Shown: positions 1-64,000, counted from the stretch's first letter. The stretch: DNA of 64,000 nucleotides from an uncultured virus (IMG/VR IMGVR_UViG_2061766007_000865) (IMGVR_UViG_2061766007_000865), one strand, 5' to 3'. Notes: generated by a model from the sequence alone, not told the origin. A program made the numbers and translations.

Positions 1-1903
1 TTGTGCAAGCTCTGGAGACCATGTTGCACGAAGCTTTCTCTCCTCAACTGAAACAGTTACTGAATCAAGCTTGAAGCTAACCTCACCAATCTCAGTCTCA
101 AGCTCAAGTGAATCGTACTGTGCCCAAGCAATCTTGAACAACTTAGCCATATTCTTCTTTGTCTTCTCATAATCGATAGTGCTACCACTCTTAACGATAG
201 CTGCATCAAGAGCTTTTGCATCAACACCAACATAACCATCGATTGTACCTGCTTGCTGAACTACTGGTTTAGCCAAATCCAACTCGATATACATCTTACC
301 CTCTGCATCGCAAGCTGCACCGTATTCTACGATACCCTTACCATACTTCTGAGTAACAACTCTGAAAGGAACAGACTCAAACTTTCTGAAAGCTGCGGTC
401 TTAACGGTCTCTGAACCAGGAACGTTAGCTGCTGCAATTTCCTTCTGAGTAATAACCTTCAATGAAGCAAGGAAACCTTCGGTATCCATTTCGTTACCAT
501 CAGGACCAGTCAACTTACTTGCGTTGAATGAAGAGAAACCATCAATCTCAAGGATGACGTTACGAACAGTTCCGTCAAATCCACTCTTGAAGTACTGGTT
601 CAAGTTGTCGCCACCGAAAGGACGAATACCACCAGGGGTCAAGAATACTGGAATAGCCTCACCAACCTTGATAGTTACCTTACCCTTTGAGTTGTCATAC
701 AAGAAGTCNNNNNNNNNNTGGAACAGACTCGAACTTACGGAAAGCTGCTGTCTTAACATTCCCTGAACCAGGAACGTCAGCTGCTGCAAGCTCCTTCTGA
801 GTGATAACCTTCAAAGATGCAAGGAATGCTTCAGTGTCCATCTCGTTACCATCAGGACCAGTCAACTTACTTGCATTGAATGAAGAGAAACCATCAATCT
901 CAAGGATGACGTTACGTACAGTACCATCGAATCCACTCTTGAAGTACTGATTCAAGTTGTCAGCACCGAATGGGCGAACACCACCAGGGGTCAAGAATAC
1001 TGGGATTGCATTACCAACCTTGATAGTTACTTTACCCTTTGAGTTGTCATACAAGAAGTCGTTGTAGAACAAGTCATACAANNNNNNNNNNATTGTAGAA
1101 CAAGTCATACAAACTCTTCTGGAAGTACTGAGTAACCTCTGGACCTACCTTACGGATAGCAGTTGGATTAAGACCTGCTGCCTCTGCTGCTTCCTTAGCT
1201 GCCTCGAATGTGCCATAAGTAGTTTCCTCGCTAAGAACTGGGATGTACCATGCATTCTGAAGGTCATTGATTGTCTCATCTGGGAGGTAGTAACGTGGCT
1301 CAACACGACCTTCCTTGTTACGGTTTACACGGTCATAGCCCATAAGACCTTTATGACGACCAGTTGTTCCGTCTACGATATCACCAGGCTCTGTATCGCC
1401 AGTAGCTTCTGCTGGAAGTTCCCACTCTCTCTCTGAAGTAACAGGAAGGATGAANNNNNNNNNNTAACTCTGTCATAGCCCATAAGACCCTTATGACGAC
1501 CAGTTGTGCCATCGATGATGTCACCAGGTGTTGCACCAGTTGCTTCTGCTGGAAGTTCCCACTCTCTCTCTGAAGTAACAGGAAGGATGAAGAACAACTT
1601 ACCAACTGGAAGGTTCATAGCCTGAACTGATACGATGTCATTAGCAAGAAGCTTGCTGAATACACGTCTAATAATTGGGAAAACAACGGTTTCGAATGAA
1701 CCACTGTTATCAGAAGCAGTAGCCTCGTAAATCAAGTGCTTTGCCTCGTTCTCATACAGTGTAGCAACATTCTCTTTGATACCCTCTGGAAGACCCTCAG
1801 TGAATCCGAGCTGGTCCCAACGGTTCTGAATGCTCTCACGTATCTGTTTCTGTGCGTTGTACTCAATGTTTCCAACTACACCACTTGATAAAAATTCTTT
1901 CAT
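1..1903 (-). CDS. Major capsid protein (T4 gp23-like), 3'-truncated by window edge and broken into overlapping strain-variant pieces at N gaps
   Basis: N-terminal motifs 'VATLYENEA', 'FPIIRRVFSKLLANDIVSVQAMNLPVGKLFF' and, near the window start, the minus-strand 'EIGEVSFKLDSVTVSVEERKLRATWSPELAQ', all typical of gp23-like capsids. Segments repeat on either side of 10-N gaps. Confidence 0.93.
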
Positions 1904-1941
1904 ATAAGCTAATTTTTTATTTAGACTTGTTATTTTTTTTA

Positions 1942-1949
1942 ATAAATAT
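1942..1949 (-). promoter_or_regulatory. Candidate phage late promoter motif ATATTTAT upstream of MCP (representative of ~12 copies)
   Basis: The same coding-strand motif precedes portal, the terminase region, and other structural or cargo genes. Confidence 0.55.
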
Positions 1950-1973
1950 ACACGAATTCTGAAAAAGGTTTAA

Positions 1974-3834
1974 TTATTTCATCATTCTGTGCATAAGGTC
2001 GAGAGAATCCAACATGTCTTGTGACTTGTAGATTGGAGTCTCGTTGATTTTCTTTGAGCTTTCAACTGTAAGGTTCTTGTCCTCAGTGATGCTCATCTTG
2101 TTGGATTTCTGAAGCTCACGGCTAATTGACTCATAGAGTGCTTGAGAAGCTTCGATGGTCTTACCCTCATTCTTGAATCTGTTGATAATCTCCTTCTTCT
2201 CATCCTTAGAAGTCGTGTTCTCTGAAATCAATTTAATAATCTGTGCAAGATTGTGATTAGTTACAGATACCTTCTTCAACTGCTCCATAAGGTCGGTCAA
2301 CGTTGACTTGAGTTCCTTGTTCTCTTCAAGAGCTGCATTTGCTCTCTTCATGAAGCTCTCATTAGTTGGATTGCCCTCATACTCACCTGCGGTTGAAACA
2401 TGATGCTGGTTCATTGGAGAATTCTTCTTTGCCTTAATAGGGTTATGAGACTTTGTTCCCATCATTCTTCCATGAGCACCCATTCTGCCTCCGCATTCAG
2501 CAGCAGACTCCTCAAGGTTCTCTTCCTCTTCGATTTGCTTGCCTTTCTCAGCATTGAATGGTTTATCTGCCTTATTTTTCTTACTTGGGTAGCCAGACCA
2601 AGGTTTCTCTGTGCCCTTTGGTACACCTGCATCCCAATCGTTTACATTTTTGCCTGGCTCTGACATACCTGGATTGGTCATCACATCCTTCTTCTGATAA
2701 TTGTCAGTGTAGCCTACATTTGAGTCGTACTCTAGTACCAACTCAAACATCTTCTCTGTTGATTCATTCATGTCATTCATATTATTTTCAAAATCATCTT
2801 CTGCACTGTCATCAGTAATCACTTCATCGCCACTTGGCTCAGATGGTGCAACACTAGCTGCCTCACCGTTGTCACCAAGGTTGATTAGGTACTCAGCTCC
2901 AGTCTCATTGTCTTGAATGTTGACGTTTCCGTTGTCATCCTTATGTACAAGGATTTGGTCATCATTCTTCATTAATTTGTAAACCTTTACGATTTCCTCG
3001 TCTTCCGCATTTGTAAAGTCATACTCATCGTCTGATACCTTATACTTGTCAAACTCAGCCCACTCATCGCCTTCTTCGCCATCAACAGCTTCGCCCTCAG
3101 TGGCATCACCTTCAGCAGCACCATCAATAACTGACTCACCGCCTTCAAGCTCTTCACCTTCTACGTCACCGTCAGCAGCATCCATACCTGCGTCTGCNNN
3201 NNNNNNNAACGTGATGCTGGTTCATTGGAGAGTTCTTCTTAGCCTTCTGAGGATTATGAGACTTAGTACCCATCATTCTACCATGAGCACCCATTCTGCC
3301 TCCGCACTCAGCAGCAGACTCCTCAAGATTCTCTTCCTCTTCAAGTTGCTTGCCCTTACCAGCGTTGAATGGCTTATCTGCCTTATTTTTCTTACTTGGG
3401 TATCCAGACCAAGGCTTACTGTCGCCCTTTGGTACACCTGCATCCCAATCGTTTACATTTTTACCTGGCTCTGACATACCTGGATTTGTCATTACATCCT
3501 TCTTCTGATAATTGTCAGTGTAGCCTACATTTGAGTCGTACTCAAGTACAAGCTCAAACATTCTTTCTGTTGATTCATTCATATCATCCATGTCATTATT
3601 AAAATCATCTTCTGCACCGAAATCATCAGCACCTTCATCATCAGTGAGCATTTCATCATCACTTGGCTCAGATGCTGCAACACCAGTTGCTTCGCCACTG
3701 TCGCCAAGGTTAATTAAGTACTCAGCTCCAGTTTCATTGTCTTGAATGTTTACGTTACCATTATCGTCCTTATGAACGAGAATCTGGTCATCATTCTTCA
3801 TTAATTTGTAAACCTTTACGATTTCCTCGTCTTC
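1974..3834 (-). CDS. Acidic prohead core/scaffolding protein (partial; two strain-variant copies of the same segment, 1974-3197 and 3208-3834)
   Basis: Directly upstream of MCP, highly acidic, C-terminal coiled coil ('NHNLAQIIKLISENTTSKDEKKEIINRF'), multiple xNE/xTE sites. Confidence 0.75.
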
Positions 3835-3845
3835 NNNNNNNNNNC

Positions 3846-4466
3846 TTTGGCAACAATAAACAGTTAAAGGAAGATATTGAAACACAAGGTTGGCATGTTC
3901 CAAAACCATTTGTTGTGGATGCAGTCTTCCAAAAATACAATATTAAGAACGCTAACGGTAGAATATATCCAGAAGAAGTATTAAAGAAACAAGTTGAATT
4001 ATATCAACAGAAAATAGATGATAAAAGGGCGTTATCAGAATTAAATCATCCAAGTGAGAGTACAATTGACCTTGGAAGAATATCACATAATATCATTGAA
4101 CTACACTGGGTTGGTCAAACACTTGTTGGAAAGATGCAATTAAATGTTACTGAGGGTTTTAGAAGATATGGAATAGTATCTACTTGTGGAGACCATGCAG
4201 CACAATTGCTTCTACAAGGATGGAAGATTGGAGTGTCTTCAAGGGGAGTAGGGTCAGTTGAACAGCGCCTAGGACAATATATAGTTGGGGATGATTTCGA
4301 GCTTATCTGTTTTGACATTGTGTCAGACCCATCGACAAATAATGCATTTATTACTACAGATGGAGAAATTGGTCTACAACCATATATTGAAAATAACGAA
4401 ACAAATAATTTAAAACCTTCGATAAACGAAAAGATTTCAAGAATTAAACAAGTACTTTCCTCATAA
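3846..4466 (+). CDS. Prohead maturation protease (T4 gp21-like), 5' end lost in gap
   Basis: 'KNANGRIYP', 'ELNHP', 'ISHNI', 'IGVSSRGVGS', 'FDIVSDPS' motifs. The frame stays open upstream of the GTG at 3915 to the gap. Confidence 0.93.
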   Translation, partial: FGNNKQLKEDIETQGWHVPKPFVVDAVFQKYNIKNANGRIYPEEVLKKQVELYQQKIDDKRALSELNHPSESTIDLGRISHNIIELHWVGQTLVGKMQLNVTEGFRRYGIVSTCGDHAAQLLLQGWKIGVSSRGVGSVEQRLGQYIVGDDFELICFDIVSDPSTNNAFITTDGEIGLQPYIENNETNNLKPSINEKISRIKQVLSS

Positions 4467-4470
4467 GGTA

Positions 4471-4502
4471 CTTGTTTTTTTAATATTTTTTCCATATCTT
4501 TG
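4471..4502 (+). promoter_or_regulatory. Bacteroidota-type sigmaA promoter driving the endonuclease gene
   Basis: CTTG(4471)-N20-TATCTTTG(4495-4502). Confidence 0.7.
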
Positions 4503-4507
4503 CATAT

Positions 4508-5716
4508 ATGAAGACAACTGAAGAATTTAGAGAAGAACTGTATTCAAAATTTGGAAATAGATTAATAGTTCCAGAGGATGCTGTATATCTAGGCAGCAAA
4601 AAGAATATAAAGGTTATTTGTCCTAAACATGGAGAAAAATGGATGAGGCCAAATAATCTTTTAAATGGCTCACAATGTAGAGATTGCGGCTATGAGATTG
4701 TTTCTAAAAAGAACAGTGATACTCCACAAGAGTTTTTAGAAAAAGCACATAAAATACATGGTTGCAACTATGAATACCCATTTATACACGATGAATATGG
4801 AAAAGTTGAAAAGATACACATTTTATGTAAGAAATGCGGAAGGATATTTGAACAACGTCCAGCATTGCATATTTTTGGACATGGGTGTTCATTTTGTTAT
4901 CCGTTTGGAACAAGGTATACAACAGAAACATTAAAAGAAAAAATAAAGGACAAACACCCAACAATTGAATTACTTAGTGAACATAATGGAGATAATGATT
5001 CAAAAATTACTGTAAAGTGTATTAAACACAATATTACTTGGGAAACTACACCACACCGCCTATCACAGCAAAAGCATGCTTGTAAAGAATGTTATAAAGA
5101 AGATAGAATTAATAAGATAAGAGAATATCAATCTAAAAAATTCCAAGAATTTATAAATGAGCACTATGCACCATTATATGATATTTCTAATGTTAAATAC
5201 ATCAACACTAGCACTAATGTCAAACTAATTTGCCCAATTCACGGAGAATTTTCACTACCGCCACACAAAATGTTATCTAGGCTTGATGGTTGTCCGTATT
5301 GTAAAGAGAGCCATTTAGAGCGAGAAACAAGGCTAGTTCTTGATAAACTAGGACTTAAATATGAAAGAGAAAAAACATTTGATTGGCTCAAATACAAGAG
5401 CAACATGTTCTTAGACTTTTACATGCCAAAATACAACATAGCAATCGAATGCCAAGGTATACAACATATAGATGGAAGAAATGGCACAATTATGACAAAG
5501 AAACAAACTTTTGGCGAAAGAGCTGAAATGGATAAGCTAAAGTATAAATTATGCCTTGAAAATAATATTCCAATAATATACATTTTCAATAAAGATAAAT
5601 CTTCGAAAAGACTTAATGAACAATTTGAACATATTTATGACGATGCAATATTTATTGAAGATATTAATAATGATAACAATATTTTATTAAAAGCAATAAA
5701 TGAAAAAAGTGATTAG
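4508..5716 (+). CDS. Free-standing homing endonuclease (repeated CPxHG..CxxC zinc-ribbon units plus C-terminal Vsr/DUF559-like nuclease)
   Basis: Repeated 'ICPKHGE..P..L..G..C..C' units; C-terminal 'LDFYMPKYNIAIECQGIQH...DKLKYKLC'. Confidence 0.8.
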   Translation: MKTTEEFREELYSKFGNRLIVPEDAVYLGSKKNIKVICPKHGEKWMRPNNLLNGSQCRDCGYEIVSKKNSDTPQEFLEKAHKIHGCNYEYPFIHDEYGKVEKIHILCKKCGRIFEQRPALHIFGHGCSFCYPFGTRYTTETLKEKIKDKHPTIELLSEHNGDNDSKITVKCIKHNITWETTPHRLSQQKHACKECYKEDRINKIREYQSKKFQEFINEHYAPLYDISNVKYINTSTNVKLICPIHGEFSLPPHKMLSRLDGCPYCKESHLERETRLVLDKLGLKYEREKTFDWLKYKSNMFLDFYMPKYNIAIECQGIQHIDGRNGTIMTKKQTFGERAEMDKLKYKLCLENNIPIIYIFNKDKSSKRLNEQFEHIYDDAIFIEDINNDNNILLKAINEKSD

Positions 5717-6098
5717 ATTAACCGAAAGCGATTTGCATGGTCTGATAAATGAATCGGTAACTAGAATTATAAACGAGATTGGTGTTTATCCAAACGGACA
5801 AACTGACCTATTCTTCGACCAAGACCAAGTTGACGAATATCGTTCATCTGCAAATGGTAGGGCAATTGAAGCCCTCTTGAGGGCTGAGAGAGAATGTGGA
5901 TGGAGACACATGAATTCAAAGGATATGGGACGTTATACAGAGTATATATGCTATCCAATGAGTGACTACACATCAAAAGACAGACAAACATTCATGGAGA
6001 GAATCAAGGCATATGCTCCAGTAAAAGACAAAATAGAATTCATCTGCTTGAGAAACACATACATCAAGAGCTTTACAGTAAGAATTAAGAATATTTAA
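5700..6098 (+). CDS. Putative internal head protein with RLTES leader
   Basis: N-terminus MKKVIRLTESDLHGLINESVTRIINE, shared with other late genes. Confidence 0.6.
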   Translation: MKKVIRLTESDLHGLINESVTRIINEIGVYPNGQTDLFFDQDQVDEYRSSANGRAIEALLRAERECGWRHMNSKDMGRYTEYICYPMSDYTSKDRQTFMERIKAYAPVKDKIEFICLRNTYIKSFTVRIKNI

Positions 6099-6101
6099 AA
6101 T

Positions 6102-6140
6102 AAAAAAAGCGAGACTAAATTAATAGTCTCGCTTATTTAT
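6102..6140. terminator. Bidirectional intrinsic terminator between convergent genes
   Basis: aagcgagacta-aattaa-tagtctcgctt hairpin flanked by A and T runs. Confidence 0.75.
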
Positions 6141-6143
6141 TTC

Positions 6144-6473
6144 TTATCCCATTGGTGGGAAGTCATCATAGTTGGCTTTATCATCTATTCTGTCTTCTGC
6201 CCATTCATCCTCGTTGCCATTGACTATATCGTCTTGATTGATATCATCATGTGTTTGGTCAAGAGGTTCTCCAGTTATACCAAAGTCATGGTCATTTGTC
6301 ATACCGTCAAATGGGGATGATTGTTTCTCACCTTCGAAAGGTTCATAGTTATTCAATACGCTGTCATTCTCATGCCAATCGTTTCCTAGCACGTCTTCCC
6401 TTAATATCCTATTAACAGAATTCCTTATAATCGATTTCAGTTCTGATTCAGTCAGTCTTAGTATTTTTTTCAT
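6144..6473 (-). CDS. Putative internal head protein with RLTES leader, acidic cargo
   Basis: MKKILRLTESELKSIIRNSVNRILRE; preceded by the ATATTTAT motif (6493-6500). Confidence 0.6.
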   Translation of the reverse strand: MKKILRLTESELKSIIRNSVNRILREDVLGNDWHENDSVLNNYEPFEGEKQSSPFDGMTNDHDFGITGEPLDQTHDDINQDDIVNGNEDEWAEDRIDDKANYDDFPPMG

Positions 6474-6510
6474 AATGTTTGATATTTTTATAATAAATAT
6501 CATTAATGTT

Positions 6511-6945
6511 TCATTTCTTTTTGTCTATTGTGAAATCATTCTCCTTAAAGGAATACACTAGGTTATTGGCAATAGTACTAACCTTCCTCTTAAGCAAGTC
6601 ATTCAAGTCTTGTAGCTGTTTCTTATTCTTCTCGTTCTGACGCAAATAGAAGTCGAATGAGAGGAATTTCTTCTCCCTAGGGGCAAGTCCTTCAGTGGTA
6701 ATGTCAAAGTCCAATATAAAGCGATTATCGAAGTTTATCCCATCGATTAGGAATGACTTTATATTCTTCTTCATCTTCTTTTCAATATCATCGATAACAT
6801 TACCATAGTTCATTTCCCTTTGGGGTGATACCCAACATTTCCCACTCACATATACGACTCGTGGGTTATCCTTATTAACTGTACCATACTTTAGTGAAAT
6901 ATGGTTGCACACATCCAATTTATACTCCTTGTTTAGCCTTTTCAT
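6511..6945 (-). CDS. Hypothetical phage protein in head module
   Basis: Intact 144-aa ORF. Confidence 0.6.
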   Translation of the reverse strand: MKRLNKEYKLDVCNHISLKYGTVNKDNPRVVYVSGKCWVSPQREMNYGNVIDDIEKKMKKNIKSFLIDGINFDNRFILDFDITTEGLAPREKKFLSFDFYLRQNEKNKKQLQDLNDLLKRKVSTIANNLVYSFKENDFTIDKKK

Positions 6946-7093
6946 TTGTTATATCTTTTATATATAAAATATAACAATTTCTTTATAAAAAATCAAGACC
7001 CAAGGACAAAAAAAAAAGCAACCATTTCTGATTGCTTTATGCATTGTTTCTAGAACGCCAAATCTATATTTGGGTNNNNNNNNNNNNNNNNNN

Positions 7094-8836
7094 CACTCTG
7101 TTCTCCCCCCAATTATTGAACCTAGAATAGGCATCCTTTACGCACACCTTTTCTTTAGGGTATTTGAAGTCGTATGGTATCATGATACCGTGTGGGTCTT
7201 CTCCCTTCTTTGATAGGCGAATGGTCTTACCGCTTGTAACATCATATACATAAGGTTGTGTAGCTTCATCTAAGAAACTGAACTTGGAATCAACTGTAAC
7301 CACATCAACCACTGGCTCTGCATTCTCACTAACAGTATTGATATATCCGCCATTAAGACCAAATAATGTATGTACTTCAACATGTCCTTTGATTACATTG
7401 CCATTGATACCCATAATTTTCAATTCGTCGTTAGCGCCACAAGCAACCAACGTGTACTCAACTTGTGTAGTATTAAGTCTTCTAGCCTTGATAACGACAT
7501 CATTCATGTCATAGTCACCAAGTTCTGTATCCTCAAAGCAGAATGTATAGAAATTACTTTCAATATCAGGAATATTGATAATTGGTCTCACACCTCCCTC
7601 GACCTCGATGATAATGTCATTGAAGTCGTTGTCAGTACCAGATTCACAACAAAGGAGCATGCGGTCATTAACGGTAATCCAACCCATTCTTGGTCCATCA
7701 GTTCCAAGTTTTGAACCCTTGAAGTTACATTCACTGTAATTGTTAATCTCATTATTCAAACGTCCATCACCATACAACTCACCTTGTTTTCTTGGTTTTC
7801 CATTCTCCTTGAATTCTGTCTTGGCACGAATCATGAATCCAATCTTATATCCCTCTGGAAATACATAGCTTCCAACTGTACCGATTGTAGGAGTTCCTTC
7901 ACCCCAATAGATAAGCGTATAGGCATTACGCTTGCTGATTACGTCATCTTCAGTTTCTCCAAAGTGTGTGTTGAAAGATAATGCCTTGTACTTTGGCAAA
8001 CTGTTAAGGAATGTCTTAGGGTCTTTTCCTTCCATGTCAGACTCTTTATAGTAATAGTAATAGAAATCTGAATTCCAAATCTCATTACCATACTGTTTAG
8101 CCTTATCACTCTTATAGACTGGTGAGATTACAATTGGTTCAGTACCAGTTGTGAATGGATACATGTTGTCATTATATAATCCACTTTCCTTGATTAATGG
8201 AAGATTATTATATTGTTTGCCATTCTTGAAATAAGAGAAAATAATGGCTCTGAAGACAGTCTTGTATTCGTCTGAGTAATCTGCCGCTGCCATTTGTTGA
8301 CTAGCATAGTCTGACATTTCGTAAAGCACTTGTCCAGGTATCCAACCCCTTTGGCTTGCATAAGATTCCACTGTACCACCTATTGTAGGGACTACATTAG
8401 GAATGGCATAGTCGGTTGCAGTGTTTCTTGTCATTGCCTTTCCATTATAATCAAATGGACTGCTAGTAATCTTCTTAACAGTGTATGACCCATTTGAAGT
8501 GAATGATGCATACATACCAAGATTATCACTAGGCACGTCATAAGCAAGTGTGATAGAGGATTTACCATTGGTATATCCCTCGTTAAGAATTAACAAAGAG
8601 GTCGTAGTATCGCTCTCTGCAATATAAGTCATAAGTTGAACTTTATCAACACTAGAAGGAATACCATTGATGGTTAGTTCACCAGAAGATGTTGTACACC
8701 AATCATGCTCTGCATCGAATGTAGTGCCAAATACAAGCTGTACATTCTCTTTAATCTGTTCCTTAGTCACCTCATCATAACTTGGCATTTCATGCTTCAT
8801 GCAACAAGTTAACATTAAGGTACTTAACATTAAATA
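7094..8836 (-). CDS. LruC/DUF4842-like lipoprotein (Bacteroidota-type), ends lost in gaps
   Basis: Hydrophobic stretch then Cys ('LMLSTLMLTCCMKHE'); motifs 'ESGTDNDFNDIII', 'FCFEDTELGDYDMNDVVI', 'PHGIMIPYDFKYPKE...AYSRFNNW'. Confidence 0.7.
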
Positions 8837-8968
8837 ANNNNNNNNNNNNNNNNNNNNNNNNNNNNNNNNNNNNNNNNNNNNNNNNNNNNNNNNNNNNNNN
8901 NNNNNNNNNNNNNNNNNNNNNNNNNNNNNNNNNNNNNNNNNNNNNNNNNNNNNNNNNNNNNNNNNNNN

Positions 8969-9148
8969 GTAAACGTTTTTTGTTAGACCTTTATCTATCA
9001 TTCTTCCGTATACACCCTTCAAGGATTCCTCACAAGCATGTAATGTTTGCAAATCATCGCCCCAATAAGAATGTTCTTTAATCATGCACTTACTATTTAG
9101 ATAATTATTTATGACTTCTCTTATAATGTCCCTCATAACATTAATCAT
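8969..9148 (-). CDS. Small hypothetical protein (3' end in gap)
   Basis: MRDIIREVINNYLNSKCMIKE-like leader; joined to the lipoprotein only through Ns in the ORF track. Confidence 0.45.
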
Positions 9149-10076
9149 CCATTAGAATATCTCTTATTTCGAGCAACTTTGCAATGTCCTTAACAATTGC
9201 ATCCTTGTTGAAGCTCATTTCCTTAATCTGACTACTTAGTCCCTTAAGCTCAGTATTTTCTGTATCCTCCTTCAACATTTCGTCAATTTTATTGATACAT
9301 TCATTCTTGAGCTTGTTGAATAGTTTCTCCTTCCTCTGTTCTGCAATTGGAGTTCTGAAGTCGGTAATCTGCTGGACAAATGAAATCTCAGATTCGTTGA
9401 GGTTGTCCTTAAGCTTCTCCTCAAATTCCCTAATCAGCTCATCTGGAGTCTTGCCCTCGTTAATCTTGTCTGACTTGTGGGCATCCATCCACTTGCAAAC
9501 AGCATCATAGCTTTCAACAAGAGGAATCATGTTATTCGTATTTCTCTTGCTCGTAAGAATCACATTACCGCTTTCATACAGTTTCCTTGATTCACCATCA
9601 ACAAAATCACTCGGCTTAACACCACTCTCAAGCATAACATCTCTAAGTTTCTTGTTTGAAGCCTTGATGGTCTTAAGGTTGATGTCCTCGCAAACAATCT
9701 TCGCAAGATGTTCAAGAGCGTCCTTGGATGAAATCATGTTTGCGTGATTCTCATTGTACTGCTTCTTGATTACGTTATAGAAATTAAACTGGCTTATAAG
9801 GTTCTTGTCCTCCTTAATGGTCTTAATAACGTTCCTTACAGCCTTTTTATTTGTCTTGATGAGAGACGGAAGCTCATTCTCGAAGATATGATTCAAGATG
9901 CCGAAATTGGTTGTGTCCATTTCGTTCATAAGTTCTTTCTCATGCTTGCTCTCTTCAATAGTCTCATCAAGCATGTCCTTAACATATTCATATGCCTTGT
10001 AGTCACCCTTCTGCAATGCCTCAGACATTATGTTAACATAGTTTGAAAACTCCTCTTGATATTTATTATTTTCCAT
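9141..10076 (-). CDS. Hypothetical helical head-module protein
   Basis: 311-aa ORF downstream of portal with its own ATATTTAT motif (10113-10120). Confidence 0.65.
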   Translation of the reverse strand: MENNKYQEEFSNYVNIMSEALQKGDYKAYEYVKDMLDETIEESKHEKELMNEMDTTNFGILNHIFENELPSLIKTNKKAVRNVIKTIKEDKNLISQFNFYNVIKKQYNENHANMISSKDALEHLAKIVCEDINLKTIKASNKKLRDVMLESGVKPSDFVDGESRKLYESGNVILTSKRNTNNMIPLVESYDAVCKWMDAHKSDKINEGKTPDELIREFEEKLKDNLNESEISFVQQITDFRTPIAEQRKEKLFNKLKNECINKIDEMLKEDTENTELKGLSSQIKEMSFNKDAIVKDIAKLLEIRDILMDD

Positions 10077-10167
10077 ATTTATATCGTTTTCTTTTATTAT
10101 ACATTATTTCCTATAAATATCACATTAAACAGAAAAAGCGTGACAAATATCTGCCACGCCTTCCATA

Positions 10168-12216
10168 TTATTCTTTGTCAATAAACTTACCAAGTTCGTC
10201 AATCATTTTGTCGAATTCTTCATTAATCAACAATGAATCCTCATCATAGACGCTTGCACGTTTGTACTCAGTCTCCCTATGTTTCTCTTTACGCTCCTTC
10301 AAAGTCGAGAGATACCTATTGAACATTTCGTCAAGCTTGTTGTTCTGTTCATTTATGAGTGGCTTGTTCGAATATCTAGACTCCATTGGCGCATTCTCGT
10401 CATTTCCCATCTCAGCAGTTGGCATTGAACCCTCTTGAGCTGGTTCCATTCCATTTTCACCTTCGTTTCCAAGACCTTCCATGTCTCCACCCATATCTGG
10501 TGCCTCTCCCATAGGAGGTGGTGCTCCCATTCCGCCACCCATGCCGCTGCCGCCAGCATTCATGCCACCTTGACCACCTTGCATGTCATCCACATATTCT
10601 GCGCCTGGTTCACCATAGATTCTATCAACGGTATCGAAGATGCCAGTCTTCTTGATAATCTGTGTGGTTTTCTCAAGTTCAGCAGCAATACCCTTCTCAA
10701 GACGAATCTCCTCAAGGTTCTCCTTAATCTCTTTCTCAGACCATTTCATAATCTGCTTGAGAGCACGAGTCTGTGACATAACTGGAAGTCCGTTTCCTGG
10801 GTCTGATACAGCATCTCTAACAGCATCAATCTTCTTCTGCATGTTCTCAATCTCCAACCCTTCAGCTTGCGTTGATGGGTTGTTCATAGTCAACGAGAAA
10901 TTGGTCAACTCGTCATTGAATCCTAGCAAGAACAAATGAATCGAAGCTACCTTTGTAAGTTCCATCAAGAATGCTTGCTGTATTCTGTTAACCAATCTAG
11001 TGAAACGAATATCCATGAGGGCAAGGTTCTTACCATCACCAACGCCGTCTTCAAAGTTCAAGAACGATTTAGGTATCCTAAGTGCTGTTACAACCTTATT
11101 CTGCACAAACTTGATGTCATCAAGAGCAGTAATGTTCTGGCCTGCTTGAAGGGTGTCGATTGGAGTTGGTGCATTCTCATCACGAACTGGAATGAATATA
11201 TCATTGTCAATTCCAAGAATGTTCTTACGAAGGTCAATCTGTCCAGTCACTGGGTCAATAATCGGTGTCCTCTTGAACTCATTTGCAATCTGTTCAACAT
11301 ATGCCTCAACATCTGCATCGTCAATTGCCCCAACGAAAATCTTATATACACGCCTCTCAACAGAACGCTCAAGACGATAGATAAGCATCATGTCCTCCAT
11401 AAGCGAAAGCATTCTCCAATGCCTACGTGCGGCATTAAGCACACTTATACCATATGGGAGATATAATGAGTTGGTAAGCAATCTGAAATGTGCAACTTGC
11501 CAATCTCTGAATGGCACTTGGGAGTTGTTGTCATCCAACCATATAAACTGAGTCGATAGGTCTGCATCGTCCTTCGTGATTCCATTAACGGCAATTGACG
11601 CACCAGCACCATAAGGATTCTGGATTCCATTCTCAATCCTCTCCATGTTAAACACTGGAAGCTGCTTCCAACCCTTTACACCATTCTTATGGTCAATGTC
11701 TAGCAACATGAACTGATTACCATACTTACACATCGCACGGATAATCATTGGCGCTGTCAGCTGGATATTAAGCCTATTCACAAACAAATCCTCAAGTATA
11801 CTCTTGATTCTGTCAGATTTTGAATATACATTGACTACCATCCCTTTGTCAGATGTCACACATGCCTCTTCTGCATACGTATCAAGTGCTGCACCAATCT
11901 CTGGAAACGCATCCATCAAGTCAGCATCACGGTACATAAGCTTGACGTTGTTAAGTCCTGCATATGCAGTAACAGATAGGTTGACATTTGCCTTAACCCA
12001 TCTGTCCTTCAAGTACTTATCTTGCTGAAGCTCTAACTTCTTCTGTAGATAATCATCCTTGTCTGACGTTCTGTATATCACGTCATTTCCGCCATTAGAG
12101 GACAAATCATATGAATTGATGTGAGGCTCTGCCACTGACGTTGATGGGGAAGACCATTTACCACTTATCGCTTTATCTAGAGCTTGAAAAACTGTATTCT
12201 TTTTTGCCATCTTCAA
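10168..12216 (-). CDS. Portal vertex protein (T4 gp20-like)
   Basis: 'FPEIGAALD', 'LSLMEDMMLIYRLERSVERRVYKIFVG', 'DIFIPVR...IDTL..GQN...DDIKF', 'DIRFTRLVNRIQ'; long Gly/Met/acidic tail. Confidence 0.93.
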   Translation of the reverse strand: MKMAKKNTVFQALDKAISGKWSSPSTSVAEPHINSYDLSSNGGNDVIYRTSDKDDYLQKKLELQQDKYLKDRWVKANVNLSVTAYAGLNNVKLMYRDADLMDAFPEIGAALDTYAEEACVTSDKGMVVNVYSKSDRIKSILEDLFVNRLNIQLTAPMIIRAMCKYGNQFMLLDIDHKNGVKGWKQLPVFNMERIENGIQNPYGAGASIAVNGITKDDADLSTQFIWLDDNNSQVPFRDWQVAHFRLLTNSLYLPYGISVLNAARRHWRMLSLMEDMMLIYRLERSVERRVYKIFVGAIDDADVEAYVEQIANEFKRTPIIDPVTGQIDLRKNILGIDNDIFIPVRDENAPTPIDTLQAGQNITALDDIKFVQNKVVTALRIPKSFLNFEDGVGDGKNLALMDIRFTRLVNRIQQAFLMELTKVASIHLFLLGFNDELTNFSLTMNNPSTQAEGLEIENMQKKIDAVRDAVSDPGNGLPVMSQTRALKQIMKWSEKEIKENLEEIRLEKGIAAELEKTTQIIKKTGIFDTVDRIYGEPGAEYVDDMQGGQGGMNAGGSGMGGGMGAPPPMGEAPDMGGDMEGLGNEGENGMEPAQEGSMPTAEMGNDENAPMESRYSNKPLINEQNNKLDEMFNRYLSTLKERKEKHRETEYKRASVYDEDSLLINEEFDKMIDELGKFIDKE

Positions 12217-12279
12217 TCATTTAATCAATATAAAAAATAATTCTCTTAGATATAAATATAAATATTTGTCGCTTTATAT

Positions 12280-15200
12280 TTATCTTTGATGACCAAATAA
12301 CCATAAATGCGTTCCATTTATGTGCTCATACTTTTTGGCTATCTTCTTACCGCTGTAGAAAGGCAAACCTCCTTTAGGGGTAATTACCTCACCGTTTACT
12401 ATCTTCGGCTTACTCATTGCAATACCGTTACCCCTCATGTAGGCATTTAATATGGCTTTGTCCTTATTCTGAGTATTCTGTATTCTGTTAACAGTATACT
12501 GCATGACGAACAACCCCATTGCCAATGAACAGAGAAGGTCATCATTTGCACCTTCCATATGGTCGATACGACCAGTTTCGCCTTTAAATATCCAAGTATT
12601 CAACTCATTGATAACACGAGCAGAACGAATCTTAATCTCATTATTACGAATCATTCCAGCTAGATTTGACAATACTGGATAACGGTTTCCTTGGAAGTGG
12701 AAGCCTGGAAGTTTATCTGTATAACCATCATAGTTCTTTGTTGACCTTTGTATTAAGTATGTTTTCTGATTCATGTCCTCATAATATAAGTTTTTATATC
12801 CCATTTGAAGAAGGGTTATAATTGCGGCATCTCCAATACCTCCAGTATTATCAACAACAATGAAAGCATCATTATACAATGTTGCGTACTGATAGCATAA
12901 AGCACCAATGTCATCGCCAAGTTTCTTTCCTCTATATTCAGCCACTTGCTCAATAATTGGCATACCATTTTCATCTCTGCCATCCATATCAATTATCTCA
13001 ATACCAGTTTTATCAAACGAAGTGCCCCTACTAGGGTCGCAATTATGAGTGGCAATGCCTCTGCAACAAAAAGTGTGTGAATCAGATTCCGTTTCAAAAT
13101 TATATACTATACAAGAGCTAATGGTTTTTGTAACCCTTTCAACTTTTACATAAAAATAAGATAAATCTTCAGAAAAATATAACCCTTGCTTTGTTGGCCT
13201 TATACTATCATATTTTTCACTGTTAATCTTTTTATAGAAAATTTTTGTACTATCTTTTCCCAATTGTATGCCATATGAATCTTTCCTATTTATAATTTTA
13301 CCATTTTCAACCCTTGAAAATGTTTTCCTTTTTAATTTCACAGTTGATGTTATCCCACAACTTAGCAAAATATCTTGAATGTCGCACAATAATTTTTTAG
13401 ATATGCTAGTTGCTCTTTGAGTGCCATCATAAGATGTATGTCCATCACCATCAAAGTATCCTTTGACTAGAGATAATTTATATTCTTCTGGTATTCTTTT
13501 TATCCATTCTGCTACAAATTTTCCATCTGCATAATGACCAAAATTTTCAGATAAAAACTTCTTAATTATATTAGAATAAAATACTACATCACAAGCATTA
13601 CACATTTTTCTTTCCAAGATAGAACATTTAAGTTTTATACTCTCATTCAAGAAGGCTGCTATTTTATCTATAACCCCCCTCTCGTTAATATTATGTGTTG
13701 TTTGAATATAATTATTTTTTTCTCTATAGCAACCCTCTGCTAACCACATACCACAATACCACNNNNNNNNNNNNNNNNNNNNNNNNNNNNNNNNNNNNNN
13801 NNNNNNNNTTTATTCCATGTATCTAAAATTTCATCGTTGGATAAAATATTATTCCTATAATAATTTGGCACTTCTAGCCAAGAACCAACAGAAATTTTAG
13901 AAGCATCATTGAAATCAAAGTTGTGCTTCCAAAAATGCTTTCTAGAAATTCTAACTTGTTTACCGTTTACTGTTTTTCTTCTACTTATATCTTTATACTT
14001 ACTATCTATTGATGACCAGATTGGGTGATTATGAGTAAATTTGATTGAATCAATAAAATTATGTGGTTTAATATCAATAATTTCTTCATCCATGACCTCC
14101 TTAATCATTCTTCTCTTTATTTTGGTGAGTTCACCTTCCTTTGTTACCAAAAGGTCATCATCTTTAACACCCTCCACATTAACCAATCCTCTCTGTGTCA
14201 TAATCATTTCGCCCTCTGGTAGGCATGCACAAATATATCTATGACCATCAATAGGCTTTTTCCAAAACCAAGTATCTGGCACAAGTGGGTCAACAAAGTC
14301 TTCAAGCGGTTCTCTAACGTTTAATGTCTCTTGCTGCTGGATGTATTTAGGTCCAACAACGTTATCAGCAGAACCCATGAACGATACGTCAAGCTCTTGG
14401 GCAATCTTCATCTCATCATTGTTGAAGGATTTGCACATGTCTTGATACCAAGGAGAATCAGGCTTCCAACCATCATGCTCAAGCTTTGCCCATCGAGCCT
14501 CGTCATACTTCACGCTGCCCTCACTGTCAACTATTGGGTCTTGGTCATATTCCCATTCTCCAGTATCTTCATTCTTCTTTTTCCAAACAAGATACTTATT
14601 AAATCTTGGGTCTTGATACCAACGGAACTGAACTGCCGTAAAGTTGTTTTCATGTGCTAACGCTTGACGATAAATGTTATAATATAATGCATCCATGCCA
14701 TTTGGCGTACTTACAATGACAGTCTTTGAATTTGGGTTAGATGCCATTGTAGCCGCTGCCGTCGTGTAAACCGAAATACCATCTTCAATAAAAGCTGCCT
14801 CATCTAAAATCAAAGTACCTACTGCGGAGATACCACGAGCTGCATTAGGACCAGAGGCACGAGCAATGATTCTACAGCCATTGAACAGCTTCAACTCACT
14901 CTTCGCATCCTTAACGAATATCGATTTGAGGTTCTTTTCTGAATTAGGGTCTGTGCTGAAATAGTCACTTCCCCAGTACCATCTAGGAACTTGTTCAAGG
15001 AAATCCCTTACCTTTATAATTATCTCATTCGCTTGGTCAAGTTTATTTGCAATACACAATATGGTTTGTGGAGCATCTTTTGGGGCAAAAGCGCACTCAG
15101 CAGCAGCCCAAGCAGACGATAACGTTGTGATACCGCACTGTCTTGGCTTGATGGCTATAACATTGTTATTTTCCGCTAGTGCCTTCAAGAATGCCCTTTG

Positions 15201-15341
15201 TCTTGGAAAACAATGGAATTGCGTCTTCTTACCCTTCATCGCATTAAACGTCGAAAAGTATTTCTCAACAAACATGATTCTGCTTTTATCACTATAACAA
15301 AGAGCATAGTCACGTTGCATTTCTTTGAAATCATATACCAT
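12280..15341 (-). CDS. Terminase large subunit (gp17-like) with intein; frame break falls at the N gap
   Basis: 'KPRQCGITT' Walker A-like, 'LILDEAAF' Walker B, 'VSTPNG', 'IAQELDVSF'; nuclease region 'CDPSRG...D' and 'NDDLL'. Confidence 0.93.
13042..14225 (-). mobile_element. Contiguous intein with LAGLIDADG endonuclease inside the terminase nuclease domain
   Basis: Starts A|CLPEGEMI; block B 'FTHNHPI'; 'WLAEG' and 'GYFDGDG' LAGLIDADG blocks; ends 'VYNFET...IATHN|CDPS'. Confidence 0.92.
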
Positions 15342-15549
15342 TTTTCTTAATTTCCTCTAATAGTTTATTTTCATCAGTTATTATATTATCCTCATATTGT
15401 TTATCAGAAAAATATAACAACCTAACATTATGTTCATTACAAAGTTGTTTCTTTCTTTTGTCCCTTATTATAATGCTCTTGAATGTATCATCACCACCAA
15501 AACGTTTAACTAGTTCAATAAACTCCTCTGTCGTTAGTCTTTTGTTCAT
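15331..15549 (-). pseudogene. Internally deleted homing endonuclease remnant upstream of terminase
   Basis: N-terminus 'KRLTTEEFIE' is fused directly to the nuclease C-terminus 'FGGDDTF...RDKRKKQLCNEHNVRLLYF'; compare intact 4508-5716. Confidence 0.6.
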
Positions 15550-15640
15550 AACATTAAATATCACTTTATAAAAAATATAAAAAATATTAAGATTCCAAAT
15601 CCAAATCAATGGAAATTATAATAAATATCAGCAATAAGAT

Positions 15641-15672
15641 AAAAAAAAGAGCAACCATCACTGATTGCTCAT
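15641..15672 (-). terminator. Intrinsic terminator
   Basis: gagcaaccatcactgattgctc hairpin with an A-run on + (U-run on -). Confidence 0.65.
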
Positions 15673-15680
15673 TTGTTATA

Positions 15681-16175
15681 CTATTGCCAACCCTTACCTT
15701 TTACGTATTTTGAATCACCCCTATCGAATTTTCCAATTTCGTCAGTTGCTTTTTGATATTTGTCAATAGTGTTTTTTGTTGGTTTCATTTTGGAACGAGG
15801 ATTAAATGCATGAGAACCATCTTTATCTTGTCTTGGGTAATATCCAGCATGCATTTGTGCATGCATTGGAGTCCAACGTCCCATTCCTCCATAAGCATTT
15901 CCAAATTGAGTAACTGTACCTTTTACATCTTGGTGATAAGGTAAACCATTTTCATCATATGTACCATCAAGTTCGTCATGTCCAAATTTGTCATTAAACC
16001 TATCTGTTGCAAATTGAGCTAAGTCTTCAGCTTTATCATCTTTCCCTTGCTCTGCTCGTTTCTTTGCAGCATTGGCATATGTTTTCCAATCCATTTCAGT
16101 AAGGATTTTGTTTACAGACTCCTTTACGATATTATGAAGGTCTGATTCAGTTAATCTTATAATTTTCTTATCCAT
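15681..16175 (-). CDS. Putative internal head protein with RLTES leader
   Basis: MDKKIIRLTESDLHNIVKESVNKILTE. Confidence 0.65.
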   Translation of the reverse strand: MDKKIIRLTESDLHNIVKESVNKILTEMDWKTYANAAKKRAEQGKDDKAEDLAQFATDRFNDKFGHDELDGTYDENGLPYHQDVKGTVTQFGNAYGGMGRWTPMHAQMHAGYYPRQDKDGSHAFNPRSKMKPTKNTIDKYQKATDEIGKFDRGDSKYVKGKGWQ

Positions 16176-16232
16176 TTTAAATACGTATTTTATTTGCTTA
16201 TTTCTGTCTTAACATTNNNNNNNNNNNNNNNN

Positions 16233-17853
16233 AAATATTTGGGTCTTGAGCTAATTTTGCATAAACCTTTGCTATATGTTCCTTATTTATTCTTCTTCCC
16301 TCTCCGCTATAGATTGCACCGAACTCATAGATAAGCTTTGTATATATCTTTGGTGCTAAACCTAAACGTTGGATTCCTTCATTCAATATAATGTGTATCT
16401 GAAGCATTGGTACTCTCTCCTCCTCACTGATTCTAATCTTTACGGTTTGTGCCATAAGGAGAATCATCTGTCTTGGTATAATCTCGCCATTGATGGTTAC
16501 AATCAAGTCCTCAGTGATGCCATTTATATTACCCTCAAGAAAATCAATGTTCTCTACGGTTGCAGACTGTACCAATTGCTGGTAGTATTCAATAGGCTTC
16601 TGAGGTGCTGCCTCATATTGTCCCATTGTATCTGCGTCTTCGTTTTCCTCAATCACCCCACCATCTTCTTCAGAGTCAAGTTCATATCCATTTGTCTCAG
16701 CTCCAGTGAAATACGAATCACTGATTAATGACTTATCGATATTCTTTGCGTTTATCCTATTGGTAAACTGTTGATAGCCGTTATCATACTCAGCATCCTT
16801 CATCAACTGGTCAACTATCTCATGTCCTCTATTGGTATTCGAAAGGATTTCCTTTACACTTGTGCTGAATTCCTCATTAGACTGTCTTATAAGACTTGTA
16901 AACATATATGGTATCATATTGGTGTCTTCCACCCTACCGAATATCTTGTTCCATAGCATAACGCCGAATCTTAAGTCCCAAGGTTCTGCAAGGACAAAAT
17001 CAGCCTTTTTAACCACAAACATGGCTTTCTCTCTATCCTCTGGCAATCCATGTGCCGAGAATAGTTCAAACAAGCCTTTAATGGTCTCTTGAAGCAACAA
17101 TGGGAATATGATGCCTTGTGCCTTTATGGTTGTCCTCTCACCGACACCCCCAAGATGTACCTCAACATATGAGCCTTGCATTGGTTTATCATCACTCATT
17201 TCCTCTTTCTTGATGAAAAGAAGATAATCATTAATTGTGACAATCTTCATGTATAAAGGTATAAGGTCTCTGTTAATCTTGTCAATGTCTTCTATATACA
17301 ACCCTAGCACCTTTGAATAGGTATATGCTGCGCCTTGAATCAATGAGTCAATGAAACGTCTCTTTTCCACTGCCTTATCAAACAATTCAATATCTGAGAC
17401 ATCATCAAATGTATATGTGATATTATCATCCGATTCTGGCTTCAGCCTTATTGCGTTCTTGAACTTTATCTTATCAACGAGTTTACACTTGAGATTCAGC
17501 ATTTCTTCTGGAATTGCAAACAATCTATTAACGGCATTCTCACAAATCTTCTCAAGTGTGTCCCTAATGGGTGTTTCCATATCCTTACACATCTTAAGAC
17601 AGTTGCTTAACTCACTCATAAGATAATCCTCGTCAAGACTTTCTAACCCCAACTTCTCTATGGCATCACACACTTCACCGAATCTAGCCTTAAGTATGGT
17701 ATAGTCAAAAGGGTAGTCGCCACCACTAGGGAACATGCTATTGTCCCCCAATGATGTCTCATGTGCTTTAACACTCTTGAATAGGAATTGAGGTAAAAGC
17801 CTTTTCTTGAAAACATTGGCAATCGTATCTTCTTTTAGATATATCTTCTTCAT
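16233..17853 (-). CDS. Virion-associated protein with C-terminal GNAT-like domain (3' end in gap)
   Basis: Helical N-domain; C-terminal 'IHIILNEGIQRLGLAPKIY' resembles the acetyl-CoA-binding Q/RxxGxA motif. Confidence 0.55.
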
Positions 17854-18308
17854 TATAAAGTGCTTAGGAAATTGCTTAACTCTTTCTTGGTGAATGGAAT
17901 CGAGTTCTTTCTCATCTCAGTTATTCTTGATTCACTTATTCCGTTACTCATTGATGTCTGTGGCTTTGTGAATGTAATCTGTGCATCATCAGCAGATTGG
18001 TCTTTAACCATGCGCTGCGCTTGTGCAAGCTGACTTCCGTTTGCATTGACTGGTACCTCCAACTTTATACCCTCTCCGCCATTCGTGTCAACTTGACCAT
18101 CGAGTTTACCAGCATCAGCAGAGGCTGAGGTGATTGAAGAATTCTTGTTCATCATCTGCTTCGCTTTCATCTGTGCTTGCTGAATACCATTAGCTGTCCC
18201 TAGGTTAGCATCGAAGCCATCCTCGTTGAGCCTCAACTGACTCTTTGAATAAATCTTGCCCTCACCAAGTGGCTTTAACTTCTTATCTTTCTTAACAAAT
18301 ATTTTCAT
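17853..18308 (-). CDS. Putative head protein
   Basis: Start MKIFVKK follows the ATATTTAT motif (18324-18331); contains 'LRLNE' and 'ISES...ITE' sites. Confidence 0.55.
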   Translation of the reverse strand: MKIFVKKDKKLKPLGEGKIYSKSQLRLNEDGFDANLGTANGIQQAQMKAKQMMNKNSSITSASADAGKLDGQVDTNGGEGIKLEVPVNANGSQLAQAQRMVKDQSADDAQITFTKPQTSMSNGISESRITEMRKNSIPFTKKELSNFLSTL

Positions 18309-18343
18309 ATATATATTTTCTTTATAAATATCTCCATAAAACA

Positions 18344-18372
18344 AAAAGGGATACTCGAAAGTATCCCTTTTC
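18344..18372. terminator. Intrinsic terminator
   Basis: aaaagggatact-cgaa-agtatccctttt perfect hairpin. Confidence 0.8.
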
Positions 18373-18375
18373 ATA

Positions 18376-18885
18376 TTATTTAAACTTTGGAGATTGGAAT
18401 GGTGTTATTGGACGATTCCTATATTCTTTCGGCATCGTGTCTTCAGGTCTCTTTGTACCCTCATGACCATCCAAAACATCATTTAAAACCTCATCGATTA
18501 TACCCTTGTAGTTGAAGGATGATTCCATTGGCATTCCATCATCTTGAGGAGCTGCATCTGATTTATCAGCAATACTCTTTGCATACTTGATAACTGCTGC
18601 CTTATCCTCTACTGACATGCCATCGATAATACTGTTGAGTTCGTCATCCCCTCCATTCTCTCCTCCCATCTCACTATCCATCGGAGGCTGGTCATCCATT
18701 GGAGGTTCACCACCACCCATTGGGTCATTCATCCCCATATTATCAGCACCCATTGGTGGTATTGGAGCATTATCTAAATCACCCATGCCATCCACACTAC
18801 CACCTAGAGGGTTGCTGTTTGGTATTCTCAGTTTAGTTGGTCTCTCCTCGAAAGCAATCTCATTTACTTTCTGTTTTTTTTTAAA
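18376..18885 (-). CDS. Acidic Gly/Pro/Met-rich ORF, probably a -1 frameshift extension of the upstream gene
   Basis: Frame is open up to 18909 with no in-frame ATG above the GTG at 18795, and overlaps the slippery site TTTAAAAAAAAAC. Confidence 0.6.
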   Translation of the reverse strand, partial: FKKKQKVNEIAFEERPTKLRIPNSNPLGGSVDGMGDLDNAPIPPMGADNMGMNDPMGGGEPPMDDQPPMDSEMGGENGGDDELNSIIDGMSVEDKAAVIKYAKSIADKSDAAPQDDGMPMESSFNYKGIIDEVLNDVLDGHEGTKRPEDTMPKEYRNRPITPFQSPKFK

Positions 18886-20378
18886 CGGTTGAAAGCTTCT
18901 GCAATTGCGTTATCGATTACTTGTGGGTCAATGTCGAATGGAGCACCGTCACCAATCTTCTCGCCGTAAGGAGTGTCATTCTTAACTGAATCGTCATTCA
19001 TGTCATAGTAATCTGGGAACTCTTGCAAATCCTTTGGAGGAAGTTCCATAACCTTCTTCTGATATGCTGGGTGCTTTCCAAAGTCATCCAACTTGTTCAT
19101 GTTACCACTTGGAACACGTCCTGCATCCTTGAATGGCTTCATACCTTCCTCATTTACTTTCTCCTTGCGCATTGCCTTTCTGAACGCCTTTGTTTCATAA
19201 ATCTGAACACCTTTATTGCGCTTGCTTTCCATTGGCATTTCGTCCTCAACTGGCTCCTCTTCACCCTCACCGTCGAAGAGTTCATCATCACCATATTCTC
19301 CAGCATCTACACTTGGCTCACTAATGCCCAACTTATCAGCAATCTGTGAAAGAAGCTCTTCCATTGCGCTAAGACGTGACTCAACATCGTCCTCATATAC
19401 TTCTTCACTTTCATCATCTCCTTCAAGCTCTTCGTCACCGAAATCGTCACCAAGTTCATCATCCATTGGTTCGCCTTCACCCTCTTCAGGAGCTGGAGCA
19501 CCATCAACGTCCTCGCCTCCGAAATCATCGAAAGCCTCGTCAATCTGCTTGCCCTTTTCACCATCGAAAGGCTTGTTGTTATCATCAGATGGACCTTCAC
19601 CCACACCTGGTTCTGGACTATTCTGATTATCTGAATCGTGCATTGAAGTACCTTCCTCTACAGTACCATTCTTCATCTCACCAGTGTTAGATGCCTTCTT
19701 GTCACCATCGTCAATGTTACGAGCTTCTGGACCGTCGAATGGAGCACTGTCACCAATTTCAGTACCATGAGACTTATCCATATAGTCATCATTGTCACGA
19801 TTCCAACCAAGAACCTCTTCCTCGTTGACAACACCCTCAGTCATACTAGCTGGAACCTCTGCGTTGGTATAATCAGCATTTGCAGAAGCTGCATCACCAC
19901 ACTCATCAACCTCGCTAGAGATGTTGTCCTTCTGAGACTTCTTGATGTCTTTATCACAAATTCCATTTGGACACTCTTTCTTACCCTCTGCAACCTTCAT
20001 TGCATTCTCCATAATCTGACGTGAACGTGCAATTTCCTTCTTCATCTTATCAGTTGACTCGATTACAACAGTCTCCTTCTTGTCCAAATCCCAAGAAGTA
20101 ATATTATAGTCCTTATTGCTTGCAGCCTCCCTAAGAGACATCATCTTCATGTCAAAGTTCTTCTGGGCATCAGCAAAGGAATCATACTGATAATCCTTAC
20201 GATTACGGAAGCCACCGATATAGTCAAAGTTCTCCTTAACAAGATTCTGTTTGTTAGGAGCAGACTTGATATAATACTTAGTACCTTCACGAACTATCCC
20301 ATAGACCTTACCGTCAGCGCCAAGTTTCTGGTTTTCTACTGAGCTGTATGGGGCTTTCTTACTTTCTGTTTGGAGACC
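18864..20378 (-). CDS. Acidic prohead core-like protein (5' end in gap)
   Basis: Frame open from the gap (GLQTESKKAPYSS...GADGKVYGIVREGTKYYIK); very acidic with repeated 'IGDSAPFD/IGDGAPFD' motifs. Confidence 0.7.
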   Translation of the reverse strand, partial: GLQTESKKAPYSSVENQKLGADGKVYGIVREGTKYYIKSAPNKQNLVKENFDYIGGFRNRKDYQYDSFADAQKNFDMKMMSLREAASNKDYNITSWDLDKKETVVIESTDKMKKEIARSRQIMENAMKVAEGKKECPNGICDKDIKKSQKDNISSEVDECGDAASANADYTNAEVPASMTEGVVNEEEVLGWNRDNDDYMDKSHGTEIGDSAPFDGPEARNIDDGDKKASNTGEMKNGTVEEGTSMHDSDNQNSPEPGVGEGPSDDNNKPFDGEKGKQIDEAFDDFGGEDVDGAPAPEEGEGEPMDDELGDDFGDEELEGDDESEEVYEDDVESRLSAMEELLSQIADKLGISEPSVDAGEYGDDELFDGEGEEEPVEDEMPMESKRNKGVQIYETKAFRKAMRKEKVNEEGMKPFKDAGRVPSGNMNKLDDFGKHPAYQKKVMELPPKDLQEFPDYYDMNDDSVKNDTPYGEKIGDGAPFDIDPQVIDNAIAEAFNRLKKNRK

Positions 20379-20869
20379 ATNNNNNNNNNNNNNNNNNNNN
20401 NNNNNNNNNNNNNNNNNNNNNNNNNNNNNNNNNNNNNNNNNNNNNNNNNNNNNNNNNNNNNNNNNNNNNNNNNNNNNNNNNNNNNNNNNNNNNNNNNNNN
20501 NNNNNNNNNNNNNNNNNNNNNNNNNNNNNNNNNNNNNNNNNNNNNNNNNNNNNNNNNNNNNNNNNNNNNNNNNNNNNNNNNNNNNNNNNNNNNNNNNNNN
20601 NNNNNNNNNNNNNNNNNNNNNNNNNNNNNNNNNNNNNNNNNNNNNNNNNNNNNNNNNNNNNNNNNNNNNNNNNNNNNNNNNNNNNNNNNNNNNNNNNNNN
20701 NNNNNNNNNNNNNNNNNNNNNNNNNNNNNNNNNNNNNNNNNNNNNNNNNNNNNNNNNNNNNNNNNNNNNNNNNNNNNNNNNNNNNNNNNNNNNNNNNNNN
20801 NNNNNNNNNNNNNNNNNNNNNNNNNNNNNNNNNNNNNNNTGTTAAAATATAGTGGAAACTATGGAAAAA

Positions 20870-23800
20870 TCAAGCAATTCCGTAGTTTTTTATATCATCA
20901 TAAGTTCCCATTTGGTTATCATGACCACGAGCGTCATATTGCAAGTTTCGTCTTATATTTGGCGTAAAGCGGTCACACGCTCTCACATATATTGTAGACT
21001 TTGGTTTATTATTGATTTCATCATACTGTACAGCCAAGCAATAATTATAACCAATCAGATTGGATAAGGTTTTATCCCAAAAACATTTATAAAGTTTTCC
21101 ATTCTTGTCATCTTCTTTAGATTGCATGAGTTTTCCATACATACACACAAAATCCTTCAAAGCTTTCCTTTCAGCATCCCATCTTTTCTTATAAGGATTG
21201 CTAGTGGTATTACCGTCAGCATTAAACTCTTCACCTAATAAACTTTCTTCTTTTAATAATGTAAGATATTTTTTAATAGATTCATTCTTATATAATGGAT
21301 AAGGTTCTCTCTTAATCTTATGTGTGTCTTGGTCATATACACTTCTCATTGGAATATAACCATTCTTTCCAGCCATTATCTGCTTTCTATACTGTGTAAG
21401 ATTATTTAGTACCCAATTAAGTATAGTGCTTGGTGAACCAGATTTAAGAACTTGNNNNNNNNNNNNNNCCAATTTCTCCATCATATTTAATTGGTATGAA
21501 GTTCTTTGCATAAGGTCCCCAAAAGATAACTTGATTTTGAGTATCTCCATGATGGTAAATTTCAATTCCACTAGTTTGGAATATTACAGCCTCTTCGCCG
21601 TATTCATTGAAATCGATATCTTTCTCTCCTAATGGGAATGCAAAATCATACCCAACACCATGTTTTTCTTGTCCTGCGCCTGTATATGCAAGATGTTCAA
21701 TTTCTTCAGTACCTCCAGTGAACCCTTCTCTTGCTATTGATTCTGAATCAGCACCGAAATGTATGCACCATTCATTTTTAACCACTCTATTGAAATCCAT
21801 AAACAACCAACTAGGTAATTCATATTCATTGCTAGTTACTTGTAGATAATATATGAATGCATCAGTTAAGTTGTTATTAACAATGATATTAGCAATATTC
21901 TCAACAAATTCATCATCATACATAATGTCTTCATCCTTAATTAATGCAAGTCTTAATGGTTCAAACTCACTAATTTGTCTTGACATTTTCGCAATATATT
22001 GCTTTGTTTCATAACTGCACTGATATACTAGGTCTTGAACTTTCTCAAAGTCAGTAGCATTAGCAGCCCATTTGAAGTAATTATATAGAGGCATGTTGTA
22101 ATCCTTCTCAAGATACTCTTTTATAACTTCCTTTGATTCATTGACATATAATGAGCTAGGTTTTATCTTATTATCAAAGAAATTCAGTATGTCGTTTATT
22201 ATCCTCTTACAAGGTGCGTTCTCATAGTCAACATAGTCTATATAGATGTCATCGTCCCCTATTTCTAGTGAGATGCATCCGTCATTCATTCTTATGAGTT
22301 CTATTAGGACTGAAATCTGTTGTGGCGTTGGTTTTTTGATGAGGTTGATGAAAGCACCTCTACAGTCACATCTAATAGCCCCAGCCTCTATAAAGCGGCT
22401 TAGAGTGACAGTTGGGGTATTTTCGTTCTCTATATGTTCTATTGAGCGATGGTCAATGCGTCTGAGACCAGCACATGATGCTTTATCGTTGGTCATATGT
22501 CTACCACTGAAATCTAGCATTGTACCATCTGGTAATATAAATCCACATTCCCTTATATCGTTGGTAACACCAAACATCTTCTTAGCTGCACCGAACACAT
22601 CGAAATTGATATAGCTCTCATTGATTGGATGATTGGATTCCTCAATGACATATATGTTGTCCCCATCGACCTTCTTTACCTTGAAAACAGCACCGCCGTA
22701 ATAAAAGNNNNNNNNNNNNNNNNNNNNNNNGTTGCTGAAGGTTTCATCTTTTTCACCATCAAGGAATACATTGTATTTCTTGTTTTCCGAAATGCTATTG
22801 AGCTTGTCATAGCACAGAGTTCTTAGATGCCATAGTTTGTCCAAGTAACCGACTCTGCGCATATATTTGTATGCGATATTTCCTGCCCCACTTTCTCCAT
22901 TTTTCTCAAGGCTTGATTTGCGCATTGCCTTAATTTTTTTCCAAAGATATTGGGCATCATCTCCAATTGTTTCAATCTTATGGGAATCGTTTGTGGAATT
23001 AATGGCAGTACACATATCGTCAATGATTGTCATGATTTCTGCTGTCTTGTTCTTGATTGAGAACTTATCAAGACCAATCGGCTTTATGCTGCCCATATCT
23101 GGTTTCTTAATCCACCCATTTTCCTCAAGGTCGTATATGCCGCCACTCTGAGGCATTTCATTTAAGTTCTGAACATACAATTCTACTGGGAATCCCAATA
23201 TCGTCAATTCACTATGCTCGTTATTCCACTCATTCTTCTTGGCATCGAGATAATCTCGTACAAACTCTGTCTTTTCATCAATTTCGTCAAAATCCACAAT
23301 GAGATGTAAATCTATGTCTGAATACTTAGACCAATTGAAGTTGCAGATTGAACCAGTCAAGATAATACCACTAGGTTTAACCCATGTAAGATTGACAAAT
23401 TCCCAGAAATCATCTGCGATATCGAGCAATCTCAATCTAACCTTGGGGTTAAGGTTTCCTTCTTTATTCCAAATCTTTGGGACTAACTCATCCTTTTTTT
23501 TAAACGAAGACAAGTTAATCTCAGAAGAATTAACTTCAAAGTCAATATTCTCTATAAGGTTCTTATACCTTCTCTTTGATTCATATGTCATAGTACCTTG
23601 CGGTTTTACTCCATCCTCAAAATAGTATATGATGTCATTTATGATTCTCTCCAAATTTGCTGGCTTATATGCTGCACTGCACAAGCACTCTGGGTACATT
23701 CTACCATTATCCTTAACAATATCAAGATACACCTCGTCTTTGCCTCTAAATATGTTCTTAAGGACACTTATCTGTTCCATTGTAGGTCTCTTCGAGAGTT

Positions 23801-24479
23801 CGATACCGTTATTTGATATTCTGATGTTTCCCAACCCAACAAACTTGCTAGGTGTCATGCCATCTATTGACGTAATCTGTATGTGGTCTGGAAATGACAC
23901 CATATCGCCATCGACAAGAAGATATGGACTAGGACCTCCTTGTTGTATCCTCTTAGCGATAGCATTCACTTCCTCCACGTCATCAATATTATTCGGTGTT
24001 GTATCCCAAGATAATATATCCTCGATTCTATATTCAGCTTGGCTGACCTTTCTACCCTCTCTGTTTGACATCATGTGAATTATTCTCTCAGGAAAATAAT
24101 CAAACAATTCGTTTAAGGTTAACTCCCCAGAGAATATTAACTCACCATCATTACTATAGCACATTAATTCATAATATGGCTCGAATTCTGTAATGTTGCT
24201 TTCATCATAACCTTCTTCCCTCGCATTGTCATGAGGAACATAGTCAATGTAATCCACATTGCTTAAATCACCTCTTTCAGATACATTATATACCTCATTA
24301 ACGTGGCAATAGTTTCCTCCTACTGGTGGGTTATCTGTTTCTTGTCCAAGTTCATACTCGTCAACCTCTGGTGTTGCTTCATTAACACAAACAGTATTAT
24401 GGCTGACATTATTAATGTCAACCATATTCTCTTTCAATGTAATTAAGCTATCTTGGTTAATAGTAATTGTCTTACCCAT
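20870..24479 (-). CDS. Large multidomain (polyvalent-like) virion protein with a Pol-beta-type nucleotidyltransferase domain and a possible ART-like domain; spans two gaps
   Basis: 'IILTGSICNFNWSKYSDIDLHL...VELYVQ' NTase motif; two related 'L.DG.M..F...H..I' domains; NES/YES spacer sites. Confidence 0.7.
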
Positions 24480-24503
24480 TCGAAACACTAAAGATTTTAG
24501 AAA

Positions 24504-24824
24504 TTAGTCACCATTGTCAATAGCATCACCGTCACCGTTGTTACGATTGCATGCACAAATACCTTGTCTGAGGTCTGTATACTTAGCACCACTCTCTGAT
24601 ATGAATGAAGCAGTCTCAATATATTTGTTATCGTTCTCAGTTGGAATTGCTGGGTCATGACCAATAGGACCGTCGTTATATGCAAGGGTCTCCATACCAC
24701 GAGTGGTCATTTTACCATTTTCACTAAGGGTTTCGTCATAATTCTTAACGTTTGTATAAAGAAGCTGGTTATCTGTATCATAACCATAACCTTCGTACAT
24801 ATAATCTAACATGTTAGTTTTCAT
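24504..24824 (-). CDS. Small acidic late protein
   Basis: 106-aa ORF with ATATTTAT upstream (24858-24865). Confidence 0.55.
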   Translation of the reverse strand: MKTNMLDYMYEGYGYDTDNQLLYTNVKNYDETLSENGKMTTRGMETLAYNDGPIGHDPAIPTENDNKYIETASFISESGAKYTDLRQGICACNRNNGDGDAIDNGD

Positions 24825-24876
24825 ATTATTTAATGTTTTATGAGTTATTTATTTCCTATAAATATTAAGAAACAAT

Positions 24877-24903
24877 AAAAGGTGCTAGATAATAGCACCT
24901 TTT
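24877..24903. terminator. Intrinsic terminator
   Basis: aaaaggtgcta-gataa-tagcacctttt. Confidence 0.75.
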
Positions 24904-24934
24904 ATTTAATATTACTGAGATAGTATCATGATAT

Positions 24935-26158
24935 TCAACCAACACTAAGTGGCATTTTTATTATTGGGTCACATTTATATCCGATAATTTTAAAATCTTC
25001 ATATTTAAAATCTTCCACAGATTTCTGGTCGTCTTCAATCACTAATTTAGGTAATTCATCATATCCTTTTCTTTTTAGATGTTCTTGAACACCTTCCATT
25101 TGATTTAAGTAAATGTGACAATCTCCAAGAGAACCAATTAATTCATCTGGAACCATATTTGTCAGTTTTGCAATCATATATGTAAGAGCTGCATAGGAGC
25201 TTATATTCCAGCATAATCCTAGTGGAACATCCACACTTCTTTGAGTCCACATACATGATAGTCCATACTTTGGAATGTCTGCGATGTCATAATCACTTCC
25301 ATCATTAGGCATTTTCACATATGTGTCATCAGCGTCTTTTGTGTATTCCTTGAACCAGTCATAATATTTTTGAGGAAGTTCACCGTTTGCATGTCTTTCT
25401 TGAAAGATTTTCGCTCTTTCTCGCCTAGTTAACTCCCTTGTGTAGAATTGGAACATAACGTGACAAGGAGGTAGCGCCATTTCATCTAATTGGTCTGGAT
25501 TAAATGCCATACACAACATCCTTCTATCATTTGGATTGGTCTTTAACGTATTGATAATGTTTTGGATTTGGTCAACCCTATTATAGCCAAATGCTCTCCA
25601 CTGCTTACCATAAACAGGTCCCAAGTCACCAAATCTATACACTGACATAAAAGAGCCGTGTATCTCAACCCTTTGTAGGGTTAAATCAATAAACTCTTCT
25701 TTTGTAATGTTTTTTAACCACTCTGTATCACGATGTTTAAGTTCGTTCTCAATCCAATATTCATAATGTGGTTTTCTTTCTGCTAGCACACCTTCATCAT
25801 CACTGATACAAATCATAAACTCATTAGTTAATGGACGCTTACTGAAACCTTCAGCGACTTCTGTCTTGAACCAGCGGTATGCGTCATCATCCCAAATGTG
25901 TACACCATTCCTAACAAGGTACTCAATATTCATACTACCATGAGAATTGAAAGGTCTCTGCAAGAACCAAAGCAATTCATGGATAACTCCCTTGGTAAAC
26001 ACTTTCTTTGTTGTTAGAAGTGGAAATCCTTCTTTGAGGTCAAATCTCAGTTGTCTGCCGAATACAGACTTGACTTGTCCAGCTCTAGTGTCTTTTTCGA
26101 CACCGTTTTCCATTATATCTCGTAATAGTGAGATGTATTCTTCGTCGCATTTTGTCAT
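24935..26158 (-). CDS. thyA: Thymidylate synthase with large insertions
   Basis: 'FPLLTTKKV', 'ELLWFL', 'GDLGPVYGKQWR', 'MALPPCH', 'QRSVDVPLGLCWN', 'GDCHIYLN'. Confidence 0.95.
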   Translation of the reverse strand: MTKCDEEYISLLRDIMENGVEKDTRAGQVKSVFGRQLRFDLKEGFPLLTTKKVFTKGVIHELLWFLQRPFNSHGSMNIEYLVRNGVHIWDDDAYRWFKTEVAEGFSKRPLTNEFMICISDDEGVLAERKPHYEYWIENELKHRDTEWLKNITKEEFIDLTLQRVEIHGSFMSVYRFGDLGPVYGKQWRAFGYNRVDQIQNIINTLKTNPNDRRMLCMAFNPDQLDEMALPPCHVMFQFYTRELTRRERAKIFQERHANGELPQKYYDWFKEYTKDADDTYVKMPNDGSDYDIADIPKYGLSCMWTQRSVDVPLGLCWNISSYAALTYMIAKLTNMVPDELIGSLGDCHIYLNQMEGVQEHLKRKGYDELPKLVIEDDQKSVEDFKYEDFKIIGYKCDPIIKMPLSVG

Positions 26159-26622
26159 GATTTCAAAGAGTTTATATATTGTATTATTGATGGTTCATTA
26201 CCTATGTATTCACCTTGTTTACTAAGTTTGTGCTTGTAGCAGTTTGGCGATTCATCTTCGTCAATTTCATTAATCCACTTTTCGAAGTTCTTATCAAGCA
26301 TTCTAATAACGTCAGGTTTTGTTCTCTTTCTCACTTGGTTTTCTATGAATTCCCCTCTTCTCCCTATTGATGGATAGAATATGTCATAATCGACCTTATG
26401 TATATTGAAGATATCTCTGATGCTGCTTAATGTTCCAATGAATACTATATCATAGTCATCAATGATGTCCATAACCCTATTGTAATAGCTTTCCAAAGCA
26501 TCTTGGGTGTTCTCTGTAAGAGTTATTTCCTCAACTGCATCAAATATCTTAGCTTTATCGCCATGTGTATTCTTAAGATACTCCCTTCCGCAACCTATAA
26601 AGCTACTGATTATTATTCCCAT
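26155..26622 (-). CDS. Degenerate P-loop kinase-like protein
   Basis: N-terminal 'IIISSFIGCGREYL' resembles a Walker A lacking the Lys. Confidence 0.45.
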   Translation of the reverse strand: MGIIISSFIGCGREYLKNTHGDKAKIFDAVEEITLTENTQDALESYYNRVMDIIDDYDIVFIGTLSSIRDIFNIHKVDYDIFYPSIGRRGEFIENQVRKRTKPDVIRMLDKNFEKWINEIDEDESPNCYKHKLSKQGEYIGNEPSIIQYINSLKS

Positions 26623-26944
26623 TCTCTAATACTTTTTTAAAATTATCCTCTTGATTTAACAAGTTGCATTTAGTTTCTTCTAGTTTCTGTTTGAATTTTT
26701 CTAGTTTTCTCTCTATTTCCTTCTCGTATTCTTCATAACCAAATACAACTGCCATTTGTTCTACTAATATTGCAACATCTGCAAGTTCTGTTATAACATC
26801 CTCCTTGGTGGCTCTGCATCTGTATGTCTTGGCTAATGCATTCATAAGTTCACTGCATTCCTCGAAAACCATTCGCACTTGAGGATGGACTCCCCATTGT
26901 TCGATAGCCCTTTTAAAAAGGCTTAGTTTCTCCCTTTTCTCCAT
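26603..26944 (-). CDS. MazG-like NTP pyrophosphohydrolase
   Basis: 'EECSELMNAL...ITELADV' acidic helix pattern. Confidence 0.75.
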   Translation of the reverse strand: MEKREKLSLFKRAIEQWGVHPQVRMVFEECSELMNALAKTYRCRATKEDVITELADVAILVEQMAVVFGYEEYEKEIERKLEKFKQKLEETKCNLLNQEDNFKKVLENGNNNQ

Positions 26945-27416
26945 CTTCAAAGTCCTTTCCTTCAATGTATAATTCCTTTCCTACTGCCTCAAGTGCAGCA
27001 CAAACAGCATCAAATGCCTCTGTTGTCAGTTTAACTTCCCTTTCGCATATGACATTATCCTTATTGTCCTTCATAGTTAGCTTACCATCCTCATAGAATA
27101 CAAAGATTCCATCTTCCATTCTGAATGTAAGCTCACCATCTAGAGTCGCAAGGTCGGCATTCTCTAGCTTCTCATACTCATAACCCTTTGGTTTGATGTA
27201 CTCATTGAGAGCCTTACCTTGTGAAGCAGCATCCCTGAAAAGCAAGTAGTCTCTTACGTCTACTTTCTTATATTCGTACTGCGTAGCATTGTTAAACACT
27301 ACCTTGAGTGTTTTCAAATCATTGTCATTGTCGATACATTCACTGTACTTAATGTTTGAACTTTGATACCAAGTCCTATCGACATCATTTGCGTAAAAGT
27401 TAAAAATCTTACTCAT
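26913..27416 (-). CDS. KTSC-domain protein
   Basis: 'QSSNIKY...LKVVFNNATQYEYKKV...SQGKALNEYIK'. Confidence 0.75.
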   Translation of the reverse strand: MSKIFNFYANDVDRTWYQSSNIKYSECIDNDNDLKTLKVVFNNATQYEYKKVDVRDYLLFRDAASQGKALNEYIKPKGYEYEKLENADLATLDGELTFRMEDGIFVFYEDGKLTMKDNKDNVICEREVKLTTEAFDAVCAALEAVGKELYIEGKDFEDGEKGETKPF

Positions 27417-27434
27417 CGTTTTAAGATATTTTTG

Positions 27435-27466
27435 CAAAGATATTAAAAAAATGTTAAAAAAGCAAA
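27435..27466 (-). promoter_or_regulatory. Bacteroidota-type promoter for the KTSC-MazG-thyA operon
   Basis: Minus-strand TTTG-N20-TATCTTTG. Confidence 0.8.
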
Positions 27467-27555
27467 TTTTTCCCAGATAAAATTCTTGATTTCCACAAAA
27501 AAATCATTATTATTTAGATATAAAATTGAAAAATATGAGTAAAAANNNNNNNNNN

Positions 27556-28804
27556 TCTGCTCTATATTCCTTTAATTCTTCGTGTATTTCTTTTTCTAAT
27601 TTTATAGGATTATCGGTTTCAACAATCTTAATCATTGTTAAACTTGGAGCGTGGTGTAAAAGAGTATGTTCTCTAACTATTTCATCATCAGCTTTTCCTA
27701 TTTTATACCATTCAGGATACATATTATCAGCTATAATATAACATTTACCTTTTTTTTCACCTTTTGTCTTTACTTNNNNNNNNNNNNNNNNNNNNNNNNN
27801 NNNNNNNNNNNNNNNNNNNNNNNNNNNNNNNNNNNNNNNNNNNNNNNNNNNNNNNNNNNNNNNNNNNNNNNNNNNNNNNNNNNNNNNNNNNNNNNNNNNN
27901 NNNNNNNNNNNNNNNNNNNNNNNNNNNNNNNNNNNNNNNNNNNNNNNNNNNNNNNNNNNNNNNNNNNNNNNNNNNNNNNNNNNNNNNNNNNNNNNNNNNN
28001 NNNNNNNNNNNNNNNNNNNNNNNNNNNNNNNNNNNNNNNNNNNNNNNNNNNNNNNNNNNNNNNNNNNNNNNNNNNNNNNNNNNNNNNNNNNNNNNNNNNN
28101 NNNNNNNNNNNNNNNNNNNNNNNNNNNNNNNNNNNNNNNNNNNNNNNNNNNNNNNNNNNNNNNNNNNNNNNNNNNNNNNNNNNNNNNNNNNNNNNNNNNN
28201 NNNNNNNNNNNNNNNNNNNNNNNNNNNNNNNNNNNNNNNNNNNNNNNNNNNNNNNNNNNNNNNNNNNNNNNNNNNNNNNNNNNNNCTTTGTTTCTTTCAT
28301 AATATATTTCCTTATAAATCTGTCTACCAATCTTTTTCTCAGCCTTAAGAATTTGTTTTGTTACTCTGTTTTGTGCCTTTAATAATATTTTATCAGCATT
28401 ACGTTTTTTATAATATTCCCTATAGTAAGCTTTCCTTTCTTCTTTATGTGCCTCATTATACGCTTTTTTCCTTAACTTCCTTTCTTTTTCACTAAGAGTC
28501 GATAACTCTCCTATTTGCCCACCACAAGTTTTATTCAAAATGTTATACGATGTATTATTTTTGTAATAATCAATCCAGTATTTCTCNNNNNNNNNNNNNN
28601 NNNNNNNNNNNNNNNNNNNNNNNNNNNNNNNNNNNNNNNNNNNGGATGTTCAACATGATGTTCACTACTAAACTGGTACGTTTTTTCACTTTCTCTATGC
28701 TTATGGGCATAATGTCTTCCCTTTGGGTTTATTGTTCTACCAATATAGATTGTGTTAAACTCTTCCCAAAGGTAAATGTAAATATTATCTTTGTTCTTCT
28801 CCAT
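27556..28804 (-). CDS. GIY-YIG family endonuclease gene(s), heavily gapped
   Basis: 'IYIYLWEEFNTIYIGRT..PKGRHYAH' at the start and T5orf172-like 'CYIIAD...YKIGKA...LEKEIH' at the end. Confidence 0.55.
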
Positions 28805-28983
28805 AATAATACTAATTTATTAANNNNNNNNNNNNNNNNNNNNNNNNNNCAACAATATATTTGTAATTTTTGTTTAAATTTTAAATAAAGACGGTTGATT
28901 TTTTAAAAAATGTTAAAATTCCAAATTATTGCTCTTGAATTTCCCAGATAAATTGTTATTTTTTAAATATAAAATTGAAAATT

Positions 28984-31028
28984 ATGAGTAAAAAGAACGA
29001 GACTAATTACACAATCGAATTAAATGGGGTGTTGGATTACATGTCAACAGTGTTGTTGAATGAGTTCCCNNNNNNNNNNNNNNNNTTTGATACTTGCCAT
29101 CTTGGACGTAAGAGACTGTCATGCAAACCTTATACTTGACAACTGCTTAATGTCCAATAACCTAGATGAGCTTAGAAAGGCATATGTAGAGGTCATAGAC
29201 GAGCACACTAATCCACAAATGAAAGACGGTAATGTAAGGTTTAATGATGAGCTAGTAAGAATATTGGATTGTGCTAAGATTGAATCTGAGAAGCTGAATA
29301 ATGGTCAGATTGGTACTGAGCATGTATTACTTGCCATGTTGAACAAGGATAACCAGTTTAGTGAAACGTCAGTCTTCAATAAATTCATGCTAGAATATGA
29401 TTTCATATTCAATAAGTGTGATGCTAAGATTGACAATGAGTCAAAATCCAACAAACTGAAGCCTAAGAAACTGAATAAAGCTAAGAAAGATATACCATTG
29501 AAGAGTCAAGTCAACACAAAAACGATTACAACAGATAATTCATCTGATTCGGTAATTGAACAGTTTACCACTAGTCTTAATAAGCTAGCTAAGAATGGTA
29601 AGATTGATGATATTATTGGAAGGGATGCTGAAATCAAGGAAATCATACAAGTCCTTTCACGACGCAAGAAGAACAATGCTGTTCTAGTTGGTAAAAGCGG
29701 CTGCGGATGTACTGCAATTGTCTATGGAATAGCGAAAATGATTGTAGAGAACAAAGTCCCATCAGTCCTTGAAGGCAAGGAGATTGTCATGCTTAATCCA
29801 ATGGCACTTGTGAGTGGAACACACTTCAGGGGAATGTTCGAGGAACGCATGAAGAACCTTATAGAAGCCTTGCAATCCTCAGAAGAATACGTCCTTTTCA
29901 TTGATGACATACACACAGTGCTCAAAAGTGGCGGAAAAGACAAGGACGGTGATATCGGTGGCATGATTGGAAACCTATTGTCTGAGGGTACTGTCAAGGT
30001 AATTGCAACGACGAACTTCAAGGAGTATAGGAATGCGATTGAATCCAACGCACAGATTTCTAGAAAGCTGCAAAAAATTATAATCGAGCCAACGTCAATT
30101 GATGAGTCAATCAAGGTTCTGAACCAGAATAAAAAATACTATGAAGAGTACCATAATGTCAACTATAGCGAAAAAACCATTGAAAAGGCTGTTAAACTTG
30201 CTGAGAGATACATAACGGATAGAAGCTTACCTGATTCTGCATTTGACCTCATTGACCTTGCTGGAGCAAAGACAGCCCTTGTTGATAGAGAACCCATTGA
30301 GATTCAGAATACCAAGAAGAGGATGAGAGAAATCGAGAACGAGAAGAATGAGGCACTCAACAATGGCGATTTTGAGAAAATTGACTCGTTGACCATTGAA
30401 GAGAATGTACTTGCTTCAGACCTTGCAGACTACAAGAGAGATATCAAGAAGCTAAATCTTGCTAGGATTGACATCACTGAGGGGGATATTGCAGATGTTG
30501 TATCTGAGGTGACAAAGATTCCAGTAAATAAGTTGTCATTAAACGAAAAGGAAAAAATTGCAAACATCGACGAAACACTGAAAAAGACCATCGTTGGACA
30601 AGATGAAGCTATTGATGATATATGTAGAGTCATCAAAAGAAATAGAGTTGGACTTAGTGATGGAAAAAAGTGTGCTGGCACATATATGCTTTTAGGAAAA
30701 TCAGGTACAGGAAAAACACTTTTAGCAAAGACAATTGCAAAAGAAATATTTGGAGATGAAAAGGCATTAATAAGACTTGATATGTCTGAATATTCAGAGA
30801 AAAGTTCAGTTGCTAAACTTCACGGAAGTAGCCCAGGATATATTGGCTATGATGACGGTGGTGTCTTAACCAATGCAATTAAGAATAAGCCATATTCAGT
30901 GGTCTTACTTGACGAAATAGAAAAGGCTGATGAATCGATTTACAATCTATTCTTGCAAGTATTTGATGAAGGAAGACTGACAGAAAGCAATGGAAACGTA
31001 GTAGACTGTCATAACTGCATATTCATTA
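28984..31028 (+). CDS. clpC: ClpC-like AAA+ chaperone (3' end in gap); NBD1 degenerate
   Basis: Clp N-repeats 'IGTEHVLLAML', 'IIGRDAEI...LSRRKKNNAVLVG', UVR-like M domain, NBD2 'GKSGTGKT', 'RLDMSEY', 'PGYIGYDDGG', 'LLDEIEKA'. Confidence 0.88.
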
Positions 31029-31470
31029 NNNNNNNNNNNNNNNNNNNNNNNNNNNNNNNNNNNNNNNNNNNNNNNNNNNNNNNNNNNNNNNNNNNNNNNN
31101 NNNNNNNNNNNNNNNNNNNNNNNNNNNNNNNNNNNNNNNNNNNNNNNNNNNNNNNNNNNNNNNNNNNNNNNNNNNNNNNNNNNNNNNNNNNNNNNNNNNN
31201 NNNNNNNNNNNNNNNNNNNNNNNNNNNNNNNNNNNNNNNNNNNNNNNNNNNNNNNNNNNNNNNNNNNNNNNNNNNNNNNNNNNNNNNNNNNNNNNNNNNN
31301 NNNNNNNNNNNNNNNNNNNNNNNNNNNNNNNNNNNNNNNNNNNNNNNNNNNNNNNNNNNNNNNNNNNNNNNNNNNNNNNNNNNNNNTATACATTCAGTGC
31401 CTCTTGCGAAAGCGGAGAAATTATAATCAGATAATGCTCATAATTTTTTCAGATATTTTATAGTTAAGCA

Positions 31471-31508
31471 AGGGGAAGGTTTATCAATATTTCAACCTTC
31501 CCCTTTTT
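31471..31508 (+). terminator. Intrinsic terminator
   Basis: aggggaaggtt...aaccttcccct followed by T-run. Confidence 0.7.
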
Positions 31509-31536
31509 GTAAAATAAGCAAAAAGATATTAAAAAA

Positions 31537-31568
31537 TTTGTTTTTCTAAAAAAAATTGTATATCTTTG
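31537..31568 (+). promoter_or_regulatory. Bacteroidota-type promoter
   Basis: TTTG-N20-TATCTTTG. Confidence 0.8.
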
Positions 31569-31590
31569 CAAATGTAAGTTTATTTTTTGT

Positions 31591-32163
31591 ATGGAAATAA
31601 ATTTATGCAACAAGTTGATTGACAACGACTTAACCAAGGAAAACTTGTTGGAAAGGGTTGAAATAAGGAAGACCTCTATAGATGATTTAGTCCAAATCTG
31701 CAAGACTTTGGCTAAAGCTTTTGGTTTGTCAAACGATGTAGAAGCACTACAGCAACTTTGTCAGTCCAAGGTACTCTTGGAAGACTCAGTTAAACTAGTT
31801 GACAAGGAAAGTGGCGAGATTTATGGCTTACTCATGTTCTGTGAGTGCCCAATAAAGTTCGGTTCTCCAATCTCATTCGTTGAGAGTGAGCTTTCAGAAT
31901 ATTTAGACAGATATGCTCAAGTCAATGGGCATTCGTTCATAATCGATGAAAGGCTTCGTGGAACTAATCTAGATAAAAAGATGCTGTTCTTCAATATCGA
32001 GTTCTTGAGAGATAATTATGACTTTATTTGGATAGGTGTGGAAAAATCTCTACGTAGCTTATCATATTGGCATAGATTGGGATTTGTGGATGTGTTTGAA
32101 ATACCAGAGGCAACGTTTTGTCTTATACCATTAAGCAAAAAGATGATTAAGAACTATTTATAA
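31591..32163 (+). CDS. GNAT-family acetyltransferase
   Basis: 'FIIDERLRGTNLDKKML', 'YWHRLGF'. Confidence 0.7.
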   Translation: MEINLCNKLIDNDLTKENLLERVEIRKTSIDDLVQICKTLAKAFGLSNDVEALQQLCQSKVLLEDSVKLVDKESGEIYGLLMFCECPIKFGSPISFVESELSEYLDRYAQVNGHSFIIDERLRGTNLDKKMLFFNIEFLRDNYDFIWIGVEKSLRSLSYWHRLGFVDVFEIPEATFCLIPLSKKMIKNYL

Positions 32164-32181
32164 TAATAAACGAGATTTATT

Positions 32182-32541
32182 ATGAAAAGATTCATATTAT
32201 CTGAGAATGGTTTAGACACACTCAAGAAAAGCTTGATAAAAGAGGCTTGTTACGAGGAGCATGTGAAACACGGCTCTCAATTCCTTACTGCAAATTACAA
32301 GGCAATACCTTATGACGATGGTAAGGGTAAGATTGTTGGTGTGTTCATGAAATTGGACAATGGTCAGCCAACTAAGATGACATGTTGGAAACAAGATGTG
32401 CTTGATGCACTAGACAAGGAATTTTATAATAGAATAACAAACGATACCGAAAGAAAAGGCTTCATAAGCCAATTGCTAGACGATTGGTATAATGGTGGAA
32501 TTAGTAAATATGGAAGTCTGACAAAGTACAATTTTAACTAA
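32182..32541 (+). CDS. Putative head protein with degenerate leader
   Basis: MKRFILSENGLDTLKKSLIKE; CTATTTAT upstream (32154-32161). Confidence 0.55.
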   Translation: MKRFILSENGLDTLKKSLIKEACYEEHVKHGSQFLTANYKAIPYDDGKGKIVGVFMKLDNGQPTKMTCWKQDVLDALDKEFYNRITNDTERKGFISQLLDDWYNGGISKYGSLTKYNFN

Positions 32542-32626
32542 GAGGAGACGGTGACGTAACTCGCTCTCACATATCGTCACCATATCGGTACAGCATACTG
32601 TATACGAGCCTCACCTAAATTTTTTA

Positions 32627-33064
32627 ATGATGAGACTAAAAAAATTAATTTTAATCGTGATGCTAATGCTTCCAATTGGCGTTAGCGCACAAAACGAAGG
32701 TGAATCATACGATTGGAGTAAAGTAATTCATGCAATCAGTATGGTAGAAAGCAAGGGAAGCCCAAAGGCATACAATCCGAATGGAAATTGTGCAGGAATA
32801 CTTCAGATTGTGCCTATATTAGTACAAGAATGTAATCAGATTCTAAGAAGGAACAAATCTGCTAAACGTTATACCACATCAGATAGATATGACGTTGAAA
32901 AATCAAAGGAAATGTTCATCTTGCTGCAAGAACATTTCAATCCAGAACATGATGTGGAAAAAGCAATTAAGTGTTGGAATTGCGGATTCTATACCAAGAA
33001 CTGGAAAAACAGAAGCATTGAATATTATAGGAAAGTTATGAAATATTACAATGGAGACGATTAA
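32627..33064 (+). CDS. Signal-peptide-bearing lytic transglycosylase/lysozyme-like protein
   Basis: Sec signal 'MMRLKKLILIVMLMLPIGVSA'; catalytic 'AISMVES' and 'GILQI' motifs. Confidence 0.75.
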   Translation: MMRLKKLILIVMLMLPIGVSAQNEGESYDWSKVIHAISMVESKGSPKAYNPNGNCAGILQIVPILVQECNQILRRNKSAKRYTTSDRYDVEKSKEMFILLQEHFNPEHDVEKAIKCWNCGFYTKNWKNRSIEYYRKVMKYYNGDD

Positions 33065-33078
33065 GTCTCCATTTTTTG
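33050..33078 (+). terminator. Intrinsic terminator
   Basis: aatggagac-gattaa-gtctccatt followed by T-run. Confidence 0.75.
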
Positions 33079-33096
33079 TTTTTTAACATTCAAAAT

Positions 33097-33127
33097 TTTG
33101 TTTTTACATAAATTATCCATATCTTTG
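33097..33127 (+). promoter_or_regulatory. Bacteroidota-type promoter
   Basis: TTTG-N19-TATCTTTG. Confidence 0.75.
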
Positions 33128-33132
33128 CCCAC

Positions 33133-33468
33133 ATGGAAGGAAAAGAATTAGAATTATTCACAAAAGAAGATTTTGGTACACCAAAGACCTATTTTAGAAA
33201 GGTTGGTTGTTCTATTCTCATCGACAATATAGATAGGAGTAATTTTATAGCAAACTACAAGACTAACTATAGGATGGTTGTTCAAAAAATGTTTAAAGAG
33301 GTAAATGTGTTCGATGAAAAGAGTGGTATATCAAGACCTGTAGCCCAAGACCAATATGCAAGACCAATATCAATTAATGAATATTTAGATTTGGCTCAAC
33401 TATTGAAGAACCATGGAAGTTATCTCTATAATAAGAAATTAGGAAAATGTATTCCAAAAAAGCCTTAA
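33133..33468 (+). CDS. Hypothetical early protein
   Basis: 111-aa ORF right after a host-type promoter. Confidence 0.6.
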   Translation: MEGKELELFTKEDFGTPKTYFRKVGCSILIDNIDRSNFIANYKTNYRMVVQKMFKEVNVFDEKSGISRPVAQDQYARPISINEYLDLAQLLKNHGSYLYNKKLGKCIPKKP

Positions 33469-33600
33469 TCCAACAAATAGGATTTTCCCTACAGCTAATA
33501 TGGTATTTCCTATTTCTTCTCAGAAAATCCCTAAATGTGTTCTNNNNNNNNNNNNNNNNNNNTCTTTGCAATAGTTATAAACAACAAAACAAAATTGCTT

Positions 33601-34089
33601 ATGAAAAAGATTTTTAGTTTATTGGTAGCTTTAGCAATGTCAATAAGTCTTAGCTCTTGCGTAACCACAGTTAGCGCACAAGACGATATGTATGATGGTG
33701 AAGTTGATGCAACAGTGGTTATCTCGTATGGAACACCATTTATCTACAATGGTATGATAGAATACTATTTCTATAGGGGATGGTACTATTACCCTTATTG
33801 TGTTAATAACAACTACTATTTCCATAGGTACAGAAGAGTGTTACCATCACCTTATTTCTATGATTGGTACAAGCCTATCCCAAGATACCGTTTCCATCCA
33901 AGACCACACAACAGTGCGCCACATCATAGACCTCACACAACACCGCATAGACCACATCACAATAATCATGGTTGGAATATGCATAGACCACCTTCAAGAC
34001 CAAATAACAACCATGGCGGTAACATACATAGACCTAATAATCCACCAAGAAGCTCTACTAGAGGAGGACATTTCGGAGGTAGACGCTAA
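33601..34089 (+). CDS. Lipoprotein with Tyr-rich core and His/Pro/Arg-rich tail
   Basis: MKKIFSLLVALAMSISLSSC lipobox. Confidence 0.7.
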   Translation: MKKIFSLLVALAMSISLSSCVTTVSAQDDMYDGEVDATVVISYGTPFIYNGMIEYYFYRGWYYYPYCVNNNYYFHRYRRVLPSPYFYDWYKPIPRYRFHPRPHNSAPHHRPHTTPHRPHHNNHGWNMHRPPSRPNNNHGGNIHRPNNPPRSSTRGGHFGGRR

Positions 34090-34123
34090 AAGTTAACAGA
34101 ATTAAAAAATAGTTGCGAGAAAA

Positions 34124-34155
34124 TTTGGAATTTAGAAAAAAAGACTATATCTTTG
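34124..34155 (+). promoter_or_regulatory. Bacteroidota-type promoter
   Basis: TTTG-N20-TATCTTTG. Confidence 0.8.
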
Positions 34156-34215
34156 CATTGTAGAAATAACAAGTTTAACAATTCAATAAAAAAAGATAAT
34201 TTTAATATTAAGGTT

Positions 34216-34746
34216 ATGGAAAAAATCAATGTATTTATTGTTGCGTTACCAACTTTTGATAGCATTATAGAGAAGGTTATGGATGCAATTGACGAAAAAT
34301 CCGAGAAGACAAAGTGTAGGAAACCATTTTTCTGCAATGATGACTTCGATGATGATGAGGACGAGATGATAGAGAGGGCTGAGGATTTGACACCACCAAG
34401 GTTCAAGAATCACAGCTTTATGCCACAAGCACCTATCCCACAATGGGGCATCGGCGGTAAACCAGCAGATGAGAATCTAAGATTTGGTGCGGAGTTTGCT
34501 ATTGATGAGCCAAGACGTTCAGACTATGACAACTTCGAGGACTTTGAGTACGACCACCAGCTATTTGATGAATTCGTCTCGGCAGGTGAGGATTGTGTTG
34601 AGCGTGGTCTTGCAAGACCAGAGGGAGTTACATCTCACAGATGTAATGCTGTTCGCAAAAAGCTTAATGAAGCACCTCCTATGAACTTACCGTTAATAGG
34701 TGAAACGGATTGGTGGGCTGAGGAAGATATCGATTGGGACTTCTAA
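34216..34746 (+). CDS. Acidic hypothetical protein
   Basis: ORF from the ATG downstream of the promoter. Confidence 0.6.
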   Translation: MEKINVFIVALPTFDSIIEKVMDAIDEKSEKTKCRKPFFCNDDFDDDEDEMIERAEDLTPPRFKNHSFMPQAPIPQWGIGGKPADENLRFGAEFAIDEPRRSDYDNFEDFEYDHQLFDEFVSAGEDCVERGLARPEGVTSHRCNAVRKKLNEAPPMNLPLIGETDWWAEEDIDWDF

Positions 34747-34749
34747 ACA

Positions 34750-34911
34750 ATGAAGTTAACTACTAAACCTAGTTGTTTTGGCGCAATGCAAGCATGGGAC
34801 TATGAATCTGTAATGATTTGTAAGAGCTGTCACTGCCAATTTATAGAAGAGTGTGAGAAAGAAACTGAAAGAGCTGAAGAGGAATATAGGTATAGGCATC
34901 ATATTCCTTAA
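34750..34911 (+). CDS. Small Cys-rich protein (53 aa), not in the ORF track
   Basis: MKLTTKPSCFGAMQAWDYESVMICKSCHCQFIEECEKE..., starting 3 nt after the previous stop. Confidence 0.5.
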   Translation: MKLTTKPSCFGAMQAWDYESVMICKSCHCQFIEECEKETERAEEEYRYRHHIP

Positions 34912-34936
34912 ATAAAGCTAAAAAGTTGGGTTAGTT

Positions 34937-34968
34937 TTTGGCTAATCCAATTTTTTTTCATATCTTTG
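34937..34968 (+). promoter_or_regulatory. Bacteroidota-type promoter overlapping a terminator hairpin
   Basis: TTTG-N20-TATCTTTG; ttgggttag...ctaatccaa hairpin with T-run. Confidence 0.75.
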
Positions 34969-34991
34969 CATCAGAAAATACATTAAGTGAA

Positions 34992-36206
34992 ATGAAGGAT
35001 ACTTTTAAGACAATTAGAGATGATAATAGACTCCTTTATGAATATATAAGAGGAAGTCACTTGTATAATTTAAACAACGAATCTAGTGACACTGATACAA
35101 GTGGTTTATTCATAGCTCCAAAGGAGGTAATGATGGGTCTTGGTTTGGACTATGCAGACCAAGTTTCTGACGAGAGACATGATACCACATGGTATGAGAT
35201 TGGTAAGTTCTGCAACATGCTGTTGAAATCAAATCCAACAGTATTGGAGGCATTGTTTGTTCCAGAGGATAAGGTTATAACACCTCCTTCGGACATCATA
35301 ATGCCTCTTTTCGAGAACAGAGACCAATTCATCACAAAGGAGTGTTTTAAACCATTTGTGTCTTATGCTATCGAGCAGATTCGTAAGGCTCGTGGCTTGA
35401 ATAAGAAGATTGTAAATCCAGTCACGGAGAGATTAACTCCATTTGACTTTGCATATACTTTCTATAGCCAAGGTAGCACAAAGATTGGAAACTGGCTTGC
35501 TAACAGAGGTCTTAACAAGGATTTCTGTGGACTAGTTCATATCCCCAATATGCACGATACTTATGGTGTGTACTATGATTGGGGTGCTCACTTTGAGGCT
35601 TGTGAGATAAAGTCTATCTCAGACCTATGTGGAGAATCCAAGCTCTTTGAGTTCATAACGGATTTCTACGGTCTCTTTGAAGATACTGGCGATGATGTTC
35701 ATTCTTGGTTCGAGAAGAATAAAGAGCCACTCCACTACCGTGGAATGTGCCTTGATGCATCCACTGAGTTAAGGGGTTCATCAGTATCCAAGGGTGAAAA
35801 ACCACTTTGTTGGATGGTTTACAATGAGAGTGGTTTCAAAGACCATTGCAAGAAGTATAAGGAATACAAGGACTGGGAGAAATTCCGTAATCCAAAGCGT
35901 TATGAGTCAAATCTTAACAAGAACTATGACTCAAAGAACATGATGCATTGTGTTAGACTTATGCACATGGGTAAGGAAATCGCAGAGGGTCAAGGAATTA
36001 ACCTAGAGAGAAAGGAAGATAGAGAATTCCTTATGAACATTCGTAACCATAAGTATGAGTATGATGAGCTTATGGCTAGAGTTGAAGCTGATAAGGCAGC
36101 ACTTGATGAAGCAATCGCTAAGTCAACAATCAAGGAAACAATTGATGTTGATGCAGTCAATGATATACTAATTGAAATGAGAAAGAAAGCTTATGGGCTG
36201 CTTTAA
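34992..36206 (+). CDS. Nucleotidyltransferase (YcgL/RlaP-like)
   Basis: 'IRGSHLYNLNNESSDTDTSGLF', 'KSNPTVLEAL', 'YDSKNMMHCVRL'. Confidence 0.8.
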   Translation: MKDTFKTIRDDNRLLYEYIRGSHLYNLNNESSDTDTSGLFIAPKEVMMGLGLDYADQVSDERHDTTWYEIGKFCNMLLKSNPTVLEALFVPEDKVITPPSDIIMPLFENRDQFITKECFKPFVSYAIEQIRKARGLNKKIVNPVTERLTPFDFAYTFYSQGSTKIGNWLANRGLNKDFCGLVHIPNMHDTYGVYYDWGAHFEACEIKSISDLCGESKLFEFITDFYGLFEDTGDDVHSWFEKNKEPLHYRGMCLDASTELRGSSVSKGEKPLCWMVYNESGFKDHCKKYKEYKDWEKFRNPKRYESNLNKNYDSKNMMHCVRLMHMGKEIAEGQGINLERKEDREFLMNIRNHKYEYDELMARVEADKAALDEAIAKSTIKETIDVDAVNDILIEMRKKAYGLL

Positions 36207-37224
36207 TAGAACTGGATTTTATAGTCACCTTCCCATTACATATGGTGATGACATCGTAATGTTTATGTGCGCTGACACATCAAAAATATATAATGGGAAG
36301 GATTCATGTCCAATCAGCGTGATTGGAACAGGATATGTTCCCCTTTCATTACCTTTCTTTGGAAAGTATGATGATTATGGTGGGATTGAACAAGTTGTGA
36401 ATGATGCCAATCATCAGTTCTTCACTAATAAGGTAGGTATCACATTTGAAGAATTCTCCAAATTGATGCACGACATGGATGGCGTTACAATCTCTTACTT
36501 GAAAGAGAGAATTGAACATTTCACAAAACATCCAGAGGAGGAAGAAGACTATGAGTGGGGTCTTTACAATAAGAAACAATGTGAAAAGTTGCTGAATATA
36601 TTTGAGTCAATAATTGGTTTCAAGGTTGAAAAACCCAAGAATCACCATCCAGAATCTGAGGAATTGACAAGAATATATGAGCAAATGTATGAGCGTGAGC
36701 TTAAATTCCATGACGAGATTTCAATCATATTGACAATGGAACATCGTTCTGTATACGATAAGATGGTTGAAGTTGGTAGGGAACATTTCTTTGATTATCA
36801 TTATGGTGGTGATGAGAAGGTAACTCCAGAGGATGCCTTTGATTACACAGCGCAAATCATTAATCAAGTTGGAGAACATGCTGACGAAGATTATGAGGGT
36901 GATAACCCATTCCACGATGGTTTGGAGTTTATGAGTCGTAAGGAAATGAATAAGAGAATTGGCATCAAGTTGTGTCTTCACGATACTGTTTATGTGGATG
37001 ATATAGACTATGCTCTCTATAGCGGTATGAGGGGTGATATTTCCCAACTCAAGGAAAACGCTTGTGACTTTGCTTATTTCCTTTCTACATTTGAATGTGC
37101 TAACGTCACATTTGGCGTATCACCTTATCATTCTCAAACAGTTTCCTATGAGCAACTTATTCCTATATATGAGGAAATGCTTAGAATCCTCAAGGAGAAT
37201 GTTAGGCAAGAAGAGGAGGAATAG
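36193..37224 (+). CDS. Hypothetical protein
   Basis: 343-aa ORF overlapping the previous stop. Confidence 0.65.
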   Translation: MGCFNRTGFYSHLPITYGDDIVMFMCADTSKIYNGKDSCPISVIGTGYVPLSLPFFGKYDDYGGIEQVVNDANHQFFTNKVGITFEEFSKLMHDMDGVTISYLKERIEHFTKHPEEEEDYEWGLYNKKQCEKLLNIFESIIGFKVEKPKNHHPESEELTRIYEQMYERELKFHDEISIILTMEHRSVYDKMVEVGREHFFDYHYGGDEKVTPEDAFDYTAQIINQVGEHADEDYEGDNPFHDGLEFMSRKEMNKRIGIKLCLHDTVYVDDIDYALYSGMRGDISQLKENACDFAYFLSTFECANVTFGVSPYHSQTVSYEQLIPIYEEMLRILKENVRQEEEE

Positions 37225-37304
37225 TGTTAAAAACCCTTAAGAATTTGGNNNNNNNNNNNNNNNNNNNNNNNNNNNNNNNNNNNAACAATTTAAAATATTA
37301 AGAA

Positions 37305-38111
37305 ATGGATAGAGATTTTGAGAATGCAGCCAACCTTTGGCTTGGTCAGTATAAGGCCGACATTCAGAGTAAGGTTAAGGACTTCTTAGAGGAGAATGAA
37401 GCTTCTCCAGAGGAACTTGCAGAAGAGATTAATGTTGACGTTGAGGAGATTCACGATATTCTTGATGGCAATTCCGAAGGCATTAGTGTTAACACATTGA
37501 TTAGGGTGTTTATGACTCTTGGTCTAGCTGTTGAAATTAAACCAATTGAGGAGACACCACTTGGAGGCTATGACAATGTTAATCCGCATGTGATGCGTGA
37601 GCCACAGTTTATGGAAGAACGTGTTCCACAGCCGAATGTGTTCAACCACCCACCAATGGGAATGCCAATACCGCCTCATAATCCTTTCTTGTGTGAAAGA
37701 GTTGAACCAAAGCCGAATTTGTTCAACCATCCACCAATGGGAATGCCAAGACCGCCTCATAATCCTTTCTTGCGTAAAAGAGTTGAACCAAAGCGTGAAA
37801 GTGCACCAAGCTCTCCGTTTGCTTTAATGGGTCGTGAGGAACTTGTGAGAATCATCAAGAAACATCTGTGGGACAGCGAGATTGACACTGATAATGCTTC
37901 AAATGTAGCGCTTGTTCGATTCCTTGAGGATAAGGATAAGAGAATGAAAGAAGTAAAACGCATGGAGCACGACGAGAGGGAAATGAGAGAACTTGAGAAT
38001 GACCCAAAGGTTGTTAACTTCATAAACAAGATGAAAGACACATGCAAGAAGAACCCTCAGTTCCGTTCATATGTCAATCGTTTCATGGAGAATCTTGAAA
38101 AAGAGAACTAA
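37305..38111 (+). CDS. XRE-like HTH protein with internal Pro-rich repeat
   Basis: 'SPEELAEEINVDVEEIHDILDG...ISVNTLIRVF'. Confidence 0.6.
   Translation: MDRDFENAANLWLGQYKADIQSKVKDFLEENEASPEELAEEINVDVEEIHDILDGNSEGISVNTLIRVFMTLGLAVEIKPIEETPLGGYDNVNPHVMREPQFMEERVPQPNVFNHPPMGMPIPPHNPFLCERVEPKPNLFNHPPMGMPRPPHNPFLRKRVEPKRESAPSSPFALMGREELVRIIKKHLWDSEIDTDNASNVALVRFLEDKDKRMKEVKRMEHDEREMRELENDPKVVNFINKMKDTCKKNPQFRSYVNRFMENLEKEN
37632..37793 (+). repeat. Two-copy 81-bp in-frame tandem repeat
   Basis: ccgaat(g/t)tgttcaacca(c/t)ccaccaatgggaatgcca... at 37632 and 37713. Confidence 0.9.
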
Positions 38112-38187
38112 TAGAGAAGAATATGGCAGATATTGAAATCTGCCATNNNNNNNNNNNNNNNNNNNNNNNNNNNNNNNNNNNNNNNTA

Positions 38188-38219
38188 TTTGTTTTTCTGA
38201 TATTTTTTCTATATCTTTG
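38188..38219 (+). promoter_or_regulatory. Bacteroidota-type promoter
   Basis: TTTG-N20-TATCTTTG. Confidence 0.8.
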
Positions 38220-38234
38220 CAAAAAGAAGTTAAA

Positions 38235-40096
38235 ATGTCTAGAAAAAAGAAAGAAGTTGAAAAAATCGAATATCCTTGGTCTCCGTATCAATTGGCAATT
38301 TATGACTGGATTGAACATGACCAAGGACATCTAGTAGTTGAAGCAGCAGCAGGAAGCGGTAAATCTACAACACTCGTTAAGTGCTTGGATTTCATTCCAG
38401 AGAATAGTAAGGTGTTACTCACTGCATTCAATACAGATATTGTAAACGAACTTAAGAAGAAAACAAAGGACAAGGAAAACGTTGATGTTAGAACACTTCA
38501 TGGATTAGGATTACTTTTCATAAAGAAGAATATACCTCAAGTGAGTGCAATTCCAGAACCATTCAAATATGATTCATACATTAAGAACAATATCAGAGAA
38601 TTATCCTCGATAAACACTTTTGCCTTAAGAGGAAGAGAATACTACAGATACATTGATAATGTTAAAAAATACGTTGACTTCGGTAGGTTCTATCTTTGCC
38701 AAACAGTGAAGGATTTGGACTTTATAGAAGATAGATATGGAATCGATACGATAGCAGACGAGAAGGAGATTGCCTTGCAAGTCATGGAATGGGGTAAAAA
38801 TGCCCTAGAAACGATTGATTACACTGATATGGTATGGTTGCCAAACGTACTGTTTTTAAAGCCTCTAGGACTCTTATATGACTTCATAATGGTCGATGAG
38901 TGTCAAGACATGAACAAGGCAGAAAGGGAGTTGGTACTTAAGTGCTTCAAGATGGGTACAAGAATGATGAGTGTGGGTGATTCAAGTCAGATGTTATACG
39001 CATTCAGTGGTGGAGACCCAGAGTCATTCAATGCCCTCAAGTCAATCCCAAACACAAAGTGTCTTCCANNNNNNNNNNTGCTGGTTCTGACCCAAATTCT
39101 TTCGAAGCTTTGGTAAATCGCCCAAACACAAAGTGTCTTCCACTGAGTATATCATACAGATGCGGTAAGAATATTGTTGATTTCGCAAAGAAAATTGTAC
39201 CTTCAATTGAAGCTGCTGACAATGCGGTAGATGGACAAGTTGTAAAGAATGTTTCATTAGATATGGTTAAGGATGGCGATATGATTTTATGTAGGAATAA
39301 TGCACCATTAGTCCAGATTTATAATGAATTCTTGAAACTCGGTAAAAAGGCATATATAAGGGGAAAGGACATTGGTAACAACCTCAAGGCAATCGTTAAA
39401 AGTACAAAACAAGATGTGTTAAACGTTGATTGTAATGACGATGGGGTATTTGTAAGACTCTATGATGATTTATTCGTATCTAGAAATAAATTGATGGAGA
39501 AATTTGACATTGATGCTGAGACAGCAATGAATTCTCCTCAGATACAAAATAAACTTGATATGATTAATGCTCTCGAAATACTTGCTGAAGGTATTAATAA
39601 GTCTGAGGAAATAATTGAAAAAATTGATGAGATTTTCCCTAAGAGAGATAAGAAAAATGGTATTTCTCTTTCAACCATTCACAAAGCAAAGGGTTTGGAA
39701 GCCAACAATGTGTTTATTGCTTGTGAGTCATTGATGCCAAGCAAATCTGCGAAGAAAGATTGGGAGGTTCGACAAGAATATAACCTTATGTATGTGGCTT
39801 ATACAAGAGCGAAGAACACGTTAGGTTTCATTGATGAAAAGGATTTTGAAAAATTCAACACATCAAGCACAAATAGTGTTTCAATTCTTAAAAGAATTGA
39901 ATACCAAGTAAACAAGGTGTTAGGTAAGACCACAAAGGTCATCATTAATGAGGAAATAGCAAAATCAATCGTAGCCAATGCCAAGAAGATAGATAAGAAG
40001 GCATTTACAAGTTCAACAATAGATTTTAAAACAACAATAAATAATAAGAGAAAGGTAAACTCTTTCTCAAGCTTACTAAAAAATAAGAAAAAATGA
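38235..40096 (+). CDS. UvrD/Rep-like SF1 helicase (break at gap is an artefact)
   Basis: 'EAAAGSGKST', 'MVDECQD', 'VGDSSQ', 'SYRC', 'STIHKAKGLE', 'YVAYTRAK'. Confidence 0.9.
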
Positions 40097-40395
40097 ATGA
40101 GAATAAGACGAAAACAGTTATAAAATTTGGAACTCAGTGGTGCGGACCTTGCCGTGTCTTTGCTAGCACGTTTAAGAAAGCATCTGAAATGGAAGAATAT
40201 AAGGGCATTGAGTTTAAGAGTATCGACATCGAGAACGATGAGGATGGAGAACTGATGGCGGAGAAATACCAAGTCAAGTCAGTGCCCACAACCGTCCTTG
40301 CTGACGAAAACGGAGACGTTATTTATAAACTCATGGGCAATGTGCCATTGAAAGACTTGACCGATATTATCAATAAAACATTGGGTCATGTGTAA
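40093..40395 (+). CDS. Thioredoxin
   Basis: WCGPC active site; 'VKSVPT'. Confidence 0.9.
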   Translation: MNENKTKTVIKFGTQWCGPCRVFASTFKKASEMEEYKGIEFKSIDIENDEDGELMAEKYQVKSVPTTVLADENGDVIYKLMGNVPLKDLTDIINKTLGHV

Positions 40396-40422
40396 AAATG
40401 ATTTTGTTTAAATGGAATAAAA

Positions 40423-41277
40423 ATGGGTAAAATAATAAGCTTTTCAGGTCGTTGTCGCTCAGGTAAAACTGAATTAGCCAAGATATGTGAAAGATATGGT
40501 TATGAAAGAATATATTTCGCATTGCCATTAAAAAGGTTATGCGCTGATTTATTGGATATATCCATAGATGCACTGAATAAGGCAAAGGCAGAAAAATATG
40601 ATATTGGCGTCACCATTGGTAAGGATATGTGCAAAATACTTGCTGATGAAACTAGCATTCCACTCGAAGCAGTAATTGAGACTTGTGAGGGTGTCGTAAT
40701 TAAGGACGTAAGACACATGCTCCAGTTCATTGGTACAGACTTAATAAGAAAATATAANNNNNNNNNNNNNNNNNNNNNNNNTGATAAAAATAAAAATTAT
40801 GTAATCGATGACGTAAGATTCCCAAATGAAAAGGCATTGGTTGAAGAGCTTGGCGGTGACTGCTGGTTTGTCACACGAACAACCCTCGACAATATCTCGA
40901 ATCACGAATCTGAAACATCTATAACATGGAATGATTGTTGGAATAAAATTATTGTAAATGACTCTACGCTGCCTATTTTACAGTTTAAGTGGGAAACTTT
41001 CATGGATAATTACATCCAGTCTTGCGCCATTAGGAATAAAGAGTTTGAAAGAATATTGGAAGATGGTTCTGAGAATACCATAACACCATTGTCAGTATAT
41101 GACGTGATGCTCCTATCAAAGTCATTCTTCACATATACCCACAAGGATGTTGTTAAAGAAAACATTGAAAGCATAACAATGAATGAGGATAAGACAGTAT
41201 TCATCACATATAAAGATGACTCTATTGAGGTAGTGGATAATGCCCTACAGATTGAAGACTTGAAAATTCTCTTATAG
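40423..41277 (+). CDS. Deoxynucleoside monophosphate kinase (T4 gp1-like)
   Basis: 'SGRCRSGKT', 'YFALPLK', 'RHMLQFIGTDLIR', 'VIDDVRFPNE', 'HESE'. Confidence 0.85.
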   Translation: MGKIISFSGRCRSGKTELAKICERYGYERIYFALPLKRLCADLLDISIDALNKAKAEKYDIGVTIGKDMCKILADETSIPLEAVIETCEGVVIKDVRHMLQFIGTDLIRKYXXXXXXXXXDKNKNYVIDDVRFPNEKALVEELGGDCWFVTRTTLDNISNHESETSITWNDCWNKIIVNDSTLPILQFKWETFMDNYIQSCAIRNKEFERILEDGSENTITPLSVYDVMLLSKSFFTYTHKDVVKENIESITMNEDKTVFITYKDDSIEVVDNALQIEDLKILL

Positions 41278-41300
41278 ATTGTGACTCTATGCTTGTGTTA

Positions 41301-41337
41301 AAGAGGTATGAAGAAATTCGTACCTCTTTTTTTTTTT
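41301..41337 (+). terminator. Intrinsic terminator
   Basis: aagaggtatgaa-gaaa-ttcgtacctctt followed by T-run. Confidence 0.75.
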
Positions 41338-41370
41338 NNNNNNNNNNTCTTTGCAAAAAAATAACAAACA

Positions 41371-41966
41371 ATGGTTAACAATAGAGCAAATGATTCAAAC
41401 GTTGAAAGGGAAATCGCAAAATTCCTAGATGAAAACTTATACTCAAACAAAGAACTGTTCAAGGAATTTGTAAGAACTGATGATAAAGACGAACAGATAA
41501 AGGGTTCAGACCTTATTCTAAGCACTTCTGACGGTAAGTTGGATAGGGTTGTGGTAGATGAGAAGGTGGCAGCAAGATTCGCCAACACAAACCTTAATTC
41601 ATTTGCCCTTGAATTATCATTCATAGGTAGGGATGGAAAACGAAAATGTGGTTGGTTCACAGATAGCATGAAAAAGACTGAATACTATCTTCTAGGATGG
41701 ATAACCAAGGCTGATATTCCTTATGATGACAATAATAAAAGATATGACACGAACTCAATCACCAAAGATAACATTATAAGCCTTGATTGGGTCTTGGTGT
41801 CTAGACAGAATATTATGAAGTTCCTTGAGAAAAAAGGATGGACATTAGATAGACTAGCGTTACAAGACAACAAGATTAGAGAAAACGGAGGGGTTAAGAC
41901 AAAGGAATTCATCAATGGTATATCATTCAGATACAGTGACGGATATGTTGAAAAGCCAATAAACAT
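41371..41966 (+). CDS. PD-(D/E)xK-like nuclease (3' end in gap)
   Basis: 'QIKGSDLIL...VVDEKVA...FALEL...GWF' pattern. Confidence 0.55.
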
Positions 41967-41993
41967 NNNNNNNNNNNNNNNNNNNNNNNNNNT

Positions 41994-42758
41994 CATGGAA
42001 CTATAGAAGTTGAAACAAAAAAGCCTACACAAACAAAACCAATAGGTAGGAAAATAATATTAGAGAGTGTAATCGAAAACGATAATTATACACAATTTAT
42101 CTATGATAACTATGATATACAGAACAGAGAGAAAACCGTAACAGAAGTCCCAATCCCAACTAAAGAGGATATGGAAACTATGGATAAGGATAATTGGAAC
42201 ATCCTTTTAATCTGTGGGAAAAGCGGAGGCGGAAAATCAACCATCTTAAGGGAAATCTATGGCGATGTGAAACCAATAGAGTATGACTATACAAGGTGTG
42301 TTATAAGCCAGTTCCCAAGACTGACAGAAGAGGAAGTCTGTAACTTGCTTCAGAGCATTGGACTCAGCTCAGTACCGACATGGCTAAGGAAACCACAAGA
42401 ACTATCTAATGGAGAAAGAGCAAGACTAGATATCGCAAAAGCCATATATGACGCAAACGGTGGTGTTGTGATTTTGGATGAATACACAAGTGTAGTTAAT
42501 AGGGCAGCAGCTAAGTCAATGAGTCATGCTCTGCAAAGATATGTAAGGCAGAAGGGGCTGAAGGTAATTATTGCCTCTTGTCATTTTGATATCATAGAAT
42601 GGCTACAACCAGATTACGTATTCAATCTAGAACATCGTGACGAGAATAATGAGGTCGAGATAGAGAGAATGGTGTATAGCGATGACAAGGACTATAACGC
42701 ACTACAATCAGTGAGGGAGGCAGACTCTTTAAGTGAAGCTATGGATGTCAAGATATGA
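41994..42758 (+). CDS. Soluble ABC-type ATPase (frame open back to the gap)
   Basis: 'GKSGGGKST', signature 'LSNGERAR', 'ILDEYTSVV', 'ASCH'. Confidence 0.85.
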   Translation, partial: HGTIEVETKKPTQTKPIGRKIILESVIENDNYTQFIYDNYDIQNREKTVTEVPIPTKEDMETMDKDNWNILLICGKSGGGKSTILREIYGDVKPIEYDYTRCVISQFPRLTEEEVCNLLQSIGLSSVPTWLRKPQELSNGERARLDIAKAIYDANGGVVILDEYTSVVNRAAAKSMSHALQRYVRQKGLKVIIASCHFDIIEWLQPDYVFNLEHRDENNEVEIERMVYSDDKDYNALQSVREADSLSEAMDVKI

Positions 42759-42899
42759 GTAAGATAACTCTAGAAGAATTTAAAAAAAATGCAGTTTGAT
42801 TTAAAAAGTATGCGAATATGCTTAAATGGAAAGCACAATCAGCACCATAATTACACATTCAAACACCATTCAGAAGCAAATGAAATTAATAAAGATTAA
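42755..42899 (+). pseudogene. Collapsed endonuclease remnant between ABC ATPase and GNAT
   Basis: 'MSKITLEEFKK' start, then in a shifted frame NUMOD1-like 'MRICLNGKHNQHHNYTFKH'. Confidence 0.4.
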
Positions 42900-43470
42900 T
42901 CATGCAAAAGGTGAAAGACCACCTATACAACTCACAGTAAGACGAGTAGAACCAAGTGTCTGGCAAAGCATGGGTTTCGCAAAGGAACACTACCTAACAG
43001 CAGAACTTAACAAATCATGCAAATGCCTATTATTTGAATGGAACAACGTTCCAGTTGGTTTCGTGGGAATACTTAACACACCAAGAAAGGGTATACCTTA
43101 TGGGTGCTCAGTATCTAGGATAGTTATATTACCAGATTATCAAGGTTTGGGACTTAGCACAATTATATTTAACTTTGTTGGAGGCATTGTTAAATCCCTA
43201 TCAGATGAGGAGCACGACTATAAGCTATACATCAAGACAGCGCATAGCAAGTTTGGTGAGGCTTTATCAAGAAATCCCAATGTGAGAGGAACGTCCTTTG
43301 ATGGAAAGGGTAGGGATAAGAAGTCTGCTGATAATCAAAGATACCGCAATAGACTCACTAGGGTTAGTTATTGCAAGGAATATATTGGTGATAAAATAGA
43401 TGGTTTCCAAGATATATTGAGACCAATTGGAGAATTAAGGAAAGAAAAGGAGGAGAAACATGGATTATAA
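42880..43470 (+). CDS. GNAT acetyltransferase partner of the ABC ATPase
   Basis: 'EHYL', 'SRIVILPDYQGLGL', 'KTAHSKFG'. Confidence 0.8.
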   Translation: MKLIKINHAKGERPPIQLTVRRVEPSVWQSMGFAKEHYLTAELNKSCKCLLFEWNNVPVGFVGILNTPRKGIPYGCSVSRIVILPDYQGLGLSTIIFNFVGGIVKSLSDEEHDYKLYIKTAHSKFGEALSRNPNVRGTSFDGKGRDKKSADNQRYRNRLTRVSYCKEYIGDKIDGFQDILRPIGELRKEKEEKHGL

Positions 43471-43839
43471 GAGAGTAGAGGATATAAAAGAATGGTTTGA
43501 AAAGCTATTACACGTGGGTGGTTTGAAATTCAAATACACCACAAGCCATTGTGATGCTGATAATTTAAACATATATGAGTTTGAACGTGATGTGTTAACT
43601 AGAAAGGTGTTGTATTATGACACCACCAATAACGTTATAAGCACTCATTCGCCATATGGGAGTCATTGGGAGAATAGGAAAGACGTTGTTAAGATTAAGG
43701 CAAGTGAAAACTTCAGATGGTGCATTAGGGGTAAAGACTTTATATCTTGTTATAAGCCTTGCAATATAACATATGAGGATTATTATGGCAATAGCAAACT
43801 CTTGTTATGCTGCAATGAAGATAGGGTGAAGGCAATACA
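43460..43839 (+). CDS. Hypothetical protein (3' end in gap)
   Basis: ORF overlapping the GNAT stop. Confidence 0.55.
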
Positions 43840-43939
43840 NNNNNNNNNNNGTGAAAATGTTAAAATATTGTCAATTTGATTAATTTTAGTTTTGTTATTA
43901 ACGTAAAAAATAAGACTTTTTTGTAACTTTGCGCCAAAT

Positions 43940-43993
43940 AACGTGTAATCACACATCAAAAAAAAACGTGTAACTGCACATCAGAAAAAAAAC
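43940..43993 (+). repeat. Two 25-bp direct repeats, each a mini-hairpin; candidate small RNA
   Basis: aacgtgtaatcacacatcaaaaaaa / aacgtgtaactgcacatcagaaaaa, after TAACTTTG and before a terminator. Confidence 0.5.
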
Positions 43994-43998
43994 AATAA

Positions 43999-44028
43999 AA
44001 AAGAGGTAGACAAACATCTACCTCTTTT
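43999..44028. terminator. Bidirectional intrinsic terminator
   Basis: aaaagaggtaga-caaaca-tctacctctttt. Confidence 0.8.
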
Positions 44029-44049
44029 CCTTTATTCTCTCACAATGTA

Positions 44050-46592
44050 TTAAGCATCTTTCTTAACTGTGTAAACTGTGCTATCTCCATCAGTTGACTC
44101 CTCAACATGGTAGCCTTCTGGTACGAATGATGTGTGAGCACCTTCAGCGTTGTTATCTGCTGGGTTAAAGTCATAGAACTTACCACCAGTTACAACAATC
44201 TTAGCTGTTCCATTCTTGTAGTTAGCATCGTAGCAGTTCAACAAGTATGTCTTGTCTTCGCCAAGGTTCTTGAATATACCATCTGTGATGTTGATAGTTC
44301 CAAGGTAACAGTAAATCAACTCACCACCACTTCTTTCAGTAGTATATGTTGGTCTTCCAAACATTGTTCCGCTAAGTGTAACAACACAGTCAGCACCATT
44401 AGCCTCAACTGCGATACGTCCACCAGCATCTATTGTACCGCTACCGCCAATGTTAACCTGCTGCTTATTCCTGAACATCATGGCTGGGTTGTTTGTTGTA
44501 GAGCCAGTGAATGTTACAGTCTTACCGCCAAGATTCAACTTAACAATGTTCTTTGCTGTTGTTCCAGGAGCGATAGTTCCAGTGGTAATATCCTCGGTCA
44601 ACTTAGCCTCGCCACTCTTACTCTTCAACATAGAATCCAATGTACTGTCTGCTGGGATAGAATAAGTAGTTGCATAGTAAAGGTCAAGTACCATATCCTT
44701 CAATCTGTCATATGCTGCTTGCATTTCCTCTATTTCTGCGTCCTTTGCTGCAAGCAATGCATCTACTTCATCCTTTGTGTAAACAGTATCAGCATCAGCC
44801 TTTGTAGCAATGGCTTCTGTGTTAGTCTCTATATTGGCTGTGTTGGCGTTAACTTGAGCCTTAATTTCCTCAATACCTTCTGGATTCAAATCATGGATTT
44901 CCCTATGCATGACATCTACGATACCATTGCCACTATCGTCATATTCACCCTCGCCGTTCCAATCGGTAAAGGCGTTGAGTATTGTCGAGTTCTTATCGAT
45001 TACAGCAACCTCTTGCAATAGGTAATCATTAATCGTGGTAATCTTCTCATTAAGCATTACGTCTGCTGCCATTCTCTCGTTCTTCTCTGTGTTGTCACCA
45101 TTCGTGATTTCGCTTCTCAGAGTGGCTTTAGTGTCATCAATACGCCCATTAACATATTCCCTAGTTGCAAACTTGGAAAGCTCTTGGTCTGTCTTTGCGC
45201 TAAGTTCAGCTAGTTCGCTCTCGAATGTATCGACAAGACCATTGGTATAGTTCTTTGACTCTGTTAGTGCTGCGTCTGATACTTCGACAGCGAGTTTCTT
45301 TGCGCCCCAAATAGTATCGTCATCGCTTGTGTCCCCATCGTCACCTATGAGTGCAAGGTCAGCGGCTTGTCTATCCCCAATCTCCTTGGTGAGACCACTT
45401 TCAATATTGTCAACCTTGGCAACACATGTATCAACCTTTTGTTCTGCTGTGGTGATTCTTCCATTAAGTGTTGCAACTGCTTCGTTGATTGTTCTATCAC
45501 CTTCTATTCTTTCTGTGATTTCATTCGAAAGGTTCTCGTTAAGTGTAATCACAGTTCCGCTTACTACGTCAAGATTAGCCTTATCAGCCTTCTCATTCTC
45601 AAGACCTTCAATCATGCCCAATAGTTCACCTCTCATTGCTATGACAGCATCCTTATCAGCTTTACTTACAATATCGCTTGTGTTTGTTTCAACTTGCGCT
45701 GATATGGTTTCAATATCACTAGTAATGCTGTTTACAGCACCTTGAAGTGTTCCAATTGCCTCAGTGTTCTCTGAAATCGCACTTGTGTTTGCATTGATTG
45801 CATCCGTGTTGGCACTAGTTGCCACATCGATTCTAACGATATCATCACCAATGTCATCTATTGTCGTGTTAATTGCAGTCAATGCCTCTGAGACATCTCC
45901 GCTGAATGTATTCAGTTCATCGACCTTAATGTTGATGTCATTAATGGAAGTATCTATTTCATCAAGTCTTTCGCTAATACTAGTCGTTGCACTTTCAACT
46001 TGGTTTGCCAAGTCTTCAAGGTCTCCAATCTTAGCGTATCTTGTATCTGCCTCTTCTTCAGTGATATACCCTTGTTCCTCTACCCATTCTTGGGTTGCAT
46101 AACCACTGAATCCAGTAGAAATCATTTCGTCGATTTCCTCCTTAGAATACACATCATCTTTCTTGGCATAATCATCTATAATGGTTTCAATGGACTCGTT
46201 TATATTGGTGATACTGCTCTCGGCAGCATCAACTCGGCTAGTAAGGTCCTCTAANNNNNNNNNNNNNNNNNNNNNNNTGCGTTGAGCTGTTCAGCGAACT
46301 CGTCATCAATTCGTTTAAGGGTTTCAACATCTTCTGAGATACCACTGATTGTATCAGCGAATTCTAGGTTGATTTCTGATTGTGTCTCTATGAGGTTCTC
46401 AACGGTACCAGAAAGTTCAACAAGGTCTTTCTTATCAGCTTTCTCACCCTCAAGGTCTTGGATTTCCTTGTCTTGCTCCTTATTCTTCTCACGGATATCT
46501 GACAAGTCAACGCCATTTATCTCACTAGCATAAGTATTCTGGTCTGGGAAGCCATAATACTCCAAATGTCTTATAAATTGCTTTTTTGCCAT
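44050..46592 (-). CDS. Long coiled-coil fibre-like protein with C-terminal beta-rich domain (probably one gene across the gap)
   Basis: Heptad repeats, 'KADK' and 'YTKDEVD' motifs typical of tail/capsid fibres; C-terminal 'IVVTGGKFYDFNPA...FVPEGY'. Confidence 0.65.
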
Positions 46593-46737
46593 AATTTTAC
46601 AAATATTTTTAAGTACTTAAATTATATAATCGTNNNNNNNNNNNNNNNNNNNNNNNNNNNNNNNNNNNNNNNNNNNNNNNNNNNNNNNNNNNNNNNNNNN
46701 NNNNNNNNNNNNNAGAAATAAAAAATAATATATAAGT

Positions 46738-46983
46738 ATGAAAAAAATATCTAGCAAAAAGCTGCAAGAAAAATGTTGGGAAGATGCACAAGCATTCGCC
46801 AATGAAATTAACGAAGCAATCGTTTATAATGACGAAGAAGACAAGTTCTATAGGGAGTCAGAATACAAGAAAGAATGTGAAAAGGTAGTATTGGCATACA
46901 AGGATGTCTACACGGAGGAAAATTGGGAAAAAGATAAGACAAACAGTCATTTGTTTTGGTATTATCCAGCAAAAAAGGAGTAG
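46738..46983 (+). CDS. Hypothetical protein
   Basis: 81-aa ORF ending at a terminator. Confidence 0.5.
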   Translation: MKKISSKKLQEKCWEDAQAFANEINEAIVYNDEEDKFYRESEYKKECEKVVLAYKDVYTEENWEKDKTNSHLFWYYPAKKE

Positions 46984-47001
46984 TAATCGACTACTCCTTT
47001 T
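46974..47001. terminator. Bidirectional terminator
   Basis: aaaggagtagt-aatcg-actactccttt. Confidence 0.75.
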
Positions 47002-47008
47002 ATTATTT

Positions 47009-48302
47009 TTAATAATTTTCAAAACGTCCACTTTTTGTTGGTTTATTAATTTGATTTCCAGTTCCTAAATTATATTTTATTTGCATTTCACCAAATGTAA
47101 TTGGAATAATATACTCTATGCCTAACTGTTTAGCTTGCATACAAATGTCAGAAAGAGTTGCACCACCGCTAATATTATCATCAAAGATTACAAATATTGT
47201 ACCCTTTATCTTTTCCATTTCTTGCTGAACAATATCAGCATTTGCAACGAAATAATTTTTTAATCCCATTCTTACATCATTGCTCATTTTTTTAATCTGA
47301 AAATCTTGAGGTTGTAACTTGTGCATTGGAATTGACTTAGCCTTAGTACCTCTTAGATAAGGCTTAACAGTCTGCCAAACAAATTCTGTTTTTCTTGCCT
47401 CTACTTGAGACTTAGTACCCTTCAAAGCAGAAAATACAGCATTCCTATGTATACCACCTATGGAATTCTCTATTTCCTTAAATCTTTCGTATAGCTCGAT
47501 ATAAAATTTAGCTAGTGCTTTACCAAAGTTATCCCCATATGCCTTTCTATTCATTATACATTTGTCTAATTTGGCATAGGCATTGTTGTAAGCATCAATC
47601 AATGGTTTAGTGGCTTCAATCTTAGAAAATCTCCCTAACTCCCTATCTATATAATCATTATGAGTGACATTATCATCACCATTCTTGAACATTCTACTGT
47701 TATAATAGTCTTTGTTCTTGTTTATGAAGTCAGTATCTTTCTGTAAATTAGATAAGTTCTTTTGGAATAAATTCATATCAATCTTTACTACTGGCAAACC
47801 ATTAAGTTTAACAGTGTTTTGCAATTGAGTGGCAACCATGTCATTGAAGTTACTACTACTATACACTGGATATATGGATACTCCACTGAATTTTATCTTT
47901 GTCTTATTGTATAGCTCATTTGTAACATGTTCTATCACATTATTTACCTTCATATAAAATTGTTTGAAGAATTCTTGATATTCAGCATCTTCCATCATTA
48001 ACTCATAACTTTCCTTTTGTCCGTCACCATCAAGGTCAATGTCCATCTTTGCAAACTTATTCTTGAAATAGTGCATTATCTCAGTGCCCCTAATGGATGT
48101 AATGTTATAAGACATGATACCACCCTTCAAAGGAACTTCATAAGTGTCAGAATTGTTTTGGTCCATCTTACCAGTATTCAAAAGCTCTGTTGGGTTTAAT
48201 GTTCCAAAATTCTTGGTTGGAGCAGCAGAAGCTCTTTTCTTATAAGATAACTGTATCTTGTTCTTACCTCTTCTTCCACTGGCATAAACATCTTCCAAAA
48301 GG
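47009..48302 (-). CDS. Protein with C-terminal phosphoribosyltransferase-like motif (5' end in gap)
   Basis: PRPP-binding-like 'FVIFDDNISGGATLSD'; 'YPVYSSSNFN'. Confidence 0.6.
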
Positions 48303-48350
48303 NNNNNNNNNNNNNNNNNNNTTTTGGCTCTTTGTCGCTTGTATATAGTA

Positions 48351-49226
48351 TCATATAATCTTCTCCTTCTTTATTATCTTTATATCTTTTGGGTTGAATA
48401 TGACATAATTGGTGTTCTTTGAGCTATTCGCTGTCACATCTAGCCACTTTATACCCTTATATCCCTCTTTGTATAAGAATTCAGAGGTCTCTTTATCATC
48501 ACCCAATATCGACGCTATCGTTCCATACAAATCCCCACCATCTTGGCAATCGCATATGTATTTGCACTCCTCATTCCAAAATTCATTCTCATAACCCTTA
48601 TAAGCTTCTCTGCCATACTCATTCTCTGTTGTGTAATACTTGAAAAAATCCCTAGCTATCTTATTGGCAGTCGCTCTAGAAACGCCCTTATAAGATAAGT
48701 AAGGAGCGTTTGGTACTTTAACAGTGTATATGTACCCACCTTTTGAATATTCTTTTGCAACTTGAGGATTATTACTTAGATAGACACCATATCCGTATGT
48801 TTGCTGCCCCCAACCGCTACCTAGGAAAGCCAAATCGAATTCTGAAAACTCTGCTTGAGTCCCATGAAACAAATCCAACTCATTAATTGATTCAATAATT
48901 GCACGTCTGATAATAGATTCATTTTTCTCCCAATCATAATCTATATTGTCCTTTTCCCCATTATAGGTATAGTAATCACCCATATCTGCTTGTTTTAAAG
49001 GTTTCTGAGGCACTTTCATAGCCAAACCTTTATCGTATTTCACTGCCTCGTTAAAGTGCCTTGTAATGGCAGTAATGAGACTTTGGTCATAACCTATCTT
49101 ACCACCAAACTGCTTCTTCGTATATCCAAGTTTATTAGCCATATACATAATGGTTTGCGGCTTGAACTTATAACACTGCCCTTCAGTTCTGAATCTCTTT
49201 ATTATCTCATTTATTGTTAAAATCAT
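48351..49226 (-). CDS. ADP-ribosyltransferase-like (ART-PolyVal-type) protein
   Basis: 'LFHGT..EF..FD...GSG.G...YGYGVYLS....AKEY', 'GYKGIKW...NYVIFNP'; preceded by the 'IIESINE' spacer. Confidence 0.7.
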   Translation of the reverse strand: MILTINEIIKRFRTEGQCYKFKPQTIMYMANKLGYTKKQFGGKIGYDQSLITAITRHFNEAVKYDKGLAMKVPQKPLKQADMGDYYTYNGEKDNIDYDWEKNESIIRRAIIESINELDLFHGTQAEFSEFDLAFLGSGWGQQTYGYGVYLSNNPQVAKEYSKGGYIYTVKVPNAPYLSYKGVSRATANKIARDFFKYYTTENEYGREAYKGYENEFWNEECKYICDCQDGGDLYGTIASILGDDKETSEFLYKEGYKGIKWLDVTANSSKNTNYVIFNPKDIKIIKKEKII

Positions 49227-49290
49227 GTCTGCTAAAACTATTTCATACACATAAATATCAACTAATCATTAAAAGATTTTTAGTGATTTA

Positions 49291-49322
49291 TTTGTTTTTT
49301 TAACTTTTTTTTAATATCTTTG
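49291..49322 (+). promoter_or_regulatory. Bacteroidota-type promoter for the polB N-half
   Basis: TTTG-N20-TATCTTTG. Confidence 0.8.
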
Positions 49323-49397
49323 CAACAAACTATAGAAACTGATGACATCTCAGTGTGTCTCTAGGTTTAAAAACTAATAGAACTAAACGATTCAACT

Positions 49398-51906
49398 ATG
49401 AAGGAAATTACAACAGAGGTTGTCAACACCTTTCTAAACGGACATGACCCAATGGAACGAATTATCTCCATTGAATGCGCTTGGAACGAAGATAAAGTCA
49501 GCATCATCTATGTTGACCATAATGGAATCAAAAGAATCAAGCAAGATGATTTCAAACCCTTCATCTGGGTAAAACACAGCGCAGCAATAAGAATGTTTGG
49601 AGGAAATAGGTCTGAACTCAGAAAACAACTAGCCTATTATGGAATTAAAATAAAGAAACTAGTCACCTCAGATAATAATGGACAAGAACATGAACGACTA
49701 GAAAACGGATACAAATACCTCTTCTATGCAACTAGAAGAATGACTAACCAAACGTTCCAAAGCTTCTTCTCCAAGGCTGGAACCCCAATCCACCCAAAAC
49801 AGAAGAAAGACGAACCAAATACTAGCAGCAATAGAGAGTTTATGGGAGTAACACCAGTTGAACAGTATATGATTGCAACTGGACGCAGACTCTTTAAAGG
49901 CTATGATACCTATAACCAACTCAATCGCCTCGTGTTTGACTTGGAAACACAAGGTCTTAACCCTAGAATACATAGAATTGAACAGATTGGTATACGTACC
50001 AATAAAGGATATGAAAGGATAATCGAAGTCGAGGGAAACACAAAGGAAGAACTAGATGCAAGCGAGATAGCGGCAATCAAGGAATTTCTTAAGATATTGG
50101 CGGAACTGAAACCAGATACAGTGGTGGGACATAACTCCGAAAACTTCGACTGGAACTTCATCATCGTCCGCTGTGAACACTATGGCATAGACTTTTCAGA
50201 ACTATCACTAGAATATTTCAAACACGCAATATATAAGAAGAAAAAAGCATCAGTCCTTAAACTTGGCGGAGAAGTAGAATACTACTACCCAACAATCATG
50301 TGGGGACATAACGTCCTTGATTCACTTCATGCAGCTCGTAGAGCACAAGCAATCGACTCGAACATGAAGAAATCAAACTTGAAATACGTTACCAAATACC
50401 TTAACCTTAAGAAACAGAATAGAGTCTACGTTCCAGGCGATAAGATTACCGATACATGGAATATAAAAGAAGAGGTATTTGGACTCTGTGAGGAAGATGG
50501 AGATTGGTATAGAGTAACAGATAAGAAACCACTACTGGAAGGTTATAACCTCGTAAGTGGTAGATATATAGTTGAGCGATACCTTCTAGATGATATTTGG
50601 GAAACGGATAAGGTTGAAGACAAACTAAATGAGTCTAACTTCCTTGTTGGTAAGATNNNNNNNNNNAGATAAGGTTGAAGACAAACTAAATGAGTCTAAC
50701 TTCCTTGTTGGTAAGATGCTACCAACCAACTTCGCTAGAACATGCACCATGGGTACTGCTGGAATTTGGAAACTTATCATGCTTGCATGGTGTTATGAAA
50801 ATGACTTGGCAATCCCAGCAGCAGTGCCCAATAAACGATTCACTGGAGGACTTTCACGTCTCCTTAAGACTGGCTACGTTGACCGTATCGTGAAATTGGA
50901 CTATAATTCATTGTATCCGTCTGTTATCCTTACTTGGCACATTTCCACGCCAATTGATGTCATGAATGTCATGGTGTCACTTCTTGAGTACATTCTTACA
51001 CAACGAGAAAAGTATAAGGAACTCAAAGCCGAAGCTGGAGAAAAAGTTGATGAGTTTAAGGAAATGCTAGAAAGCGCAAAAGGAAACGAATCCACCAAAA
51101 TCAAGGAGCAAATTGCCTTCTGGAAAGCAGAGAAAAGTGGTAATGACAAGAAACAGTTACCCCTTAAGATTTTAGCGAATTCATTTTTCGGAGGCTATGG
51201 TTCACCAAACGTTTTTCCTTTTGGCGATATTCTTGCAGCAGAGAAGACAACTTGTATCAGCAGAATGGCGCTGAGACTTATGATTTCTCACTTTAAATCA
51301 ATTGGTTATGAGCCAATCGTAGGTGACTCATTTACGGCAGACACTCCATTATTCATCAAGTATGACGTTAGTGGTGACATCGACATTAAACCAATCTCAG
51401 AACTTATAGGAGAGACTGAAGTTGACCCATTGGGAAGGGAATATGACGTTGATGAGAAGCCTTATAGGGTTCTATGTAGAAGCGGTTGGGTTAAGCCTAA
51501 CTACATTTATCGCCATAAGACTAATAAACCATTATACGAGGTTTCTGAGGGCAGCATGAGTGTCACGGTAACAGAAGACCACAGCTTGTTCAATGATAAA
51601 CAAGAAAAGATTAAACCAAGTGAGGTGAACGAGAAGACAAGATTGGAGTACTATAAGGATAGTATTGACACCTCAAACAAGAGGTACAGATGGCTTGACG
51701 AACATAGAGCAAGGGTTATGGCGAAAATGCTTCTAGATGGAACAACTGATAGGGTTAGTGTTGCATTACTGAACACCACCAATTTCAAGGCAGTCAAGGC
51801 ATTCTTGGATGAATGGGGTGATGTGAACCCACTTGTGTATAGTAAGACAATTGCAGCTGGTATAAACTTCTTAAAAATGAAACTTCATGGGAAGAAAATG
51901 GAGTAA
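49398..51906 (+). CDS. polB: Family B DNA polymerase, N-terminal half fused to split intein N-fragment (break at ~50660 is an assembly overlap)
   Basis: ExoI 'FDLET', ExoII 'GHNSENFDW', ExoIII 'YLLDD', motif A 'LDYNSLYPS', motif B 'KILANSFFG', first half of motif C 'IVGD'. Confidence 0.93.
51328..51903 (+). mobile_element. Split intein N-fragment (192 aa, Ser1)
   Basis: D|SFTADTPLFIK; 'IKPISEL'; block B 'VTEDHSLF'; no terminal Asn before the stop. Confidence 0.88.
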
Positions 51907-51997
51907 ATTATTATACCATTAAAGGAAATTCTGAAAAAGCATTAAAAAGGCTGAATTTTTATGGCTCTCCAAATATTTATTCAAAAGGCGATATCAT

Positions 51998-53644
51998 ATG
52001 AGTAGATTCAACGAAACAAAATTTTTAGAAAAATTCTATGCTTTAAATGGTGATAGGTATACATACATGGGCTATGAAAATGGATTAGTGCAATTCTACT
52101 GTAAGAAGCATGATAAAATTAATTATGATACCCCATCGCACTTAGTAAGTGGGCGAGGGTGTAAAGAATGCGGTAAGGAAAAGCAACAGCAAACGAATAT
52201 ATTGGCAAATAAGAAAGCTAAAGNNNNNNNNNNNNNNNNNNNNNNNNTACACGGTGATAAGTATGACTACTCAAAGGTGAATTACATAAATGCAAAAACA
52301 AAAGTATGTATTATTTGTCCAATTCATGGAGAATTCAAACAAACTCCGCAAGCCCACTTAAGAGGGGAAGGTTGCAGAAAATGTGGAATTGAAGAATCGC
52401 ATAAGCTACAGAGAAAGACCACAGAACAATTCATAAAAGAGGCTAGGGAAATTCATGGAGATAAGTATGACTACTCGAAAGTAAACTATGTTGATGAGCG
52501 TACTGATGTCATCATAGTCTGCCCAAAACATGGCGAATTTAAACAAAAACCAATGAAACATCTGAAAGGTAGGGGGTGTCATGAGTGCGGAATAGAGAAA
52601 CTTTCCAAAATCAATAGTTTTACAACTGAGAAATTCATTGCTAGGGCAAAAGAGGTTCATGGTGACAAGTATGACTACTCAAAAGTCGAATATAAAGGTT
52701 ATTATGAAGATGTTTGTATAGTTTGTCCAGCACATGGTGAATTTTGGCAAACCCCAGATTCGCACTTACAAGGTTGTGGCTGTCAAAGATGCTCTAGTAG
52801 ATTATCTAAAAATGAAGACGAACTATATAATTTTATAAGTAAACTAGTTGGAAAAGATAATGTTGAAAAGTCTAATACTTCAATATTACCAAAACATAGA
52901 GAAATAGACATTTATGTCCNNNNNNNNNNNNNNNNNNNNNNNNNNNNNNNNNNNNNNCTATCATATTAATAAAACAAATTATTGCAAAGAAAATGGTATT
53001 TCACTAATTCATATCTTTGAAGACGAATATTGTGAAAAAAAAGATATTGTTCTTGCGAAACTGAAACACCTACTCAAATGTGACGATTCACCAAAGATAT
53101 CAGGAAGAAAATGCAATGTCTATGAAATCCCCTATAATGAAGCAAAAGATTTTTTAGACAAAAATCATTTACAAGGCTNNNNNNNNNNNNNNNNNNNNNN
53201 NNNNNNNNTGAGTTGATTGGCGTAATGTCTTTTACAAAGATTAAGGATAAAGAATGGGAATTAGATAGATTTGCAACAAACATTAAATATATTTGTCAAG
53301 GCGTAGGAGGCAAACTTTTCTCTTTTTTCACAAAAAAATATAATCCAACATACATCAAATCATTTGCTGACAGAAGATGGACAACTGATGAAAAGAATAA
53401 CATTTATACCAAATTAGGATTTATCTTAGAAGAAACATTAAAACCAGATTATCGATATGTAAAGGACGGATATTATCACCGCATACATAAATTTAATTTC
53501 AGAAAACAGATTCTACATAAAAAATATGACTTTGACTTATCCATGACTGAAAGCGAAATGGCTAAGAAATTAAACGCATATAAAATTTGGGATTGTGGTT
53601 TATTTAAATATGTGTGGAGAAAGAATAATAATTTTGAAATCTGA
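51998..53644 (+). CDS. Free-standing Hef-like homing endonuclease (zinc-ribbon repeats, Vsr-like nuclease, GNAT-like C-terminus); gapped
   Basis: Three 'HGDKYDYSKV.Y....V.I.CP.HGEF.Q.P..HL.G.GC..C' repeats; 'EIDIY', 'LIHIFEDE'; C-terminal 'ELDRFAT...SFADRRW...KIWDCG'. Confidence 0.8.
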
Positions 53645-53663
53645 AGATTTTAATATATCTTTG
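53633..53663 (+). promoter_or_regulatory. Bacteroidota-type promoter for the polB C-half
   Basis: TTTG(53633)-N19-TATCTTTG(53656). Confidence 0.8.
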
Positions 53664-53679
53664 CAAAAACTGAAAACGT

Positions 53680-53778
53680 ATGAAAGCAAAAAACATAGGT
53701 TCGACAAACGATTACGTATACGACATCCAACTTGATGGCACTGTCGTAAATGCACTAGGAATGAACATCATCTCAAAT
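53680..53778 (+). mobile_element. Split intein C-fragment (33 aa)
   Basis: MKAKNIGSTNDYVYDIQLDGTVVNALGMNIISN|T: block F 'VYDI' and terminal Asn. Confidence 0.88.
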
Positions 53779-55231
53779 ACTGATGGGTTCAACTTCCAGA
53801 TGCCAAAAGAGGAAGAGTTCCGCTATACCAAGGAGCACCCATACATCTCTACTGGTGAAGGACGTAACTCCGTCAAAGGTAAAGAATATACACGTGTGGA
53901 CGCTGACGTGGCAGAGTTTGAAGACTTGTTCTTGAACAAACCCTATAACGGCGGNNNNNNNNNNNNNNNATGAATATTGTGATGCTTGTATTCAATTTGC
54001 GAGAAAAAACTATGGGGATTTGATGCCAGACGGCAGTACAAAGAAAGTGGGTAATACAATCAAGTCACGCAAGATGTCTGGATATCTTGAGACCTTCATT
54101 GATGAAGGTGTTAACTTGCTTTTGCACAACAATGGTTATAAGTTCTTGTCGAATTATTATGGTTATATCGAGAAGATATATAACTATCAGATTCCAATCA
54201 GAGATATTGCATCAAAGGGTAATATCAAGAAGACCCTAAAGGAATATCAAGACGATTGTAATACACTTACCAAGGCTGGCTCAAAGAAATCACGCCAAGC
54301 TTGGTATGAGCTTGCACTTAGGGGAGGTCTTACGCCAAACGTAGGTGATACTGTGTATTATATCAATACTGGTACAAAGAAAGCTCATTCAGACGTTAAG
54401 CGTGTTACACACTACTATAATTACGTTGATGGCGAAAAGGTTGAGATAACAAAAGAATTGGAGAAAGCATATAAGGCTTACACCAAGGAACTGCCAAAGG
54501 GGGCAAAGGATAAGAAAAACAGACTCGAAATAGCTAGAGAGAAATTTGGGGCGAAAGTATTCGATGAGGATGAAATCATACTTAACTGTAAGCTAGTGCC
54601 AAAGGAGATTCTCGATACTGAGGATGATGTTCTTTGCAGTGATTATGAGGGGCTTGAGTACAATGTTGAGAAATACATTGACCAGTTCAACAACAGAATC
54701 AAGCCATTGTTGGTATGTTTCCACCCAGATATTAGGGATAAGATACTTGTGACCAATCCAAAGGACAAGAAGTATTTTACTGAAGAGGAATCAAAGCTTG
54801 TAAGCGGTTATCCAAACAAGGAGGGAGACCAAGACACATATGAGCAGTTGATGACTCTTGAGAGGAAGGAAATCGAATATTGGCTCAAGATTGATGAAGT
54901 GCCACCATTCGTTAAGGAATGCGGAATCGATTGGGGTGTTCTTGTTGAAAACTATAAGAAAGAGAAGGAAGAAGAGAATAACGCTCTATTCCAAGAGGAA
55001 AACAAAAAATACCTTGAGGCGCTTGAGGGAATCACAAACGATGAGGTTGATGAATTCGAGACAGAAGGTGTGATACCAACAAGACTTTCCTCACTAGTAA
55101 CCCTTAATGCATCAGACATGAGATTATACTTCAAGAAGATTCCAAATAAGACCCCCTCAACTGGTGGTTTCGTCTTCGATGATATACAGTATAACTATGC
55201 TGAGAGTGTGGATGCACTTGCAGATTTCTAA
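53680..55231 (+). CDS. polB: Family B DNA polymerase, C-terminal half preceded by split intein C-fragment (one gap)
   Basis: Extein begins 'TDGFNF' (rest of motif C); later 'ARKNY', 'KKVGNTIKS', 'GDTVYYINTG', 'YNVEKYIDQF'. Confidence 0.9.
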
Positions 55232-55236
55232 ATATC

Positions 55237-55270
55237 AAAAAAGAGCAGCCTTGGTTGGTTGCTCTTTTTT
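55237..55270. terminator. Bidirectional terminator
   Basis: aaaaagagcagcc-ttggtt-ggttgctcttttt. Confidence 0.75.
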
Positions 55271-55798
55271 CTATTTATAGTTTATCATTTTAAAATATTT
55301 ATTGAAATTGTGGTCGGAATCACATAAAGGAAAAAACATATAAAGATATTCGTCAATATATATGTCAAATCCCCAACCCTCACCATACTCATGACCATCT
55401 ATGCATTTATACCTATTACCTTTTATGAATTTACGTATAGAGTTCCACTCATAGTCTTTTATGCACTCGCATTCTGAAAAATTACTTGTATCATGTTTCG
55501 GCANNNNNNNNNNNNNNNNNNNNNNNNNNNNNNNNNNNNNNNNNNNNNNNNNNNNNNNNNNNNNNNNNNNNNNNNNNNNNAAAAATAAGTAACTTTTATT
55601 AACAATAAACAGTTATTGTTTTATATTTTTAGAGAAATTGTAAAAATTTGAAACAAACTATGTTTTTTCTAATTAATTATAAAATATTATTGAAAAGATT
55701 ATGTTGNNNNNNNNNNNNNNNNNNNNNNNNNNNNNNNNNGAATATATGAGAAGAAATAAAAGATTAAGAAAATTAGGATACCTAGGATAACAAATAAT

Positions 55799-55829
55799 AA
55801 AAGAGCAGCCTCGACTAGCTGCTCTTTTT
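55799..55829. terminator. Bidirectional terminator
   Basis: aaaagagcagc-ctcgacta-gctgctctttt. Confidence 0.75.
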
Positions 55830-55865
55830 GCGTCAATATGTATATCATTCCCAAAATTATAATAT

Positions 55866-57602
55866 TTATTCAGATTTTTTTAATGGTTTCCAGCCTCTTT
55901 TTGCCATTTTAGCGAAGTTAGCTCTCTTACGAGTTAACGGATTCTTTGAATGGGTAAGTTCTTCGGTAGATTTACCAGTAGCCTTCTTGGTTGCTGTAAA
56001 TTTTCCCTTATTCTCTGGCTTAATCTCTATTCCACTATCGCCTTCTTCTACATTCTCAGAAGGGTTGAATTCCTTTTTACCAGCATCATATCCTTGTTCT
56101 TGTGCCCTGAAAAGTTGCTCAGCCTTCTTGTCGTTATTGTTCTCAGAATGTGATTGATACAAAGTCCTAGCCCCCTTGTGAGGGTCTTTGTCTCTGAAAC
56201 TCTGACGTGCAGCCAACTTTCCAACCTTATATGCCCCCTTTAAGGAGTCACCGTATTCATTGATAAGCTTCATTGCAGCTTCCTTGACAATGGTCTTCAA
56301 CTCTTCCTCAGTAACCTTCTTGCTTTCTTTGGACTCATTCGTGGAATATTTATTTTCACCATATCCATAAAACTCATCCTTATAAGCATTATGCATATTT
56401 TCAGCCTCAGATTTTTTTATTATATCCCTTATTGATTCTATATCATTATAATTCAAATGGAATTTATCACCTACTGCCTTACGGATTTCTTTATCCAATG
56501 CAATATCAGCATAGTTGGCAGCATCTAACCCCCTATTGAAATACCCATTAACCTTATCATTACCACCTTCAATACCATTACGTTTAAGGTCTGCACCCAA
56601 CTTCGAACCTTGAGCCATACGCCTTCCACTTAATCGCATCAAAGCCTCCCTTCCTTGAGGGGTGTCACCAATCTCAGTAATTAACTTGATTGTAGCTTCC
56701 TTGATAACTTGTTTAAGTTCTGATTCAGTTAACTTTATATTCTTGTTTTCCAATACACGGTTAGATTTTGGCCAGAGAACAATACAAGTGTCATAACTAG
56801 AGAATGGGTCTTCCATTGTGCCAGCTGCCATACACTTAATATATCCATCAATGTTCATACCATCTTCAAACATAATCTTTACAGCATACTGCTTTGAACG
56901 TGGCATACCATCTTCAGCGTAATCACAATAACCACCGTCTGACTGCATGCTATCAGCATTTGCCATATGTGCGCAAGGCTTCATTTCAACCTCACAACCC
57001 AATGATGCGATTGCTCTGTAATAATCTGAAATTGCTTGCCAATTCTCATCATGATAAACCTTCGAATCAATACCATACTTCTTTACAATTCTGTAAATCT
57101 GGTTAATTCTAGCCTTCATCGTCTTTGGTCTTCTACCTATGAACTTGTCAACCTCATCATGTTTGCTCAAGTTCTTTGGCATTGACTCGTTAATCTTCTC
57201 TCTAAGTCTGTTTTTAAGCTCTTCCTTAAGCGTAAAGTTAACCAAGTATAACTTCCTCTGCATAGTGCCAATAAACGCCTCGCACTCGCTCTTAATACCA
57301 ATGTACTTCTCACCCATATCATCAAGTTCTTTCAAGAACTCTTGAGATGAAGAAATGACTTCCTCAACAAATGGCTTTAATTCAACCCTCTCAGCCTTCT
57401 CTGGGTTTAATTCACCATTCTTAAACTTGCCGCTTATGGACTGCTCAACCTCAGAAACCAAATCCTCGAAGTCAGATATTTCACTTGCAATGTCATCACA
57501 TAGCTCATGCTGAGATAAACTGTTCGCAGCCCAATGGTTCTCCTTGATTTCAACCTTCCATTTCTCACATTTATTAATGAAATTAAGAATCGTCTTGTTC
57601 AT
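55866..57602 (-). CDS. Multidomain virion protein: N-terminal ferritin/Dps-like domain, two internal LTES-type spacers, basic C-terminal domain
   Basis: 'HWAANSLSQHELCDDI...EDLVSE'; 'IKLTESELKQVIKEATIKLITE' and 'KVTEEELKTIVKEAAMKLINE'. Confidence 0.65.
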   Translation of the reverse strand: MNKTILNFINKCEKWKVEIKENHWAANSLSQHELCDDIASEISDFEDLVSEVEQSISGKFKNGELNPEKAERVELKPFVEEVISSSQEFLKELDDMGEKYIGIKSECEAFIGTMQRKLYLVNFTLKEELKNRLREKINESMPKNLSKHDEVDKFIGRRPKTMKARINQIYRIVKKYGIDSKVYHDENWQAISDYYRAIASLGCEVEMKPCAHMANADSMQSDGGYCDYAEDGMPRSKQYAVKIMFEDGMNIDGYIKCMAAGTMEDPFSSYDTCIVLWPKSNRVLENKNIKLTESELKQVIKEATIKLITEIGDTPQGREALMRLSGRRMAQGSKLGADLKRNGIEGGNDKVNGYFNRGLDAANYADIALDKEIRKAVGDKFHLNYNDIESIRDIIKKSEAENMHNAYKDEFYGYGENKYSTNESKESKKVTEEELKTIVKEAAMKLINEYGDSLKGAYKVGKLAARQSFRDKDPHKGARTLYQSHSENNNDKKAEQLFRAQEQGYDAGKKEFNPSENVEEGDSGIEIKPENKGKFTATKKATGKSTEELTHSKNPLTRKRANFAKMAKRGWKPLKKSE

Positions 57603-57608
57603 ATCTAA

Positions 57609-57995
57609 TTATATTTCTTCTTCATTTATGTTATTTTCATCAACATTCTTCTTTCTCTTTCTTTCTCTTTCTGCCCTCAAGTCAGCAATGTCTTCCTCTG
57701 CCTTGGCTTGAAGCTTCTCACCCTCAACCCAAGAACGTGTCTTCATGCGAGAATCAGTATATGCCTTTGGCAAACCACTACCAAGTATGCATGTGCTGCT
57801 AGCAACCACGAACCATGCAAGGTCACTCATGTCGGTATCAACCTTGCCGTCATACATCACATCATAAATGATGACAAAACAAGCAGATAGTCCTACCAAA
57901 AGGGTCATGAATGCAGATGCCAACACACTTATGCTGTTGACACTCATTGATGATTTATCATCAATCGCCGCCTTTATGTTCCTAAATAATCCCAT
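57609..57995 (-). CDS. Two-TM membrane protein, holin-like candidate
   Basis: Two hydrophobic segments and a charged C-tail; late motif upstream. Confidence 0.45.
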   Translation of the reverse strand: MGLFRNIKAAIDDKSSMSVNSISVLASAFMTLLVGLSACFVIIYDVMYDGKVDTDMSDLAWFVVASSTCILGSGLPKAYTDSRMKTRSWVEGEKLQAKAEEDIADLRAERERKRKKNVDENNINEEEI

Positions 57996-58025
57996 ATGAT
58001 ATAAATAGTTTTTAAATGCATAAAA

Positions 58026-59264
58026 TTAACCAACATCAGACTCTTCCTCGAAATAATCATCTCTTATATATTCCTTCTCATATTCAGTTAATTCCCTCTG
58101 CATATAAGACATTAACTTATTGAGATATTCTTCTTTCTTTTTTCTTTCTTCTTCGTTAGTTAAATCCCACGATAAATTCCAAGTAAAATTGCTTAACAAA
58201 TTGATTAAAACACTACCCCATGTCTTCTTTCTTGGAACATAATTCACCCAATAATATGCACCATATTCATCGATTAACTTGGCATATCCCCTTGAATCAT
58301 CACCATTAATGAATTTATCTGCCACTGGGTCATCCCAATACCCATTAGGATTCTTAATATACACCATCCTTAAGTATCTCTTAATCAACTCTGGACCTAA
58401 TTTCTTTACTGAATACGAATCCAACACATTCCCACTGTCAGTATAATTCTTTAACACCCTCAATGCCTTGTTCAATGGCATGTCATTCAATTTGTCATAC
58501 CAACCAATATATTCACCCCTCAATGAATCAACAACCTCATCACCATACCCTTGCATAGCTACGGTATCATCATAAGAAGAGTCCTTATAACCAGTGAATA
58601 AGCTGTTTGGCTTAACCTCCTCCATTTCACTATCTGTCTTTGATAAATCATATATCACACTACCATGCTTAGTATTATCATAATAATCAACACCACTCAC
58701 ATTAACACCATTGTAACCATTCCACTCCATGAATACAGTTGAAAAACTCTGCATACCCTCATGTCTCTGAGCCATCCTCGTCAATTCAAAATAACTAGGA
58801 CATCTTAATCCTAAAGCTTCAGCGTTCCTCTTTATAATCTGATAATTCTCAGCATTATCATAATTGGCACTCTTAGGATTGTAATAGCCTTGACAAGCAA
58901 TCTTGTTGTACATGTTGTTAAGATTCCTCATCATGGTATATAATATGTCACCTTGCTTCTTGCTCCTAACCCTATATAAATTCTTATAAAGGTCAAAATC
59001 AACACGATATACATGGTCATGAACCTCAATGAAATTAGGATTCTGATTCTTGCTCAATACACCATAATTATCAATATCCTTCACGTCACGATATGTGGAG
59101 AAATATGTGCCAGAACCAAAATGACCAGTCTCACGACCACCCATCTGACGCTTGTTGTCACTATAGTAAGGTTCTCCGTTATGACTCTTTCCAAAATGGA
59201 AGTTCCACTCAGATTCCTTCAATGTACCATATTGCTTTGAGGTTATATATACTTTCTTATCCAT
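58026..59264 (-). CDS. ART-like late protein with degenerate leader
   Basis: MDKKVYITSKQYGTLKES; 'NFHFG', 'GHFGSGTYFST', 'GYNGVNV...SVIYD'. Confidence 0.55.
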   Translation of the reverse strand: MDKKVYITSKQYGTLKESEWNFHFGKSHNGEPYYSDNKRQMGGRETGHFGSGTYFSTYRDVKDIDNYGVLSKNQNPNFIEVHDHVYRVDFDLYKNLYRVRSKKQGDILYTMMRNLNNMYNKIACQGYYNPKSANYDNAENYQIIKRNAEALGLRCPSYFELTRMAQRHEGMQSFSTVFMEWNGYNGVNVSGVDYYDNTKHGSVIYDLSKTDSEMEEVKPNSLFTGYKDSSYDDTVAMQGYGDEVVDSLRGEYIGWYDKLNDMPLNKALRVLKNYTDSGNVLDSYSVKKLGPELIKRYLRMVYIKNPNGYWDDPVADKFINGDDSRGYAKLIDEYGAYYWVNYVPRKKTWGSVLINLLSNFTWNLSWDLTNEEERKKKEEYLNKLMSYMQRELTEYEKEYIRDDYFEEESDVG

Positions 59265-59389
59265 TTCTTATAAACATTTCAACCTATAAATAGTTAATTA
59301 TACTTAAAACCTCCCCATNNNNNNNNNNNNNNNNNNNNNNNNNNNNNNNNNNNNATATTATAAAGAAAACATAAGAATGATTAAGTACA

Positions 59390-59767
59390 ATGAATGAAGT
59401 AGTAGCAGTAAAAACACTAAGAAAAGAGATACTAAAGGATTTTTTCATATTTCTGAAAAAAAAACATGCCTACGTCCAATTTAGAAGGAACATAGCAGAT
59501 GCCGTCATCCGAGAAGAACATTCCTATAAATCCAAAGAGGAACGCAAGAAGATTTGGTATGATGCATTCCATTATGGCATCCATATAAGAATATTACATA
59601 ACGGATTTGTTAAACTGACCTATCCGATTTGCCTAGAATTAATTAACTATGCATTCTTCTGGGATGGAACACCAGAGAGACATAAGTTCTGGTTCACCCT
59701 CAACACAGAATGGCAAGATATTGTCATGAAGAAATACGGAACATATAGAGCCGATTTAAATAAATGA
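59390..59767 (+). CDS. Small paralog family A, copy 1
   Basis: 'IL.DF..FLK...AYV..RRN.A' and 'AF.W..T.E...FW..L..EW' shared with 59782. Confidence 0.65.
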   Translation: MNEVVAVKTLRKEILKDFFIFLKKKHAYVQFRRNIADAVIREEHSYKSKEERKKIWYDAFHYGIHIRILHNGFVKLTYPICLELINYAFFWDGTPERHKFWFTLNTEWQDIVMKKYGTYRADLNK

Positions 59768-59781
59768 ATTAAAGATAACAC

Positions 59782-60129
59782 ATGAATAAAGAATTACACG
59801 ATAAGATACTGAGAGACTTCATTCACTTCCTTAAGGAACATAACGCATATGTGAAATACAGACGCAACATGGCAAAGTTCATTGTGTCATGTGAGAAAGG
59901 CATAAACGCAAATTATGTTGACCATTGTTGTAGTGCCTTCCTTAGAAATCTAAATGGACACCCACTTCTAAGAAATATAAGGGCAAGTATAAACTATCGC
60001 AATCTACTCCTTGATGCCTTCGATTGGGGTAATACGGCAGAAGGGGCAGTGTTCTGGTGCTTCCTAGACGATGAATGGGGAAAAATCTGCGATAAACAAG
60101 AAAACATCAAAATAAGATATGGAAAATAA
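59782..60129 (+). CDS. Small paralog family A, copy 2
   Basis: Same motifs as 59390. Confidence 0.65.
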   Translation: MNKELHDKILRDFIHFLKEHNAYVKYRRNMAKFIVSCEKGINANYVDHCCSAFLRNLNGHPLLRNIRASINYRNLLLDAFDWGNTAEGAVFWCFLDDEWGKICDKQENIKIRYGK

Positions 60130-60382
60130 CTACATCTGCTTCGAATCATTAGGAGCACACCTCAGAAACCTACTGACACCATATGCAACACTAATAGGCA
60201 TAGTGGACGAAATACTCACAGCAAAGAGAGAAGGCGACGAGGAAAAAATGAATAAACTCCTCGATGCACTCAAAACGTATGAGTTCAATAACATACAAGA
60301 CATCATCGAATTCTCCCATATTGAACTCATGGAAGAGGGAAATTGGCGCAACTCCAAACTATTCCAATCAAAAAATGAATAA
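60119..60382 (+). CDS. Hypothetical protein
   Basis: 87-aa ORF overlapping both neighbours. Confidence 0.55.
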   Translation: MENNYICFESLGAHLRNLLTPYATLIGIVDEILTAKREGDEEKMNKLLDALKTYEFNNIQDIIEFSHIELMEEGNWRNSKLFQSKNE

Positions 60383-60794
60383 TACAGAAAAATATATCAC
60401 CACAATCGGTGAACTCAATAAACACATAGGGGAAATCGTTGTCTGCTTCTATTATAAAGACTATGATGAGGAATATTATGACAGCAGTTTTGTCAGACCA
60501 TATGATGAGGAGAATATCTCATACATGTGGGCTCTCAAATTAGTGAAACCTATCAATGGACCACTAGAACTGAACCCTAGATACCAAGACATCTATGGAG
60601 AAGATTTTGTGTGCTTAATAGATATAAAAACCCATAATAAAAAAACACCATACTTCATGAAACATGAGCAATCTTGCAATGCTCAAGCATACGTTAGACT
60701 CGCTACAAAGGAAGAACTAGCCAAATACAGAAACGTACTAAGATATATAAGAATATTTGGAAATGACACACATAAAAACAATAAAAGAACTTAA
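60375..60794 (+). CDS. Small paralog family B, copy 1
   Basis: 'ITTIGELNKHIGE...VRLATKEELAKYRNVLRYIRIFG'. Confidence 0.65.
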   Translation: MNNTEKYITTIGELNKHIGEIVVCFYYKDYDEEYYDSSFVRPYDEENISYMWALKLVKPINGPLELNPRYQDIYGEDFVCLIDIKTHNKKTPYFMKHEQSCNAQAYVRLATKEELAKYRNVLRYIRIFGNDTHKNNKRT

Positions 60795-61131
60795 ACAACA
60801 TATAGGAGATGTCATAGCCTTCTCATACATAGCTGAAGGCAAAGAGACACTCTATCTGAAAAAACTAACTAGATTCTATACTGATGGGAGAGAACTCAAC
60901 GATGAGGATGAGATACCACCAAACGCACTTATGGTATACGGTACTCATATGATGATATTTAAATCTCGATACGCAATCATAAAAACACCATTTCTATCCC
61001 ATCTCGATGTAGAAACAATGTCTAATCTCTTTAGCATAATCAGAATACCAACTAAGGAAGAAATGAACATCTACAGAAACATATTAAGATACGTAAAAAT
61101 ATTTGGAAGAAAATATGAATACATCCGTTAA
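60763..61131 (+). CDS. Small paralog family B, copy 2
   Basis: 'IKTIKELKQHIGD...IRIPTKEEMNIYRNILRYVKIFG'. Confidence 0.65.
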   Translation: MTHIKTIKELKQHIGDVIAFSYIAEGKETLYLKKLTRFYTDGRELNDEDEIPPNALMVYGTHMMIFKSRYAIIKTPFLSHLDVETMSNLFSIIRIPTKEEMNIYRNILRYVKIFGRKYEYIR

Positions 61132-61176
61132 ACAACAAATANNNNNNNNNNNNNNNNNNNNNNNNNNNNNNNNNAT

Positions 61177-61587
61177 ATGAATATTACAGAAACATATATC
61201 AAGACAACTGATGAACTCAATAAATATAAAGGACAACTCATAGTCTGTCATAGCAATTGGGATGCAGAACGAATGAAAATGCCCTACTTCACGTGGATGG
61301 GAGAACTCGTTGGCATTTATCCATGCAAAGAGGATAATAATCTCGTGAAAAATAAAACCTTGGCAATTAAAAATGTGGTGGGGTCACTCTCGTCTTGTAG
61401 AAAATGTGTCGATTCTAGAGGTCAAATACTAGCAATCAATGACTACACGGTGGTGAGACCCCCAACAAAAAAAGAAAAGGATAAATATGCAGCATTTCTA
61501 AAACATAAAAAAGCACTCTATAGATATAAAAAAATATTTGGAAAAGATAAACATAGACATATAAAAAAAAGTAATATACAACTATGA
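61177..61587 (+). CDS. Small paralog family B, copy 3
   Basis: 'IKTTDELNKYKGQ...VRPPTKKEKDKY...YKKIFG'. Confidence 0.65.
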   Translation: MNITETYIKTTDELNKYKGQLIVCHSNWDAERMKMPYFTWMGELVGIYPCKEDNNLVKNKTLAIKNVVGSLSSCRKCVDSRGQILAINDYTVVRPPTKKEKDKYAAFLKHKKALYRYKKIFGKDKHRHIKKSNIQL

Positions 61588-62041
61588 AATTCTTTAAAAA
61601 AATCTATACAATCATAGTATTAATATTAAACGTACTCATTAGAAGAAAAAAATATACACTACATTTTATCGCAGAAAATATGCCTCCCCTCAAAAGATGG
61701 TACTACGATTTCCCACACTGGGGATTCGACCACGCTAACCTAGAAATGGTCAGTGGGGCTGATACACTTTGCGAATACTACGCAAAAGGTAAAAATGAAC
61801 TCACAATAGACATCACAGCCTCAAATAAACCAAGACAGTACTGCATGAACTTCTGTGACGAATTCGTAGGCGAACCACTACCNNNNNNNNNNNNNGATAC
61901 CTATATGGTAGAAACTATACACACTATGACCTTAACGATGGACATAAAGTGAGAATGTGGATTTGCCCAGTCACACTGTTCGTCCTAGGCAGATACCCAA
62001 AATATCTATATATCAGAAGAGGATTAATGATTGATGAATAA
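61584..62041 (+). CDS. Hypothetical protein (DUF6717-like), spans a gap
   Basis: 'WYYDFP...LEMVSGADTL' and, after the gap, 'MWICPVTLFVLGRYPKYLY'. Confidence 0.5.
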
Positions 62042-62047
62042 TATATT

Positions 62048-62404
62048 ATGAATATCACTACAATTGAAGAACTCAAAAAACATATCGGAGAATTTCTAGC
62101 TTTCGAATCTCATAGCCCAAACGGACATCTTACATATGTCTGGATTCAAAAACTACAAAAAGTAGGCACTAAAGCTATTATCTCATTTGGAAAATCTGAA
62201 ATCTACCACCTACCATGCTATAGCCTCTTCTCAGCAGAAGTGTATCCCAATAATGAACCATATAGCGGAATATATTCAGATAGTAAAAACATATATGAAC
62301 TGTACCATACAAACGCACAAGACGTAATCAGAACACCTACAAAGGAGGAAATGAAAAAATATATGATGATGTGGAGAAAATATAGAATACTAGGACATTA
62401 TTGA
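62048..62404 (+). CDS. Small paralog family B, copy 4
   Basis: 'ITTIEELKKHIGE...IRTPTKEEMKKY...YRILG'. Confidence 0.65.
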   Translation: MNITTIEELKKHIGEFLAFESHSPNGHLTYVWIQKLQKVGTKAIISFGKSEIYHLPCYSLFSAEVYPNNEPYSGIYSDSKNIYELYHTNAQDVIRTPTKEEMKKYMMMWRKYRILGHY

Positions 62405-62437
62405 ATAATGAGAAATAAAATGCGCAACTACATTAAG

Positions 62438-64000
62438 TTACGCATTTTTTATGCATGATATTAAACTATCTATATTAGTAAACGTATTTTTTTCTGTGTA
62501 TATACCATTGAACTTCTCATCATTTAAATAATCAGCACCCTTAGTATTATCTTCGTCAAAATAATATAAAAGCTTAATATTTGCATCTTTACAACATTTA
62601 TTAAAATTATAATCACGCTCTATTTGTCCAGAAAGGCTTCCACCATAAGATTCATGAAAAGAATTTGATTCCATAAAATGTTGTTTCCCTTGACATTCTA
62701 TCATTACATTATAAGATTTGATGAAAAAGTCACCACGCATTTTTCCAAATATTTTTTCGTTAATATATTCTTTTCTAAACTTAATCCCTTCTTCTGTTAA
62801 CCTATTATTTACCTCCTCTTCTAATTTGGATACTGCATGAGCACATTTTGGACATCCACAGCCGTTTCTATCAATCTTTAAATGAGTTGCTGGCATTTGC
62901 CAAAATTCTCCATGAATAGGACATATTATGCAAACCTTTGTGTGAAAATCTATATATTCAACCTTAGAATAATCATATTTATCACCATGAAGCTTTTTTG
63001 CTCTTTCTATAAATTTTTCTCTTCCTATCTTTCTTCTTCTTTCTTTTCTTTCTTCTTTTGTTATATGAATCTCATCTAAATTTCCAGTAAATGAATTCAA
63101 AAAAGTATACGGTTTTATTGAGAATATTTCATTATTCGATTCNNNNNNNNNNNNNNNNNNNNNNNNNNNNNNNNNNNNNNNNNNNNNNNNNNNNNNNNNN
63201 NNNNNNNNNNNNNNNNNNNNNNNNNNNNNNNNNNNNNNNNNNNNNNNNNNNNNNNNNNNNNNNNNNNNNNNNNNNNNNNNNNNNNNNNNNNNNNNNNNNN
63301 NNNNNNNNNNNNNNNNNNNNNNNNNNNNNNNNNNNNNNNNNNNNNNNNNNNNNNNNNNNNNNNNNNNNTGTTTATGGCTTTTTTTATAAAATTATTTTCT
63401 TCACACTCTCTTCTTCTTTCTTTTCTTTCTTCTTCTGTTAGTTTAGGTCTAATCTTCTTACTCCTAGTGCTTTCTATATATTGCTTATGGCATTCTTTAC
63501 AACCACCAAACNNNNNNNNNNNNNNNNNNNNNNNNNNNNNNNNNNNNNNNNNNNNNNNNNNNNNNNNNNNNNNNNNNNNNNNNNNNNNNNNNNNNNNNNN
63601 NNNNNTTGTTTTTTGACCTTTCTATAAAATTTTTGGTATTAAAAATAAGGTCATTCGACATTTTTTTCTCTTTAACGCATTTTGGACATCCATTATCTCT
63701 TTTACTTATGGCATCAACTGTTTTAAAAAAAGAGCCATGCTTAGGACAAATTATTTCAACTACCTCTGTNNNNNNNNNNNNNNNNNNTCAATCTTTGAAT
63801 AATCATATTTATCTCCATAATAATACTTGCATTTTTTTATAATTTGCTCAGTGGATAATTGTCTTCTACTACCCCTCTTAAGCCCACTACAACAAAACGG
63901 ACAAAGACCATCCTTAGAATATAAGTGCGTGTACATGTTTACACTGAACTCACCATGCTCCTTACATATCAATGTAACTGGAGTTTGAGAGTCAACATAT
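62438..64000 (-). CDS. Zinc-ribbon repeat / Vsr-like homing endonuclease gene(s), heavily gapped
   Basis: 'HGDKYDYSKVEY...ICPIHGEFWQ', 'GDFFIKSYNVMIECQGKQHF'; further repeat units at 63606-64000. Confidence 0.7.

Follow-up and report, generated by a model that had tools for sequence, protein, structure and literature searches.

A family-B DNA polymerase gene broken at motif C and its probable split intein in an uncultured bovine gut phage

Gene order at the broken polB locus

The window (the whole stretch of DNA analyzed, 64,000 nucleotides) comes from a large, uncultured phage, which the records place in the bovine gut and which has promoters of the Bacteroidota type. A break in catalytic motif C, between the codons for GD/TD, divides its polB into two genes with a putative nuclease gene in between (Table 1). 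The N-half reads ...EPIVGD before the intein (final codon 51325-51327) and continues with Ser1 (TCA, 51328-51330). In the C-extein, TDGFNF..., the first codon is ACT (Thr) at 53779. The residues flanking the insertion site are Gly-2/Asp-1 and Thr+1/Asp+2. The N-extein matched the Pfam families DNA_pol_B_exo1 (E 8e-9) and DNA_pol_B (E 3e-8) and was found to be 45-92% identical to relatives; the C-extein was 42-95% identical. Exactly one PolB match per record was found in the records of all five relatives searched, four of which are rated 100% complete, and no match to PolA or Pol III alpha was found in any of these five. All coordinates of a preliminary description were reproduced on the window sequence, and those of IntN, the endonuclease and IntC, as well as the junction residues, proved correct.

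Table 1. Features of the broken polB locus, in window coordinates.
Feature	Position	Strand	Basis or remark
Promoter-like site, TTTG-N20-TATCTTTG	49291..49322	+	Pattern search; upstream of the N-half
PolB N-extein	49398..51327	+	3'-5' exonuclease domain, then polymerase domain as far as motif C's first Asp (...PIVGD)
Scaffold-join artefact (non-biological)	50606..50666		About 50 nt duplicated plus 10 N, within the N-extein
IntN	51328..51903	+	192 aa, SFTADTPLF...
IntN, predicted Hint N-lobe, residues 1-119	51328..51684	+	Ser1, block A DTP, NX Arg62-His63, block B Thr82-x-x-His85
IntN, C-terminal extension, LAGLIDADG endonuclease stub	51685..51903	+	About 73 aa, four helices; hhalign, model, dN/dS
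TAA stop closing the N-half	51904..51906	+	Sequence; crossed unchanged by contigs of runs X3 and X4
Free-standing putative homing endonuclease	51998..53644	+	Zinc-finger repeats, putative restriction-endonuclease-like core, Mom/GNAT-fold C-terminal domain
Promoter-like site, TTTG-N19-TATCTTTG	53633..53663	+	Within the endonuclease gene's 3' end; IntC begins 17 nt further downstream
IntC	53680..53778	+	33 aa, MKAKNIG...NIISN
PolB C-extein	53779..55231	+	Thr+1-Asp-Gly completes motif C, then the remainder of the polymerase; stop 55229-55231
Terminator-like hairpin	55237..55270	+	After the C-half; sole terminator-like site in 49000-55600

As a scaffold the window is gappy, and 42 runs of N interrupt it. 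The scaffold join within the N-extein is omitted in public-run contigs, four of four of which join 50605/50606 directly to 50667/50668 and thereby leave out 61 letters. In all relatives with both sides of this gap, the matches to the two flanking pieces overlap in one frame. Three N-runs lie within the middle gene and one within the C-extein (53955-53969), and they alter the frame as printed. These runs are not true to length, and the lengths taken from public contigs bring the frames on both sides into agreement. The related locus L022 has the middle gene as an uninterrupted ORF of 560 aa. The stop at the end of IntN, for which confirmation by reads had been proposed, is real: independent DNA contigs from two other studies (runs X3 and X4) span it with no difference or indel, and all 15 split relatives have a stop at this position or a few codons away.

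A search for the Bacteroidota-type pattern TTTG-N17-21-TANNTTTG returned 10 sites in the window where 2.6 were expected, a number reached in none of 100 shuffles. Eight of the ten end in TATCTTTG. One such site precedes each half, in agreement with the earlier claim that both have a host-type promoter. Sites of the sigma-70 type were uninformative because 25 were found and 21.6 expected. Elsewhere in the window, ThyA (24938-26158, minus strand) contains a large insert when compared with its Pfam profile; an intein was rejected here since no intein motifs were seen in the translation.

The intein halves and the gene between them

Residues 1-119 of IntN aligned to the contiguous inteins found in relatives (hhalign 99.8%), and in the PDB the IntN profile matched the Aes123 PolB1 split intein (PDB 9hth) at E 6e-5 and TFIIB inteins at 0.03-0.05. 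An AF2 model of IntN alone had a pLDDT of 80.7, and its top real Foldseek matches were inteins (TliVMA, TFIIB, NeqN/NeqC, PolB16 OarG and 9hth) with probabilities of 0.87-1.0, all at E > 1e-3. Searches of the window's IntN and IntC with Pfam and PHROGs gave no match. From profiles and model, IntN is predicted to be the N-lobe of a Hint fold, which would need IntC to be complete. Block B reads VTEDHSLF, and the NX motif (YRHK), a feature described for cysteine-independent Ser1 inteins as a His after Arg/Lys (PMC10189870), is located in the strand before it, in a stretch that aligns to ...IMKH... of 9hth. All 16 split alleles share Ser1, DTP, Arg62-His63, Thr82 and His85 without variation. The C-terminal extension aligned to residues 205-291 of the contiguous intein, the second LAGLIDADG half (hhalign 92.5%, E 4.8e-7), and an atlas search with it led to LAGLIDADG_3 clusters at 0.88-0.89. 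It was modeled with a pLDDT above 90 and lacks the GDG/hairpin stretch.

IntC contains block F (VYDI, with Asp15) and block G (...ISN, with the terminal Asn33 and a penultimate Ser), and aligned to the C-terminus of the contiguous inteins at hhalign 99.3% in an alignment that takes in 12 extein residues. Against the PDB its profile found no intein, only chance matches (translin etc.) at E > 0.6. Asp15, Ser32, Asn33 and Thr+1 are invariant in the 16 split alleles, and in every one of these Ser takes the place of the penultimate His in block G. A penultimate His is common in class-1 inteins without being universal; the cyanobacterial DnaE split inteins terminate in ...ASN, and a penultimate Ser is not special. 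The only Cys of the intein (VLCRSGW, residue 50 of IntN) likewise does not vary among the 16 split alleles and is a Thr in the contiguous inteins; IntC has no Cys. The count of a single Cys in the preliminary description was right, and the intein is not strictly cysteine-less.

The dN/dS ratio was 0.18 for the Hint part, 0.17 for IntC and 0.63 for the LAGLIDADG stub, with dS near saturation (about 1.5) and 46, 79 and 36 of 120 pairs passing a dS filter of 0.05-2.5. These ratios point to purifying selection on the intein halves, and the LAGLIDADG extension is a decayed stub.

The middle gene matched PHROG 559/3339/681, and an intact homologue matched PHROG 559/3339 at E down to 1e-122. Its zinc-finger repeats are of the treble-clef type. 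Pfam DUF723 was found on the piece 52250-52918 with 32.7 bits (cut-off 20.9), where DUF4379 stayed under its cut-off, and Acetyltransf_7 matched weakly on 53213-53641. The 560-aa homologue was modeled by AF2 with a pLDDT of 89.9; phage Mu Mom was the top Foldseek hit, and all matches listed fell on the Mom/GNAT domain. Of 59 homologues, 31 had a match to Pfam MTES_1575 (best E 9.5e-6) and seven had one to DUF559, with the closest intact homologue, L022, at only E 0.032. Aligned homologues share E, D, E, W-H and E-x-E without variation, and the window's own core is partly under an N-run. By these matches the gene belongs to a very large family with zinc fingers, a putative restriction-endonuclease-like core and a Mom fold, and its role as a nuclease is putative. 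Among the 15 split relatives, an endonuclease gene, belonging to either of two types, is present in 12 (broken in one case), one has a remnant and two have none.

Three allelic states among relatives

The site was found in three states among 26 related loci: six have no insert, five have a contiguous intein of 355 aa at the same point, and 15 are split like the window. The six intein-less relatives read PIVGD/TDGFNF unbroken, which fixes both intein junctions and contains the motif C that excision had been claimed to rebuild. The contiguous inteins matched Pfam Intein_splicing (E 1e-7) and LAGLIDADG_3 (above cut-off), and share a LAGLIDADG stretch with PI-PkoII (PDB 2cw7; E 0.01). All five have Ser1 and a penultimate His. 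They are 90-99% identical to each other, with exteins 62-90% identical to those of the window. The split alleles (n = 16) are only 43-84% identical. The three states are intermixed on the extein tree, which needs nine changes compared to a mean of 10.2 with shuffled labels. Locus L010, with a cassette of 2,143 nt, and locus L016, without insert, share 87-98% identity across some 7.6 kb on the upstream side and 88-97% across some 4.7 kb on the downstream side (250-nt bins). Directly around the site, no base differs in the 60 nt upstream and a single one in the 60 nt downstream.

For five relatives with a stop-containing insert, general stop-codon recoding was rejected, since ORF coverage was already 0.89-0.96 under code 11 and the polB C-part alone lengthened. 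A phage suppressor tRNA was absent among all seven tRNA matches of genome G002 and among the scanned loci of genome G001, which are part of its 44 tRNA matches. A conserved restart codon was rejected as well, the first in-frame ATG/GTG/TTG lying 6, 23, 59, 59 and 83 codons downstream in the five. Among GenBank phages, 13 distant records were found, none of which covered 80% of the query. Salicola phage SCTP-2 was the sole GenBank phage whose match extends into IntN (query residues 117-320).

Probable trans-splicing and relation to known fractured genes

The split layout is real and, judged from homology, it probably works by trans-splicing. We consider it very likely that the window carries the phage's one replicative DNA polymerase gene of family B, and that its two halves are joined through trans-splicing by a split class-1 intein. 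The two polypeptides would associate via IntN and IntC to give the class-1 intein fold. Ser1 would then undergo an N-O acyl shift, aided by the Arg-His NX motif and the block-B His, and Thr+1 would accept the N-extein through transesterification. Cyclization of the terminal Asn33 and an O-N shift would yield a single polymerase chain with motif C, ...VGDTDGF..., intact.

The halves could instead form a non-covalent two-subunit polymerase, in which the intein parts are association domains only and splicing is lost. Split NrdA of phage Aeh1 would be an analogue (PMC3045599), and the disappearance of the penultimate His from all 16 split alleles would fit. However, Ser1, the NX His, the block-B Thr/His, the block-F Asp and the terminal Asn are invariant in the 16 alleles and are needed for chemistry rather than association, the dN/dS of the Hint part and IntC is about 0.17, and motif C would remain severed between its two catalytic Asp. 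We regard such an enzyme as unlikely. Repair at the RNA level, with the endonuclease gene inside a self-splicing intron within a contiguous intein and the mRNA encoding a cis-splicing intein, is very improbable. Small group I introns are reported to abound in related jumbo gut phages (PMC12880540). Introns that are small or atypical can escape Rfam, and part of the gap is concealed by N-runs. Against this, Rfam returned no family at E<=1 in 49000-55600 save a chance Phe_leader match, and nothing reached the gathering score in the window or in loci L002, L013, L023 and L025. IntC begins at an ATG of its own behind a separate promoter-like site, and in L025 the IntN stop and the new IntC start are only 25 nt apart. 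A direct IntN-to-IntC joint was absent from the public runs compared, which is weak evidence as these are contigs; the RNA run X16 gave thin contigs of the exteins only and is silent on transcripts that span the gap. Least probable of all is a dead broken polymerase gene or an assembly error. Although the scaffold is gappy and one join within the gene is demonstrably artefactual, the same architecture recurs in 15 independent contigs and contigs of other studies cross the stop. A dead gene also agrees poorly with purifying selection on the intein halves, with exteins that are open and conserved between relatives, and with PolB being the sole A/B/C-family polymerase match in all five relatives' records.

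The arrangement is a further example of published fractured genes and of cysteine-independent split PolB inteins. As in the fractured genes of Dassa et al. (2009; PMC2677866), ORF 1 ends with IntN and a stop, ORF 2 starts with IntC and an endonuclease gene lies between, whose core is restriction-enzyme/Vsr-like there and is a candidate for this type here. The host gene here is PolB, compared to dnaE, terminase, DNA ligase and IMPDH among the split-intein hosts named there; where that paper cites a PolB (gp43) case, the text describes no intein. Unlike in the cases as presented there, a LAGLIDADG stub remains in IntN, zinc-finger repeats and a Mom-fold domain are part of the endonuclease, and the hairpin upstream of the endonuclease gene is not significant (z 0.29; equalled by 121 of 200 shuffles).

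Cysteine-independent naturally split PolB inteins already published include Neq Pol, Aes123 PolB1 and PolB16 OarG (PMC10189870; PMC11923092), CP21, LCGC14 and GOM-OPS-1 (PMC12707363), and that of phage MIJ3 (PMC6892783), and Ser1/Thr+1 cis-inteins are common in the same literature. The preliminary description had seen in the hydroxyl nucleophiles and penultimate Ser a possibly new, reductant-independent split intein. The residues stand, with Ser1, Thr+1 and Ser32 invariant in 16 of 16 alleles, but the novelty was overstated and the class is not new. Aes123 PolB1, from T4-like Aeromonas phages, resembles the present intein in being naturally split at the endonuclease position, in its cysteine-independent junctions, in its NX His and in its location in a phage PolB motif C (PMC11923092; PMC13014065). 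Of the solved structures it comes closest to IntN in sequence; the similarity is distant. Its IntN and IntC have 120 and 39 aa compared to 192 and 33 aa here, and its native exteins, Thr-2 and Val+2 (PMC13014065), are read as an insertion after DTD, two residues downstream of GD/TD. In Pseudomonas jumbo phage MIJ3, PolB is likewise in two ORFs with an HNH endonuclease ORF between (PMC6892783). MIJ3 and SCTP-2, the latter with a mini-intein, share Ser1 and block B ...VTEDHS... with the window, but their block G (...VHN/S) keeps the His and is followed by Ser+1, and the endonuclease family is another (PMC6892783). The archaeal LAGLIDADG inteins at PolB motif C (PI-PkoII, 2cw7) and the TFIIB mini-inteins (5o9i, 5o9j) are cis-splicing and only weakly and locally similar; the N-lobe of the TFIIB mini-inteins resembles IntN, and the Ser1/Thr+1 chemistry is common to both. 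The Jug (jumbo gut) phages have genomes of 360-402 kb, with Bacteroides/Phocaeicola as their predicted hosts; the account of them, as far as its available text goes, describes no split-intein halves or junction residues (PMC12880540).

In the gene-breaking model of Dassa et al. (2009; PMC2677866) a free-standing endonuclease invades an intein, and the states found here fit this model. A LAGLIDADG maxi-intein at the site may have lost nuclease activity and then been split by a free-standing gene invading the endonuclease position. The endonuclease would cut intein-less alleles, and the IntN-endonuclease-IntC cassette would be driven into them during co-infection. The three allelic states at one site are a natural series for testing the model, as are near-identical genomes differing only by a 2.1-kb cassette. 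Cysteine-independent split inteins active at ambient temperature are reported as very rare and are wanted for ligation under oxidizing conditions (PMC10189870; PMC12707363). The lineage supplies 16 natural variants with a Thr+1 junction and an insertion point other than that of the Aes123 family. Neither the biotechnological nor the evolutionary point alters knowledge in kind.

More tentatively, and with the odds slightly against it, the lineage may keep all stages of gene fracturing side by side and still exchanging, from the empty site, the spreading LAGLIDADG maxi-intein and the split intein with a nuclease stub to the invading endonuclease of two types and its subsequent decay and loss. 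The cassette would then move as a unit, with the split intein acting as a mesophilic and efficient trans-splicer that uses hydroxyl nucleophiles only and has no penultimate His. If so, the few cysteine-independent split inteins in use could have orthogonal counterparts in the 16 natural variants.

Organization of polB at motif C

The first ORF of polB, the family-B DNA polymerase gene of the window, was found to encode the exonuclease domain and the beginning of the polymerase domain up to ...EPIVGD, after which it goes on for 192 codons (SFTADTPLF...KKME) and ends with TAA at 51904-51906. The third ORF lies 35 nt past the middle gene, a putative free-standing homing endonuclease gene, and reads MKAKNIG...NIISN (33 codons) followed by TDGFNFQMP... 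to its end. The window scaffold contains 42 N-runs, and the one at 50657-50666, flanked by two ~50-nt copies, interrupts the N-half. This interruption is an assembly artefact, because public contigs lack 61 letters here, joining 50605/50606 to 50667/50668 (four of four runs), and in relatives the matches to the two pieces flanking the gap overlap in a single frame. The printed frame is shifted by further N-runs, three within the middle gene and one within the C-extein, the polymerase part behind the insert; their lengths differ in the public contigs, and the frames agree once those lengths are used. The gene adjoining polB, in divergent orientation, matches ART-PolyVal, the ADP-ribosyltransferase domain of polyvalent proteins, above the cut-off (E 9e-10).

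With the polB N-half as query, 26 related loci were found in IMG/VR, the contigs being up to 412 kb long. Each locus was read from GD onward and from TDG in the opposite direction. Three allelic states were found. Six loci (L008, L015, L016, L017, L020, and L024) have an empty site, PIVGD/TDGFNF, five (L004, L009, L012, L018, and L019) carry a contiguous in-frame insert of 355 aa, and 15 are split like the window, with an IntN of 184-193 aa that ends with a stop and an IntC that opens a new ORF and has SN at its end, with TDG next. Since the empty sites define the exact boundaries of the insert, its first residue is Ser, its last is Asn, and the C-extein begins with Thr. Removal of the insert therefore rebuilds motif C, as the preliminary description had proposed, and the split of polB at this motif is confirmed.

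Five of the 15 split relatives have T-D-G-stop-L/I-G-F in the C-extein, owing to an insert of 9 nt that consists of a stop (TAG or TGA), another codon, and a Gly codon and sits right behind the Gly of TDG. The window lacks this insert and reads ACT GAT GGG TTC at 53779. These five loci use the standard code and have no polymerase match other than polB. A suppressor tRNA was found neither among the seven tRNA matches of G002 nor in the scanned loci of G001, the records of two related jumbo phages, and the five relatives have no conserved restart codon past the insert. No further contigs with the T-D-G-stop pattern were found in IMG/VR. A hop from the first to the second Gly codon would give back TDGFNF/TDGFDF exactly, and a short translational hop or readthrough are candidates for how the stop is passed. 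The arrangement is reminiscent of T4 gene 60/mobA. The two jumbo phages have many tRNA genes (44 matches in G001, its own tRNA-Gly(GCC) among them), and ARAGORN lists four tRNA-like ones in which the 'anticodon' has only two bases.

Coordinates of polB, its neighbors, and other features in the window and in related loci (for the stop-containing inserts, of the stretch around them)
Feature	Location	Position	Strand	Remark
Family-B DNA polymerase gene, in pieces	window	49398-55231	+	sequence, Pfam
Middle gene	window	51998-53644	+	starts 91 nt past first ORF
Same-family gene (PHROG 559/681/9084)	window	4508-5713	+	zinc-finger/endonuclease family of the middle gene
Same-family gene (PHROG 559/681/9084)	window	62441-63100	-	zinc-finger/endonuclease family of the middle gene
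Prohead protease gene	window	3915-4463
Thymidylate synthase gene	window	24938-26158	-	407 aa
ART-PolyVal match	window	48354-49250	-
Promoter matches ending in TATCTTTG	window	31537, 33097, 34124, 34937, 38188, 49291, 53633	+
Promoter match ending in TATCTTTG	window	27466-27435	-
Stop-containing insert	L002	9257-9280
Stop-containing insert	L003	9257-9280
Stop-containing insert	L005	2251-2274
Stop-containing insert	L022	10143-10166
Stop-containing insert	L023	3711-3734
ARAGORN tRNA-???	L038	2034-2212		records G001, G002
ARAGORN tRNA-???	L052	1299-1374		records G001, G002
ARAGORN tRNA-???	L043	1500-1572		records G001, G002

The insert as an intein

The insert in polB is an intein. The contiguous inserts match Pfam LAGLIDADG_3 above its cut-off and, short of the curated cut-off, Intein_splicing (E about 1e-7); in PDB they have weak matches to PI-PkoII and to Ser1/Thr+1 TFIIB inteins. 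The alignment of the 16 split IntN sequences matched columns 1-120 of the alignment of contiguous inteins, i.e., six extein residues and about the first 114 intein residues, with 99.8% probability. The IntC alignment matched the contiguous-intein C-terminus with 99.3%, a score that is inflated because 12 extein residues are included. The IntN profile also found 9hth, the crystal structure of the fused Aes123 PolB1 split intein (E 6e-5). In the AF2 model of IntN (pLDDT 80.7) the meaningful Foldseek matches were solved inteins (probability 0.87-1.0), with every E-value >1e-3 and unrelated talin/FERM rows interspersed. As single sequences, IntN and IntC of the window had no match in Pfam, PHROGs, or PDB. 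The earlier interpretation of a split intein in polB is supported. The polB region had no match to any Rfam family, group I and group II introns included.

In the AF2 model the part of IntN from about residue 120 to residue 192 is a confident four-helix domain (pLDDT >90). Compared on its own, this extension matches residues 205-291 of the contiguous inteins (92.5% probability, E 4.8e-7), which comprise the second LAGLIDADG motif with its following helix; the GDG/hairpin stretch is absent from the extension. Atlas look-alikes at 0.88-0.89, which are leads only, include LAGLIDADG_3 clusters. We read the extension as a stub of the intein's own former nuclease.

The split intein looks functional from its pattern of conservation. 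Identity to the window across the 16 split alleles is 43-74% for IntN and 51-84% for IntC, and invariant in all of them are Ser1, the block A DTP, Arg62-His63, the block B residues Thr82 and His85, Asp15 (block F) and Ser32-Asn33 in IntC, and, behind IntC, Thr+1. Arg62-His63 is the 'NX' motif, described in PMC10189870 as specific to Ser1 inteins. Pairwise dN/dS values were 0.18 (Hint part), 0.17 (IntC), and 0.63 (C-terminal extension of IntN), from the 46, 79, and 36 of 120 pairs that remained when dS was restricted to 0.05-2.5; dS was close to saturation. All split alleles share the single Cys, and the contiguous inteins have Thr at this position. Thymidylate synthase of the window carries a large insert, since residues 7-241 span only Pfam profile positions 2-155; no intein motifs were seen in its translation.

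Split inteins with endonuclease genes between their halves are already known (Dassa et al., 2009; PMC2677866), as are cysteine-independent split PolB inteins, i.e., Neq Pol, Aes123 PolB1, and PolB16 OarG (PMC10189870, PMC11923092) and CP21, LCGC14, and GOM-OPS-1 (PMC12707363), and the jumbo phage MIJ3 has a split PolB intein together with an HNH gene (PMC6892783). We did not find the present lineage described in the literature on split inteins in jumbo, huge, or mega-phages covered here, i.e., apart from table S11 of PMC12880540.

Expression signals

Each polB half had been proposed to have its own host-type promoter, and this is supported. The pattern TTTG-N17-21-TANNTTTG occurs at 10 sites in the window compared to 2.6 expected. 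One of them precedes the start of the N-half by 75 nt, and another, still within the terminal part of the endonuclease gene, precedes that of IntC by 17 nt. A terminator-like hairpin was found in the region only behind the C-half. Eight of the 10 Bacteroidota-type promoter matches share the ending TATCTTTG and look like one phage promoter class.

Putative endonuclease genes and history of the locus

The middle-gene pieces of the window and the intact 560-aa homologue of the split locus L022 match PHROG 559/3339/681, labeled HNH or homing endonuclease, and at least 7,999 database proteins are matched at E<=1e-10. Among 59 aligned homologues Pfam found DUF723 in 58, DUF4379 (treble-clef zinc fingers) in 53, a GNAT family in 35, the restriction-endonuclease-like MTES_1575 in 31, Mom in 23, and DUF559 in seven. 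The best PDB match of the AF2 model (pLDDT 89.9) was phage Mu Mom (4e-7). The conserved pattern E..D...E.....WH......E.E resembles that described for the Vsr-like family by Dassa et al. (PMC2677866), the nuclease fold being putative here. The window has two more genes of this family, one of them directly behind the prohead protease gene, the product of which matches only positions 47-190 of the Peptidase_S77 profile.

The endonuclease content differs between the 15 split loci. Six carry the type found in the window, six a second type (broken in L001), one a remnant (L013), and two none, among them L025, with 25 nt between its halves. On the extein tree the three allelic states require nine changes (minimum two), compared to an average of 10.2 for shuffled labels, and nine changes or fewer sufficed in 43 of 200 shuffles. 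Identity among the five contiguous inteins is 90-99%, and that of their exteins to the exteins of the window goes down to 62%. L010, which is split and has the endonuclease, and L016, which is empty, were compared in 250-nt bins, and the DNA identity was 87-98% on the upstream side, over about 7.6 kb, and 88-97% on the downstream side, over about 4.7 kb. The 60 nt next to the site show no difference upstream and a single base difference downstream. What separates the two loci is a 2,143-nt cassette.

The polB locus is the sole PolB match in the records of all five relatives searched, four of which are rated complete, and none of the five had a match to PolA or Pol III alpha. Among the runs listed, the 1.5-kb stretch around the IntN junction occurs in 20 public runs of 15 studies, nearly all labeled bovine gut or bovine metagenome.

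In the published gene-breaking model (PMC2677866), a free-standing endonuclease invades an intein at the endonuclease position and decays later. The allelic states and the endonuclease content of the relatives fit this model.
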